From: an uncultured Candidatus Babeliaceae bacterium
GTDB lineage: Bacteria; Babelota; Babeliae; Babelales; Babelaceae
NCBI GenBank assembly: GCA_963704655.1
Contig: OY969927.1
Location: forward strand, 416,001-480,000
Length of the DNA stretch: 64,000 nt
Direction of reading: 5' to 3'
Part shown: positions 1 through 64,000 of the stretch, piece by piece
Position numbering within the stretch: the stretch's first letter is position 1
How the letters are laid out: every line of letters begins with the position of its first letter
Program-made: the position numbers and the translations under genes
The notes under the pieces: generated by a model
What the model was told of the DNA's origin: nothing
Databases searched by the model: none
The model's input: only the letters and a program-made list of their open reading frames with translations

Positions 1-9145: not shown

Positions 9146-9802
9146 TCAGATACAAATCACCTGTGAACTATCTGAAGATTGCTGATGCTTAAGAATAGTT
9201 TCCTTAATAATTTTACATTCATACGTCAGATATTTTGCAGGTTTAGCACTTTTTTCAATCATTTCAATCTTATCAAGTATCGTCTGCTTGAACATATCCT
9301 TTAAGGTGATATCACACCCACATGCAAGTAGCGTCTTTAATTTATCTAACCACCCAGCATTATTTTCCTTTTCAATGTATGAGGCCATAAAGTGCAATGG
9401 CGTAGCCATATAATCATTTTTTTGATCATTTATATCCAGGCCTAAATCAGTATAATAACGTATAAGCGCCGCCTCATGTCCTCCATGATTTACAGCATTA
9501 TGTAAGAGTGTTAATCCATTGGGCGAACGATCTTTTACGAAAACTTTGCATTTATCAACTAAAATACGCGCAAAAGCAACCGTATGAGCACCCCATAAAA
9601 TTTCGTTTTTAAATTCCATACTTTTATTTTCAAGAGCCAAAGGGACACTTTCCAGAGGGATATCCTCTTTAGAAATAACATTTAAAAAATTCTTCGGATG
9701 CTCAATCGCACTCAAGCGCACTGCAATATCAGCACGTCCCATTGAAAAAATTGATGATGCTATTAAGCAGAAAAATAAATAATATTTTTTAAAAAAATTC
9801 AT
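9146..9802 (-). CDS. Ankyrin-repeat protein with signal peptide
   Basis: GLTLLHNAV...GLDINDQK and TPLHFMA...LLACGCDITLKD ankyrin motifs; GGGAG RBS before ATG 9802. Confidence 0.8.
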   Translation of the reverse strand: MNFFKKYYLFFCLIASSIFSMGRADIAVRLSAIEHPKNFLNVISKEDIPLESVPLALENKSMEFKNEILWGAHTVAFARILVDKCKVFVKDRSPNGLTLLHNAVNHGGHEAALIRYYTDLGLDINDQKNDYMATPLHFMASYIEKENNAGWLDKLKTLLACGCDITLKDMFKQTILDKIEMIEKSAKPAKYLTYECKIIKETILKHQQSSDSSQVICI

Positions 9803-9892
9803 CTTAAATAACTCCCAAAGAAATCGATTCATAATTTCTCTTTTTTTATAGTATTATCAAAAATAACAAAAAATAACATCTTAAGGATAAGT

Positions 9893-10750
9893 ATGATATT
9901 AAAAAATTCAGGAACAATAATAATCGATGGCTTTGAACTTCGTTATACCATTGAAGGCACGGGCAAAACGGCATTAGTTATTGGTAGTGCAGTATATTAC
10001 CCAAGAACTTTTTCACAAAATCTCCGTGAACATCTCAAGCTTATCTTTATGGACCACCGCGGCTTTGCAGCATCAAACAAAACAACTGATACTACAAAAT
10101 TTAACCTAGAGCTGTTATTGCAAGATATCGAACATGTTCGCTCTACGCTCAATTTAGGGCAAATTATTATTATCGGCCATTCTGGACATGGGTACATGGC
10201 TCTTGAATATGCAAAAAAATATCCGCAGCATGTCAGCCACGTAGTACTTATCGGCATGGGCCCTGATCAAAGTGCCGCTAGTCATGTCCAATCAGAAGAA
10301 TATTTTAATGATTCAGTAAATCCAGAGCGAAAAGCATGGTTACAAAAAAATCTTGAAAAACTTCCTGCTGAAATTCAAGCGCACCCAGAAAACCGGTTTA
10401 TAACCTTTTGTATCAGATTAGGCGCAAAAAGCTGGTATAACTTTACATTTGATGCCACACCACTTTGGCAAGGGGTTGAAGTTAATAACGCCATGTTTGA
10501 TTACGTCTGGGGAGCAGTATTTCGCGATATCGATATAACCAAAGGGCTAGAAAACTTTAACAAACCAGTCTTTCTTGCATTGGGTCATTTTGATTTTCTG
10601 GTGGCGCCATTTTTTTCATGGAACTCCATACGCTCAAAATTTAAAAATTTAACGATAAAGATATTTGAAAAAAGTGCCCACACTCCTCAGTATGAAGAGC
10701 CCGAGATTTTCGATCAGGAGCTCTTAACATGGTTAAATAAAATATCTTAA
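9893..10750 (+). CDS. Alpha/beta hydrolase (proline iminopeptidase-like)
   Basis: DHRG, GHSGHG nucleophile elbow, FEKSAHTPQYEEP. Confidence 0.88.
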   Translation: MILKNSGTIIIDGFELRYTIEGTGKTALVIGSAVYYPRTFSQNLREHLKLIFMDHRGFAASNKTTDTTKFNLELLLQDIEHVRSTLNLGQIIIIGHSGHGYMALEYAKKYPQHVSHVVLIGMGPDQSAASHVQSEEYFNDSVNPERKAWLQKNLEKLPAEIQAHPENRFITFCIRLGAKSWYNFTFDATPLWQGVEVNNAMFDYVWGAVFRDIDITKGLENFNKPVFLALGHFDFLVAPFFSWNSIRSKFKNLTIKIFEKSAHTPQYEEPEIFDQELLTWLNKIS

Positions 10751-10759
10751 AAAAATTAA

Positions 10760-11545
10760 TTATACATAATCTAGGCGCTTTTTTAAGTTTCGCATGCCCA
10801 CAACAAGACACACTACAGAAAAGAATGCGATAGCCAGCAAGCATGCCCAAAAATTAAGATACTCTTGCTGCCCAAGCATAGCCGCACGAGTGCTTTCTGT
10901 AATATAGATCATGGGGTTTATTAAATTAATCCAGGCAACAACGGGCAGTACATAATACAGCGACATCCATGAAAATGAATAGCCGCCCATAAACCACATC
11001 GGGAAAATAAATCGTGCCCACACACTACCCAATTTTGACATGTTTTCAATAACACTCGACGCCCAAATAACAAAGCATGCAAAAAAAATACTTTGAAAAA
11101 TAAGTGCCAACAATAATTGAAAATAATTAATCTGTAAAAGATCTAACTGGTTCCACAATGATAATTTACCTACGGGCAGCATGCATACAGTAAGCGTAAA
11201 ATAGACAATAAAATAATATGCAGCCTTACTGACAATCGCAAGCCACGAAGGTATCGGCAAGGTTAGACGATAGTCTATGCCGCGGTCCCCTTCAAAATCT
11301 ACAACAAGATCAACAACACTTGAGTACAGTTCAAATAGCCCTACTGCGGCTAAAACGCCACCAAGCTGAACTGCGCCAAAGCTTGCTGCCAAACCAAAAT
11401 AGGGCATAATATACCCAGCAACAAAGATGGTTAAAACAACCCAAATGGTCACATCGATAAGTTTATTAAAAAATGTTTGCTTAAAGACAATAAGGTCGCT
11501 CAAAATAAGATTTTTACACACCGTGAAATATAAATTTTTCTTCAT
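10760..11545 (-). CDS. ABC-2 type transporter permease
   Basis: Six hydrophobic segments, NPMIYITESTR motif, adjacent to an ABC ATPase. Confidence 0.85.
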   Translation of the reverse strand: MKKNLYFTVCKNLILSDLIVFKQTFFNKLIDVTIWVVLTIFVAGYIMPYFGLAASFGAVQLGGVLAAVGLFELYSSVVDLVVDFEGDRGIDYRLTLPIPSWLAIVSKAAYYFIVYFTLTVCMLPVGKLSLWNQLDLLQINYFQLLLALIFQSIFFACFVIWASSVIENMSKLGSVWARFIFPMWFMGGYSFSWMSLYYVLPVVAWINLINPMIYITESTRAAMLGQQEYLNFWACLLAIAFFSVVCLVVGMRNLKKRLDYV

Positions 11546-11568
11546 AAAATTCTTTCGTAAATATTAAT

Positions 11569-11641
11569 CCCTCGATACATTCTACTTCGTAGAACACTCG
11601 GGATGCACGGCGTGGCCGTTCATCCTGAGCCTACGCAAGGG
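11569..11641. repeat. REP-like palindrome pair
   Basis: CCCTCGATACATTCTACTTCGTAGAACACTCGGGATGCACGG, nearly identical to the copies at 58554 and 58924, followed by CCGTTCATCCTGAG. Confidence 0.8.
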
Positions 11642-11651
11642 TTAGCGGCTA

Positions 11652-12395
11652 TTAATTTTGCCCAGCCCTTAAAAGCTCAATAAACATATCTTCCAGATTT
11701 TTCTGCTTAAAATCCGCAATAAGCTTGTCAGGAGTATCGATAAGCACTATCTGCCCTTTATCCAAAATACAGACGCGGTCAGAAAGTTTTTCAGCTTCAT
11801 CTAGATAATGCGTCGTAAGTAACACCGTAATCCCCTGCTTTTTAAGGCTGGTAATGACATCCCATAAATTTCTCCTGATATGCGGATCAAGGCCAACCGT
11901 TGGCTCATCTAAGATGATCAACTCTGGGTTATGAATTAAACTACGCGCAATCATAAAGCGCTGTTTATACCCGCCAGAAAGAATCGAAGCAGATTCTTGC
12001 AGATATTTTTCGAGCTCAAACTGCGCAGCTAAGCTTTTAATGCGATCTTTTATAACAGGCTCTGTGAGCCCATAAAATCTACCGGCAAAAAGAAGATTCT
12101 CTTCTAGCGTAAGCATGGGGTTGAGATTCGGCTTTTGTGGGCAATATCCAATTTTGGATCTAAAGTTTTCGATGTTTTTGTAAATCGATTCGCCTTTAAA
12201 AAGAATATCACCCGATGTTGCCGGATGCAGCGTTGCAATAATGCCAGACAAGGTCGACTTGCCCGCGCCATTGACGCCCAGCAAACTTAAGATTTCGCCC
12301 TTATTAATAGTAAGAAAAACGCCCTTCAGTGCCTCTGATTCACCACGATTGGTGATATATTTTTTTCGGATATTGTTAACTTCGAGTAATGACAT
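11652..12395 (-). CDS. ABC transporter ATP-binding protein
   Basis: GVNGAGKST, LSGG, ILDEPTVGLDP, TTHYLDEAE. Confidence 0.95.
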   Translation of the reverse strand: MSLLEVNNIRKKYITNRGESEALKGVFLTINKGEILSLLGVNGAGKSTLSGIIATLHPATSGDILFKGESIYKNIENFRSKIGYCPQKPNLNPMLTLEENLLFAGRFYGLTEPVIKDRIKSLAAQFELEKYLQESASILSGGYKQRFMIARSLIHNPELIILDEPTVGLDPHIRRNLWDVITSLKKQGITVLLTTHYLDEAEKLSDRVCILDKGQIVLIDTPDKLIADFKQKNLEDMFIELLRAGQN

Positions 12396-12689
12396 AGAAT
12401 AACCTTATGCTTAAATGGTAAGCACACAGGCGCGCGTAAGAAAACATGCTAGAAGCGTACTATGAAGTTTTTATGAAAATGAAAAGGCTGAAAGATCTAA
12501 ACACAGTTTTCGTACAAAGCGCACTATATGCACAATGAACTAATTTTTTTAAATGGTGTTTAGATGTTCATGATGGCCGACTCACTTGTTTTTGATGTGA
12601 AGCAAAAAATTACTTACAATCTATAATTTAAATATATTTTTTTAAAAAAGTCAATTTTTGAAAAAAACTGTTTTTTTAAATACACAAAA

Positions 12690-13340
12690 TTAATCCTCAA
12701 CAAGCCTGATTTCAATGCGTTCTATCCCTTTGCCCGGGCGGTCCCTTTTAAGTGTCACAAAACCAACTTCAGCCGTTGAATTAACATGCGTGCCTCCGCA
12801 GGGCACTTGCGCAAAGCCTTCAATTTTCCAAAAGCGCCGCTGGTTTTCAACGTCAGAATAGCCCTTCTGAATTTCCAAATCGCTAGAGATTATCTTATTA
12901 TATTCTTGTAAAATATCCGGAAAGTGCACTGAAATATTCGTGTCGGATTTAAAGTCTATACGAGATTTAGTTTCAGCAATATGCGCACCGACTTTTTCTA
13001 GATTAAACTTTTGTGTAACAATCTCGAGTATCAATTCAGCTGCAAAATGTAAACGCATGAGCCTCAATCTACGCGGCCAATCGATGTGCATGGCAACTGT
13101 GTCTCCGACTTTGAGATTATGCCCATCTTGAAGCGTATAGTAAATCAAGTTGCCTTCACGCACAGAATCGATAATGGGGATTCCATTAACGGTTGCTTTG
13201 TCACTTTCTTGGCCACCAGCAAATGAATAAACTACTGTTTCATCAAAGAGAATCTTATCGCCATCAACTGATGCAACTTTGGTTGTGAGAGTCTGTTGAT
13301 AGGGATTATCCCAGAATACCTTACGCACGCTATCTTCCAA
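12690..13340 (-). CDS. Alanyl-tRNA editing protein (AlaX)
   Basis: GGQESD, RLMRLHFAAE, VPCGGTHV. Confidence 0.88.
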   Translation of the reverse strand: MEDSVRKVFWDNPYQQTLTTKVASVDGDKILFDETVVYSFAGGQESDKATVNGIPIIDSVREGNLIYYTLQDGHNLKVGDTVAMHIDWPRRLRLMRLHFAAELILEIVTQKFNLEKVGAHIAETKSRIDFKSDTNISVHFPDILQEYNKIISSDLEIQKGYSDVENQRRFWKIEGFAQVPCGGTHVNSTAEVGFVTLKRDRPGKGIERIEIRLVED

Positions 13341-13477
13341 TTATTATATATTAAAACCTGTTAACATCATTTTATTTAGAAAAACTATAAAGCGCCAGAG
13401 CTTGACATATATATAGTAAATAACAGACTCTAAAATAGAATTAAGTTTTTATACCAATCAGCTTAAGGAGTACACGT

Positions 13478-14023
13478 ATGAAAACAGAAAGATGCTTTTT
13501 CATTGCCCTTTTTTTGATCGTATTAAACATGTATCTTAATGCGTCCGATATTGTCCCTCTTGATAGTCTGTTAGCAGAACGACGCACGGCCTTTACCTAT
13601 GCAGCACACCGTGCAATACCACAATGGTTTACCGGCAGATTAAAACCAGTAGCACTTGCCACCATATTATGCGCGCCATTTTTTTTAGAATTAATAGAAA
13701 GCCCACCTGCAGCAACATCTATTTTGCTGCCGATTACGGCAGGGATTATGGCCCGCCAATTTCTTTTAACAGCACGTGATGTTCAACTGTATAATAATGT
13801 TAGCTTATCAAGAACCCATCTGCTTCTTTATGACTTTCCATCAACAGACGAGCTTAATGCGATGGATAACCATCACCAGATTTTACAAGAATTGGCCGAA
13901 TATACGAAAAATAATGGTACTTACTTTGAAAAAGCTTTACTTTTAACACCCGGCTTGCGCGGATATAAAAAGCTACAGAAATTAGATAACTCGGTTATAA
14001 AATTCAATAAAAAAGGCCCATAA
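13478..14023 (+). CDS. Hypothetical exported/membrane protein
   Basis: AAGGAG RBS, signal peptide, hydrophobic pair. Confidence 0.7.
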   Translation: MKTERCFFIALFLIVLNMYLNASDIVPLDSLLAERRTAFTYAAHRAIPQWFTGRLKPVALATILCAPFFLELIESPPAATSILLPITAGIMARQFLLTARDVQLYNNVSLSRTHLLLYDFPSTDELNAMDNHHQILQELAEYTKNNGTYFEKALLLTPGLRGYKKLQKLDNSVIKFNKKGP

Positions 14024-14026
14024 AAT

Positions 14027-14350
14027 TTACAGGCATGATGCAATGTAATCTTTTTTTAAAAGTGAGAGCATTATTCTGTCGCAGAATTCATCTCTTAAAT
14101 AATAGTATTCTCGTAAAAAGCCTTCATTCTGAAAGCCTAATTTCTCTAACACTCGCCTACTTGCCACATTACGTGGATCAAAAGTTGCTTGAATGCGATT
14201 AAAACCAAGTGTATTAAAACCATATTCTATTACCGCCTGCCCCGCTTCTGTTGCGATCCCTGTTGAAAAAAGATTGCAAAAAAAACTTAGTGCGAAAAAG
14301 AAATATAACATGGTATTTTTCAAAGTTTGGTGCATAGTAAACATCTGCAA
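14027..14350 (-). pseudogene. Truncated RimJ/RimL-type GNAT acetyltransferase
   Basis: Only the C-terminal half is present (GIATEAG...NVASRRVLEKLGF..EGFLRE), joined directly to a signal-peptide-like leader. Confidence 0.65.
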
Positions 14351-14362
14351 CCTTATTAAGTT

Positions 14363-14920
14363 TTAATTATAATCACAATTTTCACCATGAAATCCTTTTT
14401 GTTTTTTAGATCTCTTAGCTTCAAGATATATTTCTTCAATCGAATCAAAATCATGAGCCTTAGCTAATTTTTTTTGCTGTAACTGTTTAACATCAGCCGC
14501 ATGCTTTTTAGCCAAAGCTATTCGTTGTTCTTTGGTAGGCTTATGCTGCGCTAACCATGCCTGTAAATGGCTTTCACCAGTAACGGGAAAAATAGTAATT
14601 ACTCTATTTGTGATACGATTTATAACTACGCCCAATTTTTTATCAATATCAACGCAGAATTGTCTACAATCTAAAGTCTGAACACAGTCTATAGCGTTAT
14701 AACGATTACCATGACCTATCACCCAAGCAACATCATCAACTGTTACCCCACGCTCATCCATTCTTTTCCGCGCATGACTCGTATAATAATAACGGCCTAT
14801 AAATTTCCCCGGCTTAACAATCGAAGACAATAATATCGCTTCTTCACTAGCATATACAACAGATGAACATGCCAAAGATATCAATAGTAATGATATTAGT
14901 AAGTGTACTTTTTTAAACAT
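14363..14920 (-). CDS. Secreted DUF4258-like (RelE/BrnT-type fold) protein
   Basis: Signal peptide; YTSHARKRMDERGVTVDDVAWVI...VITIF. Confidence 0.65.
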   Translation of the reverse strand: MFKKVHLLISLLLISLACSSVVYASEEAILLSSIVKPGKFIGRYYYTSHARKRMDERGVTVDDVAWVIGHGNRYNAIDCVQTLDCRQFCVDIDKKLGVVINRITNRVITIFPVTGESHLQAWLAQHKPTKEQRIALAKKHAADVKQLQQKKLAKAHDFDSIEEIYLEAKRSKKQKGFHGENCDYN

Positions 14921-15114
14921 ATTTTTTCCTATAATAGCTACTCATGTGCCATAAACAAATAATAATTCAATATAATTTATTTTACAAATGTTGCACGAGT
15001 TGTTGCAACAGCTTTAAACCCCTGCGCATGACCAAAATAATAAGGGTGGTACATTTTTAGCAATTTGGGGAGAGAAGATTCTCTTATATGATTAAACGCA
15101 GCGCTGAAAGAAAA

Positions 15115-15783
15115 CTAACAAATGGGCAAAACGTTTTTATTCTGGCGCTGGTTTTCTGAAATAAGTTGATTGAGGCGATCTTGAAAATCTTTGAATTCTT
15201 TTTTATTCAGCAAGCTTTTTAGTAGATCAAATAATTCTGAATCTTCAATAAAATAAACCTGAACACCAAAATCTACCATTGCTTCAAGCGCAGAATCAAA
15301 ATAAAATATATGCAACGGCTTTGCAGTTTCACGACTTACCCATTCATTTGGCCCCATACCCTTAGAAGGGGTAAAATAGAAGCCGTCGCTCGATAAACAG
15401 TAAATAGCGCCACCATTATCTTGTCGCATAAAATCTGCTTTACTACCGTTGTAAACAAAGTGAAATGATTTACCATTAAAGTTTCCCTTGATAACTTTGC
15501 CGGGCTGCTTACTCATTAACCACATAGAAGCAACATCAATGTTTGGAGTTGCAAAAACAACAGCCCCTTCTTCTTTGTCACGCACATGCTCTGCTCGCGG
15601 CTGAAGCACTTCTATTTCTTTATTTGATGACCCGTGAAATAAGATACGGGGCTTTGTTTCTACATCAAGATGAGTCTTATGAACTTCTCCTGCACCTTTG
15701 TGTGGCTGACCAAGCCTTAAGCCTGCATACACGGCAAGAGACATAGTTACCAAAAGAGCAGTTATCGTTAATTCTTTTTTCAT
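15115..15783 (-). CDS. Exported hypothetical protein, ADP-ribosyltransferase-like motifs
   Basis: N-terminal signal/anchor; LFHGS...LQPR...VFATP...GAIY...EWVS. Confidence 0.55.
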   Translation of the reverse strand: MKKELTITALLVTMSLAVYAGLRLGQPHKGAGEVHKTHLDVETKPRILFHGSSNKEIEVLQPRAEHVRDKEEGAVVFATPNIDVASMWLMSKQPGKVIKGNFNGKSFHFVYNGSKADFMRQDNGGAIYCLSSDGFYFTPSKGMGPNEWVSRETAKPLHIFYFDSALEAMVDFGVQVYFIEDSELFDLLKSLLNKKEFKDFQDRLNQLISENQRQNKNVLPIC

Positions 15784-15925
15784 ACCTAATCCTTTAACCC
15801 GTCAATATGGTTCATCAATGCTATCTCTACAAGCACAAAAAAAGCCTTACTCATGTGATCTGCAAAAATAGTAAGCGTGCAATACGATACTATAACGTGA
15901 AAATAACATCACACTGCTATAAAAA

Positions 15926-16399
15926 TCAAGTTAAAATAGTCTCTAAAATAGAAACTAAATTTTTTGGAAATATAATCTCATTACTTGTTTTTAAATCATG
16001 AATATTCCACCAAAAACTTCCTGCTATTATCGATTTTTCTTCATCATTAAAATTGTCATGTGATATTATACTATCGTTAACACGCGCTAGAAAAAAATGC
16101 TCTTTAAAGAGTGTCAAAACGCCTCTTAAGATTAATTCATTTTCGCTATATAAAATCGGTACATGATTAAACTCAGCATCAATAATACCTGCTTCTTCAT
16201 AGAGCTCACGCCGCGCAGCAGCTAATAACGTCTCACCCTCTTCAACGCCGCCACCGGGAGTTATCCAAAAAGGAACAGTTCTTGAATATTTAGGATCAAC
16301 AACTATCGTGTTTGGTAAAACCTTAAGAAGGAAAATATGGTTTTTTTCATTTAAAAGTATAATGCGGGCAGTAAGCCGCTCCTGAATGCGAATGCTCAT
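15926..16399 (-). CDS. NUDIX hydrolase
   Basis: PGGGVEEGETLLAAARRELYEEAG Nudix box. Confidence 0.93.
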   Translation of the reverse strand: MSIRIQERLTARIILLNEKNHIFLLKVLPNTIVVDPKYSRTVPFWITPGGGVEEGETLLAAARRELYEEAGIIDAEFNHVPILYSENELILRGVLTLFKEHFFLARVNDSIISHDNFNDEEKSIIAGSFWWNIHDLKTSNEIIFPKNLVSILETILT

Positions 16400-16414
16400 A
16401 AAAAAACTTTCTTA

Positions 16415-16825
16415 TTAAATTTTATCTGCTTGTACTTGTATATTAAAAAAGTTGACTTTATGACCATCCCTTAAGGTGCTCATTTCAGTTGACGCCGGAT
16501 TACCATAGCGAACAACCAATACAGGTTGTTGTATTTTTTCATATTCATCCCCATCTTTTTTAAAGTGAATGCATACTTCAACAACAGCAGTTTCATCATC
16601 TATTGATGTCCATTTTGTCGCAATTTTCATTCTATCTTGATTATATTCGTCTACAAGCTCTCTTTTTATACTAGCAGACTCATCAATAATAAAAATGTGA
16701 TCACTGATAAAGTCTCCACATGGCTCATAGTTTTTAGAACTCACTTGAACTTGCACTTGAACACGCGCAAATGCACATGATGAAATGAAAAATAACCCGA
16801 GCTTAAAGAATTTAGTATTAATCAT
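16415..16825 (-). CDS. Hypothetical secreted protein
   Basis: Signal peptide ending AFA; GAGG RBS. Confidence 0.7.
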   Translation of the reverse strand: MINTKFFKLGLFFISSCAFARVQVQVQVSSKNYEPCGDFISDHIFIIDESASIKRELVDEYNQDRMKIATKWTSIDDETAVVEVCIHFKKDGDEYEKIQQPVLVVRYGNPASTEMSTLRDGHKVNFFNIQVQADKI

Positions 16826-17079
16826 AAAGAGCCTCTGCTGATTAAATAGAGAAAAAATTCCACACCATTATACCATTAGATAGATTGCAGATCAAAAGGT
16901 ATCTTTTCGCGAGAGATCTGCCAGATTTTAAAAAAAGCCTCTTTTGATCATCAAAGATAGTTGATAAATAGAATAGACACAAAGGGAAGCACCCAATATC
17001 TTGTTTATTTTACGAGCAAACTCAAAAGATTCTTTTTTATCATCTTCACTAATTTTTCTATTCGCTAATAGTTGTTTTC

Positions 17080-17802
17080 TTATTTTTTAAAAAACTTTAT
17101 GATATTTATCACCATTTTTTTGTTTGTGATAGATCTATATAATTGTTTAAAATAATTATGCTCTTGTGTCTCTGCATAAAGCTCTGCAACAAGATTCTGT
17201 ATACGTCCCTCTATTGAAGGAATAGTGTGCTCGTTTTCCAATTTTTTTAATTCTTGTGGGGAAATAGATACAACCTGAGCAATAGGACCTCTTTTTACTT
17301 TACGCAGCACCCTGCCAAATGAATGGATCATATCTGAAAAATTTTCTTGTGAACTTGAATAGGCCACAAAGCCGATTGGTTTATAAAACCACTGTTCCCA
17401 AAGCTTATCAATCGCATTTTTGATACCAGCTGGATAACCGTTGTTATAGTTTGGCACCAGAAATATGATAGCGTCTGATTCTACAACTTGGGAGCCCCAC
17501 TTTTTAACCAGAGGATCGTCAATTGGTTCTCTCGCTGGCAATTCGTCACCAGCAATGAATGAAAAGCCTAAATTGCTCACGTCAACTAAAAATATCGATA
17601 ATCTGTTATTTTCGACGGCAACTTCTTCAATTAATTGAATTAATTTTTTCAAAGCAGAGTCAGGCTCTATCCGCTCAGAAACAACAAGAATTTTTTTTAT
17701 TGCACTCCGCTTTAATACAAATAATGTATAATCATAGGCAAGATATGCAAAAGGTATTCCTAAAATAAAAAATAAAATTAAAATGATTTTTTTCATAGTC
17801 AA
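17080..17802 (-). CDS. NADPH-dependent FMN reductase-like protein, membrane anchored
   Basis: DAIIFLVPNYNNGYPAGIKNAID...KPIGFVAYS; N-terminal TM segment. Confidence 0.8.
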   Translation of the reverse strand: MTMKKIILILFFILGIPFAYLAYDYTLFVLKRSAIKKILVVSERIEPDSALKKLIQLIEEVAVENNRLSIFLVDVSNLGFSFIAGDELPAREPIDDPLVKKWGSQVVESDAIIFLVPNYNNGYPAGIKNAIDKLWEQWFYKPIGFVAYSSSQENFSDMIHSFGRVLRKVKRGPIAQVVSISPQELKKLENEHTIPSIEGRIQNLVAELYAETQEHNYFKQLYRSITNKKMVINIIKFFKK

Positions 17803-17805
17803 TTC

Positions 17806-18417
17806 TTAATTTTTTATTGCTTTACAGACTCGGTCAAGTAAGTTAGTGATGTCTTCTTTTGCTTCAGGCTTTTTAAAATCACCCGATTCGGTAAAAGCGC
17901 TATCTGCAATTCCAATTAAAATAGGATTATCAACAATCTTCATCTGCAGTGTTTTAAGAACCGGCTTCAGCGCATCGACAGCTTCCCAAGCAAAAGCAGC
18001 ATCACGCCCTGAATAAGCAATCAAAGCAACTGGTTTATTTTTAGCTGAAGAACCAAGTGCATCTATTCCATTTTTTAATATCCCGGAATATCCAGCATTA
18101 TAATTAGGCACCAAAAAGACAACTGCTAATGCCTGTTCAAATTTATTTCTCCACGCATTAATCCCAGGATCTGAATTTTCTTTATCCGGATTTACTAACG
18201 GTAAATTGTAATCTTGCAAATCAATAATTTCATATATTATCGATTTGTCGCCCATCTTCTGAATAATATGTGCAATTTTTCTTGATACACTATCTTTCCG
18301 GGCGCTGCCTAAAACTACTAATACGGTAGATTTATTTTCTAACATTATCGCATTAATGAAGGTTATCGAAAAAGCAACTAATAACCAAGAAATCATTACT
18401 TTAAAGTTATAAGCCAT
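17806..18417 (-). CDS. NADPH-dependent FMN reductase (flavodoxin-like)
   Basis: VLGSARKDSVS, VPNYNAGYSGILKNGID, KPVALIAYSG. Confidence 0.88.
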   Translation of the reverse strand: MAYNFKVMISWLLVAFSITFINAIMLENKSTVLVVLGSARKDSVSRKIAHIIQKMGDKSIIYEIIDLQDYNLPLVNPDKENSDPGINAWRNKFEQALAVVFLVPNYNAGYSGILKNGIDALGSSAKNKPVALIAYSGRDAAFAWEAVDALKPVLKTLQMKIVDNPILIGIADSAFTESGDFKKPEAKEDITNLLDRVCKAIKN

Positions 18418-18545
18418 AATACTAAATTTCTAAACCAATTAAAAAAAAACTTTACAGACTCATAATAGCAGTACTGCAGAATAATGTCAAATAGAATAAA
18501 GCAAGGTGGTTTTAGCGCTTACAGATTACCATAATCTTCTTTGTG

Positions 18546-18612
18546 CCCTCCTTCACTTTAAAGAGTTACTAGCCTACGTCAAGCTACGGCTGAGCAGGCG
18601 CCTAGGCAAGCC
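18546..18612. repeat. Degenerate REP-like palindrome
   Basis: GC-rich CCCTCCTTCAC...GCCTACGTCAAGCTACGGCTGAGCAGGC...GGCAAGCC in an AT-rich intergenic region. Confidence 0.45.
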
Positions 18613-18733
18613 CTCTGCAAATAATGATGGTACAAAATTTATTTGTAGCTACTTATTTTATTTAAAAATTATTTTGGATATACACTTCGACTTTTGCTGC
18701 AGAATCATAAGCGAACACTTTAAAAAGCAGTTT

Positions 18734-19519
18734 TTATTTCGTAATGAGCGGTTCAATTTTAGCCAACAGAGGCGCAACAATGGGCGAAAAAACTTCATCC
18801 AATCTTCTGATATTTTCCTCATCAAAAAATCTTTGATCGCGAATATAAACATATGAGTCAAAGACATATTTGACTGTAATTGCCAACATCAACTCGTTAT
18901 TCAAAGTAAATACAGGGAAAAGACCAGTCTCTGAACGTCGCACGAAAGAAGAAATGTGAACAAATTGACATAATTTACCATAGTTTTTTGAATGCACTTT
19001 ATTATCAGGCAGTTTTTCAAACAATTTTTCAATATTGCAATTTCCTCTCCAACTTTCCATTGTAAGCAGCTCATCCTTGTTCTTTTTATTGAAAATTTCA
19101 AGAAGGTCGTCATTTAACTCAGCATATTTTTTAAAGTATTTTTCTAAAATCTCACTATTTAGATCAAGAACTGAATCCTCATGCCGATGATATATTTTGT
19201 AAAACTCAATTTCTGGAAATCGAATAAATCTTTCTAAATAACGTTTTTTGTTATTCTTATCTGAACTTATAAGAACTACTGTAGCAAATAACTCACTCAA
19301 AGCTCGTGTATGATGATTAGATGCAAAAAATGCACCCTCTCTAAAATCTGCTAAATAGCCTAACGACTCCTCATATAGCCGAAAAATCACCTCTTTAGCA
19401 AAAATACCCTCAGGTGAATTTAAAAAAACTATTTCTTGCTTATGTAATAACACACCTAATGTATCGATGACATTCTCGAATGCTAAAAACAACTCATTTT
19501 CTTTTAGATTTTTTTTCAT
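18734..19519 (-). CDS. DUF5677 / HEPN-like hypothetical protein
   Basis: R-A-L-S-E early and YGKLCQFVH late, matching the recalled RxxxE...YxxxSxxxH pattern; AT-rich. Confidence 0.55.
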   Translation of the reverse strand: MKKNLKENELFLAFENVIDTLGVLLHKQEIVFLNSPEGIFAKEVIFRLYEESLGYLADFREGAFFASNHHTRALSELFATVVLISSDKNNKKRYLERFIRFPEIEFYKIYHRHEDSVLDLNSEILEKYFKKYAELNDDLLEIFNKKNKDELLTMESWRGNCNIEKLFEKLPDNKVHSKNYGKLCQFVHISSFVRRSETGLFPVFTLNNELMLAITVKYVFDSYVYIRDQRFFDEENIRRLDEVFSPIVAPLLAKIEPLITK

Positions 19520-19587
19520 ATCTTTTTAATTTCCTATATCAAATTTGGATCATTTAATTGAATATTATAACTCAAAAAAATAGTATA

Positions 19588-19772
19588 TAAAAAAAGAGGA
19601 CACAAAATTAATTGTATCCTCTTTATATTTTTTTTGACTTCTGAACATATTCGCACCCTCGCCATAGCCTTGGCGACGGCTGGGAGCTGCCGATTTGAAT
19701 ATTAATTTATAATTTTAAGTATTTCGTTAAAGAAGATGGCCAGCCATACTACGCTAAAGCTTCGTATGGCTG
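19588..19772. repeat. Left direct-repeat copy of the tRNA-Gln downstream region
   Basis: The hairpin at 19588-19624 resembles 23697-23733; 19660-19772 aligns with 23867-23979 over 113 bp. Confidence 0.9.
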
Positions 19773-20001
19773 AGCAGACTAGTTACACTTCGAACTTTTA
19801 ACTGGAAAAGTTTGCAACCTAGCCTAAAATTATTTAATCACGACAATTTGCTTTTGAAGGAAAGACAATTTTAATTAATTCTGTGGATAACAATACTCGG
19901 ATGCAATAAAGTTTATCATTGGCTCGCGACAGAGTGTTGCTTCGCAAAAAAATCTGCTCTTTTCATATAAGTCGCTCTTATACCTGTTGTATTTATCTAC
20001 T

Positions 20002-20226
20002 TTAAACATCTATTAACATACCTAATATTTTTTTGATCTTATAAAAAATAGCAATTATAGAACTTAAAACAATTAGCCCAAAAGTAATTAGAATTCTTTC
20101 GCTTAAGGCCCCAAGTTTTCTCTGTCTTCCAGATCTCGTTAATGGGATTCCTATGGTCCGAGAAATTTTCGCTAAGGCTGCAGAAATACCAAAAAATCGT
20201 CTCCATGAAAATCCGCCCTTATTCAT
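20002..20226 (-). CDS. Small basic membrane-anchored hypothetical protein
   Basis: MNKGGFSWRRFFGISAALAKISRTIGIPLTRSGRQRKLG plus a C-terminal TM; AAGGA RBS before ATG 20226. Confidence 0.7.
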   Translation of the reverse strand: MNKGGFSWRRFFGISAALAKISRTIGIPLTRSGRQRKLGALSERILITFGLIVLSSIIAIFYKIKKILGMLIDV

Positions 20227-20249
20227 CTCAGCTTCCTTTGAACCATAAG

Positions 20250-20759
20250 TTAAATTATTAAATACCAGTACAATGACAAAAGGCTTATAATTATCAACGG
20301 ACCTAAAAAGGATGGTATAAAGCAAAGTATTCTGGTGATCATTAAGGTCGATCTGCTAGCTCCTAGATGTGTTAAAGAATCAAGCAAAGAATTCACATCC
20401 GTATCGCTTGGCGAAGCATGCCACCCAAAAGAAATCCCTACCCACATAAGAAATCCCAGCAGCAAAGATGGTCCTGCTGACAAAACAAAAAAATATAAAA
20501 TGCCAGGTAAGATCAACATGATGCACAATGCGGTATTTATGATTAATGGGCCTAGACTAATCAAAAAAGCACTATGAATATTTTTTGATGGCTCGTGAAG
20601 CACGTAACCAACGGTATTGGTACCATCCAATTTAAAATAACAGGCTTTATAGACTGAATGTTTTGTCACGTCACAAAAAAATCGATGTGCAAATTCGTGA
20701 AGAACTACCCCAGGAAACGTCAGTAAGGCTACTAGCTCTTTAGGAATATATATGAACAT
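20250..20759 (-). CDS. Membrane zincin-like metalloprotease (DUF3267-like)
   Basis: FPGVVLHEFAH (HExxH), GYVLH, GP, PSDTD; several TM segments. Confidence 0.75.
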   Translation of the reverse strand: MFIYIPKELVALLTFPGVVLHEFAHRFFCDVTKHSVYKACYFKLDGTNTVGYVLHEPSKNIHSAFLISLGPLIINTALCIMLILPGILYFFVLSAGPSLLLGFLMWVGISFGWHASPSDTDVNSLLDSLTHLGASRSTLMITRILCFIPSFLGPLIIISLLSLYWYLII

Positions 20760-20760
20760 T

Positions 20761-21246
20761 TTATGACCCCTTGTCCGTAAAATAATCTTGCAATTCTTGC
20801 GGCATCGTCTTTTTTATATTTTTCCACTCTTCATCACTTAACCCATCAGCTACGCTCATTAGATGACTTAGACCTTTTTGATAATCGCCAAAATTTTCAT
20901 CCATAAATTCAGCTTTTACTGAACCAATGTGCGCAGTTCGAGAGTTTGGGAATTCTTTTAAAACTGCCGCGTAATTTCGCTTAGTCGATAAATAATCGCC
21001 ATTTTTAAAAGAAATTTGAGCAGCGCGAACAAGGCTTGCCCCTCTCAATAATTGTGGTAATAGTGATGTCGAATATAAAAATAACGCAATAGTAAAAAGA
21101 GCTATTAAATTTACCCACACAGGATAACTATGAGGCGATAGTGTTTCTGTATCTACTTCGGGCTCTTGTACTTCACCAATGTCGACTAAATTTTGATTAT
21201 CGTAATTCATATATATCATCCTGTATATTATTGCATCTCGGTCCAA
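20761..21246 (-). CDS. Membrane-anchored TPR-like hypothetical protein
   Basis: One TM segment, then AQISFKNGDY...VLKEFPNS TPR-like helix pair. Confidence 0.6.
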   Translation of the reverse strand: MDRDAIIYRMIYMNYDNQNLVDIGEVQEPEVDTETLSPHSYPVWVNLIALFTIALFLYSTSLLPQLLRGASLVRAAQISFKNGDYLSTKRNYAAVLKEFPNSRTAHIGSVKAEFMDENFGDYQKGLSHLMSVADGLSDEEWKNIKKTMPQELQDYFTDKGS

Positions 21247-22025
21247 AAGGAATCATCTGATAACATTTTTTCATCGATTAAGTTTTTGGAAATCATGTCA
21301 TGAACAAATTCTTTTTTATCTAACGCTTGTAACATCTCTTCTTTGTTTTTATCTGCTTTTGAAAGCTTTTCCATGGATATGTTTTCAATTTTTTCCCATA
21401 CCTTCTTTCCATAGAGGTAAATCATGCGTTCTTTTGTTTGAAGAACACAATTGGATAAATTGTTCTTTTCTGCCCAACAAAGATAATAAACAGCACTTAA
21501 ACACTCAGTGGCCATGCAGGATTCTATCCACTCAGCATAGATTAGATGCATTAAATAATACCCTGAGGAATAGCCTAATGAAGCGGATACGTCTGCAAAC
21601 CAAAGAATCAACCCTGCTGCTTCCTCTGAGTCCTCAGAATCTGCTTCACAGTTTTCATCATCCCTTAATTTTGCAAGTATTACCTGATTGCGTCCATTAA
21701 CTCTATTTTTAAAACTCATCGCACCTGATAAATAGGCGGCACAACGGTTTCCCGAAAGAGCCATTTGTATAATAATATCTGCGTCACCAATACCGTACAA
21801 CTGCGATAATTCACAAACCTCTTCTTCAATTATGGGCGTTAAGACCCCTGAATTTTTACCAGCATAAAGAGGTTTGCGCTCTATAAAAATGCTGCTGCTA
21901 GGCGCTTTAAAGAGCATTGCCAAGAATAGACTTATACCGCACATATAAATTGCGTAGATTAATTTATGCCATTTTATCTGCAAAAACGTTGTTTTTATCA
22001 AGTTCATCATGAGTAGCACCATCAA
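21228..22025 (-). CDS. Hypothetical protein, degenerate Sel1-like repeats
   Basis: ALSGNRCAAYLSG and WFADVSASLGYSSGYYL. Confidence 0.55.
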   Translation of the reverse strand: MMVLLMMNLIKTTFLQIKWHKLIYAIYMCGISLFLAMLFKAPSSSIFIERKPLYAGKNSGVLTPIIEEEVCELSQLYGIGDADIIIQMALSGNRCAAYLSGAMSFKNRVNGRNQVILAKLRDDENCEADSEDSEEAAGLILWFADVSASLGYSSGYYLMHLIYAEWIESCMATECLSAVYYLCWAEKNNLSNCVLQTKERMIYLYGKKVWEKIENISMEKLSKADKNKEEMLQALDKKEFVHDMISKNLIDEKMLSDDSFWTEMQ

Positions 22026-22039
22026 TTTGATTATTTTGA

Positions 22040-22234
22040 TTAATATTTATGCTTGCCTTCTAACTTCTCTTCTAGATAATTTAGATCAGCTCGCATTTCG
22101 TCAATCTGTTCTTCTTCCCACGATGAATAAACTTCAGAATGGTACGGCTTCGAAGATTTTTTTGTAGCTGCGAGCAATAAAATTCCCGCAAGTATTAGAT
22201 AAAAAACTTTGTTATTTTCCATCACGAATTCCAT
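22040..22234 (-). CDS. Small membrane hypothetical protein
   Basis: 64 aa with one hydrophobic segment, co-oriented with neighbours. Confidence 0.5.
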   Translation of the reverse strand: MEFVMENNKVFYLILAGILLLAATKKSSKPYHSEVYSSWEEEQIDEMRADLNYLEEKLEGKHKY

Positions 22235-22446
22235 TTATTTTAATTATATTTATCATTAGCTATAACTAAGAGTTTTTTATAATATTCCCAAACCGCCTTT
22301 AAGTAACTTTTATTAAGCCTGCCTCTTGCCAGCAATAGGATCGGACCCAACAATAAAAACCATAAAACATAAAGACTTATTTAACAATACTTAATATTTC
22401 AGATTAGATTATTGCAAAAAATGTCAATTTGAACAATTTGAAGCCC

Positions 22447-22689
22447 TTATTTACTTTTCGCATAAGGATTAACAAACTTATAGCCATTGCTTGGCTTGAA
22501 ATAACCAGAGGCGCGCTTAGTTTTTATCTTCCCATTGACCGTACTTTTTTGACCATAGCCTGCATAAGGTGCTTTTTTTACGTAAGTCTTTGTGGAACCG
22601 AACCTGCGCGTTCTTGCGCCATAAACTTCATTAAAATTTACTAAAAATAACAATGCTGATAAAAAGATAAATATATTTTTTCTATACAT
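22447..22689 (-). CDS. Small secreted basic protein
   Basis: Signal peptide; K/R/Y/G-rich mature part (SGYFKPSNGYKFVNPY); AGGA RBS. Confidence 0.7.
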   Translation of the reverse strand: MYRKNIFIFLSALLFLVNFNEVYGARTRRFGSTKTYVKKAPYAGYGQKSTVNGKIKTKRASGYFKPSNGYKFVNPYAKSK

Positions 22690-22713
22690 TAGTTTAATCC
22701 TAAACTACTTTAC

Positions 22714-23460
22714 TTAGGTATACATATATAGGTTTACAATCGGCCATTCGTGCGGATACATGCAAATCTTATCGAAGTCATCAACCTTGGAATATTCATC
22801 CCAATATTTCTCGATTTCTTTTTTAAATTTTTCTTCGATATTCGCTTTAAAGCCTTCTTTCTCTTTTTCAGTCACAAATGATTTAAACTTAATAACAATT
22901 TCACGAACTACATAACCAAATGTACTAACTTCTTTACGAATGCTAGCCAAAAGCTGTTGCAGCAAAAAGCTGTCATACGTTTTTCTATTGAGCCAGAGAT
23001 CCTCGGCCTTAGCAGATTCGTTACAATAATCAGATAATAATTGGGATAAATAAATTAATTTTTCAATGCCAATATCGGGATTTTTTGACTTGATATCTGC
23101 AAATTGCTCATGTATATCCTTGAATTGCAAATGTAAATCGCACATTTTTCTAATGCGAAAATAAGCAACATCCTTTTGTTCCTTCCATGTGCCATTTGGT
23201 ATAAGAATACTTTTATGAATGGCATTAAGGCGTCTGCCTATTTCATCTTGCGCTTCATAATAATCCTTAATAACCTCTACAAAAAACATTGTATTTGCTA
23301 ATACAGCCTTTGCATCTTCTTTATCAACTTTCTTGTGGAATGCGTATTTTATAAGTTGATTATCCTGAATGCGTTCCTTAAAAACAAAAATAGTTACTAC
23401 AAGCAAAATGCTCACTAATCCAAATAATAAATAACGTTTTATATTAATCTTCTCTTTCAT
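22714..23460 (-). CDS. Hypothetical membrane-anchored protein
   Basis: 248 aa, N-terminal TM segment, helical composition. Confidence 0.7.
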   Translation of the reverse strand: MKEKINIKRYLLFGLVSILLVVTIFVFKERIQDNQLIKYAFHKKVDKEDAKAVLANTMFFVEVIKDYYEAQDEIGRRLNAIHKSILIPNGTWKEQKDVAYFRIRKMCDLHLQFKDIHEQFADIKSKNPDIGIEKLIYLSQLLSDYCNESAKAEDLWLNRKTYDSFLLQQLLASIRKEVSTFGYVVREIVIKFKSFVTEKEKEGFKANIEEKFKKEIEKYWDEYSKVDDFDKICMYPHEWPIVNLYMYT

Positions 23461-23696
23461 ATCTTACATACCCTTATTAGTTTTAAATGCCTATATGTTT
23501 AATATTTACAAATATAGATATATATGTCAAATGGCGCGCCATATAGTGCATTAAAAGCGCTTATTTGTTATTTTCTATTTGAGACAAAATGATGGATTTA
23601 CGAGCAAATTCAACCATTAAATATAGCCAATACGCACTCTAGCAAGCGCTATTCAAAGCCTAATATCATAAAAAGGGATAAAGAGAATGTTTTTCT

Positions 23697-23979
23697 AAAA
23701 AAAATAGGATACAAACTTAATTGTATCCTATTTATAAACTTTAATACTGAATAAATAGCCTGCCACTTCGTGCTTCGAAGAACACTCAGGGTGAGCGGGA
23801 TGGTAATGAATGGCCGCATGGATGGAGCAAAACGCACTGATTTGACTTCGCTCACTACAGCCTGCCCGCCATAGCCTTGGCGACGGCTGGGAGCTGCCGA
23901 TTTGAATATTAATTTATAATTTTAGGTATTTCGTTAAAGAAGATGGCCTGCCATACGAAGCTTTAGCGTAGTATGGCTG
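23697..23979. repeat. Right direct-repeat copy with extra REP-like modules
   Basis: Matches 19588-19772 but has additional palindromes at about 23766-23798 and 23841-23866. Confidence 0.85.
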
Positions 23980-24048
23980 GGGCGGAAGGATTCGAACCTC
24001 CGGATGCCAGGACCAAAACCTGGTGCCTTACCGCTTGGCGACGCCCCA
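23974..24048 (-). tRNA. tRNA-Gln (TTG)
   Basis: TGGGGCG acceptor stem, D arm GCCAAGCGGTAAGGC, anticodon arm CCAGG-TTTTGGT-CCTGG, GGTTCGAATCC T arm, encoded GCCA end; 75 nt. Confidence 0.97.
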
Positions 24049-24198
24049 ACAAAATTTAGATGACTCTTGATTTTCGCTAACCCTTTATACCCGGCCTGCA
24101 TGGATTCGACTTCGCTCACCACGAGCGGCCTGGGAAAGTATTATTGAGCACTAGATTATCAAGATAACAGTGATCTGATTTCAATTGAATTTTTTGAA

Positions 24199-24489
24199 CT
24201 ATTCCTGGCCTTCTGCGTCTTGCGCGAAACCAAACTGAACAGCTTTATTATACTCTAAAATAACTGAATCTTCAATCATTTTTCGCATTTCTGAATTCAA
24301 AGGATGAACTATGTCTCTAAAAGTACCGTCTTTACGTCTTCTAGAGGGCATTGAAACAAATAAACCTTTGTTTCCTTCAATCACTTTGAGATCTCTCACG
24401 ATAAAACAATTTTCAAAGACAATTGTTGCATATGCTTTAAGTCTGCCACTCTCTTGAGCAGGATAGACTTTTACTTCTGTAATCTTCAT
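24199..24489 (-). CDS. spoVG: SpoVG family protein
   Basis: MKITEVKV...LKAYATIVF...DLKVIEGNKGLFVSMPSR...FRDIVHP. Confidence 0.95.
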   Translation of the reverse strand: MKITEVKVYPAQESGRLKAYATIVFENCFIVRDLKVIEGNKGLFVSMPSRRRKDGTFRDIVHPLNSEMRKMIEDSVILEYNKAVQFGFAQDAEGQE

Positions 24490-24580
24490 TACCAGTGGCC
24501 TTTTTTTGCGTAATTACTCTTATTGTGTGTAACAACTGACAATAGTTTACGATACTCGTAATCTTTGTCAACACCTTTTA

Positions 24581-25453
24581 TCAAATCTTCTGAGCTGCTC
24601 GCAGTTTAGCGCTGCGTGATGACGGATTTTGTGCTATTTCTGCGTCTGTTGGAACAATAACTTTAGGTGTCACTATCTCTAAAACACCAGTTTGCTCTTT
24701 AAATGCCTGTTTAACCAATCTATCTTCCAAAGAATGGAAGCTGATACAGACAATACGTCCACCAGGTTTTAATACAACAGGAGCTTGCTTTAACAGCCCT
24801 TCAATATGCTCTAATTCATGATTTACCACAATACGAAGCGCCTGAAAAACACGCGTTGCTGGATGCACCGCGGATTTGCTTCTGACAACCTTTTTAACAA
24901 TGTCTGCTAATTGAATCGTTGTAGTAATTTTTTGCTGAGAACGAGCCTCTACAATGGCGCGCGCAATCTGCTTACCAAAACGTTCTTCGCCATAGCGCCA
25001 AAAGATAGTTGCCAATTCAAGCTCACTTGCATTATTAACAATATCTGCTGCAGTAAGCATGCCATGGGCGGCTGACATGCGCATATCAAGGCGTTTGTCT
25101 CGAGCAAAACTAAAGCCTGCCTTATGCAAAATCTGATGACCAGAAGTGCCAAAGTCGGCCAAAATGCCATCAACTTCAGTTACCCCGATCTTTTTTAATG
25201 CTAAACGAAGCGTAACGAAGTTCGCCCAAATGAAGCGAATTCTATCGGGAAATTCTTGCTCAAGCGCATCACGATTATGCTCAAAGGCCTCAGGGTCAAC
25301 ATCCAAGGCGATTACTTTAACGGTTGGGTCAGCTTGCAATATCGCTCGACTATGACCGCCACCACCAAAGGTGCAGTCGACATAAAGGCCATGTGGCTTA
25401 AGGGCTAAATAATGTATAACCTCTTGGGTCATTACTGAAATATGATAGGTCAT
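24581..25453 (-). CDS. rsmH: 16S rRNA m4C1402 methyltransferase
   Basis: HISVM, DCTFGGGGHS, LDMRM, HPATRVFQALRIVVN, SFHSLEDR, SRSAKLR. Confidence 0.96.
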   Translation of the reverse strand: MTYHISVMTQEVIHYLALKPHGLYVDCTFGGGGHSRAILQADPTVKVIALDVDPEAFEHNRDALEQEFPDRIRFIWANFVTLRLALKKIGVTEVDGILADFGTSGHQILHKAGFSFARDKRLDMRMSAAHGMLTAADIVNNASELELATIFWRYGEERFGKQIARAIVEARSQQKITTTIQLADIVKKVVRSKSAVHPATRVFQALRIVVNHELEHIEGLLKQAPVVLKPGGRIVCISFHSLEDRLVKQAFKEQTGVLEIVTPKVIVPTDAEIAQNPSSRSAKLRAAQKI

Positions 25454-26829
25454 TACGAATTCTTTTGTAAAACGTCTACTAAATTATTGAGGGCAATACC
25501 GCGAGAAGCCTTTACCAGAATGGCCGTATCCGGTTCCATTGCTAATGCTGTAAGCGGGGCAACTGCCTCTTTCCATGTAGGTACTAGTATACACGATAAT
25601 CCTAAAGGTGCAGTTTTTTGTATATTACTCACCTGGTTACCGACCAAAATAAGATGCGTTAACGAAGGAACTTTTTTCAAAAAGCGGCCGATTTGGCGGT
25701 GCCAAAAGCTGCTCACATCACCAAGCTCTAACATATCACCAAGAACGGCGATCTTATGTTTAGCTCTGGTTTTTTCAAAGGCTAATAATGCAGCCTTCAT
25801 GCTCTCTGGACTTGCGTTATAGGCATCATGAATGATAACGCCCCTATTACCCGGTAATAGTTTTTTTTCATAACGGCCAGCAACAACTAATGGCTTTTGA
25901 ACCGTATCAACAATAACCTGGTGAGGAATGCCTACTATATGAGCCGCTGCTGTTGCTGCAAGCATACAGTTTAAAAAGCCCATATTGGTTGTGGGAACCG
26001 TAAGATTATACTTTTGGTTATATATTTTAATGGTACACGTAATATGGTCATGATATACCACCACTTTACGAAGTTGTACCTGATGTGACATCTTTTTACC
26101 AAACTTAATAATCGGGTGGTTATAAGCAACATGCGTAAGCGCCGTTTGATCACCCTGAATAATGCCAATAGAGCTTTCGGTAAAATAAGAAAAAATTTCA
26201 CGCTTTTCAGCTGCGATATCGGCACATGAGCCAAGGCCAAGCATATGGCTATGGCCAATATAAGTGATTATCCCCAATGTCGGCCGCACGATATCTGCCA
26301 TGCGTGCCATTTCACCCTTTTTGCTAATGCCCATTTCAAAGATAGCAACATCGTCATCTTTGCGCAGGCGCCACAAATTTAATGTGATACCCAAAGCGGT
26401 ATTTTGGTTACCCTGAGAGATAAGAACATGCTTACCTGAAGCTTTTACAATCTCACCCAGGAGTTGCTTGGTTGATGTTTTCCCCACAGAGCCTGTTATG
26501 CCTACAACGGGTATGGTTATCTGTTTGCGCCATGCTTGCGCAACGGCAATAACTGCGTCTAAAACTTTTTTTACAATAATTAATGTAATTGCAGGATCGA
26601 TAACGACACCAGCGGGTATACGTTCAGCGATTATGCCTCGCGCTCCGCGTATTAACGCGTCTTGAATAAAATCATGGCCATCATGATGTTGGCCCTTAAG
26701 TGCTAGAAAAATATCGCCCGGCATAACTGCGCGTGAATCGACTACGAGATTAGGATGTTCTGGTAAATCGGGACCATACCATTGTGCATCTGGCACAACT
26801 GAAATAAAAAAACTTTTTTGTATATACAT
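25453..26829 (-). CDS. murF: UDP-MurNAc-tripeptide D-Ala-D-Ala ligase
   Basis: DGHDF, GITGSVGKTSTK, EMG, DAYNASPESM, LGDMLELG, VKASRG. Confidence 0.95.
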   Translation of the reverse strand: MYIQKSFFISVVPDAQWYGPDLPEHPNLVVDSRAVMPGDIFLALKGQHHDGHDFIQDALIRGARGIIAERIPAGVVIDPAITLIIVKKVLDAVIAVAQAWRKQITIPVVGITGSVGKTSTKQLLGEIVKASGKHVLISQGNQNTALGITLNLWRLRKDDDVAIFEMGISKKGEMARMADIVRPTLGIITYIGHSHMLGLGSCADIAAEKREIFSYFTESSIGIIQGDQTALTHVAYNHPIIKFGKKMSHQVQLRKVVVYHDHITCTIKIYNQKYNLTVPTTNMGFLNCMLAATAAAHIVGIPHQVIVDTVQKPLVVAGRYEKKLLPGNRGVIIHDAYNASPESMKAALLAFEKTRAKHKIAVLGDMLELGDVSSFWHRQIGRFLKKVPSLTHLILVGNQVSNIQKTAPLGLSCILVPTWKEAVAPLTALAMEPDTAILVKASRGIALNNLVDVLQKNS

Positions 26830-26873
26830 ACTTTTTTATGCCTTGATGTGATTATTTTTTAGTGTACTTATAA

Positions 26874-28790
26874 TTAATGTAAAACTTTTCGCATTTTTCC
26901 GCCATCAGATGGTAAAATAATACCACGAGATTCAAGCGTGTCTATCATGCGCGCAGAACGGTTATACCCAATTCTAAATTTTCTTTGCAAAAGTGATATT
27001 GAAATTTCATCACACTGACGAACATAGTCTACAATTTCTTCAAACATTTGCCTATCTGCTTCGTCAATATCGCCATCTTTTTCTTGTGCAACTTCAGTTA
27101 TTGTTTCATAGATCGGTTCACCATATTTTTTTATCTGCGCAACAACACTGGCAATTTCAGCGTCACTGATATACGCACCATGTATTCTATTAAGACCGCC
27201 CTGGTTATCTAAAAAGAGCATGTCCCCTTTGCCCAATAACTTATCTGCGCCCATGGTATCGATAATAGTACGCGAATCGATTTTAGAGGTAACTTTAAAA
27301 GCAATACGTGCAGGAAAGTTAACTTTAATAAGTCCGGTAATAACATCAACTGACGGCCGCTGTGTTGCTAATATAATATGTATGCCGGCAGCGCGTGCCA
27401 TTTGCGCAAGCCGCACAATAAGCTCTTCAACCTCTTTGCCCGTAGTGATCATCAAATCTGCAAATTCATCGATCACAATAACAATGGGCGGCATATCATG
27501 ATAAATGGCATGATATTCTTTTGCCTGGCGCACCCCAACTTTTGACATGCGTTCATACCGCTCGTTCATAGTTTTAATCGCCCAACGCAATACGGCAACG
27601 GCACGTTCCGGTTCTGTAACAATGGGAAACAGTAAATGTGGTAAATCGGCATACACGGCAAACTCTAATTTTTTTGGATCGATTAAAATCAGTTTAAGCT
27701 CTTCCGGTTTACTATGGCATATTAAACTTATTAACATCGTATTAAGCGCAACAGATTTTCCTGAACCGGTTGACCCTGCAACAAGTAAATGCGGCATATA
27801 CAAAAGATCCACAACCACAGTGGCACCGATAGTATTTTGCCCCAGCATAAGCGGCAGGTGCCCTTTAAACTTTTTTAAACTTGGTTCATACAGCGAACTA
27901 AAATAAACGGCAGTTCTTTCTGAATGGGCGACCTCAAAACCAACAACCGATTTGCCGGGAATCGGCGCAATAATACGCAAGCTTATTGCCTGCAACGCTA
28001 AAGCAAGATCATCTTCTCGCGCAATAATTTTACTAATTTTTGTCTCGATATGTGGCTGATATTCATATAATATTACAAGTGGCCCTACCGTAATTGAAGT
28101 GACCGTACCCTTAATATTAAAACGTAATAACTTCTCTTCAAGAATATGTGCTTTGCTTTGTGCATGCTGTGCGTTTTTATCATTTTGTTGCTGGTCAACT
28201 GTCGGTTTTGCAAGTTCTGGAAAAGGGTATGGAATTGCATCTTCTTCTAGTTCTACTTTTACCCGTTTTGGTTTTGTTTTTACAATAAGTTCTTCAATTT
28301 CATCTTCAGCATGTTCTTGTTCTAATTCAGGCTGGATCTCATGTGCTGCCTGATACATCTGCGGCTCGCCTAAAACAACTTCTTGCGATTTAAAGAGTTG
28401 CATAAGATAGTTCACCCAACTATACCCAACCAGTAACAAAACACCCACAGTTAACAAGATCCAACAAACGCACCATATAAGAACAGGCGGCAGTATATAC
28501 GCAAGTAATGCATATAAACCCTCACCCAGCAACCCGCCAGAATATAACGGGTTTATGTCATATGCGCCTGCGTGCATCAAGATACTATAACCAAGCGCGA
28601 TACAGACAAAGCCCCATGCAGGTGCAAAGAAATCATAGTGCAAGCTGATGCTTTTTCTTATAAAAACATGCGCAACAAAACATGCACACGCTGCTAACAA
28701 TAGCCAAAATGCGCCACCGAAAATTTGATAAAATATCTGCATCATACGATTTAACCCCATCTGTATATAGTTGTTATAGAGAGTAACCAA
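26874..28790 (-). CDS. ftsK: DNA translocase FtsK/SpoIIIE
   Basis: N-terminal TMs; PHLLVAGSTGSGKSV, LAQMARAAGIH, ATQRPSVDVITG; gamma domain LQRKFRIGYNRS. True start is probably a downstream ATG. Confidence 0.96.
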   Translation of the reverse strand: MVTLYNNYIQMGLNRMMQIFYQIFGGAFWLLLAACACFVAHVFIRKSISLHYDFFAPAWGFVCIALGYSILMHAGAYDINPLYSGGLLGEGLYALLAYILPPVLIWCVCWILLTVGVLLLVGYSWVNYLMQLFKSQEVVLGEPQMYQAAHEIQPELEQEHAEDEIEELIVKTKPKRVKVELEEDAIPYPFPELAKPTVDQQQNDKNAQHAQSKAHILEEKLLRFNIKGTVTSITVGPLVILYEYQPHIETKISKIIAREDDLALALQAISLRIIAPIPGKSVVGFEVAHSERTAVYFSSLYEPSLKKFKGHLPLMLGQNTIGATVVVDLLYMPHLLVAGSTGSGKSVALNTMLISLICHSKPEELKLILIDPKKLEFAVYADLPHLLFPIVTEPERAVAVLRWAIKTMNERYERMSKVGVRQAKEYHAIYHDMPPIVIVIDEFADLMITTGKEVEELIVRLAQMARAAGIHIILATQRPSVDVITGLIKVNFPARIAFKVTSKIDSRTIIDTMGADKLLGKGDMLFLDNQGGLNRIHGAYISDAEIASVVAQIKKYGEPIYETITEVAQEKDGDIDEADRQMFEEIVDYVRQCDEISISLLQRKFRIGYNRSARMIDTLESRGIILPSDGGKMRKVLH

Positions 28791-28852
28791 AACCGCTATA
28801 ATTTCTCAAGAATTTAGTCATACTAGGTACAAAACAGTACGCAAGGAATGAA

Positions 28853-29827
28853 ATGGAAAAAATATCTACACTATTTTCGCCACATCTTATGATGATGCTA
28901 CTCATATGCATAAACTATAATGCTCATACCCAAGCAATGGCAGATGCAACAGATAAATATGCACTTTTTATGGTAGATGATCAGATTAATAGAGAAAAAA
29001 CACTTTCAACACTCTATCCACATGAAGTTCTTGAATTGTATAAGAAATTTGAAAACGACCGGGTAAAGATCACCTATGATAAAAAAGATAAAAAATACCA
29101 GATAATCTTTGATGGCAAAGTGAGTACTTCCAAACGAGTAACGCTGAACCCAGATGCAACATTACTTGCTTATGAGTATAAAGATGACCGCTGGAATTAC
29201 CCTGCAATAACATTACTAGGATTACTAACAAAAAAGCGTAAATCGTATCACAACTTATTTGATAACAATCTTGAAGCCATTCGTTTTTCACCAGATGGAA
29301 AGTTTCTTGGCCTTGTTTCACCTACGCAAGTTTCAATCTTAGAGATAGATAATGAAAAAAATTCGAAATTAAAATTTAACCTATTCAGTAACAATGCAGT
29401 TGGAAAGTTATATTTTTTTGATATACAATTTGACCAAAATAGTACTCAAGCAGCAGTTGCCACACCTGACAAAACGGTTATTTTTGATGTTAAAAATTAC
29501 ATAGGTAAACGAAGATATATAGAAACATTAGATTCCATAGATACAAGAATTTATCCGCTGCTTGCCTTTAGTTCAGATAACGGTAAAAGTATAATTACTA
29601 ATACCGAAACGTTCTTGATTGTTGACCATGCACATGCTGATTTTAAATATAGTTCAATACGCGATATATTACGTTCTTTAGAAAGGCCCATAGATTTGCA
29701 GTATATTTTTGCAACGGCTACCCCTTTTGAATTTCTAGGAGTAAGAAAATCTATAGATGAGCAGCCTGAAGAATTTGTATACCTAACTGTAAGCACAATA
29801 GATGATCCATTGCTTCTACCAGATTAG
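28853..29827 (+). CDS. Secreted WD40/beta-propeller-like protein
   Basis: Signal peptide; LNPDATLLA, FSPDGKFLG, FDQNSTQAA and FSSDNGK blade motifs. Confidence 0.7.
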   Translation: MEKISTLFSPHLMMMLLICINYNAHTQAMADATDKYALFMVDDQINREKTLSTLYPHEVLELYKKFENDRVKITYDKKDKKYQIIFDGKVSTSKRVTLNPDATLLAYEYKDDRWNYPAITLLGLLTKKRKSYHNLFDNNLEAIRFSPDGKFLGLVSPTQVSILEIDNEKNSKLKFNLFSNNAVGKLYFFDIQFDQNSTQAAVATPDKTVIFDVKNYIGKRRYIETLDSIDTRIYPLLAFSSDNGKSIITNTETFLIVDHAHADFKYSSIRDILRSLERPIDLQYIFATATPFEFLGVRKSIDEQPEEFVYLTVSTIDDPLLLPD

Positions 29828-29850
29828 ACGTATATCAAATTTAATAAAGA

Positions 29851-31335
29851 CTATACGCATATTTTTTTATCAATCTTATATAGTGAAATCATAGCTTTAA
29901 TAAGATATTCTGGCATGTCTTTAAAAAGCTCTTTAATATCAACATCTTCATCAAGATAACCATTAAGATATCTTTTATCAATTATTTTTCCAGCACGTTC
30001 TGCAGCTAGCTGTTCAAAGACAGTAAATAAGCAACGTTGTTTAAGAGATAAAAAATTATTTTTTTTATAATACGCTACTATTAATGCTGCAAAGTTGAAT
30101 ATGCTTACCTTAAAATCTTGAGTATCCTGAGAGTCTTTTGGTAAAATGACAAGTTGATTATTTTCCCCATTGGTAAATGAAATAAATTTTTTAGCCTCAA
30201 CAAAAGGGATTTCGAAAATTTTTCTTGCCGTTGAAATATCAAAACCTTGTATCCCATTAGTAACACATACATGAAAAACATACGAATTATCGCGGCTTAG
30301 ATCTACATAATAATCCCCATTTTTCTTTCCTAACGGAAACATTTTTTTCACTTTACTCGTTTGAGTCTCAACTAATAGAGCGAACGGCATACGCGGCACA
30401 AGAAAAAATTTACCATCAGGAGAAAAAAGTCTATCCCCTGAATAACGTGCTTGCTCAATCATTTCTAAATCGTGCACTAGTGTCCTATTTTCAATATTCC
30501 ATAATCGAAAAAAATCTAAGCCATTAGGATCTAAACCAAGCGAAATCAAATATTTTCCACAAGAACTAAATTCGATCTGTGAGGTGCACGTGTCAGGCTT
30601 ATCTACAAAAAGCATATCAGATCTGTCTTTAGATCGTTCTAAAGTGCATACCAGATTTTTCGTTATAGTATCATATATAAAAATTTTTCTTTCACCTGAG
30701 TAAGTAAGTGCAAAGCGAAACCCTTTTGGGCTATACTGCGCACAATTAATAATCCGACTAATTTCATCTTTCTTGCGCTTAACAAAAGGCAATTGTTTAC
30801 CAGACCATTGATCAAAAAAACCACTTGTATCTGGATGATGAGACCTCGGAATATCTGAACCAATTTCATGAGATGTAGGTGAAATAAAAACCTCAGATTT
30901 AGTTGGATGAAAAGCGATTATTTGGGGAACACATCCCCAATAATATGGGTTTATCATCTTTTCATAAAGTATTTCATGAGATCTTGTATTTACACAATGA
31001 ATTTGATCAACACCAGACTTCCTAGTTGATATATATAATAAAGAACCCGTTGGATTTAATACTATATCTTCTATATCAAAGCGTTCTTTACCGTTAAACT
31101 TCAAAAATCCTTCAGTTGGTGTCAAACGCTTTCCCGTATCACTATCAAACCTCCACACCTCATTGTGAGCAGCAACAATGTGCTCTTGAGCATTTTTAAC
31201 CGCTAGTATTTTTTTTATTGAGCTTGCATCAAAAGTATATAAGGGCTTAGTATCTAAATTATTTAAAGAATAGCTGTTTTGTATACAAGCAAAACCACCT
31301 AACAAAAAATTAAAAAAATATTTAAGCATTTTCAT
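29851..31335 (-). CDS. Secreted WD40/beta-propeller protein with C-terminal SOCS/BC-box-like motif
   Basis: Blades LNPTGSLLY, AFHPT, YSPKG, FSSCGKYL, FSPDGKF; C-terminal SLKQRCLFTV...DMPEYL. Start set at the ATG after a GGTGGA RBS. Confidence 0.72.
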   Translation of the reverse strand: MKMLKYFFNFLLGGFACIQNSYSLNNLDTKPLYTFDASSIKKILAVKNAQEHIVAAHNEVWRFDSDTGKRLTPTEGFLKFNGKERFDIEDIVLNPTGSLLYISTRKSGVDQIHCVNTRSHEILYEKMINPYYWGCVPQIIAFHPTKSEVFISPTSHEIGSDIPRSHHPDTSGFFDQWSGKQLPFVKRKKDEISRIINCAQYSPKGFRFALTYSGERKIFIYDTITKNLVCTLERSKDRSDMLFVDKPDTCTSQIEFSSCGKYLISLGLDPNGLDFFRLWNIENRTLVHDLEMIEQARYSGDRLFSPDGKFFLVPRMPFALLVETQTSKVKKMFPLGKKNGDYYVDLSRDNSYVFHVCVTNGIQGFDISTARKIFEIPFVEAKKFISFTNGENNQLVILPKDSQDTQDFKVSIFNFAALIVAYYKKNNFLSLKQRCLFTVFEQLAAERAGKIIDKRYLNGYLDEDVDIKELFKDMPEYLIKAMISLYKIDKKICV

Positions 31336-31488
31336 TTTTCCACCCACCATTAAAATACCCTTTTCAGTACCATTTTGGCTATGTTTATTTTTTTTTATCT
31401 GCATACTCTCACAAAACACTGTACGCATAATTTTTTTTATTCTATCTTATGACGCATAAGCGCATCATGCGTATCATAAGGAGAGCTC

Positions 31489-33174
31489 ATGAAAGTAACA
31501 TGTACGTACCACGTAATATTAGTATTGTTAGCAACTATCTGCACAAGCTTACATGCCGTAAAAACAGTTTATATTCCACGTTCACAGGGCCATGCACCGT
31601 CAATGATCTGCATGCCGGCCTACGAGCTTACGGTAATCACCACATTAAATTATGCGCAATCATATAAAGGCAAAAATATTGCGCGTGATCTTTTTGGCAG
31701 CGATTGCCTGACTATTTCAGGCAGCCAAGTCGCAAACCGTGGGACAAAAGATCTTTTAGCAGACAACTTTGGCTTAGCACCAGATTTTCAAAGCACACTC
31801 ACTTTTGATCCAAAAATCGAAAATGTTCTTCTAGCATTTTATTTTAATAAACCACTTGATCAAGTTCTTCCAGGATTATATGTTAACTTTATGCTCCCGG
31901 TAAATTATACACGATGGGCGTTAAACCCCTGTGAAAATGTTATTAACCGCGGTTCGCCAGTTTTCCAAAATGGATATATGGGCGATACACTGGTTACCTT
32001 TACCCATGCAACACCCATAACGCCTTCAGATATAGAACAAAGCCCCTGCTTTCCCGTGACGCCTGCACCATCACCAGCGGCACCGGCACAAACTGCACCA
32101 AATGCACAGGCATATTTTTCTGGTAATGTTATTACCGGCGATATTTTACGACCACTTGCCTATAATAAAATAAATTGGTGCCCGTTAAAACGAACAGACC
32201 TTGCAGAACTTATTGTACGGCTTGGCCGAAACTTAATCTGCAACGACCGTACCTTTTTAAGTGTTTTTGTTCGTGCCAGCTTTCAAACCGGGAACAAGCC
32301 GCGCCCAGAATATCTTTTTTCTCCTATAGTTGGCAACGGACAATTTTTTGAACTTGGATTAGGGACACAAGGGCAATATCGTTTTACTCATCTTGATAAC
32401 CCAACCAACGTGACCTTATTATGGGACGGTTCATTTGAACATCTCTTTCAAACAAAGCAGTTACGCACCTTCGATCTTTGTCAGCAGGGACCATTGAGCA
32501 GATATTTGCTTTTAAAACGGATTGATAAAGCAGCACTTACATATGCAGATGAACTTATAGAGGCTTCATACGTTACTACGTTTCCTGTTTTAGTCAGTCG
32601 TGCAATACAGGGTGATATTGATCTTAAACTCTCTATTGAACACAGGGGCTTTACACAAACATTTGGCTATGCACTTTGGGGGACAACGGCTGAAGATATC
32701 TGCCCACAATATGATCAACCAACATGCCCAACAGGCGGCAACAAGTATGGTATCAAAGGAACAAGTGGTGCGTATAACTATGTAACGTATATCACTACAG
32801 CAACCATACTCGAGGGCCTTAACGCAACAGAAAATAGTTCAACTATATTTACAGCTGGTGCAATTGACAACCCAGTACCATTGCCAGACACAACCACCTA
32901 CGATAATGTCTTGAATGGGCAAGTTATTGACCCTTTAATTGTTGCTATTGCATCAAATTCACCACTTGTTATTGGATGTGGATCATTAAATATAGATTCT
33001 GCACGATCACCCGCGCAACTGACACATGCGTTCCTAGCAGAAACCGGATACACATGGCAAGGTTTTCATACACAACCGGCAATTTTAGTAGGCGCATCAA
33101 TAGAAACCGCTACCAATAACCCTGCAGAGCTACACCAGTGGAGCGTATGGCTAAAAGGCTCAGTTGCATGGTAA
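31489..33174 (+). CDS. Putative outer-membrane beta-barrel protein, array paralog 1
   Basis: Signal peptide; shares GSQV..LLADNFGL, VGNG..E.G and LRTFDL..L.RY.LLK with its neighbours; ends WSVWLKGSVAW (alternating strand, terminal aromatic). Confidence 0.75.
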   Translation: MKVTCTYHVILVLLATICTSLHAVKTVYIPRSQGHAPSMICMPAYELTVITTLNYAQSYKGKNIARDLFGSDCLTISGSQVANRGTKDLLADNFGLAPDFQSTLTFDPKIENVLLAFYFNKPLDQVLPGLYVNFMLPVNYTRWALNPCENVINRGSPVFQNGYMGDTLVTFTHATPITPSDIEQSPCFPVTPAPSPAAPAQTAPNAQAYFSGNVITGDILRPLAYNKINWCPLKRTDLAELIVRLGRNLICNDRTFLSVFVRASFQTGNKPRPEYLFSPIVGNGQFFELGLGTQGQYRFTHLDNPTNVTLLWDGSFEHLFQTKQLRTFDLCQQGPLSRYLLLKRIDKAALTYADELIEASYVTTFPVLVSRAIQGDIDLKLSIEHRGFTQTFGYALWGTTAEDICPQYDQPTCPTGGNKYGIKGTSGAYNYVTYITTATILEGLNATENSSTIFTAGAIDNPVPLPDTTTYDNVLNGQVIDPLIVAIASNSPLVIGCGSLNIDSARSPAQLTHAFLAETGYTWQGFHTQPAILVGASIETATNNPAELHQWSVWLKGSVAW

Positions 33175-33234
33175 GAAAAAGTATGGGTACAAAAGGCTTT
33201 TTTAATTTAAAAATGACATATGATTGATCAAATC

Positions 33235-33488
33235 TTGCATATTTTGATTCTTTTGACTAGATTTAACATCGATAATGAAGATCAGCTTTAGCCTAAGAAA
33301 TAAAAATTTAGAAAAAGGAAAGGAGGCATTCAGTAATCATCCCTTATTCCACCAAGTTCTACTTATGCAACGTCTTGACGACGTTGATTGTATGAGGCTT
33401 TAGGTGCCTAATACCGTGAGTTTTAATCTCACAACGTGTATTACACGTACTTTTTTTTGGTTGTTATCTTTTTAAAAGGAGTACTTTG
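33235..33488 (+). promoter_or_regulatory. Promoter and structured 5' leader of paralog 2
   Basis: TTGCAT-17-TAGATT; orphan GAAAGGAGG at 33318-33326; consecutive hairpins; AAGGAG RBS. Confidence 0.55.
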
Positions 33489-35627
33489 ATGAAACAACTT
33501 TCGCGAATATTTTTAACCCTGGCACTTTTGGTGCCTGCTGTTGCTCTTGCAGACAACTGTAATAGTTGCGCAACAACAACAAACAATTGCAACACCAGTT
33601 GCAATACCAGCTGTAACAACTCTTGCAATACAACATGTAATAACAGCTGCGATAACAGCTGTAACCAATCATGCTGTTTCAATTCATGCACCACAAGTGT
33701 ATGTAACACAAGCTGTGAAAGTAGCTGCTACTGCCCTACTGTGTTCATTAAACGTCCAACATACGATAACACTGTTATCGCTTACGGACTAGAATATCAA
33801 CACCGTTATGACATGGACCAAGTATACGGCGGCATCCAATTGGCTTTCGAATACCAACGTTCATTCAACGGAGCTAACCTTGCACGCGGAATGTTTGGTA
33901 GCAATGTGTTAAACTTTGCCGGTAGCCAAGTAGCTAATCCAGCTGCAAACTCATTGTTAGCTGACAACTTTGGTCTTTCACAAGACTTCCAAGGAAGCAT
34001 TGCTCTTAAACCGCTCATCCAAGATTTCAACCTCCATTTCGATTGGTTCGTTGGACTTGATGAATGGGCACCAGGGCTTTATCTGCAACTTGATATGAAC
34101 TTTGATTATCAAAAACGTCAATTACAATATGATTGCGCATGCACTTCAGTTACCACAACAGGCGCTCCATTCCCTGCTGGTTACATGAACGCATCAACAT
34201 CTGTTGTAGCACCTATTACAGATATCCCAACAGCACTTGGTTTACAAAGTACATTTGGTGACAAGAAATCTGCAGGAACCTTTGGTCGTTTTGATTTCTG
34301 TGACAGAACAGAAAGCGGACTTGCTGGTCTTTCTTTAAACCTTGGTTATGATTTTGTACGTTGTGATGACTACTTCTTGGGAGCATTCTTCCGTGTTGTA
34401 GCTCCAACAGGTAGCAGCGTAAAACCTTGCTACGTCTTTGATGCTATTGTCGGTAACGGCAAGGGCTGGGAAGTCGGTGCCGGTATTTCTAGCCGTTGGG
34501 AAATGTGGAACAACAATGATTGTCAAAAACTTACCGCAATGCTTGATGGTTATGTAACATCAGTATTAAAACACCATTCATTACGCACCTTTGACCTTGC
34601 ATCTACAAACACTGCACTTGCTGTAGATTATACCTGTGTTAATAGCTGCAATAACAGCTGTAACAATAGCTGTAACACAAGCTGTAACAATTCTTGCAAC
34701 ACTGGCTGTTCTGTTAATAGCTGCAATACTGGCTGCAGTATGTCTAGCTGTAACACTGGCTGTTCAACAAGCTGCAACAACAGCTGTAACAATTCTTGCA
34801 ACTCATGCAATGCTCAAAACTGCTTAACACGTTACAACTTATTGAAACAATACAGCGTCAACAACGGTGTTTATACATACGCAAACAACCTCATTACTGC
34901 TGCTGATTTCACCACACGTAATGTTGAAGTACGCACCCCAGTTAAAGGTGATGCTACTTTACGTTTAGTGTATACACATGGCGGATTTGACCTTGGATTT
35001 GGTTACAACGTCTTTGGTATGGTTCGTGAAAAAATCTCATCTGTTGGTGGCGCAAGCAGCTGCTTGTTCACAGTAACAGGTACACAATTTGCGGTTAAAG
35101 GTTGCCAAGGTGTAGCGTATAATAGCTATGCTGTTACCAGCGGCTTAATAGATGCTGGCGCTCCATTTACATCAGAACCATTGATCAACTCTTCTAGCAA
35201 ATCAACAGCATATGTTTCAGGAAGCTGTGGATCTGCATGTGTTACACCTGATTATCCAGTTACTATTGGAAGCACAGTTGATGCATTTAATGTAGCCTAT
35301 AATAGTAATGCCAACAATTCACAAATTGTAGGTGGTGCTTCAGTAGCAGACTTAGAAGCTGCTGCAAACTTTGTTGCTCCACAAGCATCTTTAGTTGGTT
35401 CAACACAGAAACTTGTAACATTACAAGGCGATGTTAATGAATTGGATCTTTGCTCAGGCACAGCTCCACGTCAATTCAGCAACAAAGGTTTCGTGTCGTT
35501 GGATTACACATGGGTTGATAACGATTGGGCTCCATACTTAGGCTTCATCGCTGAAGTTGAAGGTGGCTCACGCAACCTCGATCTCGCTCAATGGGGTATT
35601 GTGATAAGAGGCGGAGTCTCTTACTAA
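33489..35627 (+). CDS. Cys-rich putative outer-membrane protein, array paralog 2
   Basis: Signal peptide ending ALA; two tracts of 16 Cys each in CNNS/CNTS repeats; ends WGIVIRGGVSY. Confidence 0.85.
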   Translation: MKQLSRIFLTLALLVPAVALADNCNSCATTTNNCNTSCNTSCNNSCNTTCNNSCDNSCNQSCCFNSCTTSVCNTSCESSCYCPTVFIKRPTYDNTVIAYGLEYQHRYDMDQVYGGIQLAFEYQRSFNGANLARGMFGSNVLNFAGSQVANPAANSLLADNFGLSQDFQGSIALKPLIQDFNLHFDWFVGLDEWAPGLYLQLDMNFDYQKRQLQYDCACTSVTTTGAPFPAGYMNASTSVVAPITDIPTALGLQSTFGDKKSAGTFGRFDFCDRTESGLAGLSLNLGYDFVRCDDYFLGAFFRVVAPTGSSVKPCYVFDAIVGNGKGWEVGAGISSRWEMWNNNDCQKLTAMLDGYVTSVLKHHSLRTFDLASTNTALAVDYTCVNSCNNSCNNSCNTSCNNSCNTGCSVNSCNTGCSMSSCNTGCSTSCNNSCNNSCNSCNAQNCLTRYNLLKQYSVNNGVYTYANNLITAADFTTRNVEVRTPVKGDATLRLVYTHGGFDLGFGYNVFGMVREKISSVGGASSCLFTVTGTQFAVKGCQGVAYNSYAVTSGLIDAGAPFTSEPLINSSSKSTAYVSGSCGSACVTPDYPVTIGSTVDAFNVAYNSNANNSQIVGGASVADLEAAANFVAPQASLVGSTQKLVTLQGDVNELDLCSGTAPRQFSNKGFVSLDYTWVDNDWAPYLGFIAEVEGGSRNLDLAQWGIVIRGGVSY

Positions 35628-35694
35628 AGACACCATAAGCGTAAGCGTTTAATTTTTTTAAACGTTGATCGCATTAAAAACTCGAACTAACACT

Positions 35695-35732
35695 AAAAGG
35701 GAGGCGGAATTATCCGCCTCCCTTTTTTTTTT
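35695..35732 (+). terminator. Intrinsic terminator
   Basis: AAAAGGGAGGCGGA-ATTA-TCCGCCTCCCTTTT followed by a long T run. Confidence 0.9.
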
Positions 35733-35756
35733 ATTAACTTTCGATCTATAATCACA

Positions 35757-35864
35757 AACGAGTAGTCACCATATATCGGCATAATTGCTGAAGTTGAAGG
35801 TGGCACACGTAACACTAATGTTGCGCAATGGGGTCTTGTAGTATGAGGCGGAGTCTCTTACTAA
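35757..35864 (+). pseudogene. 3'-end relic of a fifth OMP paralog
   Basis: NE*SPYIGIIAEVEGGTRNTNVAQWGLVV*GGVSY* matches the paralog 3 C-terminus, with two nonsense changes. Confidence 0.9.
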
Positions 35865-35890
35865 CAAACTTTTAAATTCGAACACAGAAT

Positions 35891-35930
35891 AAAAAAGGAG
35901 CGGCGAAATTATCTGCTGCTCTTTTTTTTT
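35891..35930 (+). terminator. Terminator of the relic paralog
   Basis: AAAAAAGGAGCGGCGA-AATTA-TCTGCTGCTC followed by a T run; a decayed copy of 35695. Confidence 0.65.
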
Positions 35931-36068
35931 ATTAACTTTCGTTCTATAATCACAAACAAAAGAAAGGAGGCCTTGCATAATTCACCTCACTTAAATTAAA
36001 ATTCTATGTAGCGCGTCACAAGGACGTTAATGTTATTAGTTGTTAACTACTTAAAAGGAGTATCTTTA

Positions 36069-38228
36069 ATGAAGCAACTTTCCCGAATATTTTTATCACT
36101 TGCACTTTTGGTGCCAGCACTTGCTGTTGCAGACAACTGCAACTCAACAAGCAGCTGTGCTACCGTTTGCAATAACACTACGTGTAACAACAGTTGCAAT
36201 AATAGCTGCACAAACAAAGTAAGTTGCAATGTTAGCAGTTGTGAAAACAGCTGTAACCAATCATGCTGCTTTAATTCATGCGCAACAAGCGTATGTAACA
36301 CCAGCTGTGACAATGTCTGCGGATGCCCAACACTGCTGATAAAACGGCCAACCTACGATAATACCGTTATTTACTACGGCCTTGATTACCAACACCAATA
36401 TGACAAATGCGAATTTTACGGCGGGTTCCAAGTAGCGTTTGAATATCAACGTTCATTTAACCCAAACAACCTTGCACGTGGCATGTTTGGTAGCACCGTA
36501 TTAAACTTTGCAGGTAGCCAAGTAGCTAACCCTACTCCAAACTCATTGCTTGCAGACAACTTTGGTCTTCCAACAAACTTTGTCGGCAGCATCGCCCTTA
36601 AACCAGTTATTTCAGATTTCAATATGCATTTAGACTGGTTCTTTGGATTTGATAAATGGGCACCGGGCCTTTTCATGCAAGTTGATATGAACTACGATTA
36701 TCAAACACGCGAATTGACCTCAGAATGCGCTTGTGAATTTAACTACACAACAAGCACCGTTTTATTCCCTGCTGGTTATATGAACGCAACAACTACACCG
36801 GTGTACCCAATTTTAGACCTTCAAACCGCACTCGGTTTACAAGGTACTTTTGGTGACAAAAACAGCGCATCACAATACGGACGTTTTGACTTTGGCAATA
36901 GAACAAAAAGCGGACTCGCTGGTCTTTCTATAAACCTTGGTTATGATTTTGTACGTCTTGAAGATTACTTCTTGGGCGCATTCTTCCGTGTGGTTGCTCC
37001 AACAGGAAGCAAAGTACAACCATGCTATGTCTTTGATGCTCTTGTCGGTAACGGCAGAGGTTGGGAAGTCGGTGCCGGTCTTTCTAGCCGTTGGGAAATG
37101 TGGAACAACAACGACTGTCAAAAACTCACCGCAATGCTTGATGGTTATGTAACGTCGGTATTAAAACACCATTCATTACGCACATTTGACCTTGCAACTA
37201 CCAACACTGCACTAAGACGTGATTACACCTGTGCAAATAATTGCAGCAATAGCTGTAATAACAGCTGTAACACAAACTGCAACAATAGTTGTAATAATAG
37301 CTGTAACAATTCTTGCAATACTGGCTGTTCTGTTTCTAGCTGTAACACTGCTTGCAGCGTTGCTAGCTGTAACACTGGTTGCAACAGCAATAACAGCTGT
37401 AACAATGATTGCAATGGCTGCAATGCTCAAAACTGCTTAACACGTTATTCATTATTGAAAGAATTTAGCCTCAATAATGGCGTGTACTCATATGCAAACA
37501 ACCTTATCACAGCTGCTGATTTCACTACACGTAATGTTGAAGTTCGTACACCGGTTAAAGGTGACGCTACAATACGTTTAGTCTATTCACATGGTGGATT
37601 TGACCTTGGATTTGGTTACAACGTCTTTGGTATGGTTCGTGAAAAAATCTCATCGGTAAGCGCACCTAGCAGCTGCATATTCACGACAACCAACTCTGTA
37701 TTTGGTATTAAAGGCTGCAATTGCGTTGCATATAATCAATATGTTGCTGATATTGACCACATAATCACATCAACCCCAGTCTCTTCTATACCATTACAAA
37801 GCACCGCAAGTTTAGCAACTGCTTATGTTTCTGGTAGTTGTGGTAATGCCTGTGTCACTGCAGATAATGCGGTTACGATACCAACATATGTCGAAATTCC
37901 TTCAACCAGCTATCTATACTACAATGCAGCATGCACAAGTGCAGTTCTTGCAGAAGGCACAAGTGTTGAAACCCTACCAGCAGATTATGTTCAACCTACA
38001 AACTCATCAACACCGGTGGTATTAAGTGGCACACCTAATGACTTAGATCTTTGTTCAGGAACAGCTCCACGCCAATTCACCAACAAAGGCTTTATCACTC
38101 TGGATTACGCATGGGTTGATAACGAATGGTCACCATATATCGGCGTTATCGCTGAAGTTGAAGGCGGCATACGCAACACAGATATCGCTCAATGGGGCGT
38201 AGTAATTAGAGGCGGAGTCTCTTACTAA
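36069..38228 (+). CDS. Cys-rich putative outer-membrane protein, array paralog 3
   Basis: AAGGAG RBS; near-identical leader to paralog 2; Cys tracts of 16 and 17 Cys; ends WGVVIRGGVSY. Confidence 0.85.
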   Translation: MKQLSRIFLSLALLVPALAVADNCNSTSSCATVCNNTTCNNSCNNSCTNKVSCNVSSCENSCNQSCCFNSCATSVCNTSCDNVCGCPTLLIKRPTYDNTVIYYGLDYQHQYDKCEFYGGFQVAFEYQRSFNPNNLARGMFGSTVLNFAGSQVANPTPNSLLADNFGLPTNFVGSIALKPVISDFNMHLDWFFGFDKWAPGLFMQVDMNYDYQTRELTSECACEFNYTTSTVLFPAGYMNATTTPVYPILDLQTALGLQGTFGDKNSASQYGRFDFGNRTKSGLAGLSINLGYDFVRLEDYFLGAFFRVVAPTGSKVQPCYVFDALVGNGRGWEVGAGLSSRWEMWNNNDCQKLTAMLDGYVTSVLKHHSLRTFDLATTNTALRRDYTCANNCSNSCNNSCNTNCNNSCNNSCNNSCNTGCSVSSCNTACSVASCNTGCNSNNSCNNDCNGCNAQNCLTRYSLLKEFSLNNGVYSYANNLITAADFTTRNVEVRTPVKGDATIRLVYSHGGFDLGFGYNVFGMVREKISSVSAPSSCIFTTTNSVFGIKGCNCVAYNQYVADIDHIITSTPVSSIPLQSTASLATAYVSGSCGNACVTADNAVTIPTYVEIPSTSYLYYNAACTSAVLAEGTSVETLPADYVQPTNSSTPVVLSGTPNDLDLCSGTAPRQFTNKGFITLDYAWVDNEWSPYIGVIAEVEGGIRNTDIAQWGVVIRGGVSY

Positions 38229-38260
38229 GCTAGTAATAGTTTGTATATCGAATTAACACT

Positions 38261-38293
38261 AAAAGAGAGGCGGAAAATTCCGCCTCTCTTTTT
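38261..38293 (+). terminator. Intrinsic terminator
   Basis: AAAAGAGAGGCGGAA...TTCCGCCTCTCTTTT. Confidence 0.85.
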
Positions 38294-38357
38294 AGATTCT
38301 ATTCATCCCCATCATAAACATGCTAGTATAATTTTAGCACAATGTAAGGGGAGAGTT

Positions 38358-40328
38358 ATGAAAAAAATTTTATATCTATGTATGAGTGTATCAACAACAC
38401 TACTCAGTAATAGTTGCTCAACAAGCACGAGTAATCTTTCACCGTGCTTTAATTTATGCATGCCAAAAGTGTGTACCCAAAATTGCAACCCCTGCTTTGG
38501 ATCAACCGTTTTAATTAAGCGACCAACTTATGATAATACTATGATTTATTACGGTCAAAAATATGCACATCACTATGATGCTGACCATGCCTATGGCGGT
38601 ATTATGTTTGCGTTAGAATATCAGCGTTCATTTAATAGCGGTAAACTTGCACGCGGAATGTTTGGAACTGAAACACTCTTTTTTGCTGGAAGTCAGGCCC
38701 CAAACCCACTACCAAATAGTCTTCTTGCAGATAACTTCGGCCTTTCACAAGATTTCCAAGGCGCTCTTGAGCTTAACCCCGTTATACAAGATGTTAATCT
38801 TCACTTCGATTGGTTTGTGCAAACTAAAAGAGGCTTTTATCTGCAACTTGATATGAACTTCACCAGCGAAAGTCGAAATTTACATGCACAGTATCTATGC
38901 AATAGTATACTCAGCACAACGGCACTCTTTCCTGCTGGTTACATGGCAGCATCTGCAACAGCGCCTATTACAGATCTTAAAACGGCACTCATGCTTCAGG
39001 AACCATTTGGTGACAAAAAAAGTGGAACAACATATGGCCGTTTTGATTTTTGCAACAGAACAAAAAATGGTATTGCAGGCCTTTCATTAAATATCGGGTA
39101 TGATGCCTTACGTTGCACAAATTATATTTTTGGAGGCTTTCTTCGTGTTGTTGCACCAACAGGAACCGCGGTAAACCCTCGGTATGTATTTGATCCGATA
39201 ATTGGAAATGGTAAAGGCTGGGAACTGGGGATAGGTATTGATGGTCGTTGGCACTTGTGGGATAAAGGTGATGATCAACAATTAACGCTTATGCTTGATG
39301 GCTATGTCACCACGGTCTTACCGCACCATTCACTCCGAACATTTGACCTACGCTCAACTAATAGTTTACTTAATTTTAATTGTAGCCAAAGTTGTTCGTC
39401 AGTGGCGCCCTGCCCCGTTAATGTTAATTTCGAATATTTAAACAGTTGCCCATCAATGAATGATTCAGGTATTCAAGGGCCCTATGTTAGTAGCGGCATG
39501 AGCTGCGATATCGATAGCGCACGAAACTTTTTTACACGATATCTGCTTCTTAAAGAGTTTACTCTTTCAAATGGTATATACAGCTACGCCAATAATCTTA
39601 TTACTGCATCAGATTTTACCACACGTAATGTACGGGTAAGCGTTCCTGCAAAAGGTGATGCGACCCTGCGCGTTGTATATACGCATAAAGGTTTTGATGC
39701 GGCACTTGGATATAATATTTTTGGTATGATGCGCGAAAGAATATCACGCGTTTCTGCACCAAATGATTGCTTATTTATGGATCCAAGCAATGTCTATGCC
39801 GTTAAAGGCTGCCAAGGTGTTGCCTATAATAGTTATACCTACGGCACTATAACAGCTGGTGCTATCGACCCGTTAAGTACAACAAATCCAACATCGGTGC
39901 CATTAGTTAACTCTGCCAACTTTTCTACGGCCTACACAATTGGCGGCTGCGGCCCTGTTGATAATGCATTTGATGTAGGCAACACGCCTATGTTATATAA
40001 TGCTACCTGGGACAGCAATGACAATAACTCTTATATCGTCGATGGCGCATTGGTTACCACGCTTGAGCAGTTTCAAATTCTTCCTCAAACTTCTGGCGCG
40101 AATGGCAATCAATTAATGATATTACCAAACGATGCAGGCGCGCTTGACCTGTGTTCAGGAACAGCACCGCAACAAATTGTTCAAAAAGGCTTTTTCTCAT
40201 TAGATTATACCTGGCTCGAACATCGATGGGCACCGTATGTGGGCTTTATGGTTGAAGTTGAAGGGTCCAATTCAGCCGTTGCAGTTAATCAATGGGGCCT
40301 GGTTTTCAGAGGCGGATTCTCTTACTAA
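38358..40328 (+). CDS. Putative outer-membrane protein, array paralog 4 (reduced Cys tracts)
   Basis: GGGGAG RBS; IKRPTYDNT, LLADNFGLSQDFQG, DFTTRNV; ends WGLVFRGGFSY. Confidence 0.85.
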   Translation: MKKILYLCMSVSTTLLSNSCSTSTSNLSPCFNLCMPKVCTQNCNPCFGSTVLIKRPTYDNTMIYYGQKYAHHYDADHAYGGIMFALEYQRSFNSGKLARGMFGTETLFFAGSQAPNPLPNSLLADNFGLSQDFQGALELNPVIQDVNLHFDWFVQTKRGFYLQLDMNFTSESRNLHAQYLCNSILSTTALFPAGYMAASATAPITDLKTALMLQEPFGDKKSGTTYGRFDFCNRTKNGIAGLSLNIGYDALRCTNYIFGGFLRVVAPTGTAVNPRYVFDPIIGNGKGWELGIGIDGRWHLWDKGDDQQLTLMLDGYVTTVLPHHSLRTFDLRSTNSLLNFNCSQSCSSVAPCPVNVNFEYLNSCPSMNDSGIQGPYVSSGMSCDIDSARNFFTRYLLLKEFTLSNGIYSYANNLITASDFTTRNVRVSVPAKGDATLRVVYTHKGFDAALGYNIFGMMRERISRVSAPNDCLFMDPSNVYAVKGCQGVAYNSYTYGTITAGAIDPLSTTNPTSVPLVNSANFSTAYTIGGCGPVDNAFDVGNTPMLYNATWDSNDNNSYIVDGALVTTLEQFQILPQTSGANGNQLMILPNDAGALDLCSGTAPQQIVQKGFFSLDYTWLEHRWAPYVGFMVEVEGSNSAVAVNQWGLVFRGGFSY

Positions 40329-40330
40329 AT

Positions 40331-40363
40331 GGGCGGCGGATTTTTCCGCCGCCCTTCTTTTTT
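40331..40363 (+). terminator. Intrinsic terminator
   Basis: GGGCGGCGGA-TTTT-TCCGCCGCCC-TTCTTTTTT. Confidence 0.85.
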
Positions 40364-40391
40364 ATCCAAGAATATATATAATTTTAACGTT

Positions 40392-40868
40392 ATGAAAAAG
40401 CAATCACTCATATTAGTCTGTCTTTTTACATTGAGGGTAAACGGCATGATCTCGGAACACTTTTTCTGGGAACTCGTGCATCGTGACTGCTTTACCTTGC
40501 AGAGTGGAACTAACAGGATATCTCAAGGTGAATTACGCCAACGCTTAATAAAACTTGAATCAATGGAAGAGTCACTTGATAGAACGGTTAACATTTTTAA
40601 GATAGGGTTATCAATTTCAGCTTATAGATTTTTTAAGGAACCAGGTTTAATAATCAATATCTGCCAAACGGGGTATGCTGACATTGCATTCAGCACCGCA
40701 CTCGTTGCGGGATACTATCTGTATAGCCGTGATCAAGCATTGAAAGAGGTTAAATCGAATCTATTAGCAGAGCTCAGCAGACTTACGGATGGTCCACCCG
40801 CGGTTCAAATAACAAAAACACTTACGTATTTAAAACAGTTACCAGAAAACCCTTCTAGACAACCGTAA
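40392..40868 (+). CDS. Hypothetical secreted protein
   Basis: MKKQSLILVCLFTLRVNG signal peptide; the upstream ATG at 40329 would run through a terminator. Confidence 0.65.
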   Translation: MKKQSLILVCLFTLRVNGMISEHFFWELVHRDCFTLQSGTNRISQGELRQRLIKLESMEESLDRTVNIFKIGLSISAYRFFKEPGLIINICQTGYADIAFSTALVAGYYLYSRDQALKEVKSNLLAELSRLTDGPPAVQITKTLTYLKQLPENPSRQP

Positions 40869-41105
40869 TTATTTTACTAACGTAGAAATATATTTAACAA
40901 CGTCACTAACGGTGATTAGTTTTTCTGCCATTTCATCATCGATCTCGATGGTAAAATGATCTTCGAGATTCATCACAATTTCAACCCGGTCAAGTGAATC
41001 AGCGCCAAGCGAATCGAGCGTAGTTTCATCATTAAGAGAATCTACAGGGATAGAAAGCTGTTCTGCAATAATAGTACGTACTTGCTGTGAAACATCATGT
41101 GCCAT
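40869..41105 (-). CDS. acpP: Acyl carrier protein
   Basis: LGADSLDRVEIVMNLEDHFTIEI. Confidence 0.95.
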   Translation of the reverse strand: MAHDVSQQVRTIIAEQLSIPVDSLNDETTLDSLGADSLDRVEIVMNLEDHFTIEIDDEMAEKLITVSDVVKYISTLVK

Positions 41106-41120
41106 AGATAACCCTTTTAT

Positions 41121-42077
41121 TTAACGTAAGGTGATAATATTTTTTTCAGGATAACGTGCACTAAGCTGTGTCAGCAATGCTTCATCAGCAAAGGGCACAA
41201 TAATAGTTTCGCATGCAGCGTAGCGTTCAATAAGCTGTACACGGTCCTGATATAAAAATGGCTGTTCAATAATAAAATCTTTTATCTGCAGGGCAGTAAC
41301 AAGATCTTCTGACTTATGCGGCGAAAAGCAGACAGTTTCTGCATCTTTAAACTCTACTTTTTCTAAATATTGTTTAAAGGTTAACGTACTTTCTGGTGCT
41401 AAATCTGCATACAAACCACCTTCAAGAGAAAGTTCTACGATCAAGCAATTACCATGTAATTTGAGCAGCTCTTCTTCGCAAAATTCAACTACAGAACGAA
41501 CGCCAGAAACGACAAAGCTATCGTCACTAAGTTTTTCGCTGAGCATAACTTGATGAACATCTAGTGATGATAAAACTTTTTTGAGTTCTTTAAGCGTGAC
41601 GCCTGAAACGGAAATCTTTTTAAAATTCTTTTCTTGTAACAGTTCATAATAAGCCGTTGCCCATTTTGAAACTAAATATAAGCCATCGGCAAAGGTATAC
41701 GCACGTGCGCCATAAAGAGCACCATAGGCACCAAGGCCACAACCACCAACATGCTTAATGGTGATATTTTTTGAACGGATATATTCAACCGCTGATGCTT
41801 GGAGTAAAAACAAAAGCGCATAGGCGTCTGGCATAGAGCGCAATTCAGATTCAGAAGCATTAAATAAAAGACGCGTAACATTTAAACCCGTTATGTGTGC
41901 CGCCTGCTCAAAATATTCTTGCACAACTCGTTCACGATCATATAACTCTTTTGAAGCGCCAGAACGAAGCGATTCATAATCTGGAAATAACAGTGCAGCC
42001 TCTTGGATATTTTCCAACGCTGTTTCACCCATTTCAGTTTCTAATACTTTTACGTCGGTTTCCATGAAAAGCTCCAC
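41121..42077 (-). CDS. FabD/malonyl-CoA-ACP transacylase-like protein, degenerate active site
   Basis: AALLFP...LY...FEQA, GCGLGAYGALYGA...FADGL.LV, VVSG; adjacent to acpP. Confidence 0.7.
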   Translation of the reverse strand: MELFMETDVKVLETEMGETALENIQEAALLFPDYESLRSGASKELYDRERVVQEYFEQAAHITGLNVTRLLFNASESELRSMPDAYALLFLLQASAVEYIRSKNITIKHVGGCGLGAYGALYGARAYTFADGLYLVSKWATAYYELLQEKNFKKISVSGVTLKELKKVLSSLDVHQVMLSEKLSDDSFVVSGVRSVVEFCEEELLKLHGNCLIVELSLEGGLYADLAPESTLTFKQYLEKVEFKDAETVCFSPHKSEDLVTALQIKDFIIEQPFLYQDRVQLIERYAACETIIVPFADEALLTQLSARYPEKNIITLR

Positions 42078-42078
42078 G

Positions 42079-43491
42079 TTATAGTGAATAATAGTTTCTT
42101 AATCGAGAAATTGTTTCTTCTTTTCCCAATGCAGCCATAAGGTCATAAATACCTGGAGCATCTTTTTTTCCCGTGAGGGCAACACGAATCAACGGTCCTA
42201 AAGCCCCAAGTTTAATCTCTTGCGTATGACAAAATTCTTTTATTACATGAGAAAGTGTTTCGTGAGTAAATTCAGTACCACTCAAAACAGTTATGAGCGA
42301 ATCTAAAAGTTTTTTTTGCTCATACATTAATTCAGAAATTTCATACTCTGTTGGCTGTTTATACAACAACAGAAGCTCACCATACAGATCTAATAAGTTT
42401 ACACAACGCTGTTTATACAGATCAAGTAAACTTATAATCGTACTATAACTCCATTTTACAAACTGCGTACCAATACGCAAACCCATAACCTGTTTTATAT
42501 AATCAAATAAAGCCGCTGAACTAGCTGCTTTTAGATGCATGCTATTTACCCAGTCTAACTTTTGACTATCAAAAAGCGCTCCTTTTGATGAAATAGCATC
42601 AAGGGTAAACGCTTCGATCATTTGCTGCAAGGTAAAGATCTCCTGATCCCCATGTGACCAACCAAGACGCACTAAATAGTTACATAATGCTTGTGGCAAG
42701 TAACCACGGGCCATATAATCAAATGCGTTAGCTGCAGCATCTCTTTTGCTCATTTTGGTGCCGTCTGGCCCTAAAATAAGGGGTAAATGGCCAAATGTTG
42801 GAACGGTGTATCCGCATGCTTGGTAGAGTAATATCTGTTTAGGGGTATTTATCAGATGCTCTTCACCACGAATAATATGCGTTATACGCATAAAGGCGTC
42901 ATCAATAACTACCACAAAATTATACATGGGTGTGCCATCTGAACGAACTAAAATAAAATCATCAAATGTATCTGATGCAAAGGTAATTTTCCCCTTTATG
43001 GCATCATCAACTACAACTTCTGTGCAACTTTCTGGAACCGCAAAGCGAATAACATACGTTTTTTCTTGATTACGTGCTTGACCAATAAACTTCTTACAAA
43101 AGCCGTCATATTTTGCATAGGCAACACCATCGACCGTTGTTTGACCAACACGGTTTTGCAGTTCCTGGGGTGTGCAGTAACAATAATAAGCTTTAAACTC
43201 TTTAACAAGCTGTTCTGCAACACGAATATGTTCTTCTTGACGTTCTGATTGTATTACAGGTGGCTCATCGGGCGTTAATGAACACCAATTAATCGTGTTC
43301 ATAATCGCATCGGTGTACTGCTGTTGCGAACGCTCTTTATCAGTATCTTCTATGCGTAACAAAAACTTACCGTTATTATGTCGAGCAAAAAGAAAATTAA
43401 AAAGCGCCGTACGCAAGCCACCAATGTGTAACATGCCTGTTGGCGAAGGTGCAAATCTGACGCGCACGTCTGACACACGAACTTGTTGCAT
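42079..43491 (-). CDS. gltX: Glutamate-tRNA ligase
   Basis: RVRFAPSPTG, HIGG, LRIEDTD, ITHIIRGEEH, KMSKR. Confidence 0.97.
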   Translation of the reverse strand: MQQVRVSDVRVRFAPSPTGMLHIGGLRTALFNFLFARHNNGKFLLRIEDTDKERSQQQYTDAIMNTINWCSLTPDEPPVIQSERQEEHIRVAEQLVKEFKAYYCYCTPQELQNRVGQTTVDGVAYAKYDGFCKKFIGQARNQEKTYVIRFAVPESCTEVVVDDAIKGKITFASDTFDDFILVRSDGTPMYNFVVVIDDAFMRITHIIRGEEHLINTPKQILLYQACGYTVPTFGHLPLILGPDGTKMSKRDAAANAFDYMARGYLPQALCNYLVRLGWSHGDQEIFTLQQMIEAFTLDAISSKGALFDSQKLDWVNSMHLKAASSAALFDYIKQVMGLRIGTQFVKWSYSTIISLLDLYKQRCVNLLDLYGELLLLYKQPTEYEISELMYEQKKLLDSLITVLSGTEFTHETLSHVIKEFCHTQEIKLGALGPLIRVALTGKKDAPGIYDLMAALGKEETISRLRNYYSL

Positions 43492-43504
43492 GAGTAAAAC
43501 TTTC

Positions 43505-44140
43505 TTAAGCAGTATAATTTAAAAGACTTTGTGCACGCATGCCCCACATAGAAAGTGGATTTTTTTGTGCATCAAATAATCTACCCCATGCTGTCTGTAC
43601 ACCTTGGCTGTCATTACCTAATAGTGCCTGGTAGCCCATATAGAACCATGCCATATCATGTACGGGGTTTTTACTATCAAGTGCTAATTTTTCTAATGAT
43701 TGACGACCTTTAGTTTGAATCGAAGGGTCCGCAGCATCAAGTTGCATAAGAGCAAGCTTTGTAGCATAGGTATAATACAATACCGGATCAACCGATGACA
43801 TCATGCCCACTGCTTGTGTCATACTACTTAAGGCTTCTTGTTTATTACCTTGAGTTTCTTGGAGTTCTGCTTGTAACGCAAGAAAAAAACCTGCATACGC
43901 GCTATTTTTATACTCTTGGTAACCACGAGCGACAGAATCGATTAACTCTTGGCTTGGAGCTTTATTATCTGCAGATAATTTTTCATACTCAACATACCGT
44001 TGCATAAAAACATCATACGCCTTGGCAGAAAGTGTCCCTTTATAATAGGTAAAACCTACATATGCAAGGCCAAAAACTGCAGCCGCAAAAACTAATGCCA
44101 CTATAACTGTTACTATATTTTTTTCTACTCTCAATTCCAT
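43505..44140 (-). CDS. Membrane-anchored TPR-like (YfgM-like) protein
   Basis: N-terminal TM segment, YKNSAYA, helical repeats. Confidence 0.6.
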   Translation of the reverse strand: MELRVEKNIVTVIVALVFAAAVFGLAYVGFTYYKGTLSAKAYDVFMQRYVEYEKLSADNKAPSQELIDSVARGYQEYKNSAYAGFFLALQAELQETQGNKQEALSSMTQAVGMMSSVDPVLYYTYATKLALMQLDAADPSIQTKGRQSLEKLALDSKNPVHDMAWFYMGYQALLGNDSQGVQTAWGRLFDAQKNPLSMWGMRAQSLLNYTA

Positions 44141-44161
44141 ACTCTATATCCTTATATAAAA

Positions 44162-44203
44162 AACGAGTTCTTAACACTCGCTGATGATGTGTAAGAACTC
44201 GTT
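44162..44203 (-). terminator. Hairpin/terminator after rpmF
   Basis: AACGAGTTCTTA...TAAGAACTCGTT 12-bp arms with a T run on the minus strand. Confidence 0.6.
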
Positions 44204-44227
44204 GTCATTTTTTTAATACTTTTTTAA

Positions 44228-44518
44228 TTACTCGTGCGCAGAATGATCATGTCCATCTTCATGGGTATGCTCTTCTTTATTCTTTGCAGCAGCTTTTTGT
44301 GCCGCAGCTGTACGAACTTGGTCGCGTTGAACGCCACGGTCATTTTTGGTAGTTAAAACTTTTCTACCTTTATAGTAGCCACATTCTGTGCATACTTGGT
44401 GCGGAAGATTTGGCTCATTACATTGTTTACAACTGGTAATTGCTTGTGGACGAATAAATTTGGTCGACTGGCGTTGATCGCGGCGTCTCTTACTCGTCTT
44501 ACGCTTTGGTACTGGCAT
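44228..44518 (-). CDS. rpmF: 50S ribosomal protein L32 with C-terminal extension
   Basis: MPVPKRKTSKRRRDQR...CKQC...PHQVCTECGYYKGR. Confidence 0.96.
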   Translation of the reverse strand: MPVPKRKTSKRRRDQRQSTKFIRPQAITSCKQCNEPNLPHQVCTECGYYKGRKVLTTKNDRGVQRDQVRTAAAQKAAAKNKEEHTHEDGHDHSAHE

Positions 44519-44659
44519 GTGAAGCTCCGTAGTAGGTAACTAATTTAAAACTTAAATTTTCTATTTAATCGACCCAAAAAGGTCTCATATAGTAGCTAGT
44601 TTACAAAAAAATTGGGACTTTGGCAAAAAAATATCTTTATTGTGGGCAAAACTTGCAAA

Positions 44660-45274
44660 CTAAGCAATCGCCTGGTTGTAACCAGCAAAGCCACTTTGCG
44701 CTGCGTTAAGCGCGCTTAGGACGCGCATTTCAGAAATATTTTTTTCAAGTTTTGCAATAAGCTGGTTGCGCTCATCTTCTGTAATTTCTAATCCCTGAGC
44801 TTTTATCAAATCGTTCTCAAGCTTTTGCGCATTTTCATGCAGCTCATCAACATCGCGCAAAAATTGTCTTTCAAGCTCGTTTTTTGTATTTATTATCTCA
44901 CGCTCTGCACGTGTTATTTCTTTTCCTTTTTGTATAAGCAATGCACGATCTCTATTACAAGTTGAAAGAGTACGGAACAAATGACCATAGTGTCCATAGC
45001 CTTCAAAAAAATCCGCACGAGTAAAACGTATCCAACATTCATAGTCTTCAAGCGGAATATCGTATGAAGCCAAAATAGCATCCTCATAGGACTGCTGATC
45101 CTCTATCATTTTTGACTTCAAGACACGCAATGCTTGCTCAGTTTTTTGGCGCACAGAAATCTCTATCTGCATCCTCTTTATAAACTTTTCTGATAGAAAT
45201 TCTGACAAAGCAAATGCCTTCGGCATATGGCTTGTTGCAAAAATCGCCAAAGCTATTTTAAATATATTTTTCAT
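44660..45274 (-). CDS. Hypothetical secreted coiled-coil protein
   Basis: Signal peptide; AILASYDI...DRA motif shared with the next ORF. Confidence 0.7.
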   Translation of the reverse strand: MKNIFKIALAIFATSHMPKAFALSEFLSEKFIKRMQIEISVRQKTEQALRVLKSKMIEDQQSYEDAILASYDIPLEDYECWIRFTRADFFEGYGHYGHLFRTLSTCNRDRALLIQKGKEITRAEREIINTKNELERQFLRDVDELHENAQKLENDLIKAQGLEITEDERNQLIAKLEKNISEMRVLSALNAAQSGFAGYNQAIA

Positions 45275-45309
45275 AAATATGCCCCTAGAATTGAATATTT
45301 TCTATACCT

Positions 45310-45390
45310 TTATTTGACTGAGAGCCGCTGGCCGAGCATATTTTGTTCAAGTTTGCCCTCTATTTGTAGCTGCCAGAGGCGGCTTTATAA
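45310..45390 (-). pseudogene. Duplicated relic of the dprA 3' end
   Basis: L*SRLWQLQIEGKLEQNMLGQRLSVK* versus DprA LQERLWQLQIEGKLEQNVLGQWNTI*. Confidence 0.88.
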
Positions 45391-45397
45391 GATGCGA

Positions 45398-45757
45398 TTA
45401 ATGATAACAACGAATCATTGCCTCTTTTTTAATTTTTTCATAAAATTCTTCATCTAACGCGTCCCGAGTTTGTTTAAGCTCAAGAGCCGCTCGATCGAAA
45501 TTGCCCGTTAATCCAAGAATTCTTGCAAATAAAGAATTTTCATTATTCTCATAGTAATCATAAAAAGAGGCTGAAATTCCGTAAGAGCCTAAAATCGCCT
45601 TTTTAAAATAACTATAATTCGCTTCGTGTTCAATTTGCAGTATCTTAACAACTCGATCATCAAAAATAGGACCAGCTGCTTCCATTTCTTGTGCGTAAGA
45701 GATTTTTGTAGCGATACACATTAAAATTACGATAAGTTTTTTCATAGATAACATCAT
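45398..45757 (-). CDS. Hypothetical secreted protein, distant paralog of 44660-45274
   Basis: Signal peptide; AILGSYGI...FDRAAL. Confidence 0.65.
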   Translation of the reverse strand: MMLSMKKLIVILMCIATKISYAQEMEAAGPIFDDRVVKILQIEHEANYSYFKKAILGSYGISASFYDYYENNENSLFARILGLTGNFDRAALELKQTRDALDEEFYEKIKKEAMIRCYH

Positions 45758-45828
45758 ACCTTTGGTAAATATATGTAATATTATGCTTTAATTTTATGGT
45801 TATTCATCAATATTGTCTAGTTTCAATA

Positions 45829-47001
45829 CTAGATCGTGTTCCATTGGCCAAGCACATTTTGTTCAAGTTTGCCCTCAATTTGCAGCTGCCAGAGTCGCTC
45901 TTGAAGAGCATCATAGCTGAAACCTGCTTGCAGAAGCAAATCGTCGGTGCTTTTTGGGGTTATGCAGAGGGATAGAAGTGGATCAGTAGGTAATTCTTTT
46001 GCTTTCGGCGCGTAACCCTTCGACAGGCTCAGGATGAGCGGCGCCGCGGTTTCTGACTTTACTGGTGCACGGGATGTTTTTTGTATTACAGGAGCAGCTG
46101 GTAACGTTTTCGCTTGATGGCCAATCAGCTCAAAGATATCTTGGGATTTGGTAATTGGTCGTGCGCCGTGGACAAGAAGTTCATGGCACCCAGCGCTGAG
46201 TTCATTAAAGATTGAACCCGGAACCACGCCAACATCGCGCCCTTCATCAAGAGCATTACGTGCGGTTAATAACGCGCCGCTTTTAACCGCAGCTTGAATA
46301 ACAATGGTTGCAGAAGAAAGACCCGCTATAATGCGGTTCCGTGCGGGAAAATTGTGCGGCAATGGCTCAAAGTTTAAGGGAAATGAGCTCATAACAAGCC
46401 CGCCTGAATAGATTATCTCTTCAAATAGATTTTTATGTGCCCATGGATATAGCTTTAATAACCCAGAACCTAAAATCGCAACCGTTTTACCGCCTGCTTT
46501 AAGCGTTTCTCGATGTACCATGCCATCGATGCCAAGCGCCCCACCACTAATAGTAGTAAAACCCTCTTTTACAATATCAGGAATAAGCATTTGAGTAACC
46601 TGAGCACCATAATTATCTGCTTTTCGAGAACCAACAAATGCTAATGCTGGCGAAAGTTGTGCAAGTGAACCGCCCTGATAATACAGCACTGCAGGGGGTG
46701 TGTGAATATGGCGTAAAAGTTGTGGGTATTCTGGATCGAGTATCGTAACAACAGAAATCTTATGCTTTTCAATAAGCGTAAGCTCTTTATCAAGAAGTGC
46801 TTTATCTGCAAGCCCAGAAACAACTTTCTCACAAGTTGCCATGGGCAATTTGGCACGATTGCATAATTCATGTGCGTTAAGTATATAAAGCTCATGCAGA
46901 TTTCCAGCAAAAACTTGACTGAGCGTGGCGCAGGCTTGTGAGCCTACGCCATCGATTAATGACATATGTAATATAGTATGTGATGCAGAAACCTGATGCA
47001 T
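45829..47001 (-). CDS. dprA: DNA-processing protein DprA
   Basis: YPQLLRHI..PP.LY, VGSR, SGGALGIDG, FPARNRIIAGLS, SGALLTA. Confidence 0.95.
   Translation of the reverse strand: MHQVSASHTILHMSLIDGVGSQACATLSQVFAGNLHELYILNAHELCNRAKLPMATCEKVVSGLADKALLDKELTLIEKHKISVVTILDPEYPQLLRHIHTPPAVLYYQGGSLAQLSPALAFVGSRKADNYGAQVTQMLIPDIVKEGFTTISGGALGIDGMVHRETLKAGGKTVAILGSGLLKLYPWAHKNLFEEIIYSGGLVMSSFPLNFEPLPHNFPARNRIIAGLSSATIVIQAAVKSGALLTARNALDEGRDVGVVPGSIFNELSAGCHELLVHGARPITKSQDIFELIGHQAKTLPAAPVIQKTSRAPVKSETAAPLILSLSKGYAPKAKELPTDPLLSLCITPKSTDDLLLQAGFSYDALQERLWQLQIEGKLEQNVLGQWNTI
46016..46041. repeat. REP-like palindrome in frame within the dprA linker
   Basis: CCCTTCGACAGGCTCAGGATGAGCGG, closely matching intergenic CCCTTCGACTACGCTCAGGGCGAGCGG at 60990; read as PLILSLSKG. 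Confidence 0.8.
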
Positions 47002-47019
47002 GATACTTTTTATTCTCTA

Positions 47020-49598
47020 TTATTCTTCTGATTCTTCGTGTGAATTTTCTACAGTATCCACTTCATGCGCTGTTTCTTGTTCAGATTCATGCCCAAGTTC
47101 GGATTCAACGTATGGCTCAATGGTTGGTACGCCGGCTTGACCGGTTTGTTCCATCACAACATCAATTGCAGCTAAACCAGCAAGTTTTTGGCCCTTATCA
47201 AGACGAATCAGACGGACACCTTTTGCTTGACGCCCCATAGTGCGCACTTCTTTTGATGAAAGGCGAATAATTTTACCCGCATTATCTATCAGCAATACAT
47301 CGCTAATATCTGAAACAACAGTAAGCCCAATAACCAGACCGTTACGTGGATCTGTCGGTATAGTACGTACACCTTGACCACCACGGTGTGCAACCCTGAA
47401 GTCGCCTACACGCACACGTTTACCGTAACCCATGGACGTTGCAAAAAGAATATCTTTATCATCTGAAACAACTTCCATGCCCACAACTTTGTCTTCGCCA
47501 ACCAAGCGTATACCAATAACACCGGCAGCTTGACGACCCATAGCACGAACTTCTTGTTCTTTAAAACGAATTCCTTGGCCATGTGCCGTTGCAAGAACGA
47601 TAGAATCGTTTCCTGAACTGACCGCGCAGAATGAAAGATGATCACCCTCATTAAGCGTAATTGCACGAATACCGGTACTTCTAATTTTTGTAAACTCAGA
47701 ACCTTCAGTACGTTTTATGATACCTTGTTGAGTTACCATGACGATATAATTTTCTTCTAGATCACGGGCACATAAAAGTTTAACGACATGCTCACCTTCT
47801 GTGAGAGGCAATAAATTAACAATTGCGCGGCCTTTTGCCATACGTGAAGCTTCAGGAACTTCAAAGACCTGCATGCTATAAATTCTACCCAAGTTGGTGA
47901 AAAATAATAACATCATCATGATTTTTTGCAGCAAAGATATCTTCAACAATATCATCTGAATCATCAAGATCGGCCATGCCCATTTTACCTTTACCACCAC
48001 GATGCTGCACATTATATAAGGTAACAGGAACACGCTTGATGTAACCTTTACGCGTTAAGGTAACGACAACATCTTCATCAGGAATTAAATCTGCTTCGCT
48101 TAAAACATCAACAGCGCCTTCAATGCGGGTGCGTCGTTTATCTGCATACGTGCCTTTAAGCTCATTAAGCTCTTTAATAATCTCTTGCTTAAGTGATTCA
48201 GCATTTTCAATAATTGCTTGTAAACGGGCGATTTCTTGTTTAATATCGGTCAATTTCTGCACGAATTTTATCTTGCTCAAGGCCGTTAAACGTTGCAAGC
48301 GCATTTCTAAAATCGCTTTGCCCTGCTCAAATGAAAGTGCAAAATTTTCATGTAATTTATCAAGTGCTTGGTCATAATTGTCAGATGCTTTAATTAACGC
48401 AATTACTTTATCGATATTATTGCAACGCAATAATAAAACCTGCTAAAATATGCTCACGCGCTTGTGCTTGTTTAAGATCATACAGTGAACGGCGATAAAT
48501 AATCTCTTCACGGTGATGCAAGAAACTCTCTAATTAATGCACGAAGAGAGAATATGCGTGGTTTGTTATCAAGTAGCCCAACATATAAATGGAAATTGAC
48601 GATTGCAAAGCCGTATATTTATATAACTGATTCAATATAACTTGTGGGACTTCACCACTGCGAATCTCAATAACCAAACGCATGCCGCGACGGTCAGACT
48701 CATCTTTAATATTGGTGATACCTTCAATAACTTTATTTTTTACTAAATCAGCAATTTTTATAACTAAATCTGCTTTATTAACTTGATACGGAAGTTCAGT
48801 AATTACTAAGCTTGAGCCCTTTTTGGTCTCTTCAATTTCAACAACACCACGTAATATTAAATTACCACGGCCAGTTGTATAAGCTTTTACAATTCCGGCT
48901 CTACCACAAATAATACCACCGGTTGGAAAATCTGGAGCAGGAATCTTTTTAAAAAGCTCGTCATCAGTAACATCTTGATTTTCTAAATATGCCAAGCATC
49001 CATCAACCACTTCACCAAGATTATGTGGCGGCACAGATGTTGCCATACCAACAGCAATACCCATTGTTCCGTTTACTAACAATGTTGGTAATTTGCTCGG
49101 TAAAATAGTTGGTTCAACGGTAGATTCATCAAAGTTTGGAACAAATGGAACGGTCTCTTTATCTAAATCTGCAAGAATTTCTTGGCTGATACGTTGCATC
49201 CGAACTTCGGTATAACGCATAGCCGCTGCAGCATCACCATCAACAGAGCCCCAGTTTCCTTGGCCGTCTAAAAATGGATACCGTTTTGAAAAGTCTTGAA
49301 CCATGCCGACCATGGTATTATACACAGCGCTGTCTCCGTGTGGGTGGTACTTACCAAGCACTTCACCGACAACACGCACCGATTTATGGTATGGTCTGTT
49401 ATAATGGAAACCAAGTTGATTCATGGTATATAAAACACGGCGATGAACCGGTTTAAGACCATCACGCACGTCAGGAATCGCACGGCTTACAATAACCGAC
49501 ATCGCATAATCGAGGAACGACTGCTGCAACTCATCTTCGATCAAGACCGGCTTAATACCCGATTTAAATACTTTTTCTTCTGACTGTCCTGATTCCAT
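47020..49598 (-). pseudogene. gyrA: DNA gyrase subunit A, split by about six single-base indels as assembled (probably sequence error)
   Basis: [49 protein letters not shown] GyrA box and C-terminal blades, spread over ORFs 48534-49598, 47885-48430 and 47020-48033. Confidence 0.9.
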
Positions 49599-49798
49599 AC
49601 TATGAACCTTCCGTTATACCAATTTCGCGGCATTTAGTTAATTTTTAGATTGTATCTAGTATATCTTAAAACAAGATAATACTAAAGAAATAGAACAAGG
49701 CCCAAGAGATCATGTATAGTTAAAAGCTCTGCTTTATAATTATAGAGTTGTGGTATAATAATTATTCAATTAATCAAACTTTAACAACATAAAATTTC

Positions 49799-50257
49799 AT
49801 GAAAAAAATTTTTTTTACACTTTTGGCCATTTCACTCTGCGCTACACAATTGTTACAAGCTTTTGAAGAGTCAGATGCGCAAGATCACACAATTAAACTA
49901 ACTGCAAATGGCAAAGTTTTTAACCCTCTTTATATTGCATGTATTATTAATAAAGATGGAAAACTTACCCCAGAAGATACGTGTCAGTACGATAGACAGC
50001 TCAATGAGAATTCATATTATTATTTCCATAAGCCCTTAGGTACAGAGTATCTTCTTATATCAACTTCAGAATTTACGTTGGAAGGTGACTTTAGCCTTGA
50101 AAAAATACGCTCAAATAAAAATCTTCTTATACATAAAATTATGAATAGCCAATTTACAGAATTCGAAGCAATAATCTCGATGCAAGAAGAAAATGGTCAA
50201 ATAAATCTTACACTCTATCCATTAACTATTCCTGCGCATAATCACCAAAACCGCTGA
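49799..50257 (+). CDS. Hypothetical secreted protein
   Basis: MKKIFFTLLAISLCATQLLQA signal peptide. Confidence 0.7.
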   Translation: MKKIFFTLLAISLCATQLLQAFEESDAQDHTIKLTANGKVFNPLYIACIINKDGKLTPEDTCQYDRQLNENSYYYFHKPLGTEYLLISTSEFTLEGDFSLEKIRSNKNLLIHKIMNSQFTEFEAIISMQEENGQINLTLYPLTIPAHNHQNR

Positions 50258-50845
50258 ACTGATAAGTGCGGCAAAAAAGCACCAGACCGATACAAAATAA
50301 ACCGTATAAAAAAGATATGCTATCAGGCACGAGCTGCCTATCAAGACACCCATGATTTTCATATATGGACGCGATGAAATGAAAAATGGCAAAATCGTTG
50401 CCGCGCAATATCCGCCTGCTAGAGCCACCCATAAAAACCCATAGGCAAACAATCCTCGCGCTGCGTCATATACTATATGGCAATCTTGTACATAAAAAGA
50501 CAGGTCAGAGCTTACTAAGCCAAATAGTAAACATACCGATACTCCCAAACCGATAATGGTTAAGGCATAGAGCCAACCCTTCCTGGCATTATCAGACTCG
50601 ACCATCAGGCATGAAAAAGGGATATAAAAGGGCCAAACTATAAATGCAAAAAAGAGAAAGGTCAGAGCGGCTATAGGCCACTTATAGACCCACACAAGCC
50701 CTTCAGCAAACTGCTGAATAGCAAAAAATACCGGTATAAGCGCCATGACAAACCATTTTCGGTCTTTTACCGACATTACACTCAATAACCCAATAACACC
50801 TAATACGCCACTGGCAATAAAACTTGCTGATGCTGAAAAACACAT
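50222..50845 (-). CDS. Conserved integral membrane protein (DUF6629-like)
   Basis: MCFSASASF...FAIQQFAEGLVW...SVWCFFAA. Confidence 0.75.
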   Translation of the reverse strand: MCFSASASFIASGVLGVIGLLSVMSVKDRKWFVMALIPVFFAIQQFAEGLVWVYKWPIAALTFLFFAFIVWPFYIPFSCLMVESDNARKGWLYALTIIGLGVSVCLLFGLVSSDLSFYVQDCHIVYDAARGLFAYGFLWVALAGGYCAATILPFFISSRPYMKIMGVLIGSSCLIAYLFYTVYFVSVWCFFAALISSAVLVIMRRNS

Positions 50846-50875
50846 TTTTAACCCCTTTTTTTAACCGCTTAATAC

Positions 50876-51007
50876 TTCGACTAGCTCAGTATGAGCGGTT
50901 TTTTTGTGATTTTTACGTCCAAGTCGCTCATCCTGATACTTCGACTACCTCAGTACCAGGGGCCCGCCTGCCCGCCGAAGCTTTACGCGAAGGCTGGGTC
51001 GAAGGGT
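50876..51007. repeat. Nested REP-like palindrome cluster
   Basis: CTTCGACTAGCTCAGTATGAGCGG, then CGCTCATCCTGA[inserted modules]TCGAAGGG. Confidence 0.75.
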
Positions 51008-51164
51008 TGGCGACTATCTAAGATCTTTGTTTTAAATGTAAAAACTATTCTACTTACACCTTAATATAGTAATACTAATTAACTCAATACTCTGCCGAAA
51101 TTGACAATTTGCCATTATTGCCTATAATTAAAGATAACTTAACGTTCGTAAATCTGGAAAATAT

Positions 51165-52070
51165 ATGAAATTAAAAAGCTTTTTTGGCATACTTTTTTGC
51201 GGTTCACTGCTCTTTTTTGGCTATTGTCTCTGGGTATTTGGTGCATTAACCACAATAGACCAGCAGTTTGAGATAAACACCCGTTTTAAAGATAATGACC
51301 TGCATAACTGGCTCGCGCCACAGCGTAAACAAAACTTACTTTCACGTTTTAGTGAAAACCGCGCCTCGGAGACAGAACCACACTATATTAAGCCTTCTGT
51401 TCTGCAAGAATGCATACTTTCAGACAAACCCTGCGTTGATATGCTAGCTTCAATAGCGCCGCAACGCATTTTCTGGAAAACTGCAGCAGATATCTATCTT
51501 GAAAAAGAGCAGATACAAAAAGAGCTTTTTAAAGCATTAAAATCGGGCAAAATCAAAGACCGCTTTGGAAAAAAGATTCAATGCAAAACGCTTGCTGTTA
51601 CTGCATTACAGGAAGAACAAATTTTGCTCACCGCTGCGCTTACAAAGTTGCCGTACCATTACAAATATTTTGGTGGATTATACAACGTGTGGAACTATTC
51701 ACCCGTTACCTTCTTTACCTTTTTACACTATTCTCGCTTTATATCCGGCCTTCCAGAATGGATCAAAAGCCCACTTAATAGCCTTGCTTCATGGTACATG
51801 ACGTCTAAATATCCAGAAATTAAGCACGAAACAAAAAAAATTATTAAAAAGAAAACCTTTTGGTTCTTTCACTGGGTGGTTGAATCACGCGTAGAAAAAA
51901 CGTTTGATAAGATTCAAAGTAAAGCGGAAAAACATTCGTATATTCACGACTATTCACCGTACTATCATAAGCTTCAATACGATTTCGATCTTGAAGCAAA
52001 AAATATTTATAGCGAACTCGTTCGCTTGATTGAGCGCAACAAAGCGTTACAAGAAATTTTACTCAGTTAA
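51165..52070 (+). CDS. Hypothetical membrane-anchored protein
   Basis: 301 aa with an N-terminal TM; TTGACA..TATAAT upstream. Confidence 0.72.
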   Translation: MKLKSFFGILFCGSLLFFGYCLWVFGALTTIDQQFEINTRFKDNDLHNWLAPQRKQNLLSRFSENRASETEPHYIKPSVLQECILSDKPCVDMLASIAPQRIFWKTAADIYLEKEQIQKELFKALKSGKIKDRFGKKIQCKTLAVTALQEEQILLTAALTKLPYHYKYFGGLYNVWNYSPVTFFTFLHYSRFISGLPEWIKSPLNSLASWYMTSKYPEIKHETKKIIKKKTFWFFHWVVESRVEKTFDKIQSKAEKHSYIHDYSPYYHKLQYDFDLEAKNIYSELVRLIERNKALQEILLS

Positions 52071-52106
52071 TTTAAAAATAATTAAGAATTATATTTAGGG
52101 ACAAAT

Positions 52107-53078
52107 ATGATTAAAAAGACAGTATTTATACTTATTACATTGTTATGTGTATCACAAGATACGCATGCAGCTGGCTTTTTTAATAAAGCCGCACGCGGAT
52201 TATACCATACCACTAAATGGGGCCTTATAACTGCACCTTTTGTAACTGCCGGAGTGGGTTTTGCAGGCTATAAATATATAGAGCATAAGAACCCTGAATT
52301 GCACTTAGCGTTACAATCAGATCTAGGCTTTGGATTTGCGCTTGATAAAAATACCTTACAAAACTTAATTGAATCATCTTCTGATGAAGAAGCGGCAAAG
52401 TTACGTAACATACATAACTACGTCAGAGAAAAGGCTTCAAAACAGTTGGGCGTCCCCCAAGAAAATATTATTGTAAAGGCTGACTCTAGCCGCCCTACGG
52501 GTTATCGCACGTTTAAAAAGAATAATAACACGTATCATATTATTAATTTAGACTTGAACAATAATGATGGCCTGAATTTACAAGAAAGTTTTTCTAGATA
52601 TCTTGAAAATAATGAATCTACGCCTGCACCATGGATAATAAGTCACGAAATCGGGCATGGATTATTCCAGCATGGTAAATATTCAAAATATCTTGGATTA
52701 GGTTCACTTATAACATCATATGTTGCAGGATGCTTGCTTTTAAAAAAGGGTAATGCACTTTCTATAAACAAAAACAGCTCAACTTTTTCAATTTTAGCCA
52801 AAACTGTCACAGCTACAACATTAGCACCAACCACAATTGCAGTTGCTTATCATGTAAAGACGAAGATAAGTAGAAAAAACGAATGGCAAGCAGACAACTA
52901 TGCTATTAATGATTTAAAAGATCCAGATATTTTTGAAGCCACCGCTGTTATGTTTGATAAGTACCATGAAACCATGCAAAATTCTGGAGCTATGGACCCT
53001 TTACACCCAGAGCCTAAAGATCGCGCACAAAATCTAAGAATTGCTGCAGCAAAACTGCGTAAAGAACAAGCGAAATAA
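52107..53078 (+). CDS. M48-like zinc peptidase domain protein
   Basis: ISHEIGH, SRKNEWQADNYA, LHPEPKDR. Confidence 0.75.
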   Translation: MIKKTVFILITLLCVSQDTHAAGFFNKAARGLYHTTKWGLITAPFVTAGVGFAGYKYIEHKNPELHLALQSDLGFGFALDKNTLQNLIESSSDEEAAKLRNIHNYVREKASKQLGVPQENIIVKADSSRPTGYRTFKKNNNTYHIINLDLNNNDGLNLQESFSRYLENNESTPAPWIISHEIGHGLFQHGKYSKYLGLGSLITSYVAGCLLLKKGNALSINKNSSTFSILAKTVTATTLAPTTIAVAYHVKTKISRKNEWQADNYAINDLKDPDIFEATAVMFDKYHETMQNSGAMDPLHPEPKDRAQNLRIAAAKLRKEQAK

Positions 53079-53101
53079 TTATAATACCCGCCCCTTTTGT
53101 T

Positions 53102-53146
53102 ACATTCTTCTTCGCCACAGGCTCGAAGAATATTCAGGGTGCACGG
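53102..53146. repeat. REP-like palindrome
   Basis: ACATTCTTCTTCGCCACAGGCTCGAAGAATATTCAGGGTGCACGG, the same family as 58554. Confidence 0.65.
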
Positions 53147-53203
53147 TATATAAAATTAAGTTAATTTAGAAATAATTAAAAATTATAACTGGGAGGTTAT
53201 ACC

Positions 53204-54118
53204 ATGAAAAAGCATTCAATACTTTTACTACTTACTTTAGTAACGCGCGTATGGGGTTACCAAATAACATCATCACATATCACCCCTATCGCAGATTTTG
53301 ATGCGCTTAAGCAACAGATTATCGCGCAACCAGAACAAATAGTTACCACAACGCATACTCTTTCACATCAAGCAAAAGCTATCAAAAACGCTTCTGCATT
53401 CCAAGATTGGATTAATGCAAACGAACCGAATTGCCCAATAGCATTGTTAAGTGAATGCACCGGCACAGGCTGTGGGTTATCGCGCCTTGATGCTCATCGC
53501 CACAAAAGAAATAAGTTCGATGAATACGCTGCAACACGTTTGGCAGAAACAAAAACTGCTACGGGTATCGTAAACTATGTAAGCTTTGCTGCAGGCGGCG
53601 GATTTACCGACTTACGGATTATAACACTTGCTCATGAATTAGGCTTAAAAAGCGTTACTATTCACTTAATAGATCTTACCTATGCATCATGCATTACTAA
53701 GCTCAAATCACTTCATACTCATGATATCATGGCTGTTGCCAAGACAAGCTCGGTCTATCGTGGACACAGCATGAAAGAGTTTATCACCTATGTTACGCAC
53801 CTTTTTGGCGCTGATAATGTCCAGGTGCATATCTATGGCTCGGGGCAAGAATATTTAGATACCATAAAGACATTGGGTGCATACTCGCCAGATCTTATTA
53901 TTGGTATTGATTTTGACCCGTCAACAAAGATCTATAAAGCGTGTATACATGACTTTGTTAAAATCATAGAAAATGGATCATCCCAGGCGCTGCATTTACA
54001 TGGTAATGGTATATTCCATATCGCACCAAAAGGTTTGCCCATCAAACTCGATTTTCCGCGCGATTTAATAAAAAATCGATATAGTAAGAACTTAATCAAC
54101 CACTGTATATTATTTTAA
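53204..54118 (+). CDS. Hypothetical secreted protein
   Basis: GGGAGG RBS; signal peptide; YVSFAAGG...IHLID suggests a Rossmann/methyltransferase-like fold (weak). Confidence 0.7.
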   Translation: MKKHSILLLLTLVTRVWGYQITSSHITPIADFDALKQQIIAQPEQIVTTTHTLSHQAKAIKNASAFQDWINANEPNCPIALLSECTGTGCGLSRLDAHRHKRNKFDEYAATRLAETKTATGIVNYVSFAAGGGFTDLRIITLAHELGLKSVTIHLIDLTYASCITKLKSLHTHDIMAVAKTSSVYRGHSMKEFITYVTHLFGADNVQVHIYGSGQEYLDTIKTLGAYSPDLIIGIDFDPSTKIYKACIHDFVKIIENGSSQALHLHGNGIFHIAPKGLPIKLDFPRDLIKNRYSKNLINHCILF

Positions 54119-54178
54119 AAAATTCCCCTATAATAATCACGTAAAAACAGATCCATTATGCATATTACTAGGGGATTC

Positions 54179-54727
54179 ATGAAAAATGTTACAATAAACT
54201 ATAAAAGTTATTTCTTTATAGTTCTTGTATCCAGCTTAATTCAAACATCGCGTATCGTAACTAAACCTATCGTTGCAACTGACTGCACAGCACGCTTTCG
54301 ACAAATCACGGGTTTTAATAACGCTGATTACACTATTGAATCAAGCTATTACCCAGATCATAAAATTACTGAAGTAGAGGTATTTCAAAATAACCCCAAA
54401 ATGCTGGTTGCAGAGGTAATAACAGAAGAAAAAACATTTGAAGATACGCCTTATGGATATATAAGCAATTTAAGAGTTTCCAATAAGCATAATACTATGG
54501 GTATAGACAAAGCCCTTATTAAATACTTGCTCGCTATCAATCGTAAAAAAAGACTAAAATGCACCCTAGTTGTTGCCGAACAGCCCCAACATGCGTTTTA
54601 CAAAAATATCGGGTTTGAACTTTATGGAACTGAAGACGGATTCAGCACTTTAAGATATATACATGCTCGATATGCATTTATTGAAAAAATTTACAATTCA
54701 CGGTTGCTTCAGTATGCTTTAAGATAA
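54179..54727 (+). CDS. GNAT-like acetyltransferase with signal-like leader
   Basis: ISNLRVSNKHNTMGIDKALI...FYKNIGFE. Confidence 0.62.
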   Translation: MKNVTINYKSYFFIVLVSSLIQTSRIVTKPIVATDCTARFRQITGFNNADYTIESSYYPDHKITEVEVFQNNPKMLVAEVITEEKTFEDTPYGYISNLRVSNKHNTMGIDKALIKYLLAINRKKRLKCTLVVAEQPQHAFYKNIGFELYGTEDGFSTLRYIHARYAFIEKIYNSRLLQYALR

Positions 54728-54778
54728 ACAAACTTTATAAAGCTTATTAGTGCATTAACGCAGCACGCATCAGGAATC

Positions 54779-56617
54779 ATGGACCTAAAAAAAATTAATC
54801 TTAAAGATTTTACACCCGATAGAATTAGAAACTTTTCTGTAATCGCACATATCGATCATGGCAAATCAACGCTGTGTGACAGGCTTCTAGAAATTACCGG
54901 CACCCTTTCAACCCGTAACAAGAATGAACAGTTTCTTGATAAACTGCAAGTTGAAAAAGAGCGCGGGATTACCGTTAAAGCACAATCTGCTTCAATGTTT
55001 TATGAGTATAAGGGCCAAACTTACCTTTTAAACTTAATCGATACCCCCGGCCACGTTGATTTCAACTACGAAGTTTCTCGTTCATTATACGCCTGCCAAG
55101 GGGCATTATTGCTCGTCGATGCTAGCCAAGGCGTGCAAGCACAAACTATGGCAAACTTTTATTTAGCCTTTGACCAAGATTTAACGATTATCCCGGTTAT
55201 TAATAAAATCGATATGGCCCACGCCGAACCAGAACGCGTAGAAGAAGAGCTTAAAACGCTTTTTGATTTTGATAAATCACAAGTATTACGCGCATCAGCT
55301 AAAGCCGGTATTGGGGTTCATGAAATCTTAGCCGCTATTATTGAGCGCATCCCCGCACCCGTAAGCAAGACAGAAGAGCCCCTTAAAGCGCTTCTTTTTG
55401 ATTCATGGTATGACGAATACAAAGGGGTAATCTGTTTAATAGCTGTTAAAAATGGCGCCATTAAAAAAGGCGACCAAATTACTCTTGCTTCTACTGATAA
55501 ACAATACGAAGTTTTAGAAATCGGGCTCATGTACCCGGACCAAATGCCCACTGATGCATTATATGCAGGGCAAGTTGGTTATGTTATTACGGGCATGAAG
55601 ACCGTACGTGAAGCGCGCGTTGGTGATACGATATTTAACGCCCGACTACAAAAGCAACTACACCAAATGCCCGAACCTGGCTTTAAGCCGTCAAAACCGA
55701 TGGTTTTTGCAGGTATTTACCCTGTTGAAGCATCAGATTTTGAATTATTACAAGATGCGATAGAAAAATTAACGCTTAACGACGCCAGTGTTAAAGTTGA
55801 AAAGAAAAGTTCGATTGCATTGGGCCTTGGTTTTCGGTGTGGATTTTTAGGATTGTTGCATATGGATGTCTTTAAGCAGCGTCTTGAGCAAGAATATAAT
55901 ATGAACGTTATTGCAACGGCACCAAGCGTACTTTTCAAAATTGTTATGAAGTACACCAATGAAACGGTTACCATTGAAAGCCCTTCAGATTTTCCTGATG
56001 TTCAACAAATTGATCATGTATTAGAACCGATTATCGATGCAACTATTTTAGTACCCAAAGAATATCTTGGCGCTATTTTAGCCTTGTGTGAAGAAAAACG
56101 CGGCATTCAAAAAGAACTTTCTTACTTAAATGAACAGCGTATTATTTTACGGTACCGGTTACCACTTAATGAAGTTGCCACTGATTTTTATGATCAATTA
56201 AAATCACTCAGCTCCGGTTATGCAAGTTTAGATTATGAAGAAGCTGGCTATCAACCGGCAGATTTAGTTAAAATGGATATCTTGCTTAATGGAAAAGCGG
56301 TTGACGCCCTTTCAAGCATTGTTCATGAAGAAAGTGCTCAACGTGTTGGGCGTGAAATTGCAGAACAATTACGAAAAGCGATCCCGCGCCAGATGTATGA
56401 GGTTGCTATTCAGGCTGCTATTGGTGCAAAAGTTATTGCACGTGAATCGATTTCTGCATTACGCAAAAACGTTATAGCAAAGTGTTACGGTGGTGATATA
56501 ACCCGAAAACGTAAACTGTTAGAAAAACAAAAAGAAGGTAAGAAAAAAATGAAGCAAGTGGGCAACGTAGAAGTTCCACAAGAAGCTTTCTTATCGATAT
56601 TAAAAAAAGAGAGTTAA
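54779..56617 (+). CDS. lepA: Elongation factor 4
   Basis: IRNFSVIAHIDHGKSTL, LIDTPGHVDF, GFRCGFLGLLH, KCYGGDITRKRKLLEKQKEGKK. Confidence 0.98.
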   Translation: MDLKKINLKDFTPDRIRNFSVIAHIDHGKSTLCDRLLEITGTLSTRNKNEQFLDKLQVEKERGITVKAQSASMFYEYKGQTYLLNLIDTPGHVDFNYEVSRSLYACQGALLLVDASQGVQAQTMANFYLAFDQDLTIIPVINKIDMAHAEPERVEEELKTLFDFDKSQVLRASAKAGIGVHEILAAIIERIPAPVSKTEEPLKALLFDSWYDEYKGVICLIAVKNGAIKKGDQITLASTDKQYEVLEIGLMYPDQMPTDALYAGQVGYVITGMKTVREARVGDTIFNARLQKQLHQMPEPGFKPSKPMVFAGIYPVEASDFELLQDAIEKLTLNDASVKVEKKSSIALGLGFRCGFLGLLHMDVFKQRLEQEYNMNVIATAPSVLFKIVMKYTNETVTIESPSDFPDVQQIDHVLEPIIDATILVPKEYLGAILALCEEKRGIQKELSYLNEQRIILRYRLPLNEVATDFYDQLKSLSSGYASLDYEEAGYQPADLVKMDILLNGKAVDALSSIVHEESAQRVGREIAEQLRKAIPRQMYEVAIQAAIGAKVIARESISALRKNVIAKCYGGDITRKRKLLEKQKEGKKKMKQVGNVEVPQEAFLSILKKES

Positions 56618-56622
56618 TAGTT

Positions 56623-57678
56623 ATGGTCAACGAACAATTCAATGGTAATATCGTTATCTTTCAGGCATTTGATGTGGGTGACGATATCAACTTCTCAAAA
56701 GTTCTTAATGAAAAAATGCTCCCGGTTTTACCGTCCCAGTATTCAAAATACTTTAAGAACTATCATATCCCGTTAACGGTGGCGCCTTCGTTACTTGACC
56801 CAAAAATTACCTGCAATAACGCCAAGTTGCATAATTTTGGTGTTATTACGCTCAGATATCAGATCCCTTTTAGTTCGACCTTTGAAGATTTAAAATCAGA
56901 AATTACTGCTATCGATACGCGTTATGAAACACAAAGTTTAAATGACGCGTTCTTTATTTTTAATAAAATTAAGGGCGCCGTTAAACAATCAAACTTTTTC
57001 CACTTACGTAAGTCGTATACGGTAATCCAAGTTAACCCACAACAAAAATATGATGTGGTAAATTTTAAAGATACGTTTGGCAGTATTATCGCCTCAACAC
57101 TGCGCTTTGAAACAGAGACACTGTCTGAATACCAAAAAAATGAGATCTTAGCATCTGCTTTTGGCTATTACCGTGGTGATCTTATTATTGTCGATACAGA
57201 AGCGGCATGCGTATATGACGACGAATATGAAGACATTTTGGAGCTCTTTGAGTTTGCCAATATGCAGCAGCTTGAATTACAGTATTTTGACCGCGTATTG
57301 GATAAACAGCTCAATACCGTGTATGAACGTCAAGTTAAAGCCCCGCCATTTCGGTCATATCTGCCCTTTATCTCTGCTACAGAAGGCGACCCAATTGGCG
57401 ACCTTGAAAAACTTAAAGTAGATATTTCAGTTATTACTGAAAGGCTTGAAAACAGTATCAAAGTTGCCGGCGAAGCTTATTATTCTGAACTGTACCAGCT
57501 TTTAACTGAAAAGCTTGATCTGCAAAATTGGAAAGAGTCTATTAACCGCAAGCTGTATATTATTCAGGATATTGCTACGGTGTACCAAAACAAAATTGAC
57601 GCCGTGCGTGGTGATATTTTATCAGTTGCGATTATTATCTTAATCGCCCTTGAACTGGTTATTTTGATTATTAAGTAA
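56623..57678 (+). CDS. Conserved hypothetical protein (RMD1/DUF155-like) with C-terminal TM
   Basis: AFDVG, EFANMQQLELQYFD..LD, hydrophobic tail IIILIALE. Confidence 0.7.
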   Translation: MVNEQFNGNIVIFQAFDVGDDINFSKVLNEKMLPVLPSQYSKYFKNYHIPLTVAPSLLDPKITCNNAKLHNFGVITLRYQIPFSSTFEDLKSEITAIDTRYETQSLNDAFFIFNKIKGAVKQSNFFHLRKSYTVIQVNPQQKYDVVNFKDTFGSIIASTLRFETETLSEYQKNEILASAFGYYRGDLIIVDTEAACVYDDEYEDILELFEFANMQQLELQYFDRVLDKQLNTVYERQVKAPPFRSYLPFISATEGDPIGDLEKLKVDISVITERLENSIKVAGEAYYSELYQLLTEKLDLQNWKESINRKLYIIQDIATVYQNKIDAVRGDILSVAIIILIALELVILIIK

Positions 57679-57700
57679 ATAATGCGCTTTGGCGCACCAC

Positions 57701-57734
57701 AAAAAAAGGGCCCTGAAGTTTCAGGGCCCCTTTT
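57701..57734. terminator. Bidirectional terminator
   Basis: AAAAAAAGGGCCCTGAA-GT-TTCAGGGCCCCTTTT between convergent genes. Confidence 0.85.
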
Positions 57735-57757
57735 ATCAATATCTATCTTCTTTACTA

Positions 57758-58297
57758 TTACTTCTTCTCGCACGTAAAAACTAAATGTCCCGGATAACCG
57801 CCTGAAAAGAATGGTTTAATTTTCTCATCGGTATAAAGTTTTGCATTCAGTGTCCCGCAAGCTTGACTTGCTAAAATATTAATCAAGCCTTCATTTTTTT
57901 TATCTATACCAGGCTTTAAAGGTTCTTGTGTAATAGCATAGAATTTATCAGCCACAGGCTGTATTACCCAGTTTATAGTTGAATCATTCGGATTGCTTGT
58001 CCAACGCGCAACTTTTAATTTTTGAAGCGGCTTTGCGGTAACCTTATTAGCAGAATCAATGCTTACCAATCCAGCACCAAATTGCGCACAGAGTGCACGC
58101 GCATCAGCTTCGGCCATATTTGGCTCCACCACATCAGACTTACTAAGCATCTTTACATGTGTATGATCGACTGTGATAGTAAACTGATCTCCTAACTGGG
58201 GCTGGAAATAATAATCTGCATTGTATACATCAGGCATACCACCAGCCTGCAAACCTACAGCTGCAAACGAACAGAGTAATAAAAATAACTTTTTCAC
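57758..58297 (-). CDS. Hypothetical secreted protein
   Basis: AGGAG RBS, GTG start, signal peptide ending LQA. Confidence 0.75.
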   Translation of the reverse strand: MKKLFLLLCSFAAVGLQAGGMPDVYNADYYFQPQLGDQFTITVDHTHVKMLSKSDVVEPNMAEADARALCAQFGAGLVSIDSANKVTAKPLQKLKVARWTSNPNDSTINWVIQPVADKFYAITQEPLKPGIDKKNEGLINILASQACGTLNAKLYTDEKIKPFFSGGYPGHLVFTCEKK

Positions 58298-58433
58298 AAC
58301 ATTCTCCTGAATTTATAAAATTAACACTATATATCTATAAATTCAGGTTAACAAAGAATATCGATAAAAATCAAGAGTTTTAATATAAGAGATAATTGAT
58401 TTTATATTAAAAACTTAAACAAAATTATTATAT

Positions 58434-58478
58434 TTACTCATAAACAGCGACTTTTGCCGGGCGGAGGATCACTGTCCC
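58434..58478 (-). pseudogene. Recoded duplicate of the grpE 3' end
   Basis: Encodes GTVILRPAKVAVYE* exactly as 58985-59029 does, with 5 third-position differences. Confidence 0.92.
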
Positions 58479-58484
58479 CTCAAT

Positions 58485-58612
58485 CCGTGCACCCTGAGTG
58501 TTCACCGCAGGTGAATGTATCGAAGGGTCGGCATTTAATTTTATATGACTTCCGCTATCCTTCGATACATTCTACTTCGCTAAAGCTTCGTAGAACACTC
58601 AGGATGCACGGG
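58485..58612. repeat. Inverted pair of REP-like palindromes downstream of the GIY-YIG gene
   Basis: CCGTGCACCCTGAGTGTT...AATGTATCGAAGGG and its inverse CCTTCGATACATT...AACACTCAGGATGCACGG. Confidence 0.88.
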
Positions 58613-58900
58613 ATCACAGAATTTCTTTTTGGCGTACTCCGTAAGCAACTTAAAATCCCCTGTAATAAGTGCTTCTTTTTTCTTTCGGGTCCACCCTTTT
58701 AATTTTTGCTCAAGCTTAAAAGCTTCAGTGCGCTCTTCTAACGCTGCATGAAAAACTAATGTAACAGGCAATCTTGTTGAGGTATATCCGCAAATCATCT
58801 TATTTTGATGGTCTATAACACGCTTTTCAAGATCATCAGTTTGTCCAACATAATAAGAATCATCACTGCACTTTAAAATATAAACATAAAAATATTTCAT
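58580..58900 (-). CDS. GIY-YIG nuclease, UPF0213/YhbQ-like
   Basis: YVYILKCSDDSYYVGQTDDLEKRVIDH...LEQKLKGWTRKKKEALI; the stop codon lies inside a palindrome. Confidence 0.92.
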   Translation of the reverse strand: MKYFYVYILKCSDDSYYVGQTDDLEKRVIDHQNKMICGYTSTRLPVTLVFHAALEERTEAFKLEQKLKGWTRKKKEALITGDFKLLTEYAKKKFCDPVHPECSTKL

Positions 58901-58923
58901 ATAACTTGTTAGACATTAATAAT

Positions 58924-58975
58924 CGCTATCCTTCGATACATTCCCCCGCTGGGGGAACACTCAGGATGCACGGGG
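58924..58975. repeat. REP-like palindrome upstream of the GIY-YIG gene
   Basis: CGCTATCCTTCGATACATT-CCCCCGCTGGGGG-AACACTCAGGATGCACGG, a direct repeat of the 58554 copy with a different loop. Confidence 0.88.
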
Positions 58976-58984
58976 ATGGGGAAT

Positions 58985-59434
58985 TTATTCATAAACAGCG
59001 ACTTTAGCAGGGCGCAGGATAACTGTCCCCATGCGATAGCCTTTTTGCAATACCTGTGCAATAGCGCCAGAAACAGCCCCTTCAACTAACGGCGTTTGCA
59101 TAATCGCTTCATGTAAATTTGGGTCAAACTGGGTATTTTCGGTAATTTCAGTAACATTAAAGCGACTAAGTACCTTTTTAAATGCTTTATAGATAAGCTC
59201 AAATGCCGGGTTTGATATATCATGCTGTGCACGGTCAAAATCATCAACAATGTCGATCAATTGCGTCAAAACATCTGCTTGTGCAGCCTGTGACCACTGG
59301 CCACGTTGAGCTTCCATGCGCTTTCTATAGTTATCAAAATCAGCCTGCAAATAGGCATATTGTTGCCTACAGCGCACTAATTCGTCGTTATCGCGCACAA
59401 CTGTTTCTTGGTTAAGATTATTATTTTCTTCCAT
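58985..59434 (-). CDS. grpE: Nucleotide exchange factor GrpE
   Basis: LQADFDNYRKR, DDFDRA, FDPNLHEAI, QKGY...ILRPAKV. Confidence 0.95.
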   Translation of the reverse strand: MEENNNLNQETVVRDNDELVRCRQQYAYLQADFDNYRKRMEAQRGQWSQAAQADVLTQLIDIVDDFDRAQHDISNPAFELIYKAFKKVLSRFNVTEITENTQFDPNLHEAIMQTPLVEGAVSGAIAQVLQKGYRMGTVILRPAKVAVYE

Positions 59435-59501
59435 TAAAGACCTTTATTATGTATGATTTATCAACAATATTTTTATTAGTTTAACAAAAATATGAAAAGT
59501 A

Positions 59502-60383
59502 ATGAAAAAGTATCTATATCTTCTTATTATTGTATGCAGCTGGGCCGCACTGTATAGTTTTAATATCCCTAAGTTTTATCACGGCAGAATATTTTTAGAT
59601 GAACCCCGCTTTTCTGAAAAAGGGCTTTTTACTGCCGACATAACCGTAGCAGGCGGAACCAAGCATTTTAGGGCCAGGGGCTACAAAGGCCATTTAGAAT
59701 TTGCTGAAGCGATTTTACAAGGGTACCTGAATTTTAATAAAGGGATTTTTATTCATGCCTATATCCCCATCAGCTGGGTACGCATGAACGATGTCGAACG
59801 GTATGATCTTTCGGTTAAACCGCTGCCCCATTGCATCAAAAAAACTGATATCTATAGCCCGGGAATTTTTGCCGGCTGGACGGTAAACTATGAAGATACA
59901 AAATATCTTGACTATCTGGATGCAACATTTGAGCTGGGCATGCTTTTAAATACACCGAGACATGCCATAAATATACCCCTTTTTCCTATCGGCTATACAA
60001 CGCAACCTGGCTTTGCAGGAGCTGGTTATTTCTCGATGGGTGCCTATGAATGGCTCACGCTTGGAGCGTATACGCAGGCTATCAGTTTTCAACCTGCAAC
60101 CATCTGGAGCGCAGGAAGCTATCTTAAACTCGATCACCTGATACCTAAATTGTCTTTTATGGTAGCAGTATGCGGCGATGGGCAAAATAAACAGATTGAA
60201 TCTATAAGTCCGTGGCAGATGCTTTCAGTATACCTATCTTTTGAGGTTGACTTGGCCACCGATGATCGCCCTTGGTTGCCGCGCTTTAAAGCGCTCTATA
60301 GCAAGCCGGTTGCCGGGTATAATATCTTAAAGGCGGGGATGGGCGGTTTCACCGTTGGCGTCGACGCTCAAATCATTTTTTAA
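59502..60383 (+). CDS. Putative outer-membrane beta-barrel-like hypothetical protein
   Basis: Signal peptide, aromatic-rich alternating strands, terminal Phe. Confidence 0.6.
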   Translation: MKKYLYLLIIVCSWAALYSFNIPKFYHGRIFLDEPRFSEKGLFTADITVAGGTKHFRARGYKGHLEFAEAILQGYLNFNKGIFIHAYIPISWVRMNDVERYDLSVKPLPHCIKKTDIYSPGIFAGWTVNYEDTKYLDYLDATFELGMLLNTPRHAINIPLFPIGYTTQPGFAGAGYFSMGAYEWLTLGAYTQAISFQPATIWSAGSYLKLDHLIPKLSFMVAVCGDGQNKQIESISPWQMLSVYLSFEVDLATDDRPWLPRFKALYSKPVAGYNILKAGMGGFTVGVDAQIIF

Positions 60384-60794
60384 AAAATAATTGGTATATT
60401 CCAAGATAACATCAATTGCGTGCGTATACCGCGGATCTTTCTCGAAAAACTCTGGCAATGCTCTAAACCGCGTGTGTAAATGGTTAAAAAGTTGTCCAAA
60501 ACAGTTTATTTGTCTTTCTGCAAGCTGGTACCCACTCTCTTTAAGCTGCTGTACCTCTTTACATAATTTTAAAGTAGCTTGACACAGCTCATCATAAAAA
60601 AGGGCATGGTCCGTGATATGCTCATGCTCAGCCAATTCTAACAGTGACCAAACAGCAAGCGCTTCGTTGCTGACCTGTTTACTTATTACATCGGTGATAT
60701 CGCATAAAGAAAATAAAAAATTTCCCGAGATGAACACTAAAAATAGCGTTGAATGCTTAAAAAAAATTCCTATTAAAAAAACATACCTATTCAT
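60327..60794 (-). CDS. Hypothetical protein
   Basis: 155 aa with a hydrophobic N-terminus; overlaps the convergent gene by 57 nt. Confidence 0.55.
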   Translation of the reverse strand: MNRYVFLIGIFFKHSTLFLVFISGNFLFSLCDITDVISKQVSNEALAVWSLLELAEHEHITDHALFYDELCQATLKLCKEVQQLKESGYQLAERQINCFGQLFNHLHTRFRALPEFFEKDPRYTHAIDVILEYTNYFLKNDLSVDANGETAHPRL

Positions 60795-60915
60795 ATTTTT
60801 CTCATTTTTATATAAGTTATTACTTTCAGTATCGCCGAAAAATATTTAAATAGTCAATCAAACAAAGACTATTGCGGCGCAATGCCCTATTGTGTTATTT
60901 TGTATAGTAACAAAT

Positions 60916-60944
60916 AAAAAGGCCCGGAAATTCCGGGCCTTTTT
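60916..60944 (-). terminator. Intrinsic terminator after ssb
   Basis: AAAAAGGCCCGGAA-A-TTCCGGGCCTTTTT. Confidence 0.85.
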
Positions 60945-60989
60945 AAGTTTTTAAGAATTAAAGAAGCTAACATCACTTTCAATTCCCAA

Positions 60990-61016
60990 CCCTTCGACTA
61001 CGCTCAGGGCGAGCGG
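60990..61016. repeat. REP-like palindrome
   Basis: CCCTTCGACTACGCTCAGGGCGAGCGG. Confidence 0.75.
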
Positions 61017-61055
61017 TACTAGGAGGTCGTGAGTTATCAACAAGAAATTATGTAA

Positions 61056-61514
61056 CTAAAATGGTAATTCGTCATCAAATGGTGGTTCGTCTTTAAAGAC
61101 AGCGGCACCTTTAGTAGTTGCTCCAGTTGTTGGTGCAGAAGCATCAGAAAAACCTTCCATAGAAGTTGTCTCTGCTGCTTGTCCAGTACTAAGAAAGACA
61201 ACATTTTCAGCCATAATAGAATGTTTGCTGCGCATTTTGCCATCGGTAGCATCTTTCCAAGAATCAAACTTCAATCTGCCTTCGATAAGTACCGGTCTGC
61301 CTTTTTGCAAATACTGCGCACAGTTGTCTGCTTGAGGTCCCCAGACTACGATATCAACGTAACAAACTTCTTGAACAACGGCACCTGTTTGTCTGTTTTT
61401 ATATTGACGGTTAGATGCCAAGCTCATGCGGCACACATTTGCAGCGCCAACTTGTTTTAATTCTGGGTCACGGGTTAAGTTACCCACCATAACTACTTTA
61501 TTATATCCTGCCAT
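61056..61514 (-). CDS. ssb: Single-stranded DNA-binding protein
   Basis: NKVVMVGNLTRDPEL, YLQKGRPVLIEGRL, C-terminal DDELPF. Confidence 0.97.
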   Translation of the reverse strand: MAGYNKVVMVGNLTRDPELKQVGAANVCRMSLASNRQYKNRQTGAVVQEVCYVDIVVWGPQADNCAQYLQKGRPVLIEGRLKFDSWKDATDGKMRSKHSIMAENVVFLSTGQAAETTSMEGFSDASAPTTGATTKGAAVFKDEPPFDDELPF

Positions 61515-61516
61515 GC

Positions 61517-61891
61517 TTATGTTCCTTTTAAAAAGTTAAGAAGTTTTGTTAGATGATTTAAATTTTTTTGCGCTTCTGCCACCATGGCATGAGCCTCTTG
61601 CACACTTTGCTGTAATGCCTTGTGCGTAGCGCCAGAAAAAGAGCCTTTGGTGTCACCGTCAACAAGTTCCCGCATGCGATGCAAAAGCTGCTGCTGCGCC
61701 TGGGCCAAAAGCTGAATCTGCTCGGTGATTAAGTGCGCCAACTCTTCAAGTAAAACTCCAAGTTCTTCTTTAAGATGCCCAGAAGTCTTATGATACAAGG
61801 ATTTTTTAGAAACCACAAAAGTTTCTTCAGAATTTATCGGCATGCAAGAAAACATGGTGATAATAATTGCAAAATTAGTTACACGATTCAT
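61517..61891 (-). CDS. Hypothetical secreted coiled-coil protein
   Basis: 124 aa, packed between pgsA and ssb. Confidence 0.7.
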   Translation of the reverse strand: MNRVTNFAIIITMFSCMPINSEETFVVSKKSLYHKTSGHLKEELGVLLEELAHLITEQIQLLAQAQQQLLHRMRELVDGDTKGSFSGATHKALQQSVQEAHAMVAEAQKNLNHLTKLLNFLKGT

Positions 61892-61905
61892 GATAATTAT
61901 AAGAT

Positions 61906-62457
61906 TTACGGTTTATACACAATACGATATCCAACTTTAACATAATCGATAAGTGCATACAATGTAACCAGAGTTACTAGTATGGGCACAGCCGTTAAAA
62001 AAGTGGGAATCTGTAGTTCAGTATACCGCGTAAAAAAAAGAAGCAAACAGTAAAATACTTGAAATACCATGGCAACTTTGCCAGAAATGCGTGCCGCCGA
62101 CGGTTTATAATTGCACCAGGCCATTATAGTTGCACCAACAAACATAAGTATCTCTTTTGCCCAGAGAAAAATAATAAACCATGCAGGAACAATACCAGCA
62201 TACTTATACCAAAGCACCGTAAACGTACTCAGTATAAATAGTTTATCGGCTACCGGGTCAAGTAGCGCACCAAGAGCAGACTCTTGGTTAAACTTACGGG
62301 CAATATAGCCGTCAAGCACATCCGAAAATGCAGCTACGGCCGCCACGAAAGCCGCCAATAAAAAATAATTATTAAGTAATAGATAGATAATAGGCACAAC
62401 TAAAATAATGCGCGCGATAGTTATATACGTTGCAAAAGTTATTACAGGAAGCTTCAT
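61906..62457 (-). CDS. pgsA: CDP-alcohol phosphatidyltransferase (PgsA-like)
   Basis: SDVLDGYIARKFNQESALGALLDPVADK. Confidence 0.88.
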   Translation of the reverse strand: MKLPVITFATYITIARIILVVPIIYLLLNNYFLLAAFVAAVAAFSDVLDGYIARKFNQESALGALLDPVADKLFILSTFTVLWYKYAGIVPAWFIIFLWAKEILMFVGATIMAWCNYKPSAARISGKVAMVFQVFYCLLLFFTRYTELQIPTFLTAVPILVTLVTLYALIDYVKVGYRIVYKP

Positions 62458-63503
62458 GAAATTATTCCAGAAGCAACACAGCGGTCACCAGAATAAAGCA
62501 CGGCAAACTGCCCTGCTGCGATACCTTGGTCCTGCTCACTTAAAACTATATGTGCACGATTATCCGGAAGATAGGTAATAGTTGCCGGAATTTTTTTTGG
62601 CCCATGACGTAACTTTACCAAGAACTCTGACTTTTTATCTTCACCTGAAAGCCAGGCAAGATCTTCAACCTCAAACGTGTCCCGCTGCTTATCGGGCTCA
62701 TAATATTTTTTAGAGATATACACCGTATGGGTAGCCAAATCTTTTGACACAACATACCAAGGTCCACCAGCAAGCCCAATTCCCTGGCGCTGGCCAACTG
62801 TATAAAACCAAGCACCCTTATGTTTGCCCAAAATCGATTCTGTTTCAAATTCAACTAATTTTCCAGGATGCTCTCCAAGATGAAATTGCACAAACTCAGA
62901 AAATTTAAGTTTGCCTAAAAAACAGATCCCTTGAGAATCCTTACGGGCCTTATTGGGTAAATCAGCAGCATGCGCATAGTCGCGCAACTCGGGTTTTGTC
63001 ATACCCCCGATAGGGAAAAGCGCTTTTTGTAACTGTTTTTGTGAAAGACGGGCAAGGAAATAGGTCTGATCTTTTACTGCATCGGGTGACTGGTACAAAT
63101 AAGTAACCCCGTCAACTACCTGGGTTTGCGCATAATGGCCGGTAGCTATGGCATCAAATTGATCCGCAAACAGCTCATAAAAAGCACCAAATTTTACTTG
63201 CTGATTACACATGATATCTGGGTTTGGGGTTCGCCCCTTTTTTATCTCAGAAAGAGTATAAGAGACCACTCTGTCCCAATACTGTTTTTGAAAAGAAACA
63301 ACTTCAAGTTTAACATTAAGTTTTTCGCAGACAGCACGAACATAAACAAGATCTTCTTCCCAGGGACAAGTTCCCAGGAAAGCAAGTTCATCTTCTAACC
63401 AGATTTTAAGGTAAAAGGCGGTAACGGTATGCCCCTGCTGCACGAGCTTGTGCAAAGCAACAGAGCTATCCACCCCACCAGATATAAGCATTGCGATATT
63501 CAT
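62454..63503 (-). CDS. mnmA: tRNA 2-thiouridylase
   Basis: SGGVDSS, GRTPNPDIMCN, ATGHYA, KDQTYFL, KDSQGICF, TVGQRQG. Start set at MNIAML. Confidence 0.96.
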   Translation of the reverse strand: MNIAMLISGGVDSSVALHKLVQQGHTVTAFYLKIWLEDELAFLGTCPWEEDLVYVRAVCEKLNVKLEVVSFQKQYWDRVVSYTLSEIKKGRTPNPDIMCNQQVKFGAFYELFADQFDAIATGHYAQTQVVDGVTYLYQSPDAVKDQTYFLARLSQKQLQKALFPIGGMTKPELRDYAHAADLPNKARKDSQGICFLGKLKFSEFVQFHLGEHPGKLVEFETESILGKHKGAWFYTVGQRQGIGLAGGPWYVVSKDLATHTVYISKKYYEPDKQRDTFEVEDLAWLSGEDKKSEFLVKLRHGPKKIPATITYLPDNRAHIVLSEQDQGIAAGQFAVLYSGDRCVASGIIS

Positions 63504-63631
63504 AGTGCTTTTAGTATAGCAGATTATGCAAAAAAGACGAACCACGACATAATTGAAGTATTGCAAATAGAAATTTATATAAACTATACTTAAAGTAAAT
63601 AGTTAATTATAAAAACAAAAGGGGCACTCAT

Positions 63632-64000
63632 ATGATAAATTGGCACCATTTAATTACTCTGGGTTTATTGTTAATGCCCCTGCTGCAAGCAATCGAAGTC
63701 CCCATTGTGCCGGATATTAATTATCTGCATCAAAGTAAGGATATGGTAAATAATGCATTATTAAACAAGCAACCGGTACCATCTGAAAAAGAACTTGCAG
63801 ATTTACGTGACTACCTGGTTAAAATTGCATTTCATATGACGCCTGCAACCCAAAATGATCGAAAAATACTCAATCTAGCAAAATATATGTTAGCGTTCAT
63901 GATGATAAATGGCTTGGGTGGCCCTCTATATCCTGATGATGCAGTTACCATGCTAGAAGAGATTCTTAACAGCTATTCTCATAATCCAAACGATTTTGAT
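63632..64000 (+). CDS. Secreted Sel1-like repeat protein (partial)
   Basis: AGGGG RBS; signal peptide MINWHHLITLGLLLMPLLQA; AKYMLAFMMINGLGGPLYPDDAVTML; open to the window end. Confidence 0.65.
   Translation, partial: MINWHHLITLGLLLMPLLQAIEVPIVPDINYLHQSKDMVNNALLNKQPVPSEKELADLRDYLVKIAFHMTPATQNDRKILNLAKYMLAFMMINGLGGPLYPDDAVTMLEEILNSYSHNPNDFD

Follow-up and report, generated by a model that had tools for sequence, protein, structure and literature searches.

The grpE gene of an uncultured Candidatus Babeliaceae bacterium is followed by a small GIY-YIG nuclease gene framed by hairpin repeats, and then by a second, slightly different copy of its own 3' end. This raises the question whether these parts form a single mobile unit, and whether the nuclease has anything to do with the duplicated gene end. 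The window, i.e. the whole stretch of DNA analysed here, comprises 64,000 nucleotides (G000:C1:416001-480000, in which G000 is the source genome of 1.30 Mb with 38% G+C). Along its minus strand the order is grpE, hairpin 1, GIY-YIG ORF, hairpin 2, inverted hairpin 3 and second grpE end, each at the position given in an earlier account made from the letters alone (the sequence-only reading). The features are listed below in window coordinates; L141 is a metagenome contig with a related cassette.

58985..59434, minus strand: grpE, the host gene (Pfam GrpE PF01025, E 8e-31)
58983..59030, minus strand: live copy of a 48-nt direct repeat, the grpE end (direct repeat and comparison with relatives)
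58924..58975, minus strand: hairpin repeat 1, long-loop subtype, 5' end toward grpE (ssDNA fold)
58580..58900, minus strand: single-domain GIY-YIG nuclease gene (PF01541, E 1e-14; 106-aa ORF)
58553..58613, minus strand: hairpin repeat 2, oriented as repeat 1 (sequence and ssDNA fold)
58483..58532, plus strand: hairpin repeat 3, inverted, 5' end outward (91.5% identity over 71 nt to the third repeat of L141)
58480..58481, no strand: putative recombination joint, where the resemblance to the L141 cassette stops (blastn and global alignment)
58432..58479, minus strand: orphan, presumed second allele of the grpE end (5 silent differences from the live copy)
57758..58297, minus strand: 179-aa ORF without a Pfam family (ORF list and profile search)

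Orthologues of grpE are present in 41 of 41 related genomes, and the 3' end that is expressed consists of the gene's last 45 nt. The 179-aa ORF beyond the second copy has a signal-peptide-like start (as read by eye); G003, G005 and L141 have no counterpart of it between grpE and the gene that follows. Contigs from public runs, which may include the source sample, span the junction at 58329-58526 with zero differences. A joint skipping the cassette was found in none of the contigs from four of nine listed public runs, a result to which the patchy cover gives no evidential weight.

The nuclease consists of the catalytic domain alone (under 150 aa, with the catalytic Tyr/Tyr/Glu present), and its residues Y7, Y17, R27, H31 and E64 align with those of SsnA and YazA. 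An NCBIfam search assigned no family to it. The sequence-only reading had described a 106-aa gene ending inside the second palindrome: the ORF is indeed as described, but its last 12 residues are read-through into repeat 2. Because the relative in L141 stops at KKKF, ahead of the repeat, the native length is about 94 aa.

Five paralogues are encoded in the source genome (at E 1e-21 or below; an internal stop interrupts one of them), and around each of them lies an inverted pair of a single repeat subtype with the 5' ends outward. Within the phylum homologues occur in 81 of 261 genomes, patchily and often in multiple copies. Relatives are also seen in Bacteroidota, Zixibacteria, Alphaproteobacteria, cyanobacteria and others, and the near matches include named Dependentiae records. 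Whether copies of the nuclease carry flanking palindromes had been named as a test in the sequence-only reading: among 190 homologous loci, 178 have both flanks, with a repeat at 158 and an inward pair at 101 of them (14 and 0, respectively, with shuffled flanks; grpE loci used as a control have a repeat in 2 of 29 cases). All 20 genomes with at least 30 repeats encode the nuclease, as do 43 of the 59 with at least 10 (kin among these genomes are not independent). A KKxF-type protein tail accompanies long-loop repeats in 26 of 29 cases, against 3 of 31 for short-loop repeats; the loop-type label clusters on the nuclease tree, which indicates co-inheritance only. Overall, the nuclease is mobile-looking: multi-copy, non-syntenic, patchy, and enclosed by hairpins that belong to a non-autonomous family of dispersed repeats.

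The repeat unit is an oriented hairpin with the core nnnGAGy...TCGAnnn, in which the two nnn triplets pair. In the phylum it reads CCGYTCRY-nnn-GAGY, a variable inner stem and TCGA-nnn, whereas outside the phylum it begins with TGTCA. Folded as ssDNA, each of the three units at grpE has two internal loops (-9.3 kcal/mol for repeat 1). Full pairing of the triplets is found in 198 of 242 distinct units, selected by their anchors without a pairing rule, and in 91 of the 117 non-CCT units (shuffle mean 21, maximum 34). Both this stem covariation and the co-occurrence of the nuclease with dispersed repeats are thus shown. We count 110 strict units in the source genome, where the long-loop pattern has 33 matches, against 0 in each of three shuffles; a simple pattern occurs in 116 of 261 genomes of the phylum (reversed control 0). 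The six further window sites that had been assigned to the family (11569, 23766, 53102, 46016, 50876 and 60990) all contain such repeats, two of them degenerate (23766 and 53102). At 5 of 11 mapped orthologous sites the subtype differs between the source genome and a relative. Flanks mapped at 11 of 24 loci, where the intergenic DNA of filled and empty pairs was too diverged for insertion boundaries to be read. A short-loop unit at window positions 46013-46040 (minus strand) lies in frame within the coding region of dprA, comparable to the protein-coding palindromes of Rickettsia.

A link between GIY-YIG genes and REP-like flanks has been published for the Ssn family (PMC11893778). Ssn proteins are cd10448 members whose genes have SRM hairpins on their flanks; they cleave ssDNA upstream of the hairpin, at a distance of a few bases, and the authors remark on the IS-like layout (Chenal et al. 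2025, PMC11893778). The window cassette is like Ssn with its NTS/SRM in having a single-domain GIY-YIG protein of about 95 aa, oriented hairpins on both sides that are also dispersed, and alignable catalytic residues; it differs in its hairpin, whose internal loop is GAG/TCGA and whose second stem varies. None of 190 family loci shows the SRM pattern, nor does the window cassette, whereas 4 of 5 Ssn loci, the positive control, do. In a 39-row tree (98 columns, 20 family rows sampled, long YhbQ branch) the Ssn rows group at 99/95 and the YazA/YhbQ rows, separately, at 100/99. Placement of the window protein within Ssn is rejected (p-AU 0.028), its union with YazA/YhbQ is not (p-AU 0.16, over the same 98 columns and long branch), and monophyly of the nuclease family gives p-AU 0.33 (with its 20 sampled rows). 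By blastp the N. gonorrhoeae homologue, a stand-in for N. meningitidis SsnA, is matched at E 1e-8 in a proteome-sized database, weaker than the E below 1e-10 used for Ssn. We take the stand-in sequences to be cd10448 and cd10456, labels that are also backed by SRM flanks. Since the window protein falls outside Ssn in the tree and the SRM motif is lacking, the window family is, by the available tests, Ssn-like in layout and not a member of Ssn; it appears to be a sister family, with a bulged hairpin peculiar to it.

The best solved-structure matches are YhbQ/YazA proteins of UPF0213 (1ZG2, E 8e-12; 1YWL, E 2.5e-10), which score 56-65 bits against 34-45 bits for Ssn. The genomic setting is nevertheless different: in all three annotated records YazA is flanked by trmNF and rsmI, and none of 5 YazA loci carries repeats, whereas the window family has five paralogues, many sites and flanking repeats. 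A search for YhbQ homologues returned enterobacterial near-copies only, and scanning viral contigs for Ssn-like and YhbQ-like stand-ins gave nothing usable.

The TGTCA start outside the phylum resembles the CGTC/TGTC tag of CGTC-tagged REPs (PMC3733652), and head-to-head dimers are common, as in those REPs and in REP/RAYT units. The CGTC families are described with 8-9 bp stems and 4-5 nt loops (PMC3733652) and may include related units. The partner of REP/RAYT units is an HUH transposase, whereas that of the window repeat is a GIY-YIG protein: no HUH (Y1) transposase, the enzyme that defines a RAYT (PMC11893778, Discussion), lies between the window repeats, where PF01541 is the sole domain detected. 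GIY-YIG is unmentioned in the available text of PMC3733652 and PMC12306157. In a literature search that covered few subscription journals, only the Ssn paper proved relevant to the nuclease family or its repeat, and the nuclease/hairpin family is apparently undescribed.

Other GIY-YIG genes of the source genome are also found beside hairpins. A third group (G000:C1:231555-231749, about 81 aa) lies 3' of another hairpin (GTCCG...GCGAAG type) behind a tRNA gene, and the same pairing is seen in L499, L505, L507-L509, L511-L513, L516 and L517. A truncated Ssn-like gene at G000:C1:303600-303900 lies between hairpins of a further type (GACCCTGA...TCAGGGT).

The duplicated grpE end itself is a direct repeat of 48 nt (58432-58479 against 58983-59030) with 5 mismatches; its coding part, counting the stop, is 45 nt long. 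All five differences are silent third-position changes, as had been noted from the sequence. With 12.7 synonymous sites in the 45 nt, the chance of such a pattern is 0.002 if the spare copy alone mutates or 0.016 if both do. In L141 the same three-repeat cassette, with a nuclease gene 83% identical to that of the window, follows a grpE end and precedes the same downstream gene. There is no grpE copy after repeat 3 in L141, and its resemblance to the window ends at 58481, 4-5 nt beyond the 5' end of repeat 3. On this comparison, the grpE copy is best regarded as no part of the element. The silent bias and L141 thus bear out the claim that the copy did not arise as a target-site duplication now decaying neutrally. 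No clean microhomology is visible at the 58480 joint.

The grpE end that precedes the L141 cassette is likewise an orphan and follows an unrelated ORF. Of the 5 diagnostic sites, the live end in the window agrees with G004, the closest relative, at 3; where L141 is informative, at 3 sites, the spare end has its third-position letter every time. Over the 45 positions G004 is identical to the live copy at 37 and to the spare copy at 35, and other species are even or lean slightly toward the spare, the five sites being near saturation. The cassette is absent from grpE in all five other species of the genus, though G004 has a decayed lone repeat behind the gene. Given these matches of the live and spare ends, and the decayed repeat in G004, the cassette may have been resident, with the spare end and the 179-aa ORF incoming. 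Between the window and L141 (window 57558-57678, L141:1526-1646) the last 75 nt of the convergent gene differ at one base and the following 54 at ten, hinting at another gene-end exchange here.

The sequence-only reading had proposed that a recoded grpE end is carried along against cleavage by the nuclease itself, i.e. that a free-standing homing endonuclease cuts the unrecoded grpE end and brings an immune one. In fungal mORF hybrids (Glomus atp6, atp9, cox2 and nad3; Allomyces atp6) an endonuclease gene is preceded by a foreign in-frame gene end while the other end is displaced downstream (PMC3630166, PMC4019555), and the window locus has the same anatomy, with one gene end before the nuclease and the other behind it. 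The related L141 cassette also lies behind grpE, and a prfA insert, discussed below, recurs at one site in two species. The hybrids are interpreted as homing endonucleases acting on ORF-less alleles, however, whereas the window family has no fixed target gene: it is found behind acpP, dprA, typA, recJ, a pseudouridine synthase and a PilB-like ATPase, and grpE adjoins the nuclease at only 2 of 270 fetched loci. Moreover, hairpins frame the gene here, a like arrangement occurs around lone hairpins and around unrelated cargo without any nuclease, the protein has no domain besides the catalytic one, and L141 lacks a displaced end downstream. Homing is therefore hardly credible as an explanation, and the proposed role of the recoded end has to be given up. 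A grpE-specific form of homing is ruled out by the diversity of loci.

Duplicated gene ends are not confined to nuclease loci. A control lies within the window itself:

45329..45894, minus strand: dprA control locus, with end copies at 45845-45894 and 45329-45378 around a 119-aa cargo ORF

Neither a hairpin nor a nuclease is present at this locus, and its two copies differ by 3 silent changes and 1 replacement. Scanning 1,372 ORF ends of the source genome yielded 52 matches, of which 23 were retained by hand as orphan copies (a few of them doubtful) and 29 were discarded as tandem paralogues, low complexity or weak. A family repeat is absent from 17 of the 23 (26 silent, 17 replacement changes) and contained in 6 (10 silent, 1 replacement); under the more lenient model the silent excess over neutral has P 5e-4 and 3e-4, respectively. 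The repeat-free ends include uvrB (with a degenerate repeat directly behind its live end), an FtsW/RodA-family gene, a PALP enzyme, bamA and an ATP synthase alpha/beta subunit. The duplicated grpE end is consequently generic and ordinary for this genome; the sequence-only reading had itself named generic recombination, as at dprA, as the outcome that would undo its proposal, and this is what was found. Gene-end duplication is not reported in the main text of the Ssn paper (PMC11893778).

The cargo at dprA and about 16 other sites of the source genome consists of single ORFs beside orphan core-gene 3' ends (450-1200 nt); many of these ORFs have signal-peptide-like starts, no integrase was seen among them, and the ends show silent bias. 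Tandem paralogues with Cys/Asn/Ser-rich repeats occupy window positions 33472-38293, with an orphan 3' fragment containing a premature stop between them (35765-35864).

Because the silent bias exceeds the neutral expectation in both sets of orphan ends, the simplest reading is that the copies are two alleles, each selected in a working gene, which would have been joined by one-sided recombination. A true transposon whose long, variable target-site duplications decayed later would account for the outward-facing inverted ends, for identical duplicates such as the 22-nt ones at prfA and at the PilB-like gene, and for the cross-locus controls. A flanking direct repeat scoring at least 16 occurs at 18 of 214 nuclease elements (several of the 18 being tandem-repeat artefacts) and at 10 of 374 repeat-only elements, against 0 of 375 across loci and 4 of 435 in repeat-free intergenic DNA. 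Yet a duplicate is seen at under 10% of elements and is lacking in L141, its length varies from 15 to about 80 nt, and in repeat-linked cases silent changes outnumber replacements by 10:1 (P 3e-4 or smaller). We consider such a transposon very unlikely; as the origin of the duplicate, target-site duplication is ruled out by L141 together with the silent bias.

A joining of natural alleles has parallels in homology-facilitated illegitimate recombination (HFIR) of competent bacteria, which likewise has one homologous anchor and one non-homologous joint and is suppressed by RecJ, a 5'-to-3' ssDNA exonuclease (PMC3240628). HFIR products consist of a deletion with 3-10 bp microhomology (PMC3240628, Introduction), whereas the window-type product is a gene-end duplication of 15-60 nt, so that the name denotes a likeness only. 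Competence of the source genome is putative: its uptake genes include a ComEC domain (E 9e-25, 366-aa ORF), DprA (E 9e-71) and a PilB-like ATPase.

A connection between the nuclease and the duplication is left at the position of the joint. In the source genome, duplicated ends are only modestly enriched at repeats (6 of 132 against 17 of 1241, 3.4-fold, P 0.018), and in its six hairpin cases the spare copy starts 5, 5, 5 and 10 nt from the outward 5' end, with the others at 22 nt and far off. Among 1,114 ORF ends of the fetched loci (594 near a repeat) we obtained 26 matches, of which 20 were discarded (repeat-of-repeat, shadow frame, internal protein repeat or borderline) and six are true gene ends, with joints at 11 nt (typA), 5 (recJ), 7 (prfA), 13 (methyltransferase) and 68 (pseudouridine synthase), and one at the 3' end. 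Counting prfA once, there are 11 independent cases, in 7 of which the spare copy starts within 13 nt of the outward 5' end (baseline 0.10, P ~2e-5, with the 13-nt cut-off and the case lists fixed after seeing the data). Misfits make up 4 of the 12 hairpin cases: the pilB-like gene (22 nt), L062 (68 nt), one far off, and L074 (3' end). The low share of elements with a duplicate (under 10%) and the modest enrichment likewise speak against a link.

At recJ in L123 three allelic ends are present, and both spares begin at the same base, 4-5 nt from the hairpin 5' end. The prfA insert is common to the source genome and G004 and missing in four other species of the genus. Third positions of prfA are 66.5% identical between the two genomes, while each spare matches its own live gene at 22/22 and 19/20; since the spares follow their own gene despite this divergence, the spare copy has been refreshed.

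Several further arrangements of duplicated sequence were observed around hairpins. Behind the PilB-like gene (G000:C1:767552-767905) the nuclease frame crosses the downstream hairpin and terminates on the duplicated host end, so that this nuclease would carry the host's final residues. A lone repeat at G000:C1:54812-54901 lies between two 18-nt copies of a tRNA-Leu gene's 5' end (gene identified by eye), and the duplicate abuts the repeat's 3' end. Whole cassette flanks are duplicated, in tandem or nested, at L094, L131 and L160 of other genomes, which suggests recombination between hairpins. The GTCCG...GCGAAG-type hairpin alone forms two short inserts with duplicated ends, behind ORFs starting at G000 65066 and 953944.

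It might be argued that all of this is pure hitchhiking, with the nuclease acting as an Ssn-like restriction module for incoming ssDNA, or as a passive passenger, the duplication being generic and the joints lying near hairpins since folded ssDNA stalls exonucleases or strand exchange, and not through any cut by the nuclease. Most of the picked duplicated ends (17 of 23) indeed have no family repeat, the dprA control lies within the window, and in Neisseria the effect of SsnA on transformation is a decrease, not an increase (PMC11893778, Results). Likewise, all five short inserts of the source genome (39-66 nt) are a hairpin and little else, and whereas three of these are family repeats, two are another hairpin. 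By itself, this account leaves unexplained why 8 of 12 joints are on the 5' side when just 20 of 60 outermost repeats turn that end away from the upstream gene, and it does not cover the five subtype-matched cassettes or the subtype turnover at 5 of 11 sites. Hitchhiking alone therefore strikes us as unlikely, though well worth weighing.

We instead regard it as probable that a selfish hairpin cassette and natural grpE alleles were brought together by one-sided recombination. The cassette would be selfish and small, consisting of one GIY-YIG gene enclosed by inverted bulged hairpins with the 5' ends outward. The two grpE ends would be natural alleles from related lineages, with selection on the respective grpE keeping the changes silent, and the alleles would be united through homology on one side and a non-homologous joint on the other, a process that seems common in this genome and would need no nuclease. 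DNA from relatives was presumably taken up.

The nuclease itself is predicted, with fair confidence, to cut ssDNA a few bases 5' of its hairpin, because SsnA cuts in this way. The sequence-only reading's other suggestion, that the protein acts on its own hairpins, is accordingly plausible. The joint on the hairpin side is the surviving link between nuclease and duplication, and the nuclease may supply the free end. It is conceivable, at somewhat less than even weight, that at hairpins the cut supplies this end, leaving the joint 5-13 nt off, and that the cassette or a lone hairpin hitchhikes with a conserved gene during uptake. Speculatively, the cut fragment would have the hairpin at its 5' end and the homologous gene at its 3' end, the gene would invade and the hairpin would be joined; given the inverted ends, either strand would serve.

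More tentatively still, and in our view with less chance of being right, the family might be a mobile element without a transposase: a 94-residue nuclease would cut incoming ssDNA 5' of the outward hairpin, and host recombination would anchor the fragment by a conserved gene. The cassette or a lone hairpin would then land behind that gene while the donor allele replaces the gene end, and the leftover end could serve as a short second arm by which the insert invades empty alleles of other species.

The available text of PMC11893778 leaves two questions open, namely the mobility of repeat-flanked GIY-YIG genes and the means by which their repeats spread. The locus provides a second nuclease/hairpin family, outside Ssn, extending over Dependentiae, Bacteroidota, Alphaproteobacteria, cyanobacteria and others. 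Its subtype-matched repeats are candidates for new ssDNA-cutting specificities, and the mapped joints predict a cut 4-13 nt 5' of the hairpin. If true, the transposase-free reading would account for the spread of CGTC-like repeats for which no transposase is known.
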